NCBI GenBank assembly: GCA_900766735.1
Contig: CAAFWO010000008.1
Location: 2,022-66,021, forward strand
Length of the DNA: 64,000 bases
Origin: Clostridia bacterium
Lineage (GTDB): Bacteria > Bacillota > Clostridia > CAKSNL01 > HGM11501
Direction: 5' to 3'
The notes under the pieces were generated by a model. It saw only the letters and a program-made list of their open reading frames with translations, did no database searches and had not been told where the DNA came from. Positions within the stretch are counted from its first letter, which is position 1. Every line of letters begins with the position of its first letter. Shown piece after piece: positions 1-64,000 of this stretch. A program made the translations under genes and the position numbers.

Positions 1-280
1 TCCAGCAGGTCAAAGCAACCGCGCCTTTGCCGGAATAACCTTCGTGGTCTGCGTTGCTCTTTGCGCCGTCCATAAGCTCAGCGTCCTCAGCCTCGAAGAA
101 GCTCCACTGTCTCTTCACAATGTCGGTATACTTAACAACAGATGCCTGATCGTTCGGTCTGTTCATCTCGTCACCCGTGCCGGGATCCTTAACCGTTGCC
201 GCCGCTTCCTCAGCGAAGCAAGCGATGCCCATTGTAAGTACCATTGCCAATGTAAGAATTACCGCTAAAAATTTTCTCAT
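1..280 (-). CDS. secreted protein, N-terminal fragment (continues beyond window start)
   Basis: Minus-strand ATG at 278-280, 8 nt after AGGAGG. Reads MRKFLAVILTLAMVLTMGIACFAEEAAATVKDPGTGDEMNRP..., a signal-peptide-like N-terminus, and stays open to position 1. It is absent from the ORF track only because no stop lies in the window. The + ORF 44..268 is its antisense shadow. Confidence 0.5.
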   Translation of the reverse strand, partial: MRKFLAVILTLAMVLTMGIACFAEEAAATVKDPGTGDEMNRPNDQASVVKYTDIVKRQWSFFEAEDAELMDGAKSNADHEGYSGKGAVALTCW

Positions 281-319
281 AATGCATTCCTCCTATTTTT
301 GTTATACGACTTTACTTAA

Positions 320-348
320 ATATTACCACATTTTCGCTGCCAAGTCAA
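320..348 (-). promoter_or_regulatory. sigma-A type promoter (TTGACT-17 nt-TAATAT)
   Basis: Minus strand: -35 TTGACT at 343-348 and -10 TAATAT at 320-325, with a 17-nt spacer, upstream of the ATG at 280. Confidence 0.5.
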
Positions 349-360
349 TATAATTCTGTG

Positions 361-407
361 AAAAAAGCAAAAAAGGTGTGGCTGATCACACCTTTTTTGC
401 TTTTTTA
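361..407. terminator. bidirectional intrinsic terminator after rhaA
   Basis: Stem gcaaaaaaggtgtg (367-380) pairs with cacaccttttttgc (387-400). It is flanked by an A-run on the left and a T-run on the right. Confidence 0.7.
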
Positions 408-408
408 T

Positions 409-1665
409 TTATCTCTTCGAAAGAACTTCTTTTTCGTATCTCTCAATCTCGTCAAACCAGCTCATATCGCCCTTCTTGCCGCAAACCTGGCAGTAATGCT
501 CCCAAACATCGCCGAAGGGAAGAGTCTTAAGCTCCTCCTGAGCGACCATAAGCTTGGTGAAGGAAGCTGAATCCTGAAGCTTCTTAAGGTCTTCAGAGGG
601 AGTCAAAAGTGCGTTGAGCAACGCCTTCTGCCAGCTTCTGAACCCAACAACCCATGCGCTGATACGGTTGATCGAAGCGTCGAAATAGTCAAGCGCCATA
701 TATACTCTTCCGAGTGCGTCGTTTCTCACGATCTCCTTTGCCATCTCTCTAACCTCGTCCTCATAAAGAAGAACGTGGTCGGAATCCCATCTGATGCCTC
801 TTGTGATGTGGAGCGCGATCTCGGGGAAGAATGTCAAAAGCGCGGGAATCTTATCGGACACGACTTCAGTCGGATGATAGTGGCCGTTATCCATAAGCGG
901 CAGGCATCCGTCATGCGTTGCGGCAAATGTGAGCGTAAACTCGGCAGAGCCGGTCGTATACGCCTCAACGCCGATACCGAACACCTTGGACTCAACGCAG
1001 GGCTTAACAAGGTTCTTGTCGAAAGGCTCGGACAATATCTCCTCGATGGACTCTTTATATCTCATTCTCGGGCCGAGTCTGTCAGCCGGAATGTCCTTAA
1101 ATCCGTCGCCGGTCCAGATATTCATAACGCAGGGAACGCCCGTTTCTTTTGCGAAATATTCTGAAATTCTTATGCAAGCCTTACCGTGCTCGATCCAGAA
1201 CTTTCTGACATCAGGATCGGGAGACGATAATGTGAGCCCGTTCTTAACCATGGGGTGCGAGAAGAATGTGGGGTTAAAGTCGATACCTACATTATATTTC
1301 TTCGCAAAGTCGACCCATCTTTTAAAGTGCTTGGGCTCAAGCTTGTCTCTGTCGGCAAATTTGCCGTCCTCAAAAATTGCATAGCAAGCGTGAACGTTAA
1401 GCTTAACCTTACCGGGGCAAAGCGAAATCGCCTCTTCCATATCGGCAATGAGCTCATCGGGAGTCTTCGCCTTTCCGGGATAGTTACCGGTCGTCTGAAT
1501 ACCGCCTGTCAAAGGGCCGTCATGGTCGAAACCGATAACGTCGTCTCCCTGCCAGCAGTGAAGCGAAACGGGAATGTTTTTAAGTGTTTCGATCGCCTTG
1601 TCGGTGTCAACGCCCAACTCGGCATACCTTGCCTTGGCATAGCTGTATCTGTCGTTTATATTCAT
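409..1665 (-). CDS. rhaA: L-rhamnose isomerase
   Basis: 418 aa, the length of RhaA. Family-typical stretches include SLHCWQGDDV and GHYHPTE, with end-to-end resemblance to RhaA. Confidence 0.88.
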   Translation of the reverse strand: MNINDRYSYAKARYAELGVDTDKAIETLKNIPVSLHCWQGDDVIGFDHDGPLTGGIQTTGNYPGKAKTPDELIADMEEAISLCPGKVKLNVHACYAIFEDGKFADRDKLEPKHFKRWVDFAKKYNVGIDFNPTFFSHPMVKNGLTLSSPDPDVRKFWIEHGKACIRISEYFAKETGVPCVMNIWTGDGFKDIPADRLGPRMRYKESIEEILSEPFDKNLVKPCVESKVFGIGVEAYTTGSAEFTLTFAATHDGCLPLMDNGHYHPTEVVSDKIPALLTFFPEIALHITRGIRWDSDHVLLYEDEVREMAKEIVRNDALGRVYMALDYFDASINRISAWVVGFRSWQKALLNALLTPSEDLKKLQDSASFTKLMVAQEELKTLPFGDVWEHYCQVCGKKGDMSWFDEIERYEKEVLSKR

Positions 1666-1743
1666 TGATTCATACCTCCTTCAATATATATTAATTTTAT
1701 ATCAAAAGAACAAGATAGTCAAGCCTTTTCGGAAAATATTTTC

Positions 1744-2514
1744 TCATCTTATTATGTGCCTGGGACAAACCTCCGCGCACTTGCCGCAGCCGGTGCACTT
1801 GTCATAGTCGATCTTCGCTAAGTTATCCGTGACCGTGATCGCCTCATACGCGCAGACCTTCGTGCATTTGCCGCAGCCTATGCACCCGTCCGGGCAGGCG
1901 TTTTTCATATATATCGCCTTTTCGTGGGAGTTGCATACAACGGAATATTTTGCCTTTTCCGGGATGAGCCCGATGAGCCCTCTCGGGCACGCACGGGCGC
2001 ATGCGCCGCAGCCGGTGCACTTTTCCTCATCCACCGCCGGAATAGAGTCCACCATCGAAAGAGCGCCGGAGGGACAGACCTTTATGCAGTTTCCAAGGCC
2101 AATACACCCGTATTTACAGGTCTTGACGCCGCCCATCAGCATCGCCGCATATGCGCAGTCGGGCGCTCCGTCATAGCGGTAACGCTCGTTCGCGCCGCCG
2201 GTGCACCCGATGAACGCGTATTTTTTAGAGAATTCCGATTTTGTGCCCATTATGTCCGCAATATAGCGCGCGACCTCTTCTCCGCCGACGGCGCAAAGGT
2301 CGCACTCCGCCTTGCCCGAGACGACCGCCTCGGCATATGCAGAACAGCCGGCAAAGCCGCATCCGCCGCAGTTTGCGCCGGGAAGCGTCTCCTCGATTAA
2401 GGGAATCCTCTCGTCCTTCTTGACCTTGAATATGAACCCCGCGACCGCCAAAAGAGCGCCGAAAATGAGGCCTGCTCCGCCGACGATCAGGGCGGGAATT
2501 AAAATTTCATTCAT
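1744..2514 (-). CDS. rnfB: Rnf electron transport complex subunit B (polyferredoxin)
   Basis: N-terminal TM helix, then PGANCGGCGFAGC and several CxxCxxCxxxCP 4Fe-4S motifs. It is the last gene of an rnfCDGEAB array. Confidence 0.88.
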   Translation of the reverse strand: MNEILIPALIVGGAGLIFGALLAVAGFIFKVKKDERIPLIEETLPGANCGGCGFAGCSAYAEAVVSGKAECDLCAVGGEEVARYIADIMGTKSEFSKKYAFIGCTGGANERYRYDGAPDCAYAAMLMGGVKTCKYGCIGLGNCIKVCPSGALSMVDSIPAVDEEKCTGCGACARACPRGLIGLIPEKAKYSVVCNSHEKAIYMKNACPDGCIGCGKCTKVCAYEAITVTDNLAKIDYDKCTGCGKCAEVCPRHIIR

Positions 2515-2527
2515 TGACCGTGCCTCC

Positions 2528-3112
2528 TTATCCTATTGAAAAGCCCGAGAAGCCCAAAAACGCCATCGCCAGAAGCGAAGCTGATATGAGCGCGATCGGA
2601 AAGCCGGACAAGGCCTTCGGATAGTCCTCGGTTTTCAAGCGTTCCCTCACACCGGCAAGAAGCAATATCGCAAGAAGGAAGCCGATGCCGGCCGAAAAGC
2701 CGTACCACACGGCGGAAAAAACGTCCGCCGTCTCCTCGGACGCGGTGATCGCAACGCCCAAAACCGCGCAGTTCGTCGTTATCAGCGGAAGATATATTCC
2801 GAGCGACGAATAAAGCGCCGGGAGAGACTTTTGTAAGAACATCTCCACAAACTGAACGAGCGACGCAATGATCAAAATGAACACGATCGTCTGAAGATAT
2901 TCCATTCCGAGCGGCTTTAATATGTACTTTTCCGCCAGAAACGTCATAAGATTCGAAAGCGACATAACGAAAGTTACCGCCATGCCCATTCCGAGCGCCG
3001 TGTCCACCTTTTTGGAAACGCCCAGGAAAGGACAGATGCCCATAAACTGAACGAGCACGAAGTTTTCAACCAATATCGCCGTGAGCGAGATCGTAAAAAG
3101 TTCCATAAGCAT
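2528..3112 (-). CDS. rnfA: Rnf complex subunit A
   Basis: 194-aa polytopic membrane protein with ENFVLVQFMGICPFLGVSKK, typical of RnfA/NqrE. Operon context supports the call. Confidence 0.88.
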   Translation of the reverse strand: MLMELFTISLTAILVENFVLVQFMGICPFLGVSKKVDTALGMGMAVTFVMSLSNLMTFLAEKYILKPLGMEYLQTIVFILIIASLVQFVEMFLQKSLPALYSSLGIYLPLITTNCAVLGVAITASEETADVFSAVWYGFSAGIGFLLAILLLAGVRERLKTEDYPKALSGFPIALISASLLAMAFLGFSGFSIG

Positions 3113-3115
3113 CGC

Positions 3116-3679
3116 TTAAGCACCTTCCTTTCGTGTTATTACCGTTACGATTGCAAGGAGTATTCCCAAAATGAGAAATCCTCCCGGAGGCTGTGTGATG
3201 ATGCCTATGCCGCAAACACTGCCAAGAAACTGCCTTACCGCCGAGATGACCGTTAACGAAACGGTGAATCCGAGCCCCATGCCGAGCCCGTCCAAAAGCG
3301 AGGGGAGCGGCGTATTCTTGGACGCGAACGCCTCCGCGCGCGCCAGGATTATGCAGTTTACAACTATCAGCGGAATGAAGATTCCGAGGCTCTTATAAAG
3401 GTCGGGAATATATGCCTGCAAAAGAAGCTGAACGACCGTTACAAAGCTTGCGATGACGACGATATACGCCGCGATCCTCACCCTCTGCGGAATGAACTTT
3501 CGAAGAAGCGAGATGAAAAGGTTTGAAAACATTAAGACCAGCGTCGCGGAAAGGCCCATGCCGAGCCCGTTTGCGATGCTTGTCGTGACCGCAAGCGTCG
3601 GGCACATTCCGAGCACCTGAACGAATGTGGGGTTCTGCGTGATGATGCCCCGCTTTAAGCTTTCTTTCAAGAGCTTCAT
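3116..3679 (-). CDS. rnfE: Rnf complex subunit E
   Basis: 187-aa membrane protein with QNPTFVQVLGMCPTLAVTTS, typical of RnfE/NqrD. Operon context supports the call. Confidence 0.88.
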   Translation of the reverse strand: MKLLKESLKRGIITQNPTFVQVLGMCPTLAVTTSIANGLGMGLSATLVLMFSNLFISLLRKFIPQRVRIAAYIVVIASFVTVVQLLLQAYIPDLYKSLGIFIPLIVVNCIILARAEAFASKNTPLPSLLDGLGMGLGFTVSLTVISAVRQFLGSVCGIGIITQPPGGFLILGILLAIVTVITRKEGA

Positions 3680-4251
3680 CTTATCCCCTCCTTTTCAAAA
3701 TAGTCCTTTGCTATTTCAGCGGCGTTGTTGACGCCGTTTTTAATGCCGTTTGTCGTCTTTGTCGCGCCGGTGATCGCCTCGATCACACCGCCCTGCCCGT
3801 TTTCGCCCGAGAGCATAACGGGAGTTTTTAAGCTTTTGAACTGATTTTTAAATCCGTCCGTGTCCGCCTCGGCTCCGAGACCCGGAGTTTCCGAGTGCTC
3901 CATTATGTTGATGCCGGTGACGGTCGCCCCGTCGGCGGCGATCCCCGTCATAAACACGAGTCCGGAATTATAGCCCTTGACGCTCTGCTTTATGCAGATG
4001 CCGATAACGTTTCCGCCTGAATCCTTGGCAAGCGCGCCCTCCACATTTTCGCCGTACGACGAAAGGTCAACGTCCGAAAACTCGGCGTCGCCCATAACGG
4101 CCTCACAGCTTTCCTTAAAGGCAAGGCTGTTGTTTTCCTCAATTTTTTCCTTGGTCAGCATATTGACAAACGCTAAAATGAGGGTGGAAACGAAGCAGAT
4201 GATAAAGAGCCTTAACGCAACGGAAACTATGCCCTCTTTGTTCTTTGCCAT
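3676..4251 (-). CDS. rnfG: Rnf complex subunit G (FMN-binding)
   Basis: 191 aa with an N-terminal TM anchor and a C-terminal ITGATKTT FMN-attachment motif. It overlaps its neighbours by a few nt. Confidence 0.82.
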   Translation of the reverse strand: MAKNKEGIVSVALRLFIICFVSTLILAFVNMLTKEKIEENNSLAFKESCEAVMGDAEFSDVDLSSYGENVEGALAKDSGGNVIGICIKQSVKGYNSGLVFMTGIAADGATVTGINIMEHSETPGLGAEADTDGFKNQFKSLKTPVMLSGENGQGGVIEAITGATKTTNGIKNGVNNAAEIAKDYFEKEGIR

Positions 4252-5207
4252 TTTGACGCCTCCCCGAATCTTTTATTTTTGCACACTCTGTCAATAAGCG
4301 GAGTCGCCGCGTTCATAAGAAGTATCGAATAGCTGACTCCCTCGGGGTATCCGCCCCAGGTTCTTATCGAAACGGTCAATATTCCGCAAAGTATTCCGGC
4401 CGCGATCATTCCCTTGCCGGTGACGGGCGTTGTGACATAGTCGGTCGCCATGAAGAACGCGCCGAGCATGAGACCGCCCGAAAGAAGGCTTTTAAGCGTG
4501 AACACGCCGTCAAATCCCGAGACTAAACAGGTCAAAACCGCAACGGTCAAAATATAGCTTACCGGAATGTGCGGTCTTATGATCTTTCTTACCATAAGGT
4601 AAAGTCCGCCGAGAATCAATAAAAACGCGCTGACCTCGCCTATACAGCCGCCGGTCTTACCCAGAAACATATCCAAAAGCGAATATTTTGCATTTGAAAG
4701 GTCGGAAAGCGGGGTCGCCCCGGTCACCGCGTCGGCTAACTTAAACGTGCGGTCAAATGGTGAGGCCCACCTTGTCATATTCGAAGCGAAGGACGCCATT
4801 AAGAACGCACGCGCCGAAAGAGCCGGGTTCATAAAGTTGCAGCCGAGGCCGCCGAACATCATCTTTACTACTACGATCGCAAAAACACAGCCAAGCGCCG
4901 CCTGCCAGAAGGGCATAAGCGAGGAAACGTTCATCGCTATCAAAAGCCCCGTCACCGCCGCGCTCATATCGTGCACGGTGTTTTCCTTATGCATCACAAG
5001 GTTAAATGCCGTTTCCGAGAGCACCGAAGCAGAAACGCACACTAAAATCATAATAAGCGCGCGGAGGCCGAAAACGTATACGCCCCAGAGCGCCGCCGGG
5101 CAAAGCGCAAGAAAGACATTTCCCATTATGCCGGAGGTCTTTTTATAGCTTCTTAAATGCGGTGTTTCGGAAACAACGAGCAATTTTTCATCGAAATTTT
5201 CCATCAT
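4227..5207 (-). CDS. rnfD: Rnf complex subunit D
   Basis: 326-aa polytopic membrane protein of RnfD/NqrB type, with SGATPL-like and ATDYVT motifs. Operon context supports the call. Confidence 0.85.
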   Translation of the reverse strand: MMENFDEKLLVVSETPHLRSYKKTSGIMGNVFLALCPAALWGVYVFGLRALIMILVCVSASVLSETAFNLVMHKENTVHDMSAAVTGLLIAMNVSSLMPFWQAALGCVFAIVVVKMMFGGLGCNFMNPALSARAFLMASFASNMTRWASPFDRTFKLADAVTGATPLSDLSNAKYSLLDMFLGKTGGCIGEVSAFLLILGGLYLMVRKIIRPHIPVSYILTVAVLTCLVSGFDGVFTLKSLLSGGLMLGAFFMATDYVTTPVTGKGMIAAGILCGILTVSIRTWGGYPEGVSYSILLMNAATPLIDRVCKNKRFGEASKWQRTKRA

Positions 5208-5213
5208 TTCACC

Positions 5214-6509
5214 CTACCTTCCGTTTCTGAGCGCACTTTTGCCGCGCCTTATCGTCGCAACCGGGTTCCTGTCCGACGGGCAGGAATATGCACAGCATCC
5301 GCACTCGATGCAGGACATAATGCCGTTCTTCTTTGCCTCGTCCCAGTTCTTTTCTGCGACAAGCTCCGAAAGCGTCAGGGGCGAGAGCCCCATGGGACAG
5401 GCGAAAACGCACGAAGCGCACCTTATGCACTTTTCCTCGGTCTTTGTGCCGAGCTCTTTATCCGTCAGCGCCAGAAGGCCGGACGTTGTCTTGAGCACGG
5501 GAACGGACAGGCTGTACTGGCTCTGCCCCATCATCGGCCCTCCGGCAATGATCTTTGCCGGCTGGGTGACAAAGCCGCCCGCGTTTTCAAAGACGAACGA
5601 GAACGGAGTTCCGATCTTTACAAGGAAGTTTGAGGGTTTTTTAACAGCCGCACCGGCAACGGTGACGATTCGCTCCGTCACAGGTATTCCGCGGCGGACC
5701 GCTCTGCTCATCGAAGAGACGGTGTCCACGTTGAACACCAAAACGCCGACGTCCGCCGGGAGGCCGCCCTCGGGCACCTTGCGCCCGGTCACGGCATATA
5801 TCAGCTGTTTTTCGCTCCCCTGAGGGTATTTTGTCCTTAACACCTTTATATGCATACTCGACTTTAAAAGGGGCGTTATTTTTCCCGAAACGTCCTTTTT
5901 ATTGTCCTCAAGCGCGATTATGGCGCGCTTTATGCCGAGCGCGTGAATGACTATGTCGATCCCGTCTATCATATCGGAGGGAGACTCTTTTAAGATTCTG
6001 TAGTCGCTCGTTAAGTAAGGCTCGCACTCCGACGCGTTGATGATGACAGTGTCTATCTTTTTGTCTGTCGCGAGCTTAACGTGAGAGGGAAAGCCTGCTC
6101 CGCCCATTCCGACGATGCCGGCGCGCTTTGTAAGTTCAATCAACTTCTCGCGCGAAACGTACCCCGCCGGGAAATGCTCAAACGGCTCTTCCTCATCGTT
6201 CATAAAATCGTTTTTGATTATGACCGCGTCCGCCTCGTCGCCCCTCGGGGTGAGCGTACGCGTTACCTTGTCGACCACGCCGGACACGGAGGAGTGTATC
6301 GGCGCGGACATAAACTCAGGGCTTTCGGCAATAATCTGCCCTTTTTTCACGGTGTCGCCCTTTTTAACGGTCGGGGCGGTTCCCCTGCCGCCCTGACTCA
6401 GTAAAAAGGTATACTCGTCGCATTCTGAAAGTTTTTCAATCGGTCTTTCCTTTGTCTGCTCCTTATGGTCATTCGGATGAATACCGCCCTTGAACCCTGA
6501 AAAAAGCAT
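5214..6509 (-). CDS. rnfC: Rnf complex subunit C
   Basis: 431 aa starting MLFSGFKGGIHP, with a GMGGAGFP nucleotide-binding motif and two C-terminal CxxCxxCxxxCP clusters. Confidence 0.88.
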   Translation of the reverse strand: MLFSGFKGGIHPNDHKEQTKERPIEKLSECDEYTFLLSQGGRGTAPTVKKGDTVKKGQIIAESPEFMSAPIHSSVSGVVDKVTRTLTPRGDEADAVIIKNDFMNDEEEPFEHFPAGYVSREKLIELTKRAGIVGMGGAGFPSHVKLATDKKIDTVIINASECEPYLTSDYRILKESPSDMIDGIDIVIHALGIKRAIIALEDNKKDVSGKITPLLKSSMHIKVLRTKYPQGSEKQLIYAVTGRKVPEGGLPADVGVLVFNVDTVSSMSRAVRRGIPVTERIVTVAGAAVKKPSNFLVKIGTPFSFVFENAGGFVTQPAKIIAGGPMMGQSQYSLSVPVLKTTSGLLALTDKELGTKTEEKCIRCASCVFACPMGLSPLTLSELVAEKNWDEAKKNGIMSCIECGCCAYSCPSDRNPVATIRRGKSALRNGR

Positions 6510-6522
6510 TTAATAACCTCCC

Positions 6523-8677
6523 TTATTCGGTCACCTCAAACGAAGCCTCGAGGCTCTTATCGTCCGAATCGTGCGCGATCCAGAGCTTAAAGTCGCCCGG
6601 CTCCGTGACCTTTTTCATTTCGTCATTTGTAAATGCAAGATCCTTTGCATAAAGGTCAAACGTGATCCTCTCGCTCTCGCCCTTCTTCAAGAAGAGCTTT
6701 TTATAGCCCTTAAGCTCCGCAACGGGGCGCACGCGGCTTCCGAAAAGGTCGCGCGTGTAGAGCTGAACAACGTCCGCTCCGTCGAAGCTTCCGGTGTTTT
6801 TAACCGTCACGCTGACTTTTATCATTCCGTCGGTTGCCATTTTGTCAGATGAAAGTTCAAGATCGGAATACTCAAATTCGGTATAGGACTTTCCGTATCC
6901 GAAGGGATAGAGCGCTCCGATCGGGCAGTCCATATATTTCGCCTCATAGTGAACCTTGCCGAGAGGCGGTCTTCCCGTCGAATAGTGGTTATAGTAAACA
7001 GGAACCTGTCCCGTCGTTCTCGGGAAGCTTACCGTCGTGTGGCCGGACGGATTGTGGCGGCCTGTTATAACCTCGGCAACCGCGTCGCCCTCGGCAACGC
7101 CCAGCTGCCACATATAAACTATCGCCGCCGCGCGGTCCTTATACTCCGTTAAAACGAGCGGTCTTCCCGCGCCTACGAGCATAACGACCTTTTTGCCGGT
7201 CGCAAAAAGCTTTTCAAGGAGCATCTTCTGCTCCTCGGGGAACTCAAGGTTTGACTTGCTCTTCGCTTCGCCTGCGAAATTGTTTCCTTCGCCGACGCAC
7301 GCAAAGATAATGTCCGCCCCGGAGGCTTTTTTAACAGCCTCGTCGATCGCCTTTTCGTCGACAGTCTCATCATCGACGGAAAATCCGGGAGCGACCGTCA
7401 TATCGGAGAAGTATTTTCCCATGCCCTCGGCGATCGAAATGTTCTTTTCCTCGTCAAACAACCATGCCCAGCATCCGGCCATATTCTTCTTATCGTCCGC
7501 AAGAGGGCCGATAAGCGCTATTTTTTCCGTTCCCTTCAAGGGAAGAGTTCCGTCGTTTTCCATTAAAACGATCGCGTTCTTCGCGCACTCGAGCGCATTC
7601 TTTATCGCGCTCGGCGTATAAGCTCCCGTTTTCTCCTCCTCGGGGTCAACATAGGGATTTTCGAAAAGACCGAGCATGAACTTAAGCGTTAAAATAACTC
7701 TTACCGAATCGTCGACAAGCTTGGGATCGATCTTTCCTTCTTCGATCAGCGCCGGGAGGTTGTCGTTATAAAGGTCGCCGGCCATTAACATATCGACACC
7801 GCCGCCGAATCCGAGGCGTGCCGCCTCCTTGCCGTCCTTCGCATAGCCGTGCTGGTGAAGCTCGTTGACCGCCATTGCATCACTCACAACGAATCCCTCA
7901 AAGCCGAGCATTCCGCGAAGAACATCGCGAAGCAGGAACTTGTTGCCCGAGCAGGGAACGCCGTTAAAGTCGTTGAACGCGGACATAACTGTCGCCGCGC
8001 CCTCGTCAATTCCGGCCTTGAACGAAGGAAGATATACGTCGTAAAGCGTCTGAAGTGACATATCGACGCTGTTATAGTCACGGCCGCCCTCACATGCGCC
8101 GTATGCAACATAGTGCTTCATGCATGCCAAGACTTTGCCCTTGGCGCCGATATCGTCACCCTGATAGCCGCGCACCGCAGCTCTTGCAAAGTCTGAGCAA
8201 AGATATGTATCCTCGCCGTAGCCCTCGGCAATTCTTCCCCATCTGGGGTCCGCGCGCTATATCTACCATGGGCGAAAACGTCCACTTGATTCCGGACTTA
8301 TAGCACTCCTCGGCCGCGTCCGAGCAGCACTGCTCGGCAAGCGCGGGCTCCCATGTGCAGGACTGAGCGAGCGGAATGGGCGACGTCGTCTTAAATCCGT
8401 GAATAACGTCCTCCGCGAAAAGTGCCGGAATCTTGAGCCTTGTGATGGACAAAAGCAATTCCTGAATGCGGTTTGTCTTTTCTGCTCCCTTAATAGTAAG
8501 ATATGAGCCCACCTTACCTTCGGCAAAGTGATCCTCGAAATACTGCTCGTCGTTTGTGTAAATTGATGTCCCGAACTGTGAAAGCTGACCGATCTTTTCT
8601 GTCAGAGTCATTTTCTCCATGAGCTCATTTGCTCTCTTTAATGCCTCTTTGTACCTCTTCTGTTTGCTTATTTTCAT
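6523..8677 (-). pseudogene. GH3 beta-glucosidase (BglX-like), frameshifted
   Basis: ORFs 8156..8677 and 6523..8175 are the N- and C-terminal parts of one GH3 enzyme. The N-terminal part reads ...FSPMVDIARGPQMGKNCRG, whereas the other frame gives the family-conserved DPRWGRIAEGYGEDTYL. One extra G/C at about 8251 (GCGCGCGGACCCC versus the expected GCGCGCGACCCC) explains the split. Confidence 0.8.
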
Positions 8678-9531
8678 CTAACATGCTCCTTTCTCAATAA
8701 AATTTTTTTGATTATATAAGGCGCTCCCGCCGTGATAGCAAAACCGAAAATGACGTATTCCAAAAACGCCGCGGCCGGAACCGACGTGTCCACCGGAATG
8801 AAGAGTGACTTTACCGCTAATATGACGATAAGGCCGATCACCGAGGCCGCGATCTTTTTGCCCAAACTTTCGGGCACACTGTATGAGATGTATTTTTCCT
8901 CAATCAGAAACCCTGTCACCGCGCCGACGGAAAGCGCCGTCATAACGACAAGATCCCTGTCAAATTTATAGACGACCGAAAAAACTGCCGACACAGCCGA
9001 AATTATGTATAAAAGGCTAAAGTGCCCGCTTTCTTCGGCCTTTTCAAAAAGCCAAATCGATAAAAGCGCCGTCACGATACCGAGCGCCGCGCCGACCGTT
9101 ACGTCCAGTATCGAGTGCATACCAAGATACATACGGCTTGTCATTATAAGAAGCGTTAAAATAATTCCCGATATGAGCACCCATCTTTTCCTGCCCGAAA
9201 GAACATATGCCGCCGTGCTGATGCCGGAGGCCTGCTGTGAATGGCCGGACGGGAAGGAATACCCTCCTGTCGTGTCGAGCTTTTTTATCTCCGGATCTTT
9301 TAAAAACGGGCGCGGGATCTTAAAATAAAGCTTTAGCGCCGAGTTTATCGTCACGGCCGATACGATCGACAGTGCCGTGATTATCCCCGAGCGCTTATTG
9401 ACCGACCAGAAGATCACGACCGCGATTATGCAAAGCGGATTTTCTGTTATGATGTCCGAAACGATCTTCATAAACGCCGTCAGAAAATCGGACTCAAAGC
9501 CCTGTAAAAACAAGTTCACTCCATACATCAT
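8674..9531 (-). CDS. PAP2-family membrane phosphatase
   Basis: PAP2 motifs KIPRPF, PSGHS and SRMYLGMHSILDV in a polytopic membrane protein. The likely start is the ATG at 9529-9531, overlapping the malQ stop as ATGA. The track start at 9558 lies inside malQ. Confidence 0.75.
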   Translation of the reverse strand: MMYGVNLFLQGFESDFLTAFMKIVSDIITENPLCIIAVVIFWSVNKRSGIITALSIVSAVTINSALKLYFKIPRPFLKDPEIKKLDTTGGYSFPSGHSQQASGISTAAYVLSGRKRWVLISGIILTLLIMTSRMYLGMHSILDVTVGAALGIVTALLSIWLFEKAEESGHFSLLYIISAVSAVFSVVYKFDRDLVVMTALSVGAVTGFLIEEKYISYSVPESLGKKIAASVIGLIVILAVKSLFIPVDTSVPAAAFLEYVIFGFAITAGAPYIIKKILLRKEHVR

Positions 9532-10973
9532 TTCACCCTCTTGTAAAGCTCCAGCCACGATTTATATTTTCCCTTGTCGATCGAGCAAAGCTGATCCTTT
9601 GTCACGCGGTACTGCCAGTTTCCGTCCGCCTTTCCGGGGATGTTCAGTCTCGTGTCCGACCCATAGCCCAAAAGATCCTGTATCGGCAGTATCACGAGCC
9701 CGGCATGGCTTTCGTACATCGTTCTTATGATGCTGTCATAGCCTCTGTCCCAGTTTTCCGAGTCATAGCCCGAATAGCGCATAAGCCTTTTACGCAGATT
9801 ATCGTCAAGCTCCCAGACGAAGCCCAAAAGCGTGTTATTGTCGTGCGTGCCCGTGTATGCGACGGAGTTATTTTCATAGTTATGCGGAAGGTGCGGATTG
9901 TCGTCCTCTGATATAAATCCGAACTGGAGCACCCTCATACCCGGAAAACCGCTGTATGAAACAAGGTCAGTGACCTCTTTCGTGACGTCGCCGAGATCCT
10001 CGGCAATTATGAGTTTGTCCTTCGCGCACTCTTTGATAACGTCGATAAACTCCCTGCCGGGCCCTTTCATCCACTTTCCGTTTCTCGCGTCCGGGTCCTT
10101 TTCCGGAATCGCATAGTATGATTCGAGCCCTCTGAAATGGTCGATCCTTATGCCGTCAAACATCGAGAGCATATGACTTATTCTCTCTCGCCACCAACCG
10201 AATGAGTCAGACTTCATTTTCTCCCAGTCATATAATGGGTTTCCCCACTTCTGACCGGACGCGGAAAAATAGTCCGGCGGAACACCGGCAACGAGCGACG
10301 GCCTGCCGTCCTCATCCAACAAAAACTGATCTTTGTTTGCCCACACGTCCGCGCTGTCGTAGGCGACATAGATCGGAATATCGCCGATTATTTTTATGCC
10401 GCGGTCATTTGCATAGCGCTTTATCACGCTCCATTGTGTGAAAAACTTATACTGGATAAAGTGCCACATAAAGATGACGTCCTCATCCATCGCGTCAGAG
10501 TCAAAATCGCGCCACATTTTTTCCGAGTTCGATTTTTTGAGCGCCATAAAGCGCGAAAACGCTTCAAGATGCGGATGAGCCTTTATAAATTCCTCAATCT
10601 TTGTCCGGTCGGAAACTCTCTTTGCCGCCTTGGCCAATAGGTCGCACCTCGTGTGATAGAGCCTCACAAACTCACAGCTGTAGGGCGTCGTCTGTTTCGC
10701 CGAGGAAAGTTCCTCATCCGTTAAAAGTCCCTCATCTTTCAGCGACGGAAGGTCGACAAAATACGGATTTCCGGCAAACGCGGAATATGATTTATAGGGT
10801 GAATTGCACTCGTCCACCATTCCGAAGGGCAGAACCTGCCAGTAAGAAAAGCCGGCGTCGGCCAGAAAATCGATAAATTCCCCGGCTTCTCTGCCGAAGC
10901 TTCCGCACCCGTAATCGCCCCAGAGCGAGGAGATATGCATCAAAACACCCGCAGAACGTTTCATAATCAACAT
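9528..10973 (-). CDS. malQ: 4-alpha-glucanotransferase (amylomaltase, GH77)
   Basis: 481 aa with an N-terminus GVLMHISSLWGDYGCGSFG...FSYWQVLPFG and GTHDN, typical of MalQ. An alternative start is M4 at 10964. Confidence 0.88.
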   Translation of the reverse strand: MLIMKRSAGVLMHISSLWGDYGCGSFGREAGEFIDFLADAGFSYWQVLPFGMVDECNSPYKSYSAFAGNPYFVDLPSLKDEGLLTDEELSSAKQTTPYSCEFVRLYHTRCDLLAKAAKRVSDRTKIEEFIKAHPHLEAFSRFMALKKSNSEKMWRDFDSDAMDEDVIFMWHFIQYKFFTQWSVIKRYANDRGIKIIGDIPIYVAYDSADVWANKDQFLLDEDGRPSLVAGVPPDYFSASGQKWGNPLYDWEKMKSDSFGWWRERISHMLSMFDGIRIDHFRGLESYYAIPEKDPDARNGKWMKGPGREFIDVIKECAKDKLIIAEDLGDVTKEVTDLVSYSGFPGMRVLQFGFISEDDNPHLPHNYENNSVAYTGTHDNNTLLGFVWELDDNLRKRLMRYSGYDSENWDRGYDSIIRTMYESHAGLVILPIQDLLGYGSDTRLNIPGKADGNWQYRVTKDQLCSIDKGKYKSWLELYKRVK

Positions 10974-11009
10974 TATCCTCCGATCCTAAACATATATAAA
11001 ATCATTATA

Positions 11010-11906
11010 TCAAAAATCAGTCCCTTTTTCAAGGCTTTTTTGCCCCGATCTGTATTTTCCGGGGGACATATTTTTTTCTTTCTTAAAATCCTTGATGAAA
11101 TGGCTCGACGTTGCATAATCAAGCATCTGCGCGATCTCCGTCACGCTTTTGTCCGTGCACTTTAAAAGCCGCTGTGCCTCGCGTGTTTTTAAGCCTCTTG
11201 TGTATTCGGAGAAGCTCATATTCATGACCGACTTAAAAAATCTTATGAAATATCCGTCGCTGAGATTACAGAATTTTGCCGCCTCGTGCGTTTTTATGCA
11301 CCCTTTTTTCGCCTCGGAAATATCCATCAGCTTTTTAAGCATATCGACGTTGTCCTTTTTTGCGCCGCCGAAAAAGGACATAATCTCGCCCCGCCTGTTC
11401 CATTCGGCCAAAATGAGCGCGGAGAGCTTTATCGTGTCCGCCCTTATTATAAGCTCGTCGGCATAGTCCGCGCCGTCAAACCGGCAGACAGAGGATCGGA
11501 AGATCTCTGCCATCTCGTCCGTCGCCTTTATCACCCTTGAGTGGGTCGGGGTCTTTAGGTTCATATAATACTCAAATTCCGTGCCCGTCTGCTCCCTTGT
11601 CACCAGAATGTCGGGAAGCATCTTCGCGACGTAATTTATCCTGTCCCCGTCCTTCGCTGTGCAAAAAGTATGCGGCTCACCCGGAAAGACGATGGCGATC
11701 TCGCCCGGGAAAAGCGGATAGACCTTATCTCCGATATAGGCGTTCACCTCGCCCTCTTCAAGGTAAAAAAGCTCGATATATTTGTGGTAGTGATAATATC
11801 CCGTTCCGTTCACATACTCGGTTGGGCAGTTTTTCATTACCTGTTTAAGGTACTGCACCGCCAGATGCTCCCCGTTTCGTTTCGCCATTCCCTCGTCGAC
11901 GATCAT
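11010..11906 (-). CDS. AraC-family transcriptional regulator (cupin + HTH)
   Basis: N-terminal cupin-like sensor domain and a C-terminal double-HTH region (...FSEYTRGLKTREAQRLL...SVTEIAQMLDY.SSHFIKDFKK). Confidence 0.82.
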   Translation of the reverse strand: MIVDEGMAKRNGEHLAVQYLKQVMKNCPTEYVNGTGYYHYHKYIELFYLEEGEVNAYIGDKVYPLFPGEIAIVFPGEPHTFCTAKDGDRINYVAKMLPDILVTREQTGTEFEYYMNLKTPTHSRVIKATDEMAEIFRSSVCRFDGADYADELIIRADTIKLSALILAEWNRRGEIMSFFGGAKKDNVDMLKKLMDISEAKKGCIKTHEAAKFCNLSDGYFIRFFKSVMNMSFSEYTRGLKTREAQRLLKCTDKSVTEIAQMLDYATSSHFIKDFKKEKNMSPGKYRSGQKSLEKGTDF

Positions 11907-12015
11907 TTTATCACCTCAATGTCATAATTTTGCTATTTTTGGTTTGTTTTATTATAGCATATTGTCCGCAAAAATGCTACATTATTTTTGAAAATATTTT
12001 TTGGGAGGGAATAAT

Positions 12016-12744
12016 ATGATAAAAGTAACTATCTTTAACGAGTTTATGCATGAGCAGACGGAGGACGCGATCAAAAAAGTATACCCGGCCGGTATCCACA
12101 ATGCGTTAAAGGATTTTTTAGAGTCCGACGAAATATCCGTCCGCACAGTGACGCTTCTTGATAAGAACTTGAATTTAGTGCCCGAGTGCGGCCTCACTCC
12201 CGAGGTTTTGGCCGACACGGACGTTTTAATCTGGTGGGGGCACATGCGCCACGGCGATGTGCCGGACGAGGTGGTCGACCGCGTTTATAATCAGATCCTT
12301 TGCGGTATGGGCGCAATCTTCCTTCATTCGGCGCACCATTCAAAGCTTTTCCGCCGCCTGATGGGCACGACCTGCAACCTTCACTGGCGCGAAAACGAAA
12401 AGGAAAGGCTTTATAACATCAACCCCTCACACCCGATCATGGCCGGAATCGGCGACTATTTCGACCTTGAAAAGGAGGAGATGTACGGCGAGCGCTTCGA
12501 GATTCCCGAGCCCGACGAGCTTTTGATGATCGGCACATATTCCTCGCACGAGGTCATGAGAAGCGCGTGCACCTTCCGCCGCGTCAACGGCAGGATCTTT
12601 TACTTCCAGCCCGGTCACGAGGCCTATCCCACATATTACAATGAGAACGTTCAGCGCATCATAACGAACGCTGTCAAGTGGACGAACCCGACATATCGCG
12701 CAAAATCGCTCTCCTGTCCGTGCACCGAAGTTATTCCGCTTTAA
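12016..12744 (+). CDS. ThuA-like (trehalose-utilisation family) protein
   Basis: MIKVTIFNEF..., VLIWWGH and FLHSAHHSK are ThuA-domain hallmarks. The ATG at 12016 follows GGGAGGG. The track start at 12001 is a TTG inside the RBS. Confidence 0.75.
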   Translation: MIKVTIFNEFMHEQTEDAIKKVYPAGIHNALKDFLESDEISVRTVTLLDKNLNLVPECGLTPEVLADTDVLIWWGHMRHGDVPDEVVDRVYNQILCGMGAIFLHSAHHSKLFRRLMGTTCNLHWRENEKERLYNINPSHPIMAGIGDYFDLEKEEMYGERFEIPEPDELLMIGTYSSHEVMRSACTFRRVNGRIFYFQPGHEAYPTYYNENVQRIITNAVKWTNPTYRAKSLSCPCTEVIPL

Positions 12745-12751
12745 AAAAATG

Positions 12752-12780
12752 TTGACAAACGGCGAATTTGAGTGTATAAT
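12752..12780 (+). promoter_or_regulatory. consensus sigma-A promoter of hydF (TTGACA-17-TATAAT)
   Basis: TTGACA at 12752-12757 and TATAAT at 12775-12780, with a 17-nt spacer. Confidence 0.7.
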
Positions 12781-12820
12781 TTAATCACTCTGAAAGTGTT
12801 GGGTTTCCAGCGCTTTAGCC

Positions 12821-12860
12821 GTGCCCTTCCGAGCTTCGCGCCGGAGGGGCACATTTTATT
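12821..12860 (+). terminator. terminator-like hairpin inside the hydF 5' leader (possible attenuator)
   Basis: gtgcccttccg (12821-12831) pairs with cggaggggcac (12842-12852), giving an 11-bp stem with one G-U. It is followed by attttattt and lies 17 nt before the hydF ATG. Confidence 0.45.
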
Positions 12861-12876
12861 TACGGGAGGTATTTTT

Positions 12877-14043
12877 ATGAGTTTAACATCCGTTCCCTCG
12901 GGCGAGCGCGTCCACATCGGCATTTTTGGCCGCCGCAATGCCGGGAAAAGCTCACTCGTCAACCGCATCACGGGGCAGAGCGTTTCGCTCGTTTCCTCCG
13001 TTCCCGGCACGACGACGGACGCGGTCAGAAAGGCGATGGAGATCCTTCCCTTGGGCCCCGTCGTTCTTATCGACACTCCGGGGTTTGACGATTCTGGCGA
13101 CCTTGGCAAGATGCGCGTCGAAGCCACTAAAAAAGTGCTCTCGGAGTGCGACGCGGCGCTCTTGGTCATCGACCCCGAAAAAGGAGAGGGTGAGACCGAG
13201 AAGGCACTTTGTGCACTCTTTGACGAGAAAAACATTTCCTATATTAAAGTATATTCAAAGTCCGACATTAAAAAGGGCGCCGGGCTTTCGGTGTGCTCCG
13301 AAACGGGCGAAGGCATATCGAAACTGCTTGACGCGCTCTCAAATATCCTCCCCGAAAAGGAAAATCCGCGCCGTATAATAGGCGACCTTTTGTCCGAGTC
13401 CGACTGCGTTATCTTGGTCACGCCGATAGATTCTGCCGCTCCCAAGGGCAGGCTCATTTTGCCCCAGATCGAGACTCTTCGCGATATTTTGGATTCCGGC
13501 GCGATGGCGCTCGTAGTAAAAGAAACGGAATATGAAAAGGCGCTCTCAAAGCTCGCCGCCCCTCCCCGGCTTGTCGTGACGGACAGTCAGGTGTTCGGCC
13601 TTATCAATAAGTTAACGCCGCGCGATGTTCCGCTCACGAGCTTTTCGGTCTTGATGGCGCGCTACAAAGGCATTTTGCCGGCCGCGTTATCCGGCGCCGC
13701 GAAGCTTGACTCACTGTCTGACGGCGACCGCGTTTTGATCAGCGAATCGTGCACCCATAAAAAGCAGTGCGACGACATCGGCACCGTCAAGCTGCCCAAA
13801 TGGATAAGCGAATACTCGGGAAAAGACATTGTATTTGAATTTTCGTCCGGCAAAGGGTTTCCTTCCGATCTTTCGCCCTACAGCCTGATCGTTCAGTGCG
13901 GCGGATGTATGATAACCGAACGCGAAGCAAAAGAGCGCTACCGCCTCGCCGAAAGATCCGGCGTTCCGATCACGAACTACGGCACGGCGATCGCGAAAAT
14001 GAACGGCATTCTTCCGCGCATAAGCGAACTCTTTGTCGAATAA
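12877..14043 (+). CDS. hydF: [FeFe]-hydrogenase maturation GTPase HydF
   Basis: G1 motif GRRNAGKSS, plus GTTTD and DTPG. The C-terminus has CTHKKQCDDIG...VQCGGCM (CxH...HCxxC-type cluster site). The ATG at 12877 follows GGGAGG. Confidence 0.85.
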   Translation: MSLTSVPSGERVHIGIFGRRNAGKSSLVNRITGQSVSLVSSVPGTTTDAVRKAMEILPLGPVVLIDTPGFDDSGDLGKMRVEATKKVLSECDAALLVIDPEKGEGETEKALCALFDEKNISYIKVYSKSDIKKGAGLSVCSETGEGISKLLDALSNILPEKENPRRIIGDLLSESDCVILVTPIDSAAPKGRLILPQIETLRDILDSGAMALVVKETEYEKALSKLAAPPRLVVTDSQVFGLINKLTPRDVPLTSFSVLMARYKGILPAALSGAAKLDSLSDGDRVLISESCTHKKQCDDIGTVKLPKWISEYSGKDIVFEFSSGKGFPSDLSPYSLIVQCGGCMITEREAKERYRLAERSGVPITNYGTAIAKMNGILPRISELFVE

Positions 14044-14059
14044 TACCACACGCTGATAA

Positions 14060-14088
14060 GTTGACATAATCAAAAAAATGTGCTAAAA
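14060..14088 (+). promoter_or_regulatory. sigma-A promoter (TTGACA-17-TAAAAT)
   Basis: TTGACA at 14060-14065 and TAAAAT at 14083-14088, upstream of the SCP2-like gene. Confidence 0.6.
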
Positions 14089-14123
14089 TAATAGCAGAAC
14101 TCATCAGAAAGGAGCTAACGTTT

Positions 14124-14588
14124 ATGACATTTGAAGAAAGATTTTCAGAACTCAAAAAGATTATTTCCAAGAAAAGACCTAAGCTCGGTCCCGTTTTTGC
14201 AATTCAGGTCAATATGACCGACTCTGACTGTCACGGTACTTTCTATATCGCATATACAGACGGCACCTTGAGAGTTGAGCCCTATGACTACTATGACCAC
14301 ACAGCGATGATAACGGCAGACTCGAAGGTTCTGGGCGAGCTTTTGGAGGGCACGTTAACGCCCGGGAAAGCATATGAAGAGGGCAAGATCATTATCGACG
14401 GAAGCTTAGAGTCCGCAAAGGAGCTTACCAAGCTTTGCAAAAAGCCGGTCGTTAAGAAGGCCGCTCCCAAAAAGGCGGAGAAAAAGCCTGAGGTCAAGCC
14501 TGAGGTCAAGCCTGAAGTCAAGGCTGAAGTTAAACCCGAGGTCAAGACCGAGAAACTGAAAAAAGAGTGCAAAAAGAAAAGCAAATAA
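14124..14588 (+). CDS. SCP2 (sterol-carrier-like) domain protein with a Lys-rich KPEV-repeat tail
   Basis: About 110 aa with an SCP2-like pattern (FAIQVNMTD...GTFYIAY..., ADSKVLGELLEGTLTPGKAYEEGKIIIDG), followed by KKAAPKKAEKKPEVKPEVKPEVKAEVKPEVKTEKLKKECKKKSK. Confidence 0.6.
   Translation: MTFEERFSELKKIISKKRPKLGPVFAIQVNMTDSDCHGTFYIAYTDGTLRVEPYDYYDHTAMITADSKVLGELLEGTLTPGKAYEEGKIIIDGSLESAKELTKLCKKPVVKKAAPKKAEKKPEVKPEVKPEVKAEVKPEVKTEKLKKECKKKSK
14484..14552 (+). repeat. 12-nt in-frame tandem repeat (about 5.7 copies) encoding (K-P/A-E-V)n
   Basis: aagcctgaggtc aagcctgaggtc aagcctgaagtc aaggctgaagtt aaacccgaggtc aagaccgag. Confidence 0.9.
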
Positions 14589-14625
14589 CAAAAAAGCCGG
14601 CATTTGGCGGTCATTGATAAAACAG
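14586..14625. repeat. left arm of a 40-bp imperfect inverted repeat (putative attL: terminator half + element end)
   Basis: taacaaaaaagccggcatttggcggtcattgataaaacag matches the reverse complement of 20641-20680 at 34/40 positions. The first 16 nt are identical. Confidence 0.85.
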
Positions 14626-14661
14626 TAACATCAACAGACTGTCAAACGGAGTTGTCAAAAA

Positions 14662-14699
14662 ACACGCATATCACTTTTTAAGGTGGTATGCGTGTTTTT
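14662..14699. terminator. element-borne bidirectional terminator next to the left junction
   Basis: acacgcata (14662-14670) pairs with tatgcgtgt (14687-14695). An A6 run precedes it (14656-14661) and T-rich sequence follows it. Confidence 0.65.
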
Positions 14700-14876
14700 C
14701 GTGTGCTTTTATTTTTCTTAAAATGTCTACTCTGATATGTCACCATTTAGAGGTCGAAAAAGCCTTGTTTTATGCGGCTTTTAAGGGCTGAAATTGGCGA
14801 GGTAATATAATATCATTACTTTGCTCAAAAATGGGGATTTATTTTCTACAAAAATTACTTAAGTAAATGTTCATAT

Positions 14877-17800
14877 TTACACAATAGTTATTCCTAATAA
14901 TGAATTTAATTTAGAAACAACTTCTTTTTGCAGTTCAGTAAATTTTTCAAATGTATCCGCATATGTTTTTTGCATTTCAACATCGAAACACCCTGCCTTA
15001 TTAATTGGAATTTCAATGATTACATCTTTCAATATATTAACAGTCAATCTTTTGTTTTGTTCTCCATCTGCACTATGTTTTAGCACTTCTGATAGAAATG
15101 CATGCACATATGGCATATACACAGTATTCTTAAATTCTTCTTTTACACACATTGCCCCGCAATGCGTTGTCATACTGAATTTTCCATTGCGATAGAATAC
15201 TGTTCCTGCATATACTCCATCTGTTGTCCATGTAAGACACTCACAGTCAAAATCATAGGTATCAATTTGCGCTATTATTCCATCATTAGATGTTTGAGAT
15301 GAAAAAACTGGATAGATGCCCTGATGTTCGGTAAAATACTTATTGGTGTATTTTGATTTTCCCTTTACTAAATCGAACAATTCCGATATTTTAACCGCTC
15401 TCGTTCCTGTTTGTAAATCAATATTAGGTCTTGTTGACGAGATTTGTTCAACACAGCCGTTTACTTTATTCTCAAATTCTTCAAAAATAGAATATTGAGC
15501 TATAAAATTTTCTTGATACTCCAATGATATTTCTCCGCTATCAACTGATGTGGGCATGTCAATCTCTAAATCCTCGATCATTGATGGATATAGTTTTGTA
15601 AACTCATCTTTTCCTTTTTCACCTTTTCGCCCCTTTGCCATCTCTCTAAAAGTCGGTTGCAATATATGCTTAACATATTTTAATGAAATGTTTTTAGAGC
15701 GCGGTATTAATATTCCACGATCCCCATTTATTGAAAACTTACCATCTAAAATCATTATATATCCAGCAAAACCATTTGATGACCAAGAAAGACACGGTAC
15801 ATCGTAATCATAAGTATTCATATATGTTAACGGGTTGCTATTTGAAGCCGAAAAAACCGGATACTGTCCCTTGTTAGCTTCACCATATTTTTTCGTATAT
15901 TTCGAACAGCCTTTTTCAATTTTAAATAGTTCGTTCAGTTTATACTTTCTAAAAATTATTTCACCGTTTTTTTTTATATCAATTTCATTAAAAAGAGATT
16001 GATACTCAGAAATTTCATTAATTGCCTCACCTATCATATTACCAAATTCAGAGGGACTCATAGTATTTATTTTTTCAATAATTCCCAGCGATACTCTCTC
16101 TTCATATGTCCACCATTTATCTATAATCCACCCTTTTGAACAATTTTCAACAAACTTAGAAAATTCAAAAATTTTACAACGAGGGTCATTTGCTCTAAAC
16201 CTATTTTTCGAGCCTTTAAATTGATTAAACAAATCTACGGCAGTTTCTATTTGGTTCTCACCCGTATCAAATCGATAAATATCTAATGTTTCACCTATAT
16301 CACTTACCAAATAGGAAAACACAGGAGATTGTTGGACTTCATCGAAATTATCCTTTTTGGTTAATGCAATTATATAAGTCTTTTTGTTCGTAGTAAAAAA
16401 TGTGTTTAACGGCAACGAAATTAAAGCATCTATTATGCAGTTTTGGCATATAAATTTTCGTAGCTTATAGTCATTTTGTCGGTTCAGAATTCCATCTGGA
16501 ATAACAACAAATGCCTTACCATTAGGTTTAAGAGCATTAATTATCCATTCCATAAAAAGACCTTCTACACCCAATCCATTTGCTGTATAGTATTTTTCTA
16601 ATACTGAATCTTTGCGTATTTCATCTTTAAGATTACTACTTCCGCTAGTCACATATGGAGGATTAGTTAGGATGAGATCATATTCATCTTTAACAGGATC
16701 TCTTAATGTGCCAAGGATTGAGTTTGTTTTCAAGGTAAATGTTTCATTAAACAAATCCGCAAATATTTTTGTATACTTAGGATCTGGATATTCTTTTATC
16801 AAATCGGAAAAGTAAATTAACATATTTGCTTTTGCTAGAATAATTGTTTTTTGTTCTTCTCTATCAAATCCCTTGTCAAATCCATGTAATGTCACACTTG
16901 AACAAAGTTTTCCGTTCTTAATTTTATAAAAAGTTTTCAATTTTGGCAAAACAGCCTCAAGCAAAAACTTTCCCACACCGCATGCGGGGTCACAAATACT
17001 CATATTGTCATGAATATCTGCCATTTTCACCATAGGTTTAACTACTTTTAACGGTGTAAAGAATTGCCCCCAATTTTTTTTGCTAATACTTTCTTTCAAA
17101 AAGCTCTCAAAAATCTTACTTTTAAAATCATAATCTATTTTTTCTAATTTTCCATAATTATAGAACCTTTGTAGAATTTTCTTAAATACACCACTATACC
17201 CCTCAACAGCTTTATCGTCTTTGCTGACAAATATTGTTCCATTAATGATAGTAGTATTGTCTTTCGTATTTTTGGGGAAAAGTTGCTTAATTTTAGGTCT
17301 TATAGTATTTGCATAATACTCCAGCACCTCATTGTCCGTATTATCATCATACATACTAATCAGACTATAAAAATTATGCATACCCTTAAGAACTTCTAGG
17401 TCACTTAAGTATTTAAAAATAAAAATTTCTACAAAAGTATACAAACAATTTTCAGGCGTAGCACCGCTAACAGTCCATATATCTTGCCAAATTTGTTTTG
17501 CTAAGGGTGTTGGATTTTGTAATTCAGGGGCAATCAATTGAGAATTATCCTTTGATATACATGAATCAATTTTTTCAAACAATTTTACTATTTGCTGATC
17601 ATTCGGATCAAACAGATTTACCAACTGTTTGTTATTTTCATCATTAATAAAATCCCCTGTAATTCCATTAAGCCAAATAGTCTTTGTAGTATCAGTTACT
17701 ATGGCAATTTTCGCCTTTAATCCTTTAGATATTTCTAGTGCTTGTTCAATTGCCTTTTTAATTTTTGTTTTTGTATTTAATTCAGAAGGTTTTTTGTTTT

Positions 17801-18008
17801 CAATTGTACAAAAAACTTTTTTGCCTAAAACTACAATTCCATCCGGCTTTTTATTTTCTATCCCCTTATAAGTCTTTTTTGTAATAATACCTGCCTCTTT
17901 CAAGTTTTTAATTGACGTCGCTCCGATATTATAAAATGTCCATTTTCCAATTGTTTGTGGATTGTTAATTAAATCTCTTTGTAACAATTCTTCACTCACT
18001 TTTCTCAT
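14877..18008 (-). CDS. single-polypeptide restriction-modification-specificity enzyme (Type IIB/IIG-like; nuclease + N6-adenine MTase + two TRDs)
   Basis: 1043 aa. It has a PD-ExK motif (D56-X13-E70-N-K72, in KPDGIVVLGKKVFCTIENKK) and an HsdM-N-like helix region (FVEIFIFKYLSD). The SAM motif I DPACGVGKF is at aa 340-348 and motif IV NPPY at aa 449-452. Two HsdS-like TRDs follow, at about aa 683-860 and 868-1043. Confidence 0.85.
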   Translation of the reverse strand: MRKVSEELLQRDLINNPQTIGKWTFYNIGATSIKNLKEAGIITKKTYKGIENKKPDGIVVLGKKVFCTIENKKPSELNTKTKIKKAIEQALEISKGLKAKIAIVTDTTKTIWLNGITGDFINDENNKQLVNLFDPNDQQIVKLFEKIDSCISKDNSQLIAPELQNPTPLAKQIWQDIWTVSGATPENCLYTFVEIFIFKYLSDLEVLKGMHNFYSLISMYDDNTDNEVLEYYANTIRPKIKQLFPKNTKDNTTIINGTIFVSKDDKAVEGYSGVFKKILQRFYNYGKLEKIDYDFKSKIFESFLKESISKKNWGQFFTPLKVVKPMVKMADIHDNMSICDPACGVGKFLLEAVLPKLKTFYKIKNGKLCSSVTLHGFDKGFDREEQKTIILAKANMLIYFSDLIKEYPDPKYTKIFADLFNETFTLKTNSILGTLRDPVKDEYDLILTNPPYVTSGSSNLKDEIRKDSVLEKYYTANGLGVEGLFMEWIINALKPNGKAFVVIPDGILNRQNDYKLRKFICQNCIIDALISLPLNTFFTTNKKTYIIALTKKDNFDEVQQSPVFSYLVSDIGETLDIYRFDTGENQIETAVDLFNQFKGSKNRFRANDPRCKIFEFSKFVENCSKGWIIDKWWTYEERVSLGIIEKINTMSPSEFGNMIGEAINEISEYQSLFNEIDIKKNGEIIFRKYKLNELFKIEKGCSKYTKKYGEANKGQYPVFSASNSNPLTYMNTYDYDVPCLSWSSNGFAGYIMILDGKFSINGDRGILIPRSKNISLKYVKHILQPTFREMAKGRKGEKGKDEFTKLYPSMIEDLEIDMPTSVDSGEISLEYQENFIAQYSIFEEFENKVNGCVEQISSTRPNIDLQTGTRAVKISELFDLVKGKSKYTNKYFTEHQGIYPVFSSQTSNDGIIAQIDTYDFDCECLTWTTDGVYAGTVFYRNGKFSMTTHCGAMCVKEEFKNTVYMPYVHAFLSEVLKHSADGEQNKRLTVNILKDVIIEIPINKAGCFDVEMQKTYADTFEKFTELQKEVVSKLNSLLGITIV

Positions 18009-18216
18009 CTCCGTTCAGCTTATTTTGAAAATAATTATCATCCCTGTTTGATGGAATATATTCTTGTAAGTTTCTAATGCCGTTTTCAAAAATTTCTCTT
18101 TCTATTAAATACCTTACAGAATCAGTAAAATTAGTTTGCATAGATGCAAATTGCATCAATTTGTTATCATTGTCACGAAATCTAATAGAATATCTTGTTT
18201 TTTCGTTCTTCATCAT
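17992..18216 (-). CDS. small ribbon-helix-helix-like protein, putative controller of the RM gene
   Basis: ATGATG at 18211-18216 follows GAGGTG. MMKNEKTRYSIRFRDNDNKLMQFASMQTNFTDSVRYLIEREI fits a beta-strand/helix/helix (CopG/Arc-like) pattern. Its 3' end overlaps the RM start codon by 17 nt. Confidence 0.55.
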   Translation of the reverse strand: MMKNEKTRYSIRFRDNDNKLMQFASMQTNFTDSVRYLIEREIFENGIRNLQEYIPSNRDDNYFQNKLNGDEKSE

Positions 18217-18233
18217 ACACACCTCATGATAAT

Positions 18234-18282
18234 AGTATAACACAAAGAGATTTGTATGTCAATAGCATACAGATCTCTTTGT
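18234..18282 (-). promoter_or_regulatory. near-consensus promoter embedded in a 17-bp inverted repeat (putative operator)
   Basis: Minus strand: TTGACA at 18257-18262, a 17-nt spacer, and TATACT at 18234-18239. The inverted repeat acaaagagatttgtatg (18242-18258) / catacagatctctttgt (18266-18282) matches 16/17 around a 7-nt centre. The -35 box straddles the left arm and the centre, and the left arm covers the spacer. Confidence 0.65.
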
Positions 18283-18418
18283 TAAATTTTTTTAGAAAGT
18301 AAATTTTCAAACACCTTTGGCAAAAATCATTTTTTGAGTGTAGTAGTAATAGAGAGACAAGCAAAATTTTTTTTGAAAAAATTTTCACAAAAAGTTGTTT
18401 TTTCGGCATTTTATTTGT

Positions 18419-18507
18419 TACTTATATGAGGGGCAAAATAAGATAAAAAATTTTTGCTTTCAAGGTTGCCGAAACGGAATTTCCTGCACTACTTATATAG
18501 AGGGCAA
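18419..18507. repeat. direct repeat pair A (tacttatatgaggggcaa / tacttatatagagggcaa), 71 bp apart
   Basis: 18419-18436 and 18490-18507. The first 9 nt are identical and gagggcaa is shared after a 1-nt indel. Weaker similarity continues for about 25 nt downstream. Confidence 0.7.
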
Positions 18508-18580
18508 GTGAAAAATTTTCATCAAAAAGGGTTTGGGGATATCCCAAAAATCCAAAATCAAATTTGCCGTGTGTGGCTAT

Positions 18581-18669
18581 ACACGCTTTGCTTGCTATTC
18601 CGTAAGAATGGCAGGCAAAACAAAATTGATTTTTGGCGAGTGGGTACTCACTCGCTTTGCTTGCTACTC
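18581..18669. repeat. direct repeat pair B (acacgctttgcttgctattc / actcgctttgcttgctactc), 69 bp apart, each fused to a short hairpin
   Basis: 18581-18600 and 18650-18669 match 18/20. The hairpins are cgtgt-gtggctat-acacg (ending at about 18585) and gcgagtg-ggtact-cactcgc (about 18636-18655). The 3' arm of each hairpin runs into the repeat. Confidence 0.75.
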
Positions 18670-18700
18670 TCAAAACAAACGAAAACAGAGGTGCTATTTA

Positions 18701-20624
<1,924 letters not shown>

Positions 20625-20640
20625 ACCGAAATCATTATTG

Positions 20641-20680
20641 CTGTTTTATTAAGGACTGCCATTAGCCGGCTTTTTTGTTA
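20641..20680. repeat. right arm of the 40-bp imperfect inverted repeat (putative attR: element end + terminator half)
   Basis: ctgttttattaaggactgccattagccggcttttttgtta. The last 3 nt are the GH35 stop codon on the minus strand. Confidence 0.85.
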
Positions 20681-22479
20681 TTCTCCTTCCAGTATCGCGT
20701 GATCCAGCGTGCCGATCTTGGGAGTGCCTTTTCGGTTCACATCGAAGACAACGATCTCGTTTTCTTTTTCTTTTATCAGTCCGCCCGGAACATAGAGCGT
20801 GTACTGCGGCCCAATCTCCCAGAAACGGCCGATGTTAAATCCGTTAATGAGAACAAAGCCTCTTCCCCAGCCGCGCATATACAAAAACGTATCAACGCCT
20901 GCCTGTGCGTCAAAATGCCCCTTAAAAAATGCCGGGTCGTTGTCGCAAAGCTTGCCGATAGGGCCATATTTAACGTTTGACAAATCCTTCATCTGAAGAA
21001 CGCTCATTTTAAATCCGTAAAGCTTCGCGTTGTCATAGGCGATGTATTTAACGCCTTTCGGGTCGTCGTCAAGCTTTTTTCCGCCGTTCACCCGTGCGAC
21101 GGATTCGCAAAGAACCCTTATTTTCACGGTTCTGTCCGTCCCGTCGGCATAAATCGGCTCTTCTGCCCTGTCGCGGTCGATCATACCCAGATATTCGTCC
21201 CCGTCATAGACCGTGACTCTGTCCGCCACGCCCCCGACGGTGACTCTTCTCTTTCCGCACTCGCTCCATCCCTCTGCATCTGCTTCATAAAGTACGAAAC
21301 CGCCGGCTGTTTTAAGCGCCTCAAAGCTCTTAACGTTCGGAGCGGTCACAGTCTTTTCGGTGAGCGCATCAAGGTTGTCAAAAAGGCGCGCGTGCTCTGT
21401 CAGGTGAATTTCAGGCGTCTGCACCTTATAGGAAAACGGCAGATCGCGGCTTTCGTTTTTCTCCTTGCCCAAAAATTCAGAAAGCTCATCGCGGCAAAGG
21501 TAATATTTCTCGGTCGGAAGGCCGTTCTCGGTCACGAGCGCGTCCTCGTCATAGCTCGTCGTATGCGCGATATAGCGAACGGGCGTGCCCGGCCGCGGAG
21601 TGAGCGACCTGTCGACCAGTCCTCCGGAAAACGACCCGAAATTCGTGCCTCCCGAGAACATATAAAAATTCACAAAGCCCTCTTCGAGGCACTCTCGGTA
21701 GGCCTTTGCCGTCTCCTCGGGGTCGCGCTTTTTATATGGCTCTCCCCAGTAGATCGCGCGGCCTGCCCAAAGCTCGCCGACGAAAAACGGGAACTCAGGA
21801 AATGCCTTTTTTGTGTAATCCGCAAATCTCTTTGCGACACCGGGCGTTGAGCGGAAATTTGCTCCGCGCATCACCCCGTCGAGCGAGCCCATCTGAAGCG
21901 CGCCCGGCGTATTGTCCGTCGTGTAAAACGGCACGTCGACGCCCATGTCCTCCATCATTTTTTTAAGAACCGAAAGATAGTTTTTGTCATAGCCGGCTCC
22001 GCCGTACTCGTTTTCAACCGCGACCATGATGACAGGGCCGCCGTTGGTCGAAAGATAGGGCACGATTTTTTCATCAATACGGAATAATAGTTCTTAACAT
22101 GCAAAAGATAGCGCTCATCCGAGCACCTAATGTCGAGCTCTTCGAATTTCAGCCAGCCGGGAAGCCCGCCGAAATCGCACTCCGAGCAAAGAAACGGTGA
22201 CGGGCGAAGAAGCACCTTAAAGCCCATCTCGTCTGCCAGCTCTAAAAACGCGCAAAGGTCAAGATGTCCCGAAAAATCGAATTTTCCTTTCTCGGGCTCG
22301 TGCAGGTTCCAAGGCACATAGGTCTGTATCGTGTTAAGCCCGAAATCCTTCGCCAAAAGAAGGTGACGCCTCCACTCGGCCGGGTATATCCTGAAATAAT
22401 GAATGTCGCCGGACGCTAAATAATAAGGTTTTCCTGAAAGGAAAAATCCATCCTTCGTTATCGTGAGTTTTTCTTTCAT
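20678..22479 (-). pseudogene. GH35 beta-galactosidase, frameshifted in an A-run
   Basis: ORF 21955..22479 (MKEKLTITKDGFFLSGKPYYLASGDIHYFRIYPAEWRRHL...) and ORF 20678..22063 (...VPYLSTNGGPVIMVAVENEYG...) are contiguous parts of one GH35 enzyme. The switch lies at ATGAAAAAATCG (T6 at 22066-22071 on the + strand). One more A would restore ...LMKKIVPYLS. Confidence 0.8.
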
Positions 22480-22627
22480 ATTATCCCTCCGTTCATAATT
22501 ATTTTAGCTTCATTTTCACGCCGTGCCAATCATAACATAGTGCTTTTTAAAGGCTTTAGTAATTGCTCCGCATTTTATAAAAAACCGCACGGTTGACGCA
22601 TTTATATATAACAAAATTGCTTTTTTG

Positions 22628-22657
22628 TTGACAAGAGTGCAACAAATATTCTATAAT
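22628..22657 (+). promoter_or_regulatory. sigma-A promoter (TTGACA-18-TATAAT)
   Basis: TTGACA at 22628-22633 and TATAAT at 22652-22657, followed by AAGGAG at 22665-22670. Confidence 0.65.
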
Positions 22658-22678
22658 GTATTGCAAGGAGTGATCAAA

Positions 22679-22855
22679 ATGAGAAAATTCAAAATACCGT
22701 CCGTCCCGCCGACGACGAATAAGTGCATTCGCTTCCCTAACGATATTATAGACGAGGTGGAAAAGGCTATCGAAGGCAAAAACTGTACCTTTACCGCATT
22801 TGTCGTCGAGGCTGTCCGGGTCGCGCTCGATAATATTTATGAAGAGCAGCAATAA
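22679..22855 (+). CDS. small ribbon-helix-helix (CopG/Arc-like) DNA-binding protein
   Basis: 58 aa: MRKFKIPSVPPTTNKCIRFPNDIIDEVEKAIEGKNCTFTAFVVEAVRVALDNIYEEQQ. It has a beta-strand (KCIRFP) followed by two helices. It has its own promoter, RBS and terminator. Confidence 0.6.
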   Translation: MRKFKIPSVPPTTNKCIRFPNDIIDEVEKAIEGKNCTFTAFVVEAVRVALDNIYEEQQ

Positions 22856-22890
22856 ACAAGCGGAAGGCATTAGCCTTCCGCTTGTTTTAT
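22854..22890 (+). terminator. intrinsic terminator
   Basis: aaacaagcggaaggc (22854-22868), loop atta, then gccttccgcttgttt (22873-22887), followed by tat. Confidence 0.75.
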
Positions 22891-22991
22891 GTTTGGCCCG
22901 TCAAATTACCCGTTGTATTTTTTATTATTTGTGATATACTTATAATTGCGACACAAGTGAATAAAAACCCTTATAAGTATGTATTTTTCGG

Positions 22992-23020
22992 TGCACGGCC
23001 TTCGGGCTGTGCATTTTTTT
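22992..23020 (+). terminator. terminator-like hairpin in the leader of the lipoprotein gene
   Basis: tgcacggcc (22992-23000), loop ttcg, then ggctgtgca (23005-23013), followed by T7. It sits 17 nt upstream of the ATG at 23038. Confidence 0.45.
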
Positions 23021-23037
23021 ATTCTCTGGAGGTATTT

Positions 23038-23479
23038 ATGCGAAAGCTTTTTTCTTCATTTTTAGCGGCGCTTTTGATCTTTTCCTCGTGCCGGAAAGAT
23101 GCGGGAACGCCGCCCGTCTCACTAATAGAAAAGACCCTACTCTTTTATGGCTCCGGGCGGCAAAAAAAGCACGGCATTTACCTTTAGCAAAAGCCTTTTA
23201 AGCCTTTACGGTATCAGCGAAATTTCATCCGTCTCCTTATCTTTTTTAATAATACGCGAAAACGAAACGGTCAAAACCCCGAATCTTTTCGTCCTGTCCG
23301 GCAAGGAAAGCGATCCTTTGAGCTTTCAAAAGGCCGCAAAAAGCAACAGCTATTCAGATTTTACGGCGAACTGTTTTTCAACCGATCCGCTTTTTGAATC
23401 GGACTCTGCCGCGATAAGCACATTTGCCGCCGTGCCGGGCTTTTCAAAAAGAATATCTCCATTTTGCTTCCCGATGTGA
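23038..23479 (+). pseudogene. small lipoprotein, apparently frameshifted in an A7 run
   Basis: MRKLFSSFLAALLIFSSCRKD... (a lipobox-like FSSC) stops at 23187. The overlapping frame 23147..23479 continues open. Removing one A from ggcggcaaaaaaagc (about 23160-23166) would join them as ...GSGRQKSTAFTFSKSLL.... Confidence 0.45.
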
Positions 23480-23560
23480 AACTTTTATATTAGCTTATTG
23501 CAAAAAAGCGCGAAATATGTTAAAATTAAAATGAATCAACATTGTACGGGGACTTACAGT

Positions 23561-24190
23561 ATGAAAAAATATGTTTCGTTTTTCCTAAACGCTTTTATAG
23601 CGGGGATTTTTCTTTCGGTCGGGTGCACGGTGAATTTATCGTCGGACTCCCGCCTTGCCGGCGCGTTTTTATTCAGCCTCGGCCTGTTTGCGATAATTTC
23701 TTTCAAATTATCGCTTTTCACCGGCAAGGCCGGCTACATCGTTTCAAATCCGCCGGTCTATATATTGGAGGTACTGGTGACGTTTTTGGGCAACGCGGCA
23801 GGCGCACTTTGCTCCGGCCTTGCGCTGAGCCTTTCAACGGCCGGCCCGTCGCTGTATGAAAAATCGGCTGAGATATTTTCAAAAAAGGCCGGGGATTCTT
23901 TTCTGAGCATTTTCGTTCTCGCCTTATTCTGCGGAATTTTGATGTACACCGCGGTTGAGGGAAACCGCATTCTTAGCGAAAAGGGGAATTTCACAGGTGC
24001 GCTTTTCATCACCGTGATGCCCGTCGCGGTCTTCATCATCGCGGGTTTCAACCACTCGGTGGCGGACACGGCATATTTCTTTTTGGGCGGAGCGAAAAGT
24101 TTTTCGCTCTATCTGAAATACATCGTACCGGCGTTCCTCGGAAACGCGTTGGGTTGCTGTTTCATTCCGCTGATTAAAAAATTGGCATAA
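23561..24190 (+). CDS. formate/nitrite transporter (FNT) family membrane protein
   Basis: MKKYVSFFLNAFIAGIFLSVGC... is a polytopic protein with AGFNHSVADT, matching the FNT signature GF.HS.AN. The start is taken at M22 of the track ORF. Confidence 0.7.
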   Translation: MKKYVSFFLNAFIAGIFLSVGCTVNLSSDSRLAGAFLFSLGLFAIISFKLSLFTGKAGYIVSNPPVYILEVLVTFLGNAAGALCSGLALSLSTAGPSLYEKSAEIFSKKAGDSFLSIFVLALFCGILMYTAVEGNRILSEKGNFTGALFITVMPVAVFIIAGFNHSVADTAYFFLGGAKSFSLYLKYIVPAFLGNALGCCFIPLIKKLA

Positions 24191-24381
24191 AAGAGCTCCC
24201 TTTTACCCTAAGTGTTAATGAAATAAACTTCGTCGATTTCGCAAAACGCCTTGGGCTCTGGCATTGAAAGAAGCACAAAATATTGTATGATATAAGAAAA
24301 ATGAAACTTTTTGCTGGATTTTTCCGTCTATATAGATAATGAAACAGTTAGATAAATCGGAATTTGTGGGAGGAGATTACA

Positions 24382-24576
24382 ATGAGAAAATGTATTCGTT
24401 GTGAGTGTGAAATGAGAGAAAACTATGATGTTAAGGTCGAAGGCGGAGCTTATGGATTAAAAATCACGAAGCAAGGCATATTCAAGGCCAATCTTGGAAA
24501 GGTTCGTGTTGCAGTTTGTCCTGAATGTGGGTATCTTGAATTTTATTTGGAAGACACTTCCAATCTGAAGAATTAG
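24382..24576 (+). CDS. small zinc-ribbon protein (CxxC...CxxC), function unknown
   Basis: The ATG at 24382 follows GGGAGGAG. MRKCIRCECEM...VAVCPECGYLEFYLED carries two CxxC pairs. It lies in a visibly AT-richer patch between the FNT and radical-SAM genes. Confidence 0.55.
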   Translation: MRKCIRCECEMRENYDVKVEGGAYGLKITKQGIFKANLGKVRVAVCPECGYLEFYLEDTSNLKN

Positions 24577-24618
24577 ACAACTCCCAATTTGACAAACTGA
24601 ATAGCACTATTCTCCGAT

Positions 24619-24652
24619 AGGAGCAAGGTTGAAATATACCTTGCTCCTTTTT
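24619..24652 (+). terminator. intrinsic terminator after the zinc-ribbon ORF
   Basis: aggagcaagg (24619-24628) pairs with ccttgctcct (24639-24648), followed by a T-run. Confidence 0.7.
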
Positions 24653-24785
24653 AGCTCCCAATGTGCATTCATAGAAAATAAATGAGACTCCACAAGATTT
24701 CAAAATCCTGCGAAGCCTTTTCCTATGCTTAGAGTTCCGTCGAATCGACGAAGAGTTTGGCGGATAGGCTTATATCAACACAAAA

Positions 24786-24819
24786 GGTAAAAGAGGGTGT
24801 GCTAAAAGCACACCCTCTT
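24786..24819 (-). terminator. intrinsic terminator of the radical SAM gene
   Basis: aagagggtgtgc (24791-24802) pairs with gcacaccctctt (24808-24819). On the minus strand it is followed by ttttacctttt. The stem overlaps the stop codon. Confidence 0.7.
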
Positions 24820-25684
24820 AAAATTCCGGGATAAATTCCTCCGACGCGGAGGAAAGCTCCTGCGTGTAGGCGTTATCCATGCCCATATCCGCACAGAAGT
24901 CGACGAGAGCGTCGTATTCCGCGTCCGTCACACGCCGGCAAAGCTCCGGATAGTCAGAAAGCCCTAAGACCGGGGTATATTGGCTCATCAGCGAAAAGAC
25001 GACCATATAGCGATACCTTTCAAAAAGGAGCTTTAGAGCTTCTTTTGACTCCGCGACACGCCCCGGCAAAAGCAGATGCCTGATTATGACGCCCGAGGTC
25101 ATGATCCCCGAACCGCTATAGCTTATCACCGGCTTTTGTCTCGTCATCTCGTCGATCGCCGCGAGCGCGACCTCGGGATAGTCCGGCGCGAGCGAATAGC
25201 GCTTCGCCGTTTCTTTATTGATATACTTAAAGTCCGGCAGGTAGACGTCGACCAACCCTTCGAGCATCTTGAGCGTTTCGACGGATTCGTAGCCCGAGGT
25301 GTTATAGACCACGGGAAGAGTCAGCCCGTCCTCCCTCGCTTTTTTAAGCGGAGGGATTATTTTATCGGCAAACTGCCCGGCCGTGATTAAGCTGATGCTC
25401 TCCGCTCCCATTTCATCGAGCGAAAAAAACGTGTCGTAAAGCTCCGTTTGGCTCATGCTCTTTCCGGTTTCCGCGCGCGAAATGTCCTTATTCTGGCACA
25501 TAACGCACTTTAACGGGCAACCCGAAAAGAACACCGCGCCCGTGCCGTTTTTGCCGGAGATGCAAGGCTCCTCCCACTTATGGAGCATCACCTTGGCGAC
25601 CTTCATTTCACTTTTGCACGAGCAAAATCCCGGCATAGTTTCCCTGTCCGCTCCGCATTTTCGCGGACACAGCATACACTTCAT
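24818..25684 (-). CDS. radical SAM protein (pyruvate formate-lyase-activase-like, PflX type)
   Basis: N-terminal CPRKCGADR...FCSC, plus a CX3CX2C radical-SAM cluster motif in FFSGCPLKCVMCQN. Confidence 0.75.
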   Translation of the reverse strand: MKCMLCPRKCGADRETMPGFCSCKSEMKVAKVMLHKWEEPCISGKNGTGAVFFSGCPLKCVMCQNKDISRAETGKSMSQTELYDTFFSLDEMGAESISLITAGQFADKIIPPLKKAREDGLTLPVVYNTSGYESVETLKMLEGLVDVYLPDFKYINKETAKRYSLAPDYPEVALAAIDEMTRQKPVISYSGSGIMTSGVIIRHLLLPGRVAESKEALKLLFERYRYMVVFSLMSQYTPVLGLSDYPELCRRVTDAEYDALVDFCADMGMDNAYTQELSSASEEFIPEF

Positions 25685-25729
25685 AGTTTACTCCTTAAAA
25701 GCCGCTCCCTTTCGGAAGCGGCTTTTTTC

Positions 25730-26347
25730 TTATTTTGAGTGAGATAACAACCAGTCGTATACCTCTTTATTCGAATATGCGTTCTCCCAGCTGTTGTGCT
25801 GAACATTTTCATACACCGTGAAACGCGCGTTTCCGCCGGTGCGGTTTACCGCGTTCACCATCTTAACGCTCTCCTCGAAAAAAACATCAGGATCAAGCAT
25901 TCCGTGGTGAGCCCAGACAGGAACGGTTTTAAGCCTTCCGGCGTTCCAGTACATTCCGCCGCCGCAGACCGGGACGATCGCCGCGAAATACTCAGGCCTC
26001 GTCATTGCTATCTGCCAGGTGGTGTAGCCGCCCATGGATGCGCCCATTGCATAAAAATGCTTCTCGTCCGTGTATTCGGCGTTTCTCACCATTTCGGCAA
26101 AGTCCAAAAGCTCGTTAAAAATTTCAAACCACGTGTCCGCATAGCACTGGGGCGAAACGACGATGAAACGGTTTTCGTTAATTTTATCAAGCGCGTGATG
26201 AATGTAATGATCTCTGATTATTTCAATGTCCGTCCCTCTGCCGCCCGCGCCGTGAATGTGAAGTATCACCGGCATTTTTCCGCCTGTGTATCCTTCCGGA
26301 AAACGGACGGTATAGCTGAGTTTGTTGAATTTTCTTACTTCTATCAT
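25730..26347 (-). CDS. alpha/beta hydrolase (carboxylesterase/S9-like)
   Basis: HIHGAGGRG and the nucleophile elbow GASMGG, with a C-terminal His region. The start is taken at MIEVRKF (ATG 26345-26347, after GGGGAG), because the longer track ORF overlaps the GH2 stop at 26352. Confidence 0.7.
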   Translation of the reverse strand: MIEVRKFNKLSYTVRFPEGYTGGKMPVILHIHGAGGRGTDIEIIRDHYIHHALDKINENRFIVVSPQCYADTWFEIFNELLDFAEMVRNAEYTDEKHFYAMGASMGGYTTWQIAMTRPEYFAAIVPVCGGGMYWNAGRLKTVPVWAHHGMLDPDVFFEESVKMVNAVNRTGGNARFTVYENVQHNSWENAYSNKEVYDWLLSHSK

Positions 26348-26351
26348 ATTA

Positions 26352-31923
<5,572 letters not shown>

Positions 31924-31970
31924 TCAGGAGAATTAACATAAGTATCATCTTGTGTATTAACTTGCCTAAG

Positions 31971-32009
31971 AAAAAAGCCCCGTTTCACAAAATGTGAAAC
32001 GGGGTTTTT
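31971..32009. terminator. bidirectional intrinsic terminator after ileS
   Basis: A6, then ccccgtttcac (31978-31988), loop aaaat, then gtgaaacgggg (31994-32004), then T5. Confidence 0.8.
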
Positions 32010-32011
32010 AA

Positions 32012-35000
32012 TTATGCTTTCTTGATTCCGAGTGTGGTTACTTCGCCGTTGATCTTGCATTCGGATTCGATCTCGGTGTGCTCGCCGTAGCTAAATCCGT
32101 CCGCCAGAACGATTCCGGCGATCTCTTTCTCGTTTTTCTTCATTATTTCGGTGATCTTATCGTTTCCGCTCTGGAATACGGTAATATGATCCATAACCTC
32201 GAAGCCTGAATTTTTCCTCATCTTCTGAACTGTGCTGATGATCTCGCGCACGCTTCCCTCCTCGATGAGCTCGGGAGTGAGGTTCGTGTCGATCGCGACG
32301 GTGACCTTGCTGTCGGACGCCGCCTCGAAGCCGTCAGTCTTGGTGGTCTCGATCAAAAAGTCCTCCTCGGTCAGGTCGATCTGTGCTCCGCCTGCCGAAA
32401 CGGTGTATTTTCCGTCCCTCTCAAGCGAGGAAACGACCTCTGCCGCGTCCGCCTTATTGATGATGCCGATAAGCATACCCATCTTTTCGGGGTACTTCGA
32501 CTTTAAGGAATCAAACTTCGGCTTGATCTTATAGCTTACAAGTCCGTCAAGTCCGCTTCTGAACTCGACCTCCTTGGTGTTAAGCTCATCTTTTATAATG
32601 TCTGTGCAGAATGAAGGAAGGGCTCTGTCCGCCTTCACGATCATCTTCGCGATGGGCTGTTTTGTCTTGATGTTGGCCGTGTTTCTCGCGCTTCTTCCCA
32701 AAACGACGATCTCCAATACCTCGTCCATCTCCTTCTCAAGAGCGGGATCGATCATTTTTTCGTCGCTTACGGGATAGTCGCAAAGGTGAATGCTCTCAGG
32801 CGCAGACTTGTCGACCGAGCGGACAATGTTCTGGTAAATGTCCTCCGTCATGAACGGGATCATCGGAGCGGCAAGCTTGGAAACGGTCACAAGCGCGGTG
32901 TAGAGCGTCATATAAGCGTTTATCTTGTCGTCCGTCATCTCTTTTGCCCAGAAACGCTCACGGCAACGTCTTACATACCAGTTGGAAAGCTCGTCGACAA
33001 ATTCCGAGAGAGCCTTTGCCGGCTCTGTGATCTTATACTCGGAAAGCTCTAAGTCAACCGTCTTTATAAGCGTGTTGAGCTTGGACAAAAGCCATTTATC
33101 CATAACCGTCAATGCGTCGGTCTTAAAGGTATGCTTTGTCGGATCGAATTTATCGATCTCGGCGTAGAGCACATAGAAAGCATAGGTGTTCCAGAGTGTG
33201 CCCATAAACTTTCTCTGCCCTTCGGTCACCGCCGCGTCATAGAATCTGTTCGGAAGGTAGGGCGCGCTGTTGGAATAGAAATACCAGCGAATCGCGTCCG
33301 CTCCGTGCTTCTCGAGCGCGTCAAACGGGTCAACCGCGTTGCCCTTGGACTTACTCATCTTCTGGCCGTTCTCATCCTGAACATGGCCTAACACGATGAC
33401 GTTCTTATAGGGCGCTTTGTTAAACAGGAGCGTCGATATCGCAAGGAGCGAGTAGAACCAGCCTCTCGTCTGATCGACAGCCTCACTGATGAAGTTTGCC
33501 GGGAAGTTTTCCTTAAATATCTTCTCGTTCTCAAAGGGATAGTGCCACTGCGCAAACGGCATCGAGCCGGAGTCAAACCAGCAGTCGATAACCTCTTTCA
33601 CGCGGTGCATCTCGCCGCCGCACTCGGGGCACTTGATCGTTACCGCGTCAATATAGGGTCTGTGAAGCTCGATATTTTCAGGGCAGTTGTCCGACATCTC
33701 GCGAAGCTCCGCGATAGAGCCGACAGAGTGGCGGCATCCGCATTTGCACTCCCAGATGTTTAAAGGCGTTCCCCAGTATCTGTCACGGCTGACGCCCCAG
33801 TCCTGAACGTTCTTTATCCAGTCGCCGAATCTTCCCTCGCCGATGGACTTGGGGATCCAGTTGATAGTATTGTTGTTTCTGACCAGATCGTCGCGCACCG
33901 CGGTCATCTTTATAAACCACGACTCGCGCGCGTAGTAGATGAGCGGTGTGTCGCATCTCCAGCAGAAGGGATAAGAGTGCTCAAAGGGCAGAGCGCGGAA
34001 TAATAATCCCTTTTCCTTAAGAGCGGCGAAAACCTCTTTATCCGCGTCCTTGCAGAACATTCCCGCCCAGGGTGTCTCCTTTGTCATCTCACCCTTGGAG
34101 TCGACCAGCTGAACGAACGGAAGGTCATAGTTTCTGCCGACCGATGCGTCGTCCTCACCGAAAGCCGGTGCGATGTGAACGATTCCTGTACCGTCCGTCA
34201 GAGTTACATAGTTATCGCAGGTGATAAAATATGCGTTCTTTAATCCGATTATATCCCTCGCGAAATCAAAGAGAGGCTCATACTTTTTATATTCAAGCTC
34301 TTTTCCGCGGAAAGACTTAATAACTTCATAGTCCTCGCCCAGAACGCTCTCGCAAAGCGCCGCGGCAAGAATATATTTCTCGTCGCCTGACTTGACCCAG
34401 ACATACTCCTCGTCGGGATTTACGCAGAGAGCGACGTTTGAGGGAAGCGTCCACGGTGTGGTCGTCCACGCGAGATAGTAAGTGTCCTCAAAGTCAAGGC
34501 TCTTAAACTTGGCGATGGCGCTCTTCTCCTTAACGTCCTTATATCCCTGTGCGACCTCGTGGCTCGAAAGCGGAGTACCGCAGCGGGGGCAATAGGGCAC
34601 GATCTTAAATCCCTTATACAAAAGCTTTTTTTCCCAGATTTTCTTAAGAGCCCACCATTCGGACTCGATAAAGTTATTGTCGTAAGTAACATAGGGGTCG
34701 TCCATATCGGCCCAGAAACCGACTGTGTCCGAAAAGTCCTCCCACATTCCTTTATATTTCCAGACGCTCTCCTTGCACTCCTTGATGAACGCTTCAAGGC
34801 CGTACTGCTCGATCTGATCCTTACCGTCGAGCCCGAGTTTTTTTTCAACCTCAAGCTCAACCGGGAGGCCGTGCGTGTCCCATCCGGCCTTACGGATGAC
34901 GTGATAGCCCTTCATCGTGCGGTAACGCGGAATCATATCCTTAATAACACGCGTCAAAACGTGGCCGATATGCGGCTTTCCGTTTGCCGTGGGCGGTCCG

Positions 35001-35134
35001 TCATAAAACGTGTAATTTTCTTTTCCCTCTCTCTGAGTTATGCTTTTTTCGAATATCTTTTCGTCCTTCCAGAACTTTTCGACCTTCTTTTCACGCTCTT
35101 TGAAATTAAGGTCGGGCGAAACTTTTTCGTACAT
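32012..35134 (-). CDS. ileS: isoleucine--tRNA ligase
   Basis: 1040 aa with the HIGH motif (PHIGHVLTR) and the KMSKS motif (KMSKSKGN). Cys-rich zinc sites are present and the N-terminus (MYEKVSPDLNFKEREKKVEKFW) is typical of the long type-2 IleRS. Confidence 0.92.
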   Translation of the reverse strand: MYEKVSPDLNFKEREKKVEKFWKDEKIFEKSITQREGKENYTFYDGPPTANGKPHIGHVLTRVIKDMIPRYRTMKGYHVIRKAGWDTHGLPVELEVEKKLGLDGKDQIEQYGLEAFIKECKESVWKYKGMWEDFSDTVGFWADMDDPYVTYDNNFIESEWWALKKIWEKKLLYKGFKIVPYCPRCGTPLSSHEVAQGYKDVKEKSAIAKFKSLDFEDTYYLAWTTTPWTLPSNVALCVNPDEEYVWVKSGDEKYILAAALCESVLGEDYEVIKSFRGKELEYKKYEPLFDFARDIIGLKNAYFITCDNYVTLTDGTGIVHIAPAFGEDDASVGRNYDLPFVQLVDSKGEMTKETPWAGMFCKDADKEVFAALKEKGLLFRALPFEHSYPFCWRCDTPLIYYARESWFIKMTAVRDDLVRNNNTINWIPKSIGEGRFGDWIKNVQDWGVSRDRYWGTPLNIWECKCGCRHSVGSIAELREMSDNCPENIELHRPYIDAVTIKCPECGGEMHRVKEVIDCWFDSGSMPFAQWHYPFENEKIFKENFPANFISEAVDQTRGWFYSLLAISTLLFNKAPYKNVIVLGHVQDENGQKMSKSKGNAVDPFDALEKHGADAIRWYFYSNSAPYLPNRFYDAAVTEGQRKFMGTLWNTYAFYVLYAEIDKFDPTKHTFKTDALTVMDKWLLSKLNTLIKTVDLELSEYKITEPAKALSEFVDELSNWYVRRCRERFWAKEMTDDKINAYMTLYTALVTVSKLAAPMIPFMTEDIYQNIVRSVDKSAPESIHLCDYPVSDEKMIDPALEKEMDEVLEIVVLGRSARNTANIKTKQPIAKMIVKADRALPSFCTDIIKDELNTKEVEFRSGLDGLVSYKIKPKFDSLKSKYPEKMGMLIGIINKADAAEVVSSLERDGKYTVSAGGAQIDLTEEDFLIETTKTDGFEAASDSKVTVAIDTNLTPELIEEGSVREIISTVQKMRKNSGFEVMDHITVFQSGNDKITEIMKKNEKEIAGIVLADGFSYGEHTEIESECKINGEVTTLGIKKA

Positions 35135-35153
35135 AAAAAAACCCCCTTATAAA

Positions 35154-35380
35154 TAAAAAAACTGCCCTGCAAGCAGGACAGACACCACCTGATTGCGCGC
35201 ATACCAACATATGCCGCTTCTTAACGGGAAGCTTGCCGTCAAAAGTTACTTTAATTTCACCTTTGCAACTCGGGAGTGATCTTCATATAAGCCTACCGGA
35301 CACCGGGCTCTCACCATCCCCGGCTCGCTTTGCTCTTTCGGAATATACTACTCTCTCCGTCACCGTCTTTAAGTGATCAA
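35154..35380 (-). promoter_or_regulatory. T-box riboswitch leader, Ile specifier (AUC)
   Basis: Minus strand: stem-I elements (AGAGAG, GGUGAGAG) and a specifier-loop context GAAG-AUC-A, with AUC at 35278-35280. The T-box core is AAUCAGGUGGUGUC (35181-35194). It overlaps the terminator cugcccugc/gcaggacag (35162-35180), which is followed by U7. Confidence 0.85.
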
Positions 35381-35388
35381 TTTTCTTT

Positions 35389-35417
35389 ATTATACTACCT
35401 TGGTCTATATTTGTCAA
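35389..35417 (-). promoter_or_regulatory. consensus sigma-A promoter of the ileS leader (TTGACA-17-TATAAT)
   Basis: Minus strand: TTGACA at 35412-35417 and TATAAT at 35389-35394. Confidence 0.75.
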
Positions 35418-35463
35418 TATTTTTATTAAAAAGAGGTGCACTAAAAGCGCACCTCTTAAAAAA

Positions 35464-36438
35464 CTATCTCTCTTCTCTGAAATATGGCAGCCCCAAAGAT
35501 TCCGGGGGCTGATTTTCCTTCTTGTTTCTCACGCTCGTGATGATAAGAACCGCTATCGTTACCACATAAGGAAGCATATTGAATATCGCGACCGAGCTTC
35601 TGCTGATTCCCGAAATATAGGAATACGCGATATAAAGTCCGCCGAAGATGAACGAGCCCAAAATGCCGAAATCCGGCTTCCAGAGTGCGAAAATAACAAG
35701 TGCAATCGCAAGCCAGCCTCTGTCGCCGAATCCGCCGTTCGTCCACGAGCCGCCTGTATAGTCCATTATGAAATAAAGTCCGCCGAGTCCGGCAATCGCA
35801 CCGCCTATTACCGTCGCAAGATACTTATATTTCATAACGTTGATACCTGCCGCGTCCGCCGTTGCCGGATTCTCGCCGACAGCGCGGAGTTGAAGGCCCG
35901 CTCTTGTCTTTTTCAAAAACCATGCCGCAAAGAGCGCGATGATTATCGCAAGATAAACCAAAAATCCGTAGGAGAAGAGCACCTTTCCCAAACCGCCTAA
36001 TTTATTTGCGAAGGGAAGCGTCGTCTTAAAATAGTCCGCCGTCGTCTTGACCGAGAGGTTTCCGCCCTCGCCGAAGATCTTGGTGAGCGATCCGCCGAAA
36101 AAGTCGCCGAAGCCGACGCCGAACGTCGTGAGCGCAAGACCCGTTACGTTCTGGTTTGCTCTTAAGGTAATAGTCAAAAAGCTGTAGATTAGTGCCAAGA
36201 GCGCCGCGCCGAACACCGCCGACAAAAACGGGATCACGATGCACCAGAAGGGGCTGGGCACGTCGACCGATCTTTCATAAAGATATGCGCCGATAACGCC
36301 GGCCGCGCCACCCATATACATAATACCGGGAATTCCGAGGTTTAAGTTGCCCGATTTTTCGGTGATTATCTCACCCGTCGAGCCGAACAAAAGAGGCACG
36401 CCCTGAACAATCGATTTATTAATTATTGTAGCTAACAT
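35464..36438 (-). CDS. ABC transporter permease (BMP/nucleoside-type, second permease)
   Basis: 324-aa polytopic protein and last gene of the SBP-ATPase-permease-permease array. It resembles the NupQ/YufQ-type branched-chain/ribose permease fold. Confidence 0.78.
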   Translation of the reverse strand: MLATIINKSIVQGVPLLFGSTGEIITEKSGNLNLGIPGIMYMGGAAGVIGAYLYERSVDVPSPFWCIVIPFLSAVFGAALLALIYSFLTITLRANQNVTGLALTTFGVGFGDFFGGSLTKIFGEGGNLSVKTTADYFKTTLPFANKLGGLGKVLFSYGFLVYLAIIIALFAAWFLKKTRAGLQLRAVGENPATADAAGINVMKYKYLATVIGGAIAGLGGLYFIMDYTGGSWTNGGFGDRGWLAIALVIFALWKPDFGILGSFIFGGLYIAYSYISGISRSSVAIFNMLPYVVTIAVLIITSVRNKKENQPPESLGLPYFREER

Positions 36439-36441
36439 GAC

Positions 36442-37548
36442 TTAAACCTCCTTATGTTTTTTGTGGAAGTGCACGCGGTAGTTCACGAAGAACTCGCTTC
36501 CGATTATGAAGAACAATATAATGCCGGTCAGTATATCTGCGATACTCTCGTTAAGTCCGCACGCAGTCGCTATCTCACCTGCTCCGCCCTCCAAAAATGC
36601 GATAAGGAAGGAAACCGCCACCATCACTGCCGGGTTGAACTTTGCAAGCCATGAGATCATTATCGCCGTGAAGCCCATTCCGCCGACCGTGTTCGTGTCG
36701 ATCGTGTGGTGAGTGCCCGATACAAGCAAAAGACCCGCGACACCGCACAGTGCACCCGAGAGCGCCATTGTGCGAAGAATGACCTTTTTAACGTTGATTC
36801 CGACGTAGCGCGCGGTGTTCGTGCTCTCGCCGACAACTGCGATCTCATAGCCGTGCTTGCTGTATTTAAGATAGATATACATACCGACGGTTATCAGCGC
36901 AACGATTATGATGTTTAAAAGATATTTCTGCCCGAAAATCGTCGGCATCCAGCCGCCCTGCGTGTTCATATTGATAACTCCGACGTGGTTTGAGCCCTTC
37001 GGGTTTTCCCACATTACCATAAAATACGAAACGAGCTGCATCGCGACATAGTTCATCATAAGCGTGAAAAGCGTTTCATTGGTGTTGAAGTTCGCCTTGA
37101 ATATCGCCGGGATAAGTCCCCAGACCATTCCCGCTGCAATTGCTGCGATTGCCATTAACGGAATGAGGAGTGCGGGAGGCATCGTGTTCCCGAAACAGAT
37201 CATCATTGCCGCGCTTGCAAGGCCGCCGATAAGCGTCTGCCCTTCAGCGCCGATGTTCCAGAACTTCATCTTGAACGCCGGGGTCACGGCAAGCGAGATG
37301 CAAAGAAGCATTGCAAGCTTCTGCACCGTATTCCAGACCTTTCTGGGGGAGCCGAAGGTGCCCTTAAACATCTGAGTATACACCTTGATCGGGTTGTAGC
37401 CCGTAAGCAGCACGATCACAAACGCGCAAATGACAAGTGCCAGAACGATTGCAATCAGCCTCACGCCCCAGGACTTATACCATGGCATCGTGTCGCGCTT
37501 GGAGACCTGCACGAGCGGTTCGTGCATATGCTTTTCATTATTCGCCAT
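36442..37548 (-). CDS. ABC transporter permease (BMP/nucleoside-type, first permease)
   Basis: 368-aa polytopic protein that overlaps the ATPase gene by 11 nt. It is of NupP/YufP type. Confidence 0.78.
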   Translation of the reverse strand: MANNEKHMHEPLVQVSKRDTMPWYKSWGVRLIAIVLALVICAFVIVLLTGYNPIKVYTQMFKGTFGSPRKVWNTVQKLAMLLCISLAVTPAFKMKFWNIGAEGQTLIGGLASAAMMICFGNTMPPALLIPLMAIAAIAAGMVWGLIPAIFKANFNTNETLFTLMMNYVAMQLVSYFMVMWENPKGSNHVGVINMNTQGGWMPTIFGQKYLLNIIIVALITVGMYIYLKYSKHGYEIAVVGESTNTARYVGINVKKVILRTMALSGALCGVAGLLLVSGTHHTIDTNTVGGMGFTAIMISWLAKFNPAVMVAVSFLIAFLEGGAGEIATACGLNESIADILTGIILFFIIGSEFFVNYRVHFHKKHKEV

Positions 37549-39073
37549 CGTCAGTCACCCCGCTTTTAGTCATTAAAAGTCCGATCTGCTCTTTTGTCGC
37601 CGTTCTTGCGTCCACAATGTCTGTCACTTTTCCGCCGGAGAGCACCATGATGCGGTCGCAAAGCTCCAAAAGCACGTCTAAATCCTCGCCGACAAAGATA
37701 ACGGCGACGCCTTTTTTCTTCTGATCGTTCAAAAGATTATAAATGAGATATGATGAGTTAATGTCAAGTCCGCGCACCGGATATGCCGCCATTAAAACCG
37801 TGGGTGACGACGCAATCTCGCGGCCGACTAAAACCTTCTGCACGTTGCCGCCGGAAAGCCTTCTGACCGGGGTATTCGCATCAGGCGTTACGACGCCGAG
37901 CTCCTCGATAATGCTGTCGGCCAGGTTCCTGGGCGCTTTGCGCTCCAAGAACATCCCCTTACCCTTTCTGTAGCTTCTGAGCATCATATTATCGATAATA
38001 TCCATGTTTCCGACAAGACCCATTCCGAGTCTGTCCTCCGGAACGAAGGAGAGGCGCACACCCATTTCTCTTATCTGAAGCGGCGTTTTGTCGATAAGGT
38101 TCTCGGTCTTTCCTGTCTTGGGATCGTCATACATTATCTCGCCCGAATCAAGATGCTGAAGGCCTGCTATCGCCTCCAAAAGCTCTCTCTGTCCGCTCCC
38201 GGCGATTCCGGCGATTCCCAGAATCTCGCCCGAGCGTGCGGTAAACGAAATGTCGGAAAGCAACGTAACGCCCTCGCGGTTGATGCAGTTGATGTCCTTG
38301 ACATTAAGACGGTCAACCGGATTCTCAGGCTCTGTTCTCTCGATGTTTAACGAAACCTTTTTGCCGACCATCATCTCGGTAAGTATGGACTCATTCGCGT
38401 CCTTCGTCTCGATAGTTCCTATGTATTCGCCCTTTCTCAAAACAGAAACTCTGTCAGACAAGCTCAAGACCTCGTTAAGTTTGTGCGTTATGATTATTAT
38501 CGCCTTGCCGTCGTCGCGCATTCTTTTCAATATTCCGAATAGCTTTTTCGTCTCCTGCGGAGTCAAAACAGCCGTCGGCTCGTCCAGAATAAGAATATCG
38601 GCTCCGCGGTACAGAACTCTGATTATCTCAACAGTCTGTTTTTCGGAAACGGACATTTCATAAATCTTTTTTGACGGGTCAACCGAAAAGCCGTAGCGCC
38701 CGCTTATCTCGGCAACCTTTTTTTCAACGGACTTCATATCGAACTTTGTGTCCTCTTTAAGTCCCAAAACAATATTTTCCGCTGCAGTGAACACGTCAAC
38801 CAATTTAAAGTGCTGGTGTATCATTCCGATTTTCAAGTCGTACGCGTCTTTCGGGGAACGGATGACAACCTCTTCTCCGTCAACAAATATCTGTCCGTCG
38901 TCCGGGAAATATATGCCCGATATCATATTCATCAGCGTTGTCTTGCCCGAGCCGTTTTCGCCGAGCACCGAAAGTATCTCTCCGCGGTTGACCGTAAGCG
39001 AAACATTTTTGTTGGCAACAACGCTTCCGAAGGTCTTAGTAATGTTTTTAAGCTCTATCGCCGCATTAGCCAT
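37538..39073 (-). CDS. ABC transporter ATP-binding protein with duplicated ATPase domains
   Basis: 511 aa with Walker A GENGSGKTT, signature-like LSVSEKQ and LSGGNVQK, and Walker B ILILDEPT. It has the two-cassette sugar/nucleoside importer architecture. Confidence 0.88.
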   Translation of the reverse strand: MANAAIELKNITKTFGSVVANKNVSLTVNRGEILSVLGENGSGKTTLMNMISGIYFPDDGQIFVDGEEVVIRSPKDAYDLKIGMIHQHFKLVDVFTAAENIVLGLKEDTKFDMKSVEKKVAEISGRYGFSVDPSKKIYEMSVSEKQTVEIIRVLYRGADILILDEPTAVLTPQETKKLFGILKRMRDDGKAIIIITHKLNEVLSLSDRVSVLRKGEYIGTIETKDANESILTEMMVGKKVSLNIERTEPENPVDRLNVKDINCINREGVTLLSDISFTARSGEILGIAGIAGSGQRELLEAIAGLQHLDSGEIMYDDPKTGKTENLIDKTPLQIREMGVRLSFVPEDRLGMGLVGNMDIIDNMMLRSYRKGKGMFLERKAPRNLADSIIEELGVVTPDANTPVRRLSGGNVQKVLVGREIASSPTVLMAAYPVRGLDINSSYLIYNLLNDQKKKGVAVIFVGEDLDVLLELCDRIMVLSGGKVTDIVDARTATKEQIGLLMTKSGVTDDGE

Positions 39074-39446
39074 GTGCCATTTTCCTCCTTGCTTTAATGC
39101 TCAAAAAAACACGGGCTTTAGCCGTCCCGTAATAAAAAAGTAACGCCATAAAATCATATTTTTCGCGAATTGCTGTGTTAAAAAAGCTCACAATCCGTCA
39201 GGATTCTTCGCTTTTTTGCCTTGCGCTTCATCGAAAAATCTTGCTTTTATGATGCCCGATGGACAGTTTTACGCACTGCTTACTCCTTAAATATTAAAAA
39301 GGCACTGTGACTTTAGGTTACAACACCTTTTTCGTAAAACCATTACTTCCTTATCACGGGCCGGCTTTCTCCTGTACTTTTTTCAGCGGTAAAATGTGTT
39401 TGGGCGGGGTCGTTCCGGCCCCGCCCTATTTAAATTTATAACGGAA

Positions 39447-40640
39447 TTATTTCTCAGTGATTCCGTCGATCACAATGTCAAAGTAAGGAGCGGATCTCTT
39501 GGCAGATTCCATGAATACACCGTCCTCAATAACCTCTGTGTCGGGTGTGAAATTATCATCTGTGTCAACGTCAGCCATGTAGCTTGTAAGGTGCTCGCCG
39601 CCTACAGTGAAGTTAGCGGTATCGAATACCTTAACGTTGCCGTCGATAATGTCCTTTTTAACCTCTTCAAGCTTCTCGGCAGTGCCGGGAGCCGCAACAG
39701 CGTCGTTAAGACCTAAGATCTCAACAGAACCGTCCGCAAGACCCTTGCAGAAATCCTGCTCGATCGCAGTGGAGTTCTCAACAGCCTTTACAATATGCTC
39801 AAAGTAGGGCTCCCAGTTGATCTTGGAAGAAATAAGAGCCGAATTGGGACCCCATTCGCGTGTGTCTAAGTTATATGCAACGTTCGGAACCTTTGCTTCT
39901 TCGCAAGCCTTGGGTGCACCCTCAGAATCAGCGTGCTGGCTGATTAAAACACAGCCGTCAGCGATAAGTGCGTTAGCGGTTTCCTTCTCTTTTGCTATAT
40001 CAAACCAGGAGTTTGTATATTTTACTTCCATTACAGCCGAGGGGCAGATGGAGCGTGCGCCGAGATAGAACGATGTGTAGCCGGACTTAACCTCAGCATA
40101 GGGGAACGCACCTACATAACCGATCTTTGCGGTCTCAGCCGTGATGTTGCCCTTTTCGATCATTTCGTTGAGCTTGAGACCTGCGGCAACGCCTGCAAGA
40201 TAACGGCCCTCATAGATCGAAGCGAATGCGTTGTAGAAGTTGGGAAGGTTCTCTGTGTGAGCCTTTGTTCCTGTCGCATGGCAGAACATAACGTCCGGGA
40301 ACTCTTTTGCTGCCTGGATCATGAAATCCTCATGACCGAAGCTGTCTGCAAATACGATGTTGCAGCCTGCTTCAACAAGCTCAGCCGCCGCCTCATAGCA
40401 CTCATTGCCCTCAGGAATGTTAACCTTGAACATAACCTGCTCGTCCGTAAGACCGAGAGCCTCTTTAGCTGCGTTTGCAGCGTCCATGAAGTTCTTGTCA
40501 TAGGTCGAGTTCTCATCGTGAAGGAAAATAAAGCCGATCTTGACTGCCTTTTCCTCACCCTGCTGATCCTCGTTGTTTCCGCAGCCGACAAGCGCGAAAA
40601 CCATGAGTGCCGCGAGAAGTAATGCGAGTAACTTTTTCAT
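39447..40640 (-). CDS. BMP-family (basic membrane protein/PnrA-like) substrate-binding lipoprotein
   Basis: Lipoprotein signal MKKLLALLLAALMVFALVGCGNN, followed by a BMP/Med-type periplasmic-binding-protein pattern. It is the first gene of the ABC operon. Confidence 0.8.
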   Translation of the reverse strand: MKKLLALLLAALMVFALVGCGNNEDQQGEEKAVKIGFIFLHDENSTYDKNFMDAANAAKEALGLTDEQVMFKVNIPEGNECYEAAAELVEAGCNIVFADSFGHEDFMIQAAKEFPDVMFCHATGTKAHTENLPNFYNAFASIYEGRYLAGVAAGLKLNEMIEKGNITAETAKIGYVGAFPYAEVKSGYTSFYLGARSICPSAVMEVKYTNSWFDIAKEKETANALIADGCVLISQHADSEGAPKACEEAKVPNVAYNLDTREWGPNSALISSKINWEPYFEHIVKAVENSTAIEQDFCKGLADGSVEILGLNDAVAAPGTAEKLEEVKKDIIDGNVKVFDTANFTVGGEHLTSYMADVDTDDNFTPDTEVIEDGVFMESAKRSAPYFDIVIDGITEK

Positions 40641-40810
40641 TTTTCATCCTCCGTGTTATTTTTTATTTTCCGAAGCACATTATCCCGGCGCATGTCCGGG
40701 GCAACTTCGGCTTACCTTATTATTTTATAGAATCCCGGGCAAAATTGCAATACCTAATTAACAACAAATTTAACAAAACTCCAATTCTATTTTTAGTTAT
40801 TATTACAACG

Positions 40811-40846
40811 AAAGCGACAAAATACGCCTTGGTATTTTGTCGCTTT
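40811..40846 (-). terminator. hairpin terminator after the PHP-domain gene
   Basis: aaagcgacaaaatac (40811-40825) pairs with gtattttgtcgcttt (40832-40846), a perfect 15-bp stem. Confidence 0.6.
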
Positions 40847-40854
40847 ATGCTCTT

Positions 40855-41919
40855 TTACCGCACTGTTCTTACCTTTTTCGCACCCGGGCAAAACTCATCG
40901 GTATAGTAGGCATTGGTCCATGCCTTTTTGCCCGATAAGCCGCGCACGCGGAAGCGGACGAGCCCGTAATTTTCCGGGTCGATCTTGAATTTTGCCTCCG
41001 TTACCGGTTCTCCGTTTTCCGAAGTGATCCTCTCCCCGCGCCGACCGAGTGTCAGCAAACTTATATCCGCCGCCGGGCTTGTTTTTATGTGGCAATAGCC
41101 GTCCTCAAAATAAAGCTCTTCTATCAAGGGTCCGCTCGACGCGTAAAATTCGCCGCGCTCCAACGCTCCTATAACAGAAGCATAGTCAAGCTTTTCGGCT
41201 TTTATCATGGTAAATCCGCCGAACGAATCGCACCTGTATGTCCCGTCCGCCCAGTTATGGTTATCGTCCGTCGCGGTGGCAAAGATTTGCTTTCCGCTTC
41301 TTAAAAAATCGTCATACACCGCCTCGGAGTCGTAAAGACCCGAATTCGCGTAGCATCCGTGATTATAGACCTCGACCGCCCAGAGCCCCTCGTATTTAAG
41401 ATAGTCCTCCGCCGTTACATTGTTCCACTCAGGGTGATTCAAGCTCACCAAAAAGCCGGCTTCGTTTGCCGTCTTAACAATTTTGTTGATGTTTTCAGGG
41501 TAATAGTGAAGGTCGCGCAGTTCGCCGGCATATTTGATATTTGCCTGCTCCTCTTTTGTGAGCTTTCCGCGCTTGACCAGCCAGTCGACCGTCTCGGGGT
41601 GATAGCCGCACTGCGTGAGATTATAAGGCTCTTTCGCGAAAAGATTTAAGTCAACGACCTTACGGAAGGCGTGCGGCATCGGGTCGTCGTCGCTCCTTAT
41701 GCTTATCTCATAGGCCGTGAGCATTAAAAAATCCTCTTCCGTGAGCGCGTTATGCTCATGAAGCGCGTCATGGTCGCTCACCGCAAGGATTTTATATCCG
41801 CGCATTTTGTATTCCGCCTTCATTTCCTCGGGCGTCATTCTCCCGTCCGACAGAGTCGAATGACTGTGAAGATTTGCCTTGTAAAACTCTCCTTTTTCCG
41901 GGAGTAAATATTTTCTCAT
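40855..41919 (-). CDS. PHP-domain (polymerase/histidinol-phosphatase-like) metal-dependent phosphoesterase
   Basis: ANLHSHSTLSDGRMTPEE and LAVSDHD are the N-terminal PHP His/Asp motifs. Later HP/DDNH motifs are also present. Confidence 0.7.
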   Translation of the reverse strand: MRKYLLPEKGEFYKANLHSHSTLSDGRMTPEEMKAEYKMRGYKILAVSDHDALHEHNALTEEDFLMLTAYEISIRSDDDPMPHAFRKVVDLNLFAKEPYNLTQCGYHPETVDWLVKRGKLTKEEQANIKYAGELRDLHYYPENINKIVKTANEAGFLVSLNHPEWNNVTAEDYLKYEGLWAVEVYNHGCYANSGLYDSEAVYDDFLRSGKQIFATATDDNHNWADGTYRCDSFGGFTMIKAEKLDYASVIGALERGEFYASSGPLIEELYFEDGYCHIKTSPAADISLLTLGRRGERITSENGEPVTEAKFKIDPENYGLVRFRVRGLSGKKAWTNAYYTDEFCPGAKKVRTVR

Positions 41920-42027
41920 AAATATTCCTTCCTTTCAAACGCACATTATACCACATTTTTCAACATATGTCAACAAAAAAGATGCGCAAAGTTTTATAAC
42001 TTTGCGCATCAAAATCTCTGCTTTTGA

Positions 42028-42912
42028 TTATTTAAGCATGGAAGCAATCTCTTCAGCGAAATTGTCTTCTCTCTTCTCAAGGCCTTCGCCCTTCTCGTAA
42101 CGAACGAACTTAAGCACCTTTGCACCCTTAATCGTATCGTCGATATACTTGGAAACCTTGATGTCCTCGTCCATGATGTATGCCTGCTCGTTTAAGCAAA
42201 CGCTCTCATAGAACTTCCTGATTCTTCCCTGAACCATCTTCTCGGCTATTGCCTCGGGCTTGCCCTCGTTCATAGCCTGGATCTTCAACACTTCCTTCTC
42301 GTGCTCAACAACCTCAGCCGGAACATCATCAATTGCGATATAGGTCGGAGCATACATTGCAATGTGCATGCAGATGTTCTTACCCATAAGAGCCGCCTCG
42401 TCAGACTCCGGAGCGTCAAGCAGTACCATAACGCCGATTCTGCCGTTGTCGTGATCGTAGGAAGCGATAGTGCCTTCCATTCTCTCGAAACGGCGGATCG
42501 TCATATTCTCGCCGATAACCGCGATCTTGTTGGTGAGTGCATCGGAAACCGTGCCGCCCTCGGGATAATCCATAGCGAGGAGTGCCTCAACATCAGCGGG
42601 AGCCTTCTCGGCGATAACCTTTGCAACATTCTCAACGAATGTCTGGAACTCAGCGTTCTTTGCAACGAAATCGGTCTCGGCGTTAACCTCTAAGATAACG
42701 CCGGTCTTGCCGTCCTTATATATTTTAACAATACCCTCTGCGGCGATTCTGGATGCCTTCTTGGCAGCCTTTGCGAGGCCTTTTTCTCTTAAGTACTCAG
42801 CGGCCTTTTCCATGTCGCCGTCGCACTCAACCAATGCCTTTTTGCAGTCCATCATTCCGCATCCGGTGGATTCTCTTAAATCCTTAACGATCTTAGCTGT
42901 AATTTCTGCCAT
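42028..42912 (-). CDS. tsf: translation elongation factor Ts
   Basis: MAEITAKIVKDLRESTGCGMMDCKKALVECDGDMEKAAEYLREKG is the canonical EF-Ts UBA-like N-terminus. It lies downstream of rpsB. Confidence 0.93.
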   Translation of the reverse strand: MAEITAKIVKDLRESTGCGMMDCKKALVECDGDMEKAAEYLREKGLAKAAKKASRIAAEGIVKIYKDGKTGVILEVNAETDFVAKNAEFQTFVENVAKVIAEKAPADVEALLAMDYPEGGTVSDALTNKIAVIGENMTIRRFERMEGTIASYDHDNGRIGVMVLLDAPESDEAALMGKNICMHIAMYAPTYIAIDDVPAEVVEHEKEVLKIQAMNEGKPEAIAEKMVQGRIRKFYESVCLNEQAYIMDEDIKVSKYIDDTIKGAKVLKFVRYEKGEGLEKREDNFAEEIASMLK

Positions 42913-42937
42913 TTTAAGGTACTTCCTTTCTTATTAA

Positions 42938-43687
42938 TTACTCAGCCTTTGCTTCTTCAGAAGCCTGCTCTTCGGTTGCTTCCTCAGCGGCCGGAGCGAA
43001 GGATTCGCCCTGTCTGCCTTCGATAACGGCGTTAGCCATCGCACCTGCGATAAGGCTTACCGCACGGATAGCGTCATCGTTACCGGGAATTACATAATCG
43101 ATCTCGTCGGGATCGCAGTTTGTATCAACAATAGCAACGATCGGGATGTGAAGCTTTCTTGCTTCCGCAACCGCGTTCTTCTCCTTCTTGGGGTCAACAA
43201 CGAACATAGCCGCGGGAAGACGCTTCATATCCTTGATACCGCCAAGATTCTCTTCAAGCTTGGACTCCTCTAAGCGAAGCTTGATAACTTCCTTCTTGGG
43301 AAGCACGTCAAATGTGCCGTCCTCTTCCATCTTTTTAAGCTGGAAAAGTCTTGCGATTCTTGTCTGGATCGTCTTGAAGTTGGTGAGCATACCGCCGTAC
43401 CATCTGGAGTTTACAAAGTACATGCCGCATCTTAATGCCTCTGCCTTTATAGCCTCCTGCGCCTGCTTCTTCGTTCCTACGAAGAGAATGTCGCCGCCCT
43501 CTGCCGCAACGTTCTTAACAAACTCATAAGCCTCGTTTGCCTTCTTAACGGTCTTCTCAAGGTTGATTATATATATACCGTTTCTCTCGGTGAATATATA
43601 TTCAGCCATTTTGGGGTTCCAGCGTCTGGTCTGATGTCCGAAATGAACACCTGCTTCCAAAAGCTGCTTCATTGAAATTACTGACAT
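42938..43687 (-). CDS. rpsB: 30S ribosomal protein S2
   Basis: [27 protein letters not shown] is the canonical S2 N-terminus. The C-terminal tail is acidic. Confidence 0.95.
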
Positions 43688-43814
43688 AGTTTAACACTCC
43701 TTTTAGTTTTTATACCTCCGCTCCCGTTTTTCCGCGCATGACCCTGATAGGGAACTAAAACGGCAATTCGAAAGCGTGTGTATTTTTGACCTTTAAGATT
43801 ATATCACGCTTTTA

Positions 43815-45125
43815 TCAAAAAAGCAAGCCTTTTTTTGATAAAATTTCGTTTTTTATCTCATTTAATGCGTCGGACGCTGCCAAAGCGTATTTTTCCTTCT
43901 TGTTTCTCACCTTTCCGTGAGCGTGCGAAAGGATGCCGAAATTGGAGTTGACCGGCTGAAAATGCTTTTCCTCAGCGTTTGTGATATAATACCCGAGCGC
44001 TCCGCTCATCGTGGAGGGCGGCAAAATGAACCGCTCACAGCCCTTGATCGCCATAACCGCGTTAAGCCCTGCGATGAGCCCGGAGAGCGCGGACTCGACA
44101 TAGCCCTCGACCCCGGTTATCTGCCCGGCGAAGAAAAGATTTTCCCTTTCCTTCACGCTGTAGTCGGGATTTAACACTCTCGGCGCGCATAAAAACGAGT
44201 TTCTGTGCATCACGCCGTAGCGCAGAAATTCAGCGTTTTCAAGGCCGCCGATCATGGAGAACACTCTTTTCTGCTCGCCGAATTTAAGATTCGTCTGAAA
44301 GCCGACCATGTTATAGACAGTACCCTCTTTATTGTCGCGCCGAAGCTGAACGACCGCGTGGTAGCGCTCGCCTGTGACCGGGTCTTCAAGCCCGACGGGC
44401 TTTAAGGGCCCGAAAAGAAGAGTATCCCGTCCGCGCTTTGCCATGATCTCGACCGGCATACAGCCTTCGAATACCTCGGGTTTTTCGATGTCCTCGTGAA
44501 GCGGAGCCGTCTCGGCCGAAATGAGGGCGCCGTAAAACGCGTCGTACTCTTCTTTCGTCATCGGGCAGTTTATGTAGTCCGCCGTGCCCTTGTCATATCT
44601 GCTTTTAAAATACGCGCGGTTCATATCGATCGAATCTTTTAAGATAAGCGGTGCGGCCGCGTCGTAAAACGAGAGCGCGCCGCCCGTCAGCTTCAAAATA
44701 TCCTCCATAAGCGCGCCGTCCGTCAAAGGGCCGGTCGCGATTATCACCGCGTCGTCATCGGGGATCGAGGTGACCTCCTCGGAAATCACCTCGATATTTT
44801 CGTTTTCTTTAATTTTCTTTGTTATAAGCGCGGAAAACCGCTCTCTGTCGACCGCGAGCGCTCCGCCTGCCGGCACGCTCACCTCGTCCGCCGACTTTAT
44901 GATGATGGAGTCTAAAAGGCGCATCTCCTCTTTCAAAAGTCCGCACGCGTTATCCGTCGCGTTGCCCTTGAGCGAGTTACTGCACACAAGCTCCGCAAGA
45001 TCCGCGCTTTTATGCGCCGGGGAGAATTTTCCCGGTTTCATATCGTAAAGGCGCACCTTAATGCCGCGCTTCGCGATCTGGTATGCCGCCTCGCACCCGG
45101 CAAGCCCTGCTCCGACAACTATCAT
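43815..45125 (-). CDS. trmFO: methylenetetrahydrofolate--tRNA-(uracil-5)-methyltransferase
   Basis: FAD fold [18 protein letters not shown], with Gid/TrmFO-type length and motifs. It sits in the conserved topA-trmFO order. Confidence 0.85.
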
Positions 45126-45126
45126 A

Positions 45127-47217
45127 TTACACCTCTTTCGGGCAGGAGCGGTTTGAGCATCTTACCACCGTGTCGCCCCGAAGCGTCTTCGTTATCATGA
45201 GTGAGCCGCACTTGGGGCAGACCTCGCCCGTCGGCTTATCCCACAAAAGAAAGTCGCAGTCCTTGTTGCGGCAGGGGTAATACTTTTTGCCCTTTTTGGA
45301 GAATCTGCCGATTATCATATCGCCGCACTTGGGGCATTTAACGCCCGTTTCCTCGACGATCGCCTTTGTAAAGCTGCATTCGGGGTAGCCCGGGCACGCC
45401 AAAAACTTTCCGAATCTTCCGTTCTTGATAACGAGGTTTCTTCCGCAGACCTCGCACGGAATGTCCGTCTCCTCGTCTTTTATCGTGACCTTGCCCATCT
45501 CGTCCTCCGCCTTTTTAAGGTCGGACGAGAACGGCGTGTAAAATTCGCCGACTACCTTCTGCCACACTTCTTCTCCCTCTTCGACCTTATCAAGGTCGGA
45601 CTCCATATTCGCCGTGAACTCGATGTCAACGATATTCGAGAAATATTCCGAGAGCATATCGGTGATGATTCCGCCAAGCTCTGTCGGGCGAAGGCTCTTT
45701 TTGTCGCGCTCCACATAGCGGCGCGCAAGAATGGTCGAGATCGTGGGCGCATAGGTCGAAGGTCTTCCGATGCCGGCCTCCTCCATTTCCTTAATGAGCG
45801 ACGCCTCGTTGTAGCGCGCCGGCGGCTCGGTGAAGTGGCAGAGCGCCTCGTTCTTTTCTTCTTTTAAGACGTCGCCTTTTTCGATCTCGGGAAGCTTTTT
45901 GACCGTTGCTTCCGTGTCGTCAAAATCCTCATACGCCGCCATAAATCCGGCGAACATTAATCTGCGCTCGGATATCTTAAATTCCGCGCCGGAATTTACC
46001 GCGTCGGCAGAAACGGTCTTATACACCGCGTCCGCCATGCGGCTCGAAATGAACCTGTTGAAGATGAGCTTATAGAGCTTGTATTCGTCGCTCTTTAACG
46101 ACTTTTTTATGTCGTCCGGCTCGATCATCGTCGTCGGGCGGATGGCCTCGTGCGCGTCCTGCGCATTCTTCTTCGTCTTATATTCGCGCTCCTTGTCGGG
46201 GAAAAATTCGTTTCCGTATTTTCCGATTATAAATTTCTTCGCCATCGCCTTCGCGTCGTCCGAGATGCGAAGAGAGTCCGTTCTCATATAGGTGATAAGA
46301 CCGAGCGTGCCGTGGCCGGGAATCTCGACTCCCTCGTATAATATCTGCGCCGCCGCCATTGTGCGCTTGGAGGTGAAGCCTAAGCGCTTTGCCGCCTCCT
46401 GTTGTAATGAGCTTGTCGTAAACGGCGGATAGGGGCTCTTTCTCTTGTCCGAATATTTAACGTCCGAAACCTCGTATTTTCCGCCCTTAACGCGATCCTT
46501 CACCGCGTTTGCCTCGCTCTCACTTTTAAGCTCCGCCTTCTTGCCGTCAAGCTTTGAAAGCCTCGCCTCGACCGCAGAACCGTCCTTCGCTGTAAGCTGT
46601 GCGGCAAATGTCCAGTACTCCTCGGGCGTGAACTTTTCGATCTCGCGCTCGCGGTCGACCACCATTTTCGTGGTGACGGACTGAACTCTTCCGGCGGAAA
46701 GGCCAGAGCCAATCTTTGTCCACAAAAGGGGGCTTAATTTATAGCCCAAAAGTCTGTCCACTATTCTTCTTGCCTGCTGTGCGTCAACCAGATCAAGATC
46801 GATCTTTCTCGGCTTTTTGACCGCCTCGGTAACGGCAGACTTTGTGATCTCGTTAAACGTCACACGGCAGTCGGACTCCGAGTTGATGCCGAGTAACGCC
46901 GCAATGTGCCATGCGATCGCCTCTCCCTCACGGTCAGGGTCGGTCGCGATGAAAATGTTTTTCGAGTTCTTTGCCGCTTTTTTAAGCTCGCTCGTCAGCT
47001 CGCCCTTGCCGCGGATCGTGATATATTTCGGTTCAAAATTATTTTCCGTATCGATTCCGAGCTGGCTTTTTGGAAGATCGCGAAGATGACCCATCGACGC
47101 CAGAACCGTGTAGCTCCTGCCCAGGTATTTTTTGATCGTCTTTGCCTTGGCCGGAGACTCAACTATTAAAAGATTCGTCTTTGATGCTTTCGTTTTTGCT
47201 TTACTTTTCTTTTCCAC
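45127..47217 (-). CDS. topA: DNA topoisomerase I
   Basis: TOPRIM N-terminus ([18 protein letters not shown]), active-site region (ITYMRTDS) and C-terminal CxxC zinc-ribbon repeats. Confidence 0.93.
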
Positions 47218-47234
47218 TGGTTACCACCTCATCA

Positions 47235-48374
47235 TTATAAACCGTATCTTCCGTCCGGCAAAAGCTTGACCCTGCCGGAAACCTCTAATATTATAAGTGT
47301 CGAATTGACCCATTTCATGCTCCGTCCGCTCTTTTCGGAAAGCTCGGAGGGGGTGAGCGGTTCGTCCTTAAGATAGCTTATAAGCTCCATCATATTGTCA
47401 GACTCCGTGTTTCCCTCGCTCACTGCCTTTTTGCCGGAGGGCTTTGCCTTGACTGCCGGCGGCTCTTTTTTCGTCTCGGGCTCTTTGACCTCGCTTTTTT
47501 TATCATCGGCATAGTCGTCCGCGAACTTATCGATGTCATAGATGACCTCCGCCCCGTCGGCTATCAGCGAGTTGACGCCTATTGACATCGCCGAATCGAT
47601 CGGATTGGGCACTGCCGCAAGACGGCGCGAATATGCCTTCGCCGCCTTCGCCGTTATGAGTGCGCCGCTCTTCTCGCCCGCCTGAACGATGACGGTGAGC
47701 CCCGAAAGCCCGGCCATTATCCTGTTTCTTAAGTGAAAATAACCCGACTGGGCAGGCGTTCCCATTTCAAACTCGGTTATGAGTGCTCCGCCCGATGAGA
47801 TTATCTTCTCGCGAAGATGCTCGCTCCCTTTGGGATAGTCAACATCCATACCTGAGCAAAGAACGCCGATGACCGTTCCGCCCGAGTTGATCGCCCCCAT
47901 CGCGGCTGATGAATCGACCCCGTGCGCCATGCCGGAAACGATCGCCTCGCCTTTTGAGGCAAACGCCGAACCTATTGAAGTTGCCACCGAAACGCCGTAC
48001 GCGTCCGACGAGCGGCTTCCGGCAACCGTGACCATATCGGCCTTCATGAGCGCCTCGCGCGAGCCTTTGACATATAACATCAGCGGCGGCTCGGGGATCT
48101 CTCTTAAGGCCTTCGGATAGAATTTTGAATAGTAATCGACAAGATAGCACCTTTCGCGGTTGCACCGCTCGATCTCCCCGGCGACGAAGGACATGTCCTT
48201 CTTTTCAAGATACGCTATCTCCTTTTCGTTAAACATTCCGCACTCGGTAAGCGCTTCTTTGTCTGCGTTATATATTTCCTCCGGCGATGAAAAATATTCT
48301 ATCGCCTCAATGAGCTTGCCTCCCGACGCAATACCCATATGCTTAAGCCACAATAAATATTCTGCTCTGTGCAC
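47235..48374 (-). CDS. dprA: DNA-processing protein DprA (Smf)
   Basis: Rossmann-like core with VSGMAHGVDSSAAMGA and GVLCSGMDVDYPKGSEHL, plus a C-terminal winged-helix-like tail. Confidence 0.85.
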   Translation of the reverse strand: MHRAEYLLWLKHMGIASGGKLIEAIEYFSSPEEIYNADKEALTECGMFNEKEIAYLEKKDMSFVAGEIERCNRERCYLVDYYSKFYPKALREIPEPPLMLYVKGSREALMKADMVTVAGSRSSDAYGVSVATSIGSAFASKGEAIVSGMAHGVDSSAAMGAINSGGTVIGVLCSGMDVDYPKGSEHLREKIISSGGALITEFEMGTPAQSGYFHLRNRIMAGLSGLTVIVQAGEKSGALITAKAAKAYSRRLAAVPNPIDSAMSIGVNSLIADGAEVIYDIDKFADDYADDKKSEVKEPETKKEPPAVKAKPSGKKAVSEGNTESDNMMELISYLKDEPLTPSELSEKSGRSMKWVNSTLIILEVSGRVKLLPDGRYGL

Positions 48375-48474
48375 CGCTCATTCTCCTTTCATGCCGTACT
48401 TTTTTAAATTACAACAAAAATCCGGATTTGTAAAGAAAAATTTTTAATTTTTTCGTATTTTTTATTTTTGACGG

Positions 48475-49182
48475 GTGTATATTTTAATCATGAGTATTTA
48501 TTTTCTTTTCGAAGATCCCTCGCTTAAATGGCGTAAAGCGAAAAAGGAACTGCCAAAAAAAGAGTGCGACATTTTAGCTGTTCCGCCATTAAAACGCCTT
48601 AATCAAAAAAAGCTTGAGATTTTAAGAGACCGCCTTGATAAAAACGCACTTTACCTTTCGCCGTCGGCCTCTCTTGATGCGCTTTTCCCTTTTCCGCGCG
48701 ATGCGGTGCGCTCGTTTTTTTATCTTTCGCTCGCCGGATCGCTCGACCCGCTATCGGCCGCACTCGGCTTTTCCTCCGTCTGCCTTTTTGATGCCGGCGA
48801 GAAATCTGCCTTGTTCTTTTTATCGGCCTTTACCTCGCTTTTTCTTTCCGGCGAAAACGCAGGGGAGGTTTCAGAGTCGATCTTGGAGAGCACCGGCGCG
48901 GCCGTCCCCGTCGCCTCATCGCCTGTGCGCGGCGCGGCAACGGTATTTTTTAAAGAGGCAGACCCCGCTTTTCCCGGCATCGCCTTTCATCCGGATTTTT
49001 CATGCGGAGGCGAAAAGTTCGGTTCAGGCTCGCTATCCTATGCTCCCAAAGGGCGCTATGCCTTCATAAAGGAGCGGCTCGGCCGGCCTCTTTCCTGCTG
49101 TGAGGCGGCAAGACTTTACCACTATGACGAAAAAGCTACATTTAATATATTGACAAATCCCGGCTTCCGTAGTATAATTTAG
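48475..49182 (+). CDS. hypothetical protein
   Basis: Longest ORF in the dprA-greA gap. No family was recognised and the start codon is uncertain. Alternative overlapping ORFs in other frames are shorter. Confidence 0.35.
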   Translation: MYILIMSIYFLFEDPSLKWRKAKKELPKKECDILAVPPLKRLNQKKLEILRDRLDKNALYLSPSASLDALFPFPRDAVRSFFYLSLAGSLDPLSAALGFSSVCLFDAGEKSALFFLSAFTSLFLSGENAGEVSESILESTGAAVPVASSPVRGAATVFFKEADPAFPGIAFHPDFSCGGEKFGSGSLSYAPKGRYAFIKERLGRPLSCCEAARLYHYDEKATFNILTNPGFRSII

Positions 49183-49220
49183 GCTATTAATGCCGCAAGG
49201 CGAAAAGGAGAATTTCAAAA

Positions 49221-49691
49221 ATGGCAAAAGAATATGTTTTAACCCAAGAGGGCCTCGACAAACTCACCGAGGAGCTTGAATATAAAAGAACCATCGGCCG
49301 TAAAGAGGCGGCGGAGCATCTGAAAGAAGCGCGCTCCTACGGCGATTTATCCGAGAACAGCGAATATGATGAGGCAAAGGAAGCCCAGGCAAAGCTTGAG
49401 GCGAGAATTGCCGAGATCGAGGAAATGCTCAAAAACGTCAAGCTTTTGGACGAGACCGAGAGGACCGAGGGCGTTGCGTCGATCGGCTCGACCGTTGTCT
49501 GCTATATAGACGCGTTCGGTTCGGATATAACCTATTCCATCGTCGGAAGCGCGGAGTCAGACCCCTTAAACAACAAAATATCCGACGAATCGCCTATCGG
49601 CCACGCACTTATCGGAGCAAAGGCCGGTGAGACGGTGACGGCGGAAGCGCCCGGCGGCGACATAACTATTGAAGTAAGAGAAGTTAAATAA
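49221..49691 (+). CDS. greA: transcription elongation factor GreA
   Basis: 156 aa with the coiled-coil N-terminus ...YGDLSENSEYDEAKEAQ and a C-terminal FKBP-like domain. It is preceded by AAGGAG. Confidence 0.92.
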   Translation: MAKEYVLTQEGLDKLTEELEYKRTIGRKEAAEHLKEARSYGDLSENSEYDEAKEAQAKLEARIAEIEEMLKNVKLLDETERTEGVASIGSTVVCYIDAFGSDITYSIVGSAESDPLNNKISDESPIGHALIGAKAGETVTAEAPGGDITIEVREVK

Positions 49692-49723
49692 CCATAAGGG
49701 GCGGTTTTTCCGCCCCTTAAGAT

Positions 49724-50398
49724 ATGTATGCTATGGAAAAAATCGTTCCTTCCTATATTGAAGAATATTTAAGGGAGCTCATTCCCCAAAGAGATGAATT
49801 TTTGTCGTTGCTTGAAGCCGAGGCGGCGGACACGGCGACCTATGCCCCGATAATCGAGCCGGAGGTCGCAAACCTTTTGTCAGTATTAATTAAAATTCAC
49901 CGCCCGAAAAGAATACTGGAGCTCGGCACGGCGATCGGCTACAGCGCAATCGTGATGGCGAAGGCCATGGGCGAGGGCGAAATCGTCACCGTCGAGCGGT
50001 ACGACAGGATGTATGAGCGCGCGATCTGTAACATCCGCCGCGCCGGGCTCTCACGCGTTATAAAGCCCGTATTGGACGAGGCTGAGAATGCGCTCACCTG
50101 GCTTGACGGCGGCTTTGATATGATATTTTTGGACTCCGCAAAGGGGCAGTATCTTGAATTTCTGCCCGAGTGTATGCGCCTTTTAAAGGTCGGCGGCATT
50201 TTGGTGAGCGACGACGTTTTGTATAAGGGCGAGGTGACGGACGAGGTCGGCACGGAAAAGCGCAAGGTGACAATCGTCAAGCGCCTTCGCGAATATTTAA
50301 AATTCATTTCCGACTGCGATTTTCTAAGGACAAGCGTTCTCCCGATCGGGAACGGAGTCGCAATTTCATATAAGGAGAAAGACTATGAAAAAAATTGA
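49724..50398 (+). CDS. class I SAM-dependent O-methyltransferase (YrrM/TrmR-like)
   Basis: ILELGTAIGYSA motif I and the length of the caffeoyl-CoA-OMT-like family. It is followed by a U32 peptidase-family gene, as in the B. subtilis yrrM-yrrO arrangement. Confidence 0.7.
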   Translation: MYAMEKIVPSYIEEYLRELIPQRDEFLSLLEAEAADTATYAPIIEPEVANLLSVLIKIHRPKRILELGTAIGYSAIVMAKAMGEGEIVTVERYDRMYERAICNIRRAGLSRVIKPVLDEAENALTWLDGGFDMIFLDSAKGQYLEFLPECMRLLKVGGILVSDDVLYKGEVTDEVGTEKRKVTIVKRLREYLKFISDCDFLRTSVLPIGNGVAISYKEKDYEKN

Positions 50399-51614
50399 AC
50401 TGCTTGCCCCGGCCGGTGATCTTGCTCGCTTAAAGGTCGCGATTGAATACGGAGCGGACGCGGTATATCTCGGCGGAGAACAGTTTTCTCTTCGCAGTGC
50501 CGCGGTGAACTTTAACGACGATGAGCTTGCCGAGGGCATCAGATTTGCCCATGAGCGCGGAAAAAAGGTCTATATCGCGCTTAACATCATTCCGCATAAC
50601 AGGGATTTAGAGAGCATCGTCTCTTTCGCCGAAAAGGTGCAAAAATTGGGGGCGGACGCGGTCATCGTGTCCGATCTCGGGGTAATGGAGCTCCTGCGTG
50701 AGCATGTTCCCAATCTTCCCATTCACATCAGCACTCAGGCGAGCGTGACAAATTATATGACCGTTAAAAAATTCGTTTCAGACGGAGCGGAGCGCGTCGT
50801 CCTGGCGCGCGAGCTTTCACTTGGCGAGATCGCCGAAATAAAGGAAAAAACCGGCGCGGAGCTTGAAGTTTTCTGCCACGGTGCGGTCTGCATGTCATAT
50901 TCCGGCCGCTGTCTTTTGAGCAACTATCTTGCAAACCGCGACAGCAATATGGGCCAGTGCGCCCAGCCCTGCCGCTGGCAGTATTACGTGATGGAGGAAA
51001 AACGCCCCGGAATGTATATGCCCGTCGTCGAGACAGAGCGCGGAACCTTCGTTTTCAACGCGAAGGATATGTGCCTCATAGAGCACATAGACAAGCTCAT
51101 CGCCGCCGGAGTCGACTCTCTTAAGATTGAGGGGCGGATAAAGACCGCATATTATGTTGCGACGGTCGTTAAAAGCTACCGCCGCGCGATCGACGCGTAT
51201 TATGAAAACAGCGAAAACTGGTATAAGGGCGAATACCTCACCGAGCTTAAAAAGGTGAGCCACAGAAAATACGATACCGGCTTTTTCTTCGGCAGGCCGG
51301 AGGAGATATATTCCGACGGGTCGTATATCAGAAATTACGACGTTATCGCCGACATCGTGAAAAGCGCGCCCGACGAAGGAAGGCTTTACCTTTCGCTCTT
51401 AAACAAGGTCACCGAGGGCGAAACGCTCGAGGTCATGGAGCCCGACGGCGACTTTTGGTACCTTAAGGCCGAGGACTTAAAAAACGAAAACGGCGAACCG
51501 ATCAGCACGGCGAACCACGCGACCATGCTTTTTTCGTTAAAATGCGAAAGAAATGTTTCCCCTTATGCGTTTATCAGGCGCAAAAGGCCGGAGGCGGCCG
51601 ATCCGCTTGAATAA
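50385..51614 (+). CDS. peptidase U32 family protein (YrrO/TrhP-like)
   Basis: MKKIELLAPAG...AIEYGADAVYLGG... and a Cys-rich CHGAVCMSYSGRCLLS motif are typical of U32. Confidence 0.8.
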   Translation: MKKIELLAPAGDLARLKVAIEYGADAVYLGGEQFSLRSAAVNFNDDELAEGIRFAHERGKKVYIALNIIPHNRDLESIVSFAEKVQKLGADAVIVSDLGVMELLREHVPNLPIHISTQASVTNYMTVKKFVSDGAERVVLARELSLGEIAEIKEKTGAELEVFCHGAVCMSYSGRCLLSNYLANRDSNMGQCAQPCRWQYYVMEEKRPGMYMPVVETERGTFVFNAKDMCLIEHIDKLIAAGVDSLKIEGRIKTAYYVATVVKSYRRAIDAYYENSENWYKGEYLTELKKVSHRKYDTGFFFGRPEEIYSDGSYIRNYDVIADIVKSAPDEGRLYLSLLNKVTEGETLEVMEPDGDFWYLKAEDLKNENGEPISTANHATMLFSLKCERNVSPYAFIRRKRPEAADPLE

Positions 51615-51620
51615 AATAGC

Positions 51621-51649
51621 TTGACAGCGGGAAAAATCTCAGTTATAAT
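51621..51649 (+). promoter_or_regulatory. consensus sigma-A promoter (TTGACA-17-TATAAT)
   Basis: TTGACA at 51621-51626 and TATAAT at 51644-51649. Confidence 0.7.
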
Positions 51650-51679
51650 ATAAGAAGAAATTTTACGGAGGTAATTATC

Positions 51680-51883
51680 ATGGTTAAAATAACAAAAGAT
51701 ACAATTATTGCGGACGTTCTTAAAATAGATGAAGGCACGGCGCCGTTTTTCCTTGAGATCGGAATGCACTGCTTGACCTGCCCCGGCGCGATCGGCGAGA
51801 CGGTCGAAGAGGCTTGCATGGTTCACGGCGTTGACTGCGACGCACTTTTGGAAAAGCTTAATAACTTCATCGAAAACAAGTAA
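51680..51883 (+). CDS. DUF1858 (hybrid-cluster-protein-associated redox disulfide) domain protein
   Basis: 67 aa: ITKDTIIADVL...APFFLEIGMHCLTCPGAIGETVEEAC.VHGVD is the DUF1858 pattern. Confidence 0.75.
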   Translation: MVKITKDTIIADVLKIDEGTAPFFLEIGMHCLTCPGAIGETVEEACMVHGVDCDALLEKLNNFIENK

Positions 51884-51885
51884 GT

Positions 51886-51923
51886 AAAAGAGCTGTAAAA
51901 CTTTAAGTTTTACAGCTCTTTTT
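51886..51923. terminator. bidirectional terminator between convergent genes
   Basis: aaaagagctgtaaaac (51886-51901) pairs with gttttacagctctttt (51907-51922). Confidence 0.8.
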
Positions 51924-52317
51924 ATAGTTCTATCTCCCTTATATCACCAAACGGAATCTTCCGCTCTTCGGTTATTATAAGGCGATTATAGGTATCAACC
52001 CTTTTGACCTTGACTTTTTCTGCAATGTACCTTCCGCCGTTCTTTTTCATATCTGCAATAAAATATGTTACCGTTACCTCAGGCCGCTCCTTTACGCGTT
52101 CCATGAGGTTTTTTATTGCCGCGTCAAGCTCCGCCTTTGACTCATCGCCGATTTCCGCTTTCTCTTCGGTCGTCCTCGCCGTTTCGGAGACTGCGCCGGA
52201 AAGCGTCGTCAGCGCGGCAAACGGCGAAAACTGCGCCGCGCGCATCTCGTGCGGCATCGGAGGGTGAGTCTTTGATACCGGCCTTTCAAGATCAATAATA
52301 TCGTCATACTCTCCCAT
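51922..52317 (-). CDS. YolD-like protein
   Basis: 131 aa with MPHEMRAAQFSPFAAL and a C-terminal beta-rich domain. It lies immediately downstream of, and abutting, a Y-family polymerase gene, as with yolD-uvrX and yqjX-yqjW. Confidence 0.7.
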   Translation of the reverse strand: MGEYDDIIDLERPVSKTHPPMPHEMRAAQFSPFAALTTLSGAVSETARTTEEKAEIGDESKAELDAAIKNLMERVKERPEVTVTYFIADMKKNGGRYIAEKVKVKRVDTYNRLIITEERKIPFGDIREIEL

Positions 52318-53777
52318 TATGCCTTGTGCCCTCCTATCTGGCCGTTACGCTCCGCCGCGGTCGCGCCCTCTTTTAGGTTCATTCCGCGAAGGATCGCATT
52401 CTTGCCGAACTTTTCTTTTATCTGAAGCATGGCCTCCTGCCGCCTTTTCTCCTTCTCGAGGGTCTTTTCCTCCTCGGGATCGGAAAACATATCAAGCTGC
52501 TCAAAATCCTCTTTTTCGTCCTCACCCGTCACATGGTTTGCCGTGACGGTGAGCCTTCTCACAGTTAGGCCCTTATCCGCGATGCGCGAAAAAAGCTCCG
52601 CCGCACCGGAAACCAAAAGGCGCGAGGACGAGGTCTTGCGCCCGAGATTGTGTGAGCCGTGCGCCGCCTTCGGAATTTTTCTGCCGTAGCGGTCGTCCGC
52701 CGCCTCGCCCTTGTATGAGGCCATATTTTCAATGTCATAGCCGACGTCGAGCACGATCTGGTCGGTCACGAGGCGTTTTTCCGTCAGCTCCAGCGCCATC
52801 ATATCCGCCATCTCGCGGACGATTAGCTCCGCCTTTTCATATGGATAGGGGCACTTTAATACCTGCCCCGAGCAGATCGACGAGGTTTTCGGGCGATAGG
52901 CCTTGATCTCGGCAATCGTCGCCGTCTCATAACCCCACGCATGGTCAATCAAAAGCTCCGCATTAACGCCGAAAAGCTTATATAGAAGTTCTTCGTTTTT
53001 GAGCGAACAGCGCGCCACGTCGCCCATCGTGAACATTCCGAATTTTTCAAGGCTCGCCGCATAGCCGCGCCCCACGCGCCAGAAGTCCGTTATCGGGCGG
53101 TGACTCCACAAAAGGCGGCGATAGTCCTTTTCGTTTATCTCGGCGATGCGCGTGCCCGTCTCATCGGGCTTTATGTGCTTTGCGACTATATCCATCGCGA
53201 CCTTGGCAAGGTAAAGGTTATCGCCTATCCCGGAGGTCGCGGTTATGTGCGTTTTTCTGAACACTTCGTTTATAATTTTTTGCACATATTCGCGCGCGGT
53301 AGTGTGAGAAAGACGAAGATACTCCGTCAGATCGATAAAGACCTCGTCCACCGAGTAAACGTGAATATCCTCAGCCGCGGCAAAGTTTAAATAAATATTG
53401 TATATCTCGGTGCTAACCTCGACATAGCGCGCCATTCTGGGCTTTGCGATCAGAAAATCGGCCTTTAGCGAAGGGTCTTTCTTAAGCTCCGGCGCAAAAA
53501 CGGAGGATCCCGAAAATTCGCGGCCGCCGATTCTTCTTTTGCGTTCCGCGTTCACCGCCGCAATACGCGAGACAGCCTCAAAAAGCCGTGCCCTGCCGCC
53601 GATGCCGCACGCTTTTAAGGACGGGCTCACCGCAAGGCATATTGTCTTTTCCGTGCGCGACTTATCCGCGACGACGAGATTCGTCGTCATCGGGTCAAGC
53701 CCTTTGTCGGCACATTCGACAGACGCGTAAAACGATTTTAAATCGATTGCCGCATAAATTCTTTTTCCGCCGTTCAA
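52317..53777 (-). CDS. Y-family (UmuC/UvrX-like) translesion DNA polymerase
   Basis: IYAAIDLKSFYASVEC and SVDEVFIDLT are the Y-family palm motifs. The 486-aa product has a C-terminal extension. Confidence 0.85.
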   Translation of the reverse strand: MNGGKRIYAAIDLKSFYASVECADKGLDPMTTNLVVADKSRTEKTICLAVSPSLKACGIGGRARLFEAVSRIAAVNAERKRRIGGREFSGSSVFAPELKKDPSLKADFLIAKPRMARYVEVSTEIYNIYLNFAAAEDIHVYSVDEVFIDLTEYLRLSHTTAREYVQKIINEVFRKTHITATSGIGDNLYLAKVAMDIVAKHIKPDETGTRIAEINEKDYRRLLWSHRPITDFWRVGRGYAASLEKFGMFTMGDVARCSLKNEELLYKLFGVNAELLIDHAWGYETATIAEIKAYRPKTSSICSGQVLKCPYPYEKAELIVREMADMMALELTEKRLVTDQIVLDVGYDIENMASYKGEAADDRYGRKIPKAAHGSHNLGRKTSSSRLLVSGAAELFSRIADKGLTVRRLTVTANHVTGEDEKEDFEQLDMFSDPEEEKTLEKEKRRQEAMLQIKEKFGKNAILRGMNLKEGATAAERNGQIGGHKA

Positions 53778-53891
53778 ACTCTTCGCCCTCCTTTAACATT
53801 TTAAGTATACTATATTAAGAGGAAAAAATCAACATTTCGATGCAACCTTTTCGCACTCACAAAAGTATTATTAATAGAAAGGGGAGATTTT

Positions 53892-55547
53892 ATGAAAAAA
53901 TTGATTTCCGTTTTGATCTCGCTGATTTTGATAGTTTCAGTTTTGCCCTCGTGCGCGGAAAGAAAGGTTTCCGGCACGCCCCTTCCGCCGAGCGACTGGG
54001 CGGAAGAATACATTACCAAGGCCGAGAATATGGGCATCACTCGCGGTTTTTCGGCAGTTAAAAACCCGTGGGCGCGCCCGATCAGAAGAGAGGCTTTCTG
54101 TCACCTTTTATTTAACACCTTAAAGGACTCGGGGCTTATCGGCACGGATAAAAAGACCTTTTCCGACACGGACGACGAAAGGATCCTCCGCCTTGCCGCG
54201 TCCGGCTTTATCGAAGGCGTTTCCGACACCGAGTTTGACCCGGACGGCCTCATAACGCGCGAGGAGGCCGCCGTCTTACTTTCGCGCGCGGCCGGAAAGA
54301 TGACTCTTGCCGCGACCGAAATATATTTCATTTTGTCCGACGAAGATGAGATTTCCGACTGGGCGGAAAACGGCGTTCAGATCACTCTCAATTTAGGATT
54401 TATGAAGGGCGTCGGCGAGTCCGCTTTCGACCCTAAGGGGAACTTAACCGCCGAGCAGGCCATATGCATCATGACAAGGCTCTATAATTCCGTTCCCAAA
54501 AACGAGAGCTTTTCTGACAGTCTCAACGCATTAATGCCGGAGGATAAAAACTATGTTTTCTCCCCGTTTTCGATAAAGACCGCGCTTTTGATGGCGGCAA
54601 ACGGTGCGGACAAAGCAACGCTTTCAGAGCTTTTGTCGTTGCTCGGCGTCACCTCTCTTTCCGAGGAAAACGAACACATAAAGGCTCTGACCGAGCGCTA
54701 CAATAAGTCTGACACATTAAAGATAAACGTTTCAAACAGCGCATGGATAAACACCGACCGCGCGAAGGGTAATTTTCTCCCGTCCTACAGCAAGGTGCTT
54801 TCCGGCACATTCGGCGCCAAGACCGCCTCGGTGACGGACGCGGACGCGGTGAAAAAGATAAACGGCTGGGTAAATGACAAGACGAACGGCAAGATCTCCT
54901 CGATCACCGACAGTCCGGAATTTCTCGCGATGATAATAAACGCGGTCTATTTTAAGGGCAACTGGGCATCGCCGTTCTCCAAAAACGCAACGAGCAAAGA
55001 CACATTTACCGACAAAAACGGCAAAGAGACAAAGATCGACTTCATGCACGATGTGGGTTATTATTCCTACTCAGAAAAAGACGGCGTGACCGTCTTATCA
55101 CTTCCCTATAAGACGGACGGGAACAACATCTCGATGTATCTCATAATGGCGGATAAGCCCTTCTCCCCCGAAAAGGTCATCTCCTCGTCGGAGCTTTCAA
55201 GCACATATATGAGGCTTTCCGTGCCGAAGTTCAAGGTCGAATACGGCGGCGAGCTTTCCGTGCTTTTAAGAAAGCTCGGCGTTACGGCCGCATTTTCGGA
55301 CGGGGCGGATTTTTCCAAGATGTTCACAGAGCCCCTTTTGATCGACAAGGTGATACACAAGGCATTCATAAATGTTGACGAGGACGGCACCGAAGCCGCG
55401 GCCGTGACATCGATCTCGTTTGGCGGGGCCTCATCCATGCGCCCCGAGCCGATCGACGTTTCGTTCTCAAAGCCCTTTACTTTCGCGGTGCGCGACAATG
55501 TGACCGGCGAGATACTTTTCTTGGGCTCGTTCGCCTTTGCCGGATAA
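53892..55547 (+). CDS. cell-surface serpin: lipoprotein-type signal + three SLH-like repeats + serpin domain
   Basis: The signal is MKKLISVLISLILIVSVLPSC. The three SLH-like units are WAEEYITKAENMGI..., FSDTDDERILRLAASGFIEGVSDTEFDPDGLITREEAA and SDWAENGVQITLNLGFMKGVGESAFDPKGNLTAEQA. The serpin core has FSPFSIKTALLMAANGA and AVYFKGNW, with the hinge EDGTEAAAVT followed by KPFTFAV. Confidence 0.8.
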   Translation: MKKLISVLISLILIVSVLPSCAERKVSGTPLPPSDWAEEYITKAENMGITRGFSAVKNPWARPIRREAFCHLLFNTLKDSGLIGTDKKTFSDTDDERILRLAASGFIEGVSDTEFDPDGLITREEAAVLLSRAAGKMTLAATEIYFILSDEDEISDWAENGVQITLNLGFMKGVGESAFDPKGNLTAEQAICIMTRLYNSVPKNESFSDSLNALMPEDKNYVFSPFSIKTALLMAANGADKATLSELLSLLGVTSLSEENEHIKALTERYNKSDTLKINVSNSAWINTDRAKGNFLPSYSKVLSGTFGAKTASVTDADAVKKINGWVNDKTNGKISSITDSPEFLAMIINAVYFKGNWASPFSKNATSKDTFTDKNGKETKIDFMHDVGYYSYSEKDGVTVLSLPYKTDGNNISMYLIMADKPFSPEKVISSSELSSTYMRLSVPKFKVEYGGELSVLLRKLGVTAAFSDGADFSKMFTEPLLIDKVIHKAFINVDEDGTEAAAVTSISFGGASSMRPEPIDVSFSKPFTFAVRDNVTGEILFLGSFAFAG

Positions 55548-55783
55548 GGACTTACAAAAAGACACTCCTTTTGATAAACTTAAGTCAAAAGGAGTGATTT
55601 TTTTGAATCTCGAACACCCGGACATTACTAAAATGAACCTTTGGGGCACGCTTGACGGTGCGCCGCGCACCGCGATAAAAAGAAAAACCGTGCGATACGT
55701 TTTCCGCGAAATTCCCCTGTTGACTAAAAAAGAAATTAATGGTATACTTAATAGTAATGCTGATACAAAGAGGGAAAACAAAT

Positions 55784-56518
55784 ATGGAAAAAGTTGATAT
55801 TCTGGGTGTCATGGTCGACTCTGTCACCATGGATGACGCAGTTAAAAAAGTCAAGGAATTTTTATCGTCGGACGGGGCGAAGGTCATCTTCACGCCCAAT
55901 TCCGAGATCATTATGGCGGCGAAGGAGGACGGCTCTTTCCGCGACTTATTAAACACCGCGGACTTAATAGTGCCCGACGGGATCGGCGTTGTCAAGGCGG
56001 CGAAAATTTTAGGTCACCCGATGCCCGAGCGCGTCGGCGGTTTTGATTTAACGTGCTCCGTTATGCCCTATTTAAATGAAGAGAAAAAGAGCCTTTTCAT
56101 TTTCGGCGGAAAGCCCGGCGTTGCGGACAAGGCGGCCGAAAACCTGAAAAAGGAATATCCCGATCTGGTCATCGCCGGCACGAACGACGGATATTTTACC
56201 GACGATGAGCCCATCATCAAAAAAATTGCGGACAGCCGGCCGGACTATTTAATGGTCTGCCTCGGCGCGCCTAAGCAGGAAAAGTGGATCGCCGCGCACA
56301 GGGATGAACTTAATGCGAAAGTCATCATCGGCGCGGGCGGAAGCGCGGATGTTTTTGCCGGCACGATGAACCGCGCGCCCGAATTTTTCATCAAACATAA
56401 TTTAGAGTGGCTCTACAGAATCGTCAAGGGCAAGCGCTTTAAGAGAAGCTTAAAGCTTATAAGCTTCGGAATGACGGTATATGCCTCCAAATTCAAAAAG
56501 GGGGACGGCGCGAAATGA
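55784..56518 (+). CDS. WecB/TagA/CpsF-family glycosyltransferase
   Basis: MEKVDILGVMVDSVTMDDAV..., TPNSEIIMAA, LIVPDGIGVV and GAPKQEKWI are TagA-family hallmarks. The start is taken at M16 of the track ORF. Confidence 0.8.
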   Translation: MEKVDILGVMVDSVTMDDAVKKVKEFLSSDGAKVIFTPNSEIIMAAKEDGSFRDLLNTADLIVPDGIGVVKAAKILGHPMPERVGGFDLTCSVMPYLNEEKKSLFIFGGKPGVADKAAENLKKEYPDLVIAGTNDGYFTDDEPIIKKIADSRPDYLMVCLGAPKQEKWIAAHRDELNAKVIIGAGGSADVFAGTMNRAPEFFIKHNLEWLYRIVKGKRFKRSLKLISFGMTVYASKFKKGDGAK

Positions 56519-57375
56519 AAAAAAGTCTTTCCGTGATATTGGCGCTGCTCTCATTTTCGCTTCTTTTCTCCTCATGCGGCAAAAACGAAAAAGCCGAAGA
56601 GCCGAAAGAGGAGTTAAGCCACGTTCAGTTTATGGACGGTGAGGGAAACCCCGGCGGCAAAAGAATTTATAAATACAATTTAGCCGGCCTCGTTGCCGAT
56701 ATGTCGGTGAGCGATTCGCTCGGCGAGGGCGTGCTTTACGAGAGCTATAAGTACGACTCGGACGGGAATATGACCGTTAAGGACGTGTACTCCGAAACCG
56801 AGCACGAAAAGCACGACTACGCCTATAAAAACGGGCTTTTATACACCGAGGAGATCACTCAGGAGCCCATTAAAAACGAAAAAAAGTCCGAAAACGAGGA
56901 CGCGGAGGCGATCGAGGAAAGAGAAAGTCTTCCCTATAGGAAGGACACCTACAGCTATAACTCCGACGGCGAAAAGGAAGAGGTCAAGAGCACGAACCGC
57001 GACGGAGAGGTCACCGAGATACGCCGCTACATCTATGACGATAACAACAGGGTCAAAAAAGAGCGCATCTATGACGGGAGCGAAAACTACCTCGGCGGAA
57101 CGGAGTACACCTATGAGGGAAAGAACGAAGAGCCCGTGCTGACAGAATATGTCGGCGAAGCGTCGGCCAAATTCTCAAAAGAGGAAATGACCTATTCGGG
57201 CGAAAACCTCGTAAAGACCGTGCGCTATGATAAGTCCGGCGCAGTGTCTGAGATCATCACGGTCGAATATGACAAAAAAGGCCGCCGAAGCGTCGTCACG
57301 AGGACTGACGCGGACGGAACAGTCAACGCGATAAACAAATATTACTATGAAAACTTTGTAAGCCTTATCGGTTAA
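56515..57375 (+). CDS. lipoprotein with YD/RHS-like short repeats, function unknown
   Basis: Signal and lipobox LLFSSCGKNEK. Y.YDSDGN / YSYNSDGE / YIYDDNNR units recur. There is an ATGA overlap with the upstream gene. Confidence 0.6.
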   Translation: MKKSLSVILALLSFSLLFSSCGKNEKAEEPKEELSHVQFMDGEGNPGGKRIYKYNLAGLVADMSVSDSLGEGVLYESYKYDSDGNMTVKDVYSETEHEKHDYAYKNGLLYTEEITQEPIKNEKKSENEDAEAIEERESLPYRKDTYSYNSDGEKEEVKSTNRDGEVTEIRRYIYDDNNRVKKERIYDGSENYLGGTEYTYEGKNEEPVLTEYVGEASAKFSKEEMTYSGENLVKTVRYDKSGAVSEIITVEYDKKGRRSVVTRTDADGTVNAINKYYYENFVSLIG

Positions 57376-57391
57376 GAAAGGCGGAAAAATT

Positions 57392-58048
57392 ATGCTGATC
57401 GTTATAGAAGGAGTGGACGCGTCCGGCAAGGCGACGCAGACAAAAAGGTTATCGGAGCGTCTGGCCGCTTTGGGTAAAAAGGTGCACACCGTGACCTTTC
57501 CGGACTATGAGTCCGACTCGTCCGCTCCCGTTAAAATGTATTTATCCGGCAAGCTCGGCGAGACGGCGGACAGTGTGAACCCATACGCCGCGAGCGCGCT
57601 TTTCGCGGTCGACCGGTTTTGCAGCTACCGCACGTCCTGGAAAAAGTTTTTGGACTCAGGCGACGTTGTGATCGCTGACAGATATGTCACCTCAAACTTT
57701 ATCCATCAGGCCTCCAAAATCAAAGACCCCGATGAAAAGGAGCACTTTTTGTCCTTCCAAGCGGACTTTGAGTATAAAAAATTAGGACTTCCCGAGCCTG
57801 ACAAGGTTTTGTTCCTGGACGTTCCGCCCGAGGTCTCGCTTCATCTTATGAAGGAGCGCGAAAACAAGTTCACACACGGTGAGGAGAAGGACATTCACGA
57901 GCGCGACCCCGAATACATCAAAAAATCGTATGAAAACGCCCGTTTCGTGGCGGACAGGTTCGGTTTCACCCGAATCGACTGCACGAAGGACGGAAAACTA
58001 AAATCGATCGACGAAATATCGGACGAAATAATGAAAGCCCTCATGTGA
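57392..58048 (+). CDS. tmk: thymidylate kinase-like nucleotide kinase
   Basis: P-loop MLIVIEGVDASGKATQ and a DRYVTSNFIHQA region, with a LID-like segment. Confidence 0.7.
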   Translation: MLIVIEGVDASGKATQTKRLSERLAALGKKVHTVTFPDYESDSSAPVKMYLSGKLGETADSVNPYAASALFAVDRFCSYRTSWKKFLDSGDVVIADRYVTSNFIHQASKIKDPDEKEHFLSFQADFEYKKLGLPEPDKVLFLDVPPEVSLHLMKERENKFTHGEEKDIHERDPEYIKKSYENARFVADRFGFTRIDCTKDGKLKSIDEISDEIMKALM

Positions 58049-58057
58049 GGGCTTTTA

Positions 58058-58921
58058 TTATTTTGAATTATATTTAATTTGGGAAAGGCTGTTTTTATAC
58101 TCAGAGAAGCTGACTCCCATAATCTTCTTAAATATCCGGCTCATATACGCCGGATCGTCAATCCCGACATAGGACGAAATATCCTTAAGCTTCATGTTCT
58201 TCACCGTCATCAGCTCAGATGCCGTCTTTACCTTATATCGGTTTGCATATTCCACGATGCTTTTCCCCGTCACACGCTTGAAGGTGTTTTGCAAATACCC
58301 TTCCGATATGCCCATTTCACGTGCCATGCGGCCAATCTTAATCTTTTCGGATATGTGCTCCGATATGTATTTTATCACGCGGTCCGCATAAAGATTCGCA
58401 GAAGGAGACTTATCAGTATTGTCCATATCTGAAAGCGTTATTTTAGTTATCCCGTAGCAAAGGTCAAACCATTCGGAAAGTGCTTTTAACGAACTCCCTT
58501 TTCCGAGCGAGTGATAATAGGCGGCAATTTTTTTAATTTTCATGAGTAAAAGGTCATATGTCTTCTCATCAAGCTTTTTCACCTTCGGAAGATATATGAC
58601 GTTTTCTTTTTGCTCTGATTTTTCTATATAAGAATATTCCGTGATTCTGTATTTTACTCTGACTCCGACCGTTGTATGGCGCTGTTTTTCACCGTTTGCC
58701 GATGAAAGCGATACATTCGATGCGCTCGTGGGAACAAGGAGCGAATGCGGCTCTATGATATAATCCTCCCCATCTTCGTTTGCGCTTATCCTTCCCTCTT
58801 CTATAACTGAAAACTCCAGAAAATCAGCAGGATAACGAAACTCATTTTTGTAATTTTCCGCCGTTACCGAATAACAAAACATAAACTCAGGCAAGCTTTC
58901 AAGCTCGATCTTATAAAACAT
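58058..58921 (-). CDS. AraC-family transcriptional regulator
   Basis: C-terminal double HTH (...ISEGYLQNTFKRVTGKSIVEYANRYKV...DISSYVGIDDPAYMSRIFKK). It is divergent from the GH127 gene. Confidence 0.82.
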   Translation of the reverse strand: MFYKIELESLPEFMFCYSVTAENYKNEFRYPADFLEFSVIEEGRISANEDGEDYIIEPHSLLVPTSASNVSLSSANGEKQRHTTVGVRVKYRITEYSYIEKSEQKENVIYLPKVKKLDEKTYDLLLMKIKKIAAYYHSLGKGSSLKALSEWFDLCYGITKITLSDMDNTDKSPSANLYADRVIKYISEHISEKIKIGRMAREMGISEGYLQNTFKRVTGKSIVEYANRYKVKTASELMTVKNMKLKDISSYVGIDDPAYMSRIFKKIMGVSFSEYKNSLSQIKYNSK

Positions 58922-59039
58922 CTTTATTCACCCCGTAAAATAATTATAGCATTTAATATAAGAATTGTCCAACTATATTTTTATACAGCATTTACTTTTC
59001 TCGCCTTTGTGATACAATAACCGAAAAGGAGGTTTTTAC

Positions 59040-60974
59040 ATGCACTATTCCAAGCTTTTTCCGCTTCCTTTGGGAAGTATCACGGCAAGGGGATTTTTAT
59101 TCGATCAACTTTCAAGAAACAAAAACGGAATGGGCGGACACTTGGACGAGCTTGAACCCGAAATGATACGCGATCCTTACATAGGAAGAAAGCACGTTCC
59201 CGGGTGGGATGACGCTGACCAGGCCGCCTGGGGCGGTGAGATCAGCGGAAACTACTGGACCGGGCTTATCGAGCTGGCCTATTCACTGAACGACGATGAG
59301 CTTATCAAGAAGGCTGCCTCATGGGTGGACGCCGCGCTAAAAAATCAACACGAGGACGGCTATCTCGGCACATTTGACCCCGATAAGGATGACATCTATG
59401 CCGACTATAACGCCTGGGGAACGGCATGCGGAATGCGCGGGCTTTTGGCCTTTTACGAAGCGACAAAAAGAGCCGATGTCTTAAAAGCTGTGCACCGCTG
59501 TATGCTGTGGTTTTGCAAATATTGGACCGGCGAGAAGAAAACCTCGTATGCCGGGCCATACATAATCGAGCCGATGGTTTTTTGCTATTATCACACCGGC
59601 GACAGGAGGCTCATAGATTTTGCCGAAGAATATGCCGAATTTTTGTGCGGGCACGACATTTTCAAGACCTCGTACAAGGCATTTTTAAAAGAGCCCTTAG
59701 AGTATAACTCGAACCACACCGCCGGAATGGGCACCCAGTCGCGGCTCCCGGCACTTTTATACACCGTGACCGGGAAAGAGGACTATTTAAAAGCCAGTGA
59801 AAGGATTTTAGATGAGATTTACCAAAAAACGACCCACCTTTCCGGTTCGCCCGTCTCCGTCACAGAATATCTTGCTCCGGTCACGTCGACGGCGGAAACA
59901 GAATACTGCTCCTATGCGTTTTACCACACGACAGATTACTATTTAAGCTATATCACAGGCAAAAGCAAATACGGCGACAGAATCGAGGAAATGTTCTATA
60001 ACGGCGCGCAGGGGGCGAGAAAAAAGGACGAGCGTGCGATAGCTTATTTAAGCTCCCCGAACCAGATCTATGCGACGGAGCACTCAAGCTCAGCTTTTAC
60101 CGATATGCAGGCCTATTCGCCGTGCTACCCGACCTCGTGCTGCCCTGTCAACTCCGTTGCACTGCTCGGAAATTTCGTGCGGTCAATGTTTCTTCGTGAC
60201 AATAAAAATAACATCTATGCAAATGTATACGGTCCGTGCTCGCTTTCCCATAACGGCATCAAGATAGACGAAGTCACGGAATATCCTTTCCGAAACAGAG
60301 TCAAATTTATTATTAAAGAAGGGGGCGGCTTTTCGCTTTTTCTTAGGATTCCCGACTGGTGTGAAGAATACCGCGTCACATTAAACAAAAAAGAAATTGC
60401 CGCCCAAAAGAATGAAAACGGCTTTGCCGAAATTTCTTCCTTAAAAGAAGGCGATACTGCCGAGATCACATTCCGCGAGGAGACTAAAATTCTCCGCGTC
60501 AACGACGACTGCAAAAAGCACCCGATAGCCATAAAACGCGGCACGCTGCTTTATTCCCTTCATATAGATGAGGTCTGGACTCCATATCCGGGCCGCCCGG
60601 CAACGCCCCTTCCCGAAGGCTGGAGCTGGTATCGCGCAGAGCCGAAGTTTGACGAAGCCGACTGTCGCGATATGCACGAACGCCTCGGACTGCGAAAAAA
60701 TCAGATCTCCTGGAATATTGCACTTGACGAGGCCCTTTCTCCGGATGACATTAAAGTCGAGCTTTGCGATAACGGCGGATACGTCTGGGAGGATCCGAAA
60801 ATAAAGCTTCACTTGACAGGATACAAAGCGCCATATCTTTGTGCGCCGTATCCGACAAGGACATTTGAGCCCTTCGGCGAAAAGCAAACCGTCACATACA
60901 AGGTTAAAGTCACCTTGGTTCCCTACAGCTGCACAAATTTAAGAATAACCTATTTCCCGATTGCAAAAAAATAA
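59040..60974 (+). CDS. GH127-like (DUF1680) beta-L-arabinofuranosidase family protein
   Basis: 644 aa with TAETEYCS (E-x-C) and PTSCCPVNS (CCP.N). These match the Cys/Glu zinc site and Cys nucleophile region of GH127. Confidence 0.72.
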   Translation: MHYSKLFPLPLGSITARGFLFDQLSRNKNGMGGHLDELEPEMIRDPYIGRKHVPGWDDADQAAWGGEISGNYWTGLIELAYSLNDDELIKKAASWVDAALKNQHEDGYLGTFDPDKDDIYADYNAWGTACGMRGLLAFYEATKRADVLKAVHRCMLWFCKYWTGEKKTSYAGPYIIEPMVFCYYHTGDRRLIDFAEEYAEFLCGHDIFKTSYKAFLKEPLEYNSNHTAGMGTQSRLPALLYTVTGKEDYLKASERILDEIYQKTTHLSGSPVSVTEYLAPVTSTAETEYCSYAFYHTTDYYLSYITGKSKYGDRIEEMFYNGAQGARKKDERAIAYLSSPNQIYATEHSSSAFTDMQAYSPCYPTSCCPVNSVALLGNFVRSMFLRDNKNNIYANVYGPCSLSHNGIKIDEVTEYPFRNRVKFIIKEGGGFSLFLRIPDWCEEYRVTLNKKEIAAQKNENGFAEISSLKEGDTAEITFREETKILRVNDDCKKHPIAIKRGTLLYSLHIDEVWTPYPGRPATPLPEGWSWYRAEPKFDEADCRDMHERLGLRKNQISWNIALDEALSPDDIKVELCDNGGYVWEDPKIKLHLTGYKAPYLCAPYPTRTFEPFGEKQTVTYKVKVTLVPYSCTNLRITYFPIAKK

Positions 60975-61009
60975 ATCCGAGCACCTCCGAAAGCGGAGGT
61001 GCTCAGATT

Positions 61010-61828
61010 TTAAATAAAGTTTTTAAGATACTCTTTTGCCTTTTTTATATCCTCAATTTGCTTTTCGCCGGAAATTTCACGCTCAATTATAACGTAGCTG
61101 TCATATCCTATCTTTCTAAGAAGCTTAAACACCGCCGGAAAATCCACCATTCCCTCGCCGAGGACGGTTTCTTTTCCCAGCACTTTAGGGTCGGTCGGAA
61201 GGCAGCCGTCCTTCCCGTGCATGTTTTTAACATATTTTCCGAATACATAAAGCGCGTCAACAGGGTTTCCGTATCCGTACATCAATATATTTGCCGGGTC
61301 AAAATTAATGAAGATGTTTCCGAGTCCCACATCCTCAATAAGCCTTAGCATTGTGATCGGAGCTTCGCCTCCCGTCTCAAGCAAAAGATTCATCCCGAGC
61401 CTTTTTAAGTACGACGCGAGGGTGTGAAGTGCCGCCAGCATCGCGGTATAGCCTTCCGAAAACGGATCGTTCGGCACAAATCCCGCATGAATGATTATGT
61501 CCGTTACTCCCATTCTTTTTGCAAAAAGCGCCGAGCTTTTAACATATTCAATTCTGGCTTTCCCGTACATCGGCACATTTATTCCCGCTGTCTTAAAGCC
61601 GTAATAATTGTCCCAGTCGTAAAACGCGTCATTGTATCCGCAAAACTGCGCCGTGATTTTCACGCCGTGTCTTTCTGCCGCGTCCCTTATCATGTCCGCT
61701 TCCTCATACTTATAGACATCCGGCTTATACACTATCTGGCACACGGAAAAACCCATGTTTTTAAGCTCGGAAAATTTTTGATCCGCCTCGTTAATGTTCT
61801 CAATTCTCACCAATGTTCCGATTTCCAT
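61010..61828 (-). CDS. sugar phosphate isomerase/epimerase (xylose-isomerase-like TIM barrel)
   Basis: 272 aa with IIIHAGF, LLLETGG, NFDPANI and a later HGKD, typical of the AP-endonuclease-2/xylose-isomerase-like fold. Confidence 0.75.
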   Translation of the reverse strand: MEIGTLVRIENINEADQKFSELKNMGFSVCQIVYKPDVYKYEEADMIRDAAERHGVKITAQFCGYNDAFYDWDNYYGFKTAGINVPMYGKARIEYVKSSALFAKRMGVTDIIIHAGFVPNDPFSEGYTAMLAALHTLASYLKRLGMNLLLETGGEAPITMLRLIEDVGLGNIFINFDPANILMYGYGNPVDALYVFGKYVKNMHGKDGCLPTDPKVLGKETVLGEGMVDFPAVFKLLRKIGYDSYVIIEREISGEKQIEDIKKAKEYLKNFI

Positions 61829-61841
61829 ATTAAACTTCTCC

Positions 61842-62654
61842 TTAAAGCATAAAGTTATAAAGCGCCTTTGTCACTACCATTTCACTGTTCGGGTGGCTTT
61901 GCAGAAACGAAACGGGCATAGACTTGTTTTCGCTTGTCAGTGCCGCCTTCCTCATGATTCCCCATTGCCACGGACAATAAAGATAAACCTTAAAACACTT
62001 TGCCTTCAAAAGCGCTCTCATTCCCAGAGTTATGCACCTTTTGGGGAATATATCAAGCGCACCTTTAAGCTTGTTTGCGCCGTTGTTTGTAACGGTTTCT
62101 TTTGAAATATCAAGGCACCTTGTGCCGATACATTTATATTCGCTGTCCGTTATCCCGTCCTCCGGAGGCTCGTTAAACGCTATATGCCCGTTGATTCCAA
62201 CTCCGGTAAGGCAAAGATCAACCTCCGTTTCATCAATAAATCTGTCTATTTCTTCCTCGTGACCGGGCTCCGGAAAAAGCCTTTGGTCCTCCGGCATTAA
62301 AAGTTCCTTATCAATCCTTGAATAAAGCATTTCATCCATGATTTTGTGAAAGCTTAATACATTGTCATAATCTATTGCTTTTCCGTCGTCTCCCAGATAC
62401 TCGTCCATATTGATAAATACAGAGTTTTTTAAGCTGATCCTCTCGCGGTTCACGATCTCGGCAAACTTGGGATACTGCCCGGTCGGACCTACCGGACAAA
62501 TTATAACGGTTCTCTTTTCTCCGTTTTTCTTTACCGTGTCCGCCATTATTTCAGCCATTTCATCATACATTGCTTCCTCGCTTTCCATGACCCTGAAAGG
62601 AAGCTTTGCATTTTTTATAAGATATTCCGGTGTGCATTTATAAATATCAGTCAT
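61842..62654 (-). CDS. glucosamine-6-phosphate deaminase/isomerase family protein
   Basis: INMDEY and GVGINGHIAFNEP motifs of the NagB/6-phosphogluconolactonase family. Confidence 0.78.
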   Translation of the reverse strand: MTDIYKCTPEYLIKNAKLPFRVMESEEAMYDEMAEIMADTVKKNGEKRTVIICPVGPTGQYPKFAEIVNRERISLKNSVFINMDEYLGDDGKAIDYDNVLSFHKIMDEMLYSRIDKELLMPEDQRLFPEPGHEEEIDRFIDETEVDLCLTGVGINGHIAFNEPPEDGITDSEYKCIGTRCLDISKETVTNNGANKLKGALDIFPKRCITLGMRALLKAKCFKVYLYCPWQWGIMRKAALTSENKSMPVSFLQSHPNSEMVVTKALYNFML

Positions 62655-63721
62655 AATATTTCCTCCTCTATTTTTACCGCCTTACCGGTTTCGATTGACC
62701 GCGACGCCGCCTCCAAAACTTTCTGACATTCGATACCTTCTATGATGTGCGATGTGTATTCGTCCTCAATTCCGTTAATAAGATTGATAAACGAAAGCGA
62801 CTGATTTGCATTATAGCTTGCCGGAGGAACTATCTCATGCATGCCATTGCACTCCGTGTCCCACTTGCCGATGCCTATATACATTTTCATCGTCCCCGAG
62901 AAGGAAAGCTTGACTCTTCCTCCCGCGCCGATTATCTCAAACTCCATAAGATCCGGAATAGTCTTGGCGACCCTTGAAAGATTTACGGTAACCGGCACGC
63001 CGTTTTTTGTGATTGCCGAGATATTGCACCAGTCGTCTGTCGTAACCGGTTTTATTTCGTCGCCGTTTTCAACCTGCCTTCTGTCAACAAAAATTCCGCT
63101 CTGTGCGAAAACCGTGTCAAATTCCTCGCCTATAAACCTCGTGATATCAATCATATGCGACCCCAAATCGCCGAGCACACCGCTGCCCGCCTTCTCCTTG
63201 TCAAATCTCCATTCAAGCCTCCTGCCCTTCCACAGTCCGCTGTCCTTTATACACCTTATGTATATGTGATATATTTTTCCGAGCTCGCCGCTTTTTACAA
63301 TGTCTCTTAAAAGCCTTGCGTATGCTCTGTATCTCCATGAAAAGCAGACAAACGATTTGCATTTTTTTGCCTCCGCCAGCTCGAAAAGCTTTTTTGCCTC
63401 GTCCAGATTTCTCCCTATTGGCTTTTCAATGCTGAAGGGAAGTCCTTTTTCTATCGCCGCCATGGCAATCTCAACATGAGAATCGTTGGAAGTCGCAATA
63501 TCCACCGCGTCGACCAAACGGCTATTTAAAAGCTCCCTGTAGTCCGCGAAAAGCGCGCTGTCCGAAAGCCCGAATTTTTCCTTTGCCTCCGAAAGTCTCT
63601 CCGGATTAATGTCGCACACCGCGGTTATCTCGACCTTATCAGGATGCGCCAGATAGCCTGGAACGTGAACTCCCTTTGAAATCCCTCCAAATCCAATTAA
63701 ACCCATTCTTATTTTTTTCAT
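62651..63721 (-). CDS. Gfo/Idh/MocA-family NAD(P)-dependent oxidoreductase
   Basis: MKKIRMGLIGFGGISKGVH Rossmann N-terminus, EKPI motif (FSIEKPIG) and a C-terminal alpha/beta domain. Confidence 0.82.
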   Translation of the reverse strand: MKKIRMGLIGFGGISKGVHVPGYLAHPDKVEITAVCDINPERLSEAKEKFGLSDSALFADYRELLNSRLVDAVDIATSNDSHVEIAMAAIEKGLPFSIEKPIGRNLDEAKKLFELAEAKKCKSFVCFSWRYRAYARLLRDIVKSGELGKIYHIYIRCIKDSGLWKGRRLEWRFDKEKAGSGVLGDLGSHMIDITRFIGEEFDTVFAQSGIFVDRRQVENGDEIKPVTTDDWCNISAITKNGVPVTVNLSRVAKTIPDLMEFEIIGAGGRVKLSFSGTMKMYIGIGKWDTECNGMHEIVPPASYNANQSLSFINLINGIEDEYTSHIIEGIECQKVLEAASRSIETGKAVKIEEEIL

Positions 63722-64000
63722 TCAGCATCTTCCTTTCTCATACACTGTTTTGCCGTCAATAATTGTCATCAAAGGCACAAGATCCTTGCTCATAATGCAA
63801 AAATCCGCCTTGTTTCCCGGTTTAATTTTTCCAATGTTTTTTTCATGTATAATTTCAGCCGGGGTGTCCGTCACCGTTTTGACCGCTTCTTCGAGAGGAA
63901 TCTTTGCGTCACGCACGACGTTTTTAAGCATTTGCGCCAACGGCATCACGCTCCCGGCAAGTCTGCTGTTATCGGGCAGCCGGGCAACGCCGCCGGAAAC
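63722..64000 (-). CDS. amidohydrolase (NagA-like N-acetylglucosamine-6-phosphate deacetylase), C-terminal fragment
   Basis: The minus strand is open from the window end and reads ...RLAGSVMPLAQMLKNVV...TDTPAEIIHEKNIGKIKPGNKADFCIMSKDL..IIDGK, typical of NagA-type C-termini. Confidence 0.6.
   Translation of the reverse strand, partial: VSGGVARLPDNSRLAGSVMPLAQMLKNVVRDAKIPLEEAVKTVTDTPAEIIHEKNIGKIKPGNKADFCIMSKDLVPLMTIIDGKTVYEKGRC

Follow-up and report, generated by a model that had tools for sequence, protein, structure and literature searches.

Controllers of RM systems have been described as HTH proteins whose role is to make the nuclease appear later than a separate methylase (PMC12707154). 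What, then, is a small gene doing directly in front of an RM gene in which nuclease and methylase are fused in one polypeptide, so that no R-versus-M delay is possible? Such an arrangement is found in a 64,000-nucleotide stretch of a contig from a Clostridia bacterium (this whole stretch is referred to here as the window, and all positions are its own), where the initial annotation took the small protein for an RHH regulator that binds a palindrome at its own promoter. Comparison of this locus with its relatives leads to the view that the small protein is probably the DNA-binding domain of a partition adaptor that has been re-used as an autorepressor governing the dose of the RM enzyme. Several questions are involved. 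Where does the RM gene start? Is the small ORF a gene? What does the palindrome do? From where has the small protein been recruited, and why should the dose of a fused enzyme be controlled?

The RM gene and its ribosome-binding signal are as follows:

14877 to 17999, minus strand: single-chain R-M-S gene, 1040 aa, with the start GTG 17999 assigned from the conserved MSEEL-QR N-terminus

18009 to 18012, minus strand: Shine-Dalgarno GGAG of the RM gene, 9 nt ahead of GTG 17999 and within the small gene's 3' end

The RM protein consists of an N-terminal PD...ExK nuclease region, a gamma-type N6-adenine methyltransferase and two target-recognition domains, and a PDG...ENK motif is located within the conserved N-terminal region. 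It matches N6_Mtase (7.5e-34), Methylase_S in two stretches and Eco57I, and also Type I specificity and methyltransferase models; its nearest solved chains by sequence are RM.BsaXI and HsdM. The same domain order is found in the class of TstI, AloI and PpiI (Type IIB/IIC), to which the protein is likened by layout and not by alignment. Its 1040 aa make it shorter than TstI, with about 150 kDa per chain for the latter (594 kDa as a tetramer; PMC4027205).

Initially the RM start was placed at ATG 18008-18006, from which it was concluded that the small ORF ends 17 nt inside the RM ORF, that the Shine-Dalgarno sequence is unusable because GGAG abuts the start codon, and that RM translation depends on coupling to the small ORF. 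The 17 nt are correct for the longest ORF (ATG 18008), and GGAG (18012-18009) does abut that ATG, but the start had been mis-assigned. The RM homologues all start with M-S-E-E-L-x-Q-R, the equivalent of which in the window is GTG 17999-17997, and judging from these N-termini this GTG is the likely start and ATG 18008 an unlikely one. With the start at GTG 17999, the actual overlap with the small gene would be 8 nt (GTGAGTGA) rather than 17, and GGAG, being 9 nt upstream, would be usable as a Shine-Dalgarno sequence. In the relatives, the RM gene has an ATG with (A)GGAGG 8-10 nt upstream, and at the junction the two genes either overlap by 4-8 nt or are 4 nt apart; L042 is the one RM-linked lineage without an overlap, its small gene ending just short of the RM start. 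Dependence of RM translation on coupling is not supported, since the RM start has its own GGAG, as the relatives have (A)GGAGG, and since the genes of L042 do without an overlap.

The small ORF is a genuine gene:

17992 to 18216, minus strand: small, putative regulator gene, 74 aa from ATG 18216 or 73 aa from ATG 18213, ending at TGA 17994-17992

18222 to 18225, minus strand: Shine-Dalgarno GAGG of the small gene, 5 nt ahead of ATG 18216, or 8 nt if ATG 18213 is used

It had been described as a 74-aa ORF, which is indeed present on the minus strand from ATG 18216 (or 18213). Its ribosome-binding position is occupied by GAGGTG or GGAG in relatives, and the gene is under purifying selection, with dN/dS values of 0.01-0.38 in eight pairs.

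Upstream of it, a palindrome and a promoter are interlaced:

18242 to 18282, no strand: palindromic candidate operator, 41 bp, with arms 18242-18258 and 18266-18282, the presumed binding site of the small protein

18234 to 18262, minus strand: sigma-70-type promoter, with -35 TTGACA at 18262-18257, a 17-nt spacer, TG at 18242-18241 and -10 TATACT at 18239-18234

The inverted repeat and the TTGACA-17-TATACT promoter had both been pointed out in the initial annotation, and both are borne out. The arms of 17 nt each are complementary at 16/17 positions around a 7-nt loop, with AAAGAGAT as the outer and GTATG as the inner box of each. When the 64-kb window was dinucleotide-shuffled 100 times, no inverted repeat of this quality arose, and the number of comparable ones expected in the low-GC island is 0.007. 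The promoter agrees with the consensus at 11/12 positions, has an extended -10 (TG) and has the top promoter-like score in 14500-19000. Its spacer is filled by the right arm of the palindrome, and its layout is the same in all RM-linked relatives. Among 12 distinct versions of the operator from relatives, GTATG/CATAC and GAGA/TCTC are almost invariant, GTATG-N3-TTGA|CATAC is kept, and the -10 hexamer follows the right arm by no more than 4 nt. The palindrome is conserved together with the promoter embedded in it, whereas the sequence upstream of the palindrome is unrelated between relatives.

Could the palindrome be mainly a nucleic-acid hairpin, serving as a terminator or insulator against outside or antisense transcription, rather than a protein operator? 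It does score as a terminator-like hairpin on the plus strand, where a stem of 18 pairs is followed by TAAATTTTTT, and in some lineages a change of the variable dinucleotide in one arm is mirrored in the other (AA/TT, AT/AT, TA/TA). Symmetric change is, however, equally predicted by an operator bound by a dimer, and the stem contains uncompensated mismatches, for example in L001, L031 and L045 (9-15 of 19 paired positions), while the boxes remain invariant. The -35 hexamer is always formed by the loop together with the right arm, the minus strand has no T-run after the hairpin, and no plus-strand gene ends at the palindrome. All this makes a hairpin function very unlikely, and the palindrome is better taken as an operator. 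No known RNA was found by Rfam in 14000-21000.

Two sequences resembling half of the palindrome were considered and dismissed as further sites. One of them, over the ribosome-binding site of the small gene (18214-18227), is at chance level. The other is a third 12-nt copy of the half-site within the RM gene (17971-17982), which is no operator because CAAAGAGAT encodes the conserved Q-R-D and is present in 25/48 RM homologues that lack this regulator.

Whether such a gene and palindrome generally precede homologues of the RM gene had been left to a survey. A genome collection was scanned with an alignment of 10 closer family sequences as the query, and the small gene was found directly upstream of a 1038-1049-aa RM homologue, behind the same 41-bp palindrome, in 11/11 RM-linked lineages (window/L023, L001-10, L024/25, L026, L027/28, L030, L031, L032/43, L042, L044 and L045). 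Identity across these lineages is 65-94% for the RM protein and goes down to 44% for the regulator. BLASTN homology between relatives extends from about 18280, the outer edge of the palindrome, to about 14871, just past the RM stop, and these limits define a self-contained two-gene cassette of 3.4 kb. The probable end of the transcript is outside the conserved cassette:

14658 to 14699, no strand: G+C-rich hairpin, preceded by an A-run and followed by a T-run, a probable bidirectional terminator of the RM operon

What kind of protein is encoded by the small gene? It has no match in Pfam, NCBIfam or PADLOC, searches of the PDB by sequence and by profile were empty, and a PHROGs search gave only a weak match to an unnamed family. 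In an AlphaFold model of the monomer, residues 1-17 are unstructured and are followed by helices at 18-26 and 30-45 (pLDDT 83-90). The small protein is similar in size to RHH autorepressors (Arc, CopG, omega, ParG and antitoxins), and an alternation of polar and hydrophobic residues at its N-terminus (R-Y-S-I-R-F), followed by modelled helices of about 9 and about 16 residues, is RHH-like; like theirs, its predicted operator is a palindrome overlapping the promoter. Unlike these proteins, it has no Pfam RHH match, which holds across 42 family members as well, Foldseek of the monomer model against the PDB gave no match, and a third helix and a conserved IPxxR motif come after the two-helix core. 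Thus the model is consistent with an RHH fold, which is still unproven. Across the RM-linked clade, which has a common operator, the protein keeps R-[YF]-S-[IVF]-R-[FL] at its N-terminus, a motif that is different in family members linked to ParM. This makes the segment a candidate for the strand that reads DNA.

The view that the small protein is not a C protein of the HTH/Xre type agrees with these searches, as no HTH family in Pfam, NCBIfam or PADLOC is matched by the small protein or by the 42 family members, whereas Xre ORFs upstream of other RM homologues gave HTH_3 matches of 1e-11 to 1e-16 in the same Pfam test. It had also been thought unusual for an RHH regulator to precede a fused R-M-S enzyme. 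The presence of a regulator is in fact common: a small upstream ORF was found at 46/67 evaluable RM loci, and 30 of those 46 are of the Xre-type HTH, while other RM homologues have unrelated upstream proteins or none. It is the kind of regulator that is unusual here. A dedicated regulator thus precedes the fused enzyme in most homologues, even though a delay between R and M is impossible in all such enzymes.

Might the small protein nevertheless be a classical C protein, activating its operon at low and repressing it at high concentration, as C proteins have been described to do (PMC12707154)? It resembles C.PvuII, C.BamHI and C.Esp1396I in size, the position of its gene upstream of, and overlapping with, a nuclease-bearing gene is typical of C genes, the same slot holds an Xre-type HTH protein in 30/67 RM homologues, and C proteins likewise have a palindromic site at their own promoter, so that autogenous control of the operon would be expected here too. 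But C proteins have the Xre-type HTH fold, which the small protein does not match, and C-box operators consist of a distal activating and a proximal repressing site, whereas the operator here is a single symmetric palindrome centred on a near-consensus -35. A promoter with 11/12 consensus positions and an extended -10 should need no activation, and one symmetric site in such a position leads us to expect repression only. Activation followed by repression is therefore unlikely. The best reading of the small protein is an autoregulatory role that is C-protein-like in this limited sense, given a real linked gene, a conserved palindrome with its promoter and the lack of an HTH/Xre match; DNA binding, repression, the RHH fold and the dose logic are what we infer from these observations.

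The relatives of the small protein suggest where it may have come from. A phmmer search of 1.84 billion representatives with the small protein gave 222 clusters at E<=1e-3, with E-values down to 1e-19, which make up an unnamed family of Firmicutes. Its long-form members (97-300 aa) have the N-terminal domain, a low-complexity linker and an aromatic C-terminal tail, and in 13/13 lineages they are located 12-61 nt downstream of a ParM/StbA/ALP_N gene; iteron arrays with a spacing of about 10 bp are found upstream of parM in relatives. Among members of 89 aa or more, almost all end in a tail of the IPxCY, DIExW or VxxSY type; short forms lack these tails, which may be the part that binds ParM. 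In position and in the architecture of domain, linker and tail, these long members correspond to ParR and Alp7R, which bind the centromere as adaptors in type II plasmid partition with an actin-like ParM/Alp. Neither the ParR families of the pCW3 type in C. perfringens nor the Alp7R of pLS20 was among the sequences retrieved. Since no experimentally studied member of the family was found, the ParR role of the long forms is read from gene position and architecture only. Against the solved structure of pSK41 ParR, an hhalign comparison with the family profile placed the elements in the same order but with a probability of 3.7%, so there is no significant sequence similarity. A model of a natural two-domain protein (P0004) was set aside, as it had a pTM of 0.30 and a mis-folded second domain.

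When 197 domains are placed in a neighbour-joining tree, RM-linked and short forms group together as one exclusive clade of 13 tips, which, at the level of domain sequences, shows a single origin of the RM-linked clade. The small protein ends 8-10 residues past the common domain and has no aromatic tail, in contrast to ParR and Alp7R. These are encoded directly downstream of parM or alp, whereas the partner of the RM-linked small gene is the RM enzyme.

Homology to proteins in the ParR position, together with the residence of cassette relatives in conjugative elements, raises the question of whether the small protein still serves DNA partition, with the palindrome as a minimal centromere of a mobile element. 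Such a role is hard to reconcile with the lack of the tail and with the lack of a ParM/Alp gene beside the cassette, both in the window and in every other of the 11 RM-linked lineages. Direct repeats are the binding sites of those ParR proteins that have been characterised (PMC9426499), whereas the predicted site here is a single inverted repeat and not an iteron array, and the cassette of the window is in a chromosomal low-GC island, adjoining a serine recombinase. Partition as a present function is thus highly improbable, and re-use of the domain as an autorepressor remains the preferred explanation.

Could the target of the small protein be, additionally or instead, the RM enzyme, as it would be for an antitoxin or an anti-restriction protein? 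RHH antitoxins combine operator binding with toxin neutralisation, and the tight translational juxtaposition of the two genes would fix their stoichiometry. Regulation of RM systems has also been compared with that of toxin-antitoxin systems (PMC3874152). However, the residues after IPxxR (D/E-x-Y-F...) are common to ParM-linked members, and hence they are part of the common domain rather than an RM-specific tail; moreover, RM homologues function with unrelated upstream proteins or with none. Direct action on the enzyme is distinctly unlikely.

An outline of the process by which an autorepressor would govern the dose is as follows. The first gene of the cassette would encode only the N-terminal DNA-binding domain of about 65 aa of the uncharacterised Firmicutes family, which in one clade would have shed its tail and come to precede, as leader gene, a single-chain (Type IIB-like) R-M-S enzyme. 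Both ParR and Alp7R keep their operon repressed through repeats that they bind at its promoter (PMC9426499; PMC8557374), and the small protein may do likewise: its dimers would bind both arms of the 41-bp palindrome, and since the arms flank the -35 and fill the spacer, binding would exclude RNA polymerase and repress the operon, the near-consensus promoter requiring no activator. The RM gene would be co-transcribed and, starting 8 nt before the stop of the regulator gene with its own Shine-Dalgarno sequence, its output would be tied to that of the regulator. Such negative feedback would keep the enzyme low, independent of copy number, and would limit overshoot on entry into a naive cell.

Why should dose matter for an enzyme of this kind? 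Single-chain TstI is a tetramer that cleaves on either side of its bipartite site and requires two such sites, and unmodified sites are methylated or cleaved by it at similar rates (PMC4027205). In a single-chain Type IIB enzyme, cleavage and methylation of unmodified sites would compete within one protein, and cleavage would need a tetramer bridging two sites; this competition and this need would make dose, rather than R-versus-M timing, worth controlling. Regulation of single-polypeptide RM enzymes via assembly and concentration has been proposed in a review (PMC12707154). There is a counter-point: a strong promoter that is unrepressed at entry would give an initial burst of potentially lethal enzyme, and survival of the host through it is not explained by the dose argument.

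A wider proposal, which we consider evenly balanced between right and wrong, is that a ParR-type domain, in a single capture event, was deprived of the tail that binds the motor and turned into the transcriptional governor of a single-chain RM enzyme, and that at least five unrelated folds (Xre HTH, HTH_17, zinc ribbon, CopG-type RHH and ParR-like) have independently come to occupy the regulator slot of this RM family. Repeated filling of one slot by unrelated folds would mean that fused RM enzymes are under selection for dose control and not for R-versus-M timing. If confirmed, this would offer a first clue to the function of an unnamed family (more than 200 clusters), as ParR-type adaptors in actin-like partition systems of Firmicutes, as well as a clear case of a segregation protein re-used as a regulator of defence genes. 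The compact cassette of 3.4 kb would also make it testable why single-chain RM enzymes need transcriptional control.

A tblastn search of a plasmid collection with the window protein returned no pLS20-type plasmid but three records, two from Paenibacillus and one from Thermobacillus, and just two C. perfringens plasmids were found to carry a family member.

Comparative sequence evidence argues strongly that this locus represents a new form of RM control, in which the regulator is drawn from a family of partition adaptors. The small gene upstream of the RM gene and the putative operator with the promoter inside it are arranged as follows.

Features of the regulator region in the window
18282-18242, minus-strand reading: palindrome with TTGACA at its centre
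18262-18257, minus strand: -35 box TTGACA, central in the palindrome
18239-18234, minus strand: -10 box TATACT, with TG just before it
18225-18222, minus strand: GAGG ahead of the small-gene ATGs
18216 and 18213, minus strand: ATG ATG of the small gene (74- or 73-codon ORF)
17994-17992, minus strand: TGA of the small gene, the end of which overlaps the start of the long RM ORF

Thus the small ORF, GGAG, promoter and inverted repeat named in the initial annotation are all present. The promoter agrees with 11 of 12 consensus positions, has an extended -10 and is the top match in 14500-19000. The inverted repeat has arms of 17 nt, a loop of 7 nt and a complementarity of 16/17, and 100 dinucleotide shuffles of the entire window yielded none as good.

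A word-indexed search with the small protein gave close relatives only. On all inspected contigs a protein 84% identical to it, P0002, precedes an RM gene of 1040-1043 aa, in conjugative-element contexts with relaxase, TrbL and TraG. More lineages, with regulators as little as 44% identical, came from one genome scan and one metagenome scan: a Clostridia MAG (L023) with 100% regulator identity, Clostridium lundense, other Clostridia MAGs and uncultured Bacilli MAGs. The small gene lies immediately before an RM homologue (65-94% identical) in 11/11 lineages, and its pairwise dN/dS is 0.01-0.38. The window and the P0002 loci can be aligned from the palindrome on and are unrelated upstream of it, and BLASTN homology to six diverged relatives extends from ~18280 to ~14871, just beyond the RM stop. 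Clostridium lundense DSM 17049 carries two cassette copies on two scaffolds (L024 and L025); they are identical in regulator, in operator and over the 140-odd nt read further upstream, suggesting a duplicated or multi-copy mobile element.

Twelve distinct operators have in common an outer GAGA(T) core, a variable dinucleotide, an inner GTATG, three bases and TTGA-CATAC, followed by the mirror-image arm, three or four bases and TG-n-TAnnnT. Because of this layout, the -35 box always consists of the loop and the inner right box, and the spacer of the right arm. With spacings of ~10.5, 12 and 10.5 bp, the box centres fall on the same helix face. In several lineages the arms carry uncompensated mismatches while the boxes are unchanged, so that a protein site would fit better than a hairpin; some symmetric dinucleotide changes are compatible with both.

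The 1043-aa RM ORF contains N6_Mtase, two Methylase_S stretches, an Eco57I-type methylase signal and, in its conserved N-terminal region, a PDG...ENK motif; the solved proteins nearest to it are HsdM proteins and RM.BsaXI. Nuclease, methylase and specificity parts are laid out in one chain, as in TstI (PMC4027205) and other Type IIB/IIC enzymes. Every recovered RM homologue, including Rhizobium, Geobacter and Rickettsia plasmid genes of 34-59% identity, begins with M-S/N-E-E-L-x-Q-R, and the homologous start in the window is GTG 17999-17997, not ATG 18008. GGAG (18012-18009) is 9 nt upstream of this GTG, just as relatives have (A)GGAGG 8-10 nt upstream of an ATG. With GTG 17999 as the start, the Shine-Dalgarno sequence, initially taken to be unusable, is an ordinary one, and the RM gene overlaps the small gene by 8 nt (GTGAGTGA). 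The small-gene stop codon is formed by RM codons 2-3, which explains the ...(N/H)E-stop ends of unrelated upstream ORFs at other RM homologues. Translational coupling is possible, but the claim that RM translation depends on it is not supported, given the usable GGAG and a locus (L042) at which small gene and RM gene do not overlap. The operator half-site recurs a third time, as a perfect 12-nt match (ACAAAGAGATTT) at 17971-17982 inside the RM gene, but this was discarded as coding sequence: CAAAGAGAT encodes conserved Q-R-D and occurs in 25/48 RM homologues without this regulator.

A regulator ahead of a fused RM enzyme had been proposed to be unusual, but it is not. Of the best 80 metagenomic homologues, taken on the N-terminal region of the RM protein (60-74% identity), 67 had at least 350 nt of upstream sequence, and in 46 of these 67 a small ORF on the same strand ends at the RM start.

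Occupants of the regulator slot (46 loci)
Xre-type HTH_3, 65-139 aa: 30
HTH_17: 5
ParR-like family: 4, the four closest RM homologues, all with the operator
Zinc-ribbon: 2; 57-59 aa, 3 over loci L042-L121
Other recurring small ORFs: 5; 68 aa (two) and 63 aa (one) without Pfam match, 113 aa (two) with weak winged-helix matches

A CopG-type RHH_1 protein occupies the slot at one locus, on a shorter contig, and such an upstream gene is absent at three proteobacterial plasmid RM homologues. Judged from these sequences, the slot is common and is usually filled by a conventional C-like HTH protein, which the ParR-like domain seldom replaces. The initial proposal was to be refuted if the small gene were not conserved upstream of homologous RM genes, and on this the outcome is split: the nearest clade retains the gene, and beyond that clade other regulators take its place. 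The initial interpretation survives in part, in that the small gene is real and RM-linked.

The small protein has no sequence match in Pfam, NCBIfam, PADLOC or PDB. An exhaustive phmmer search of 1.84 billion representatives gave 222 clusters at E<=1e-3, annotated in all sources as 'hypothetical protein', most of them 90-250 aa long and matching via the first ~65 residues. The family core, x-[FY]-[ST]-[IV]-[RK]-[FL]-K ... Q-x-N-F-[ST]-D-x-I-x-Y-L-I-E-K-E-I-x-E-N-G-I-R-N-L ... I-P-x-x-R, is followed by a low-complexity linker and, in nearly all members of at least 89 aa, an aromatic C-terminal motif (IPxCY / DIExW / VxxSY type). In 13/13 long-form lineages with visible context, the gene is 12-61 nt downstream of a ~400-450-aa gene (381 aa in a C. 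perfringens plasmid) with a Pfam ALP_N match, a ParM/StbA annotation or 34-35% identity to such a gene. Short-repeat arrays with ~10-bp spacing upstream of these parM genes look like parC centromeres.

Repeats upstream of parM genes
L029 3343-3395: GTAATACTTT five times
L011 3555-3755 and L021 3622-3662: ~10-bp spacing, units TAATACTTGGTAATA and TGCAAT/ATTGCA, respectively

Their GTAT core is faintly like the inner GTATG box of the RM operator. The long forms thus share gene position and architecture with ParR/Alp7R adaptors, which bind repeats at the operon promoter, repress the operon and couple DNA to an actin-like filament (PMC9426499; PMC8557374), whereas the window protein and other RM-linked forms are 65-75 aa without linker and tail. 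The RM-linked forms make up one exclusive 13-tip clade in a neighbour-joining tree of 197 domains, drawn without support values, so the tail was probably lost once. Within this clade an N-terminal R-x-S-x-R face is kept together with the operator; it differs in ParM-linked members. On C. perfringens plasmid NZ_CP134263.1 (L123), a 'hypothetical protein' after a ParM/StbA gene (2666-3025; E 7.6e-16 against the domain profile) ends in an IPSCY tail, indicating that ParR-position genes of clostridial plasmids belong to the family; the studied pCW3-type ParR families apparently lie outside it.

ParR proteins are typically RHH (PMC9426499). In an AlphaFold monomer from a 53-sequence alignment (mean pLDDT 74.5), residues 1-17 lack regular structure, the helices 18-26 and 30-45 are confident, and a third helix spans 60-72. 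This is as expected for an RHH protein modelled without its partner chain, and the model is thus compatible with that fold. Foldseek with this model gave zero matches, and hhalign against pSK41 ParR put strand, helix and helix in register at only 3.7% probability. A singleton, P0004 (152 aa, on a 694-nt ENA contig), has two diverged family-domain copies in tandem and may represent either a naturally occurring single-chain dimer or a fusion of two neighbouring genes; the AlphaFold model of it is poor.

The most economical reading is that the small protein would occlude its own promoter and so repress itself; co-transcription of the two genes, and their closeness, would make RM output follow that of the regulator. 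This could plausibly serve to control enzyme dose. The single-chain Type IIB enzyme TstI forms a tetramer that needs two sites for cutting and cleaves or methylates unmodified sites at similar rates (PMC4027205), and a recent review suggests regulation of single-polypeptide RM enzymes through assembly as concentration rises (PMC12707154). Dose control leaves the initial burst from an unrepressed strong promoter unexplained.

The cassette lies within a low-GC island (~14600-20650; 28-41% G+C vs ~50% in the flanks), which contains only the cassette and the following divergent gene.

18858-20606, plus strand: large serine recombinase gene (Resolvase, Recombinase, Zn_ribbon_recom and DUF4368 domains)

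The island may be a minimal integrative element. The cassette is beside a recombinase here and within conjugative elements in relatives, which shows that it moves as a unit from one mobile element to another. Between cassette and recombinase gene (18284-18535) are A/T-rich direct and inverted repeats, e.g. AAAAATTTTCA...TTGCCC..TATATAAGTA-like units, which are absent from cassette relatives and could be recombinase or promoter sites. At 14658-14699 a near-perfect inverted repeat, a hairpin resembling a bidirectional terminator, separates the RM gene from a convergent ORF (14124-14588, plus strand). This ORF adjoins the island, and the lysine-rich tail at its end includes a short repeat of PEVK type (KPEVKPEVKPEVKAEVKPEVK). 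Other near-perfect inverted repeats of at least 17 nt are at ~361-400, 31973, 51885, 58026 and 60973. Two overlapping minus-strand ORFs, 20678-22063 (461 aa) and 21955-22479 (174 aa), look like one gene halved by a frameshift, which could be a pseudogene or an assembly error.
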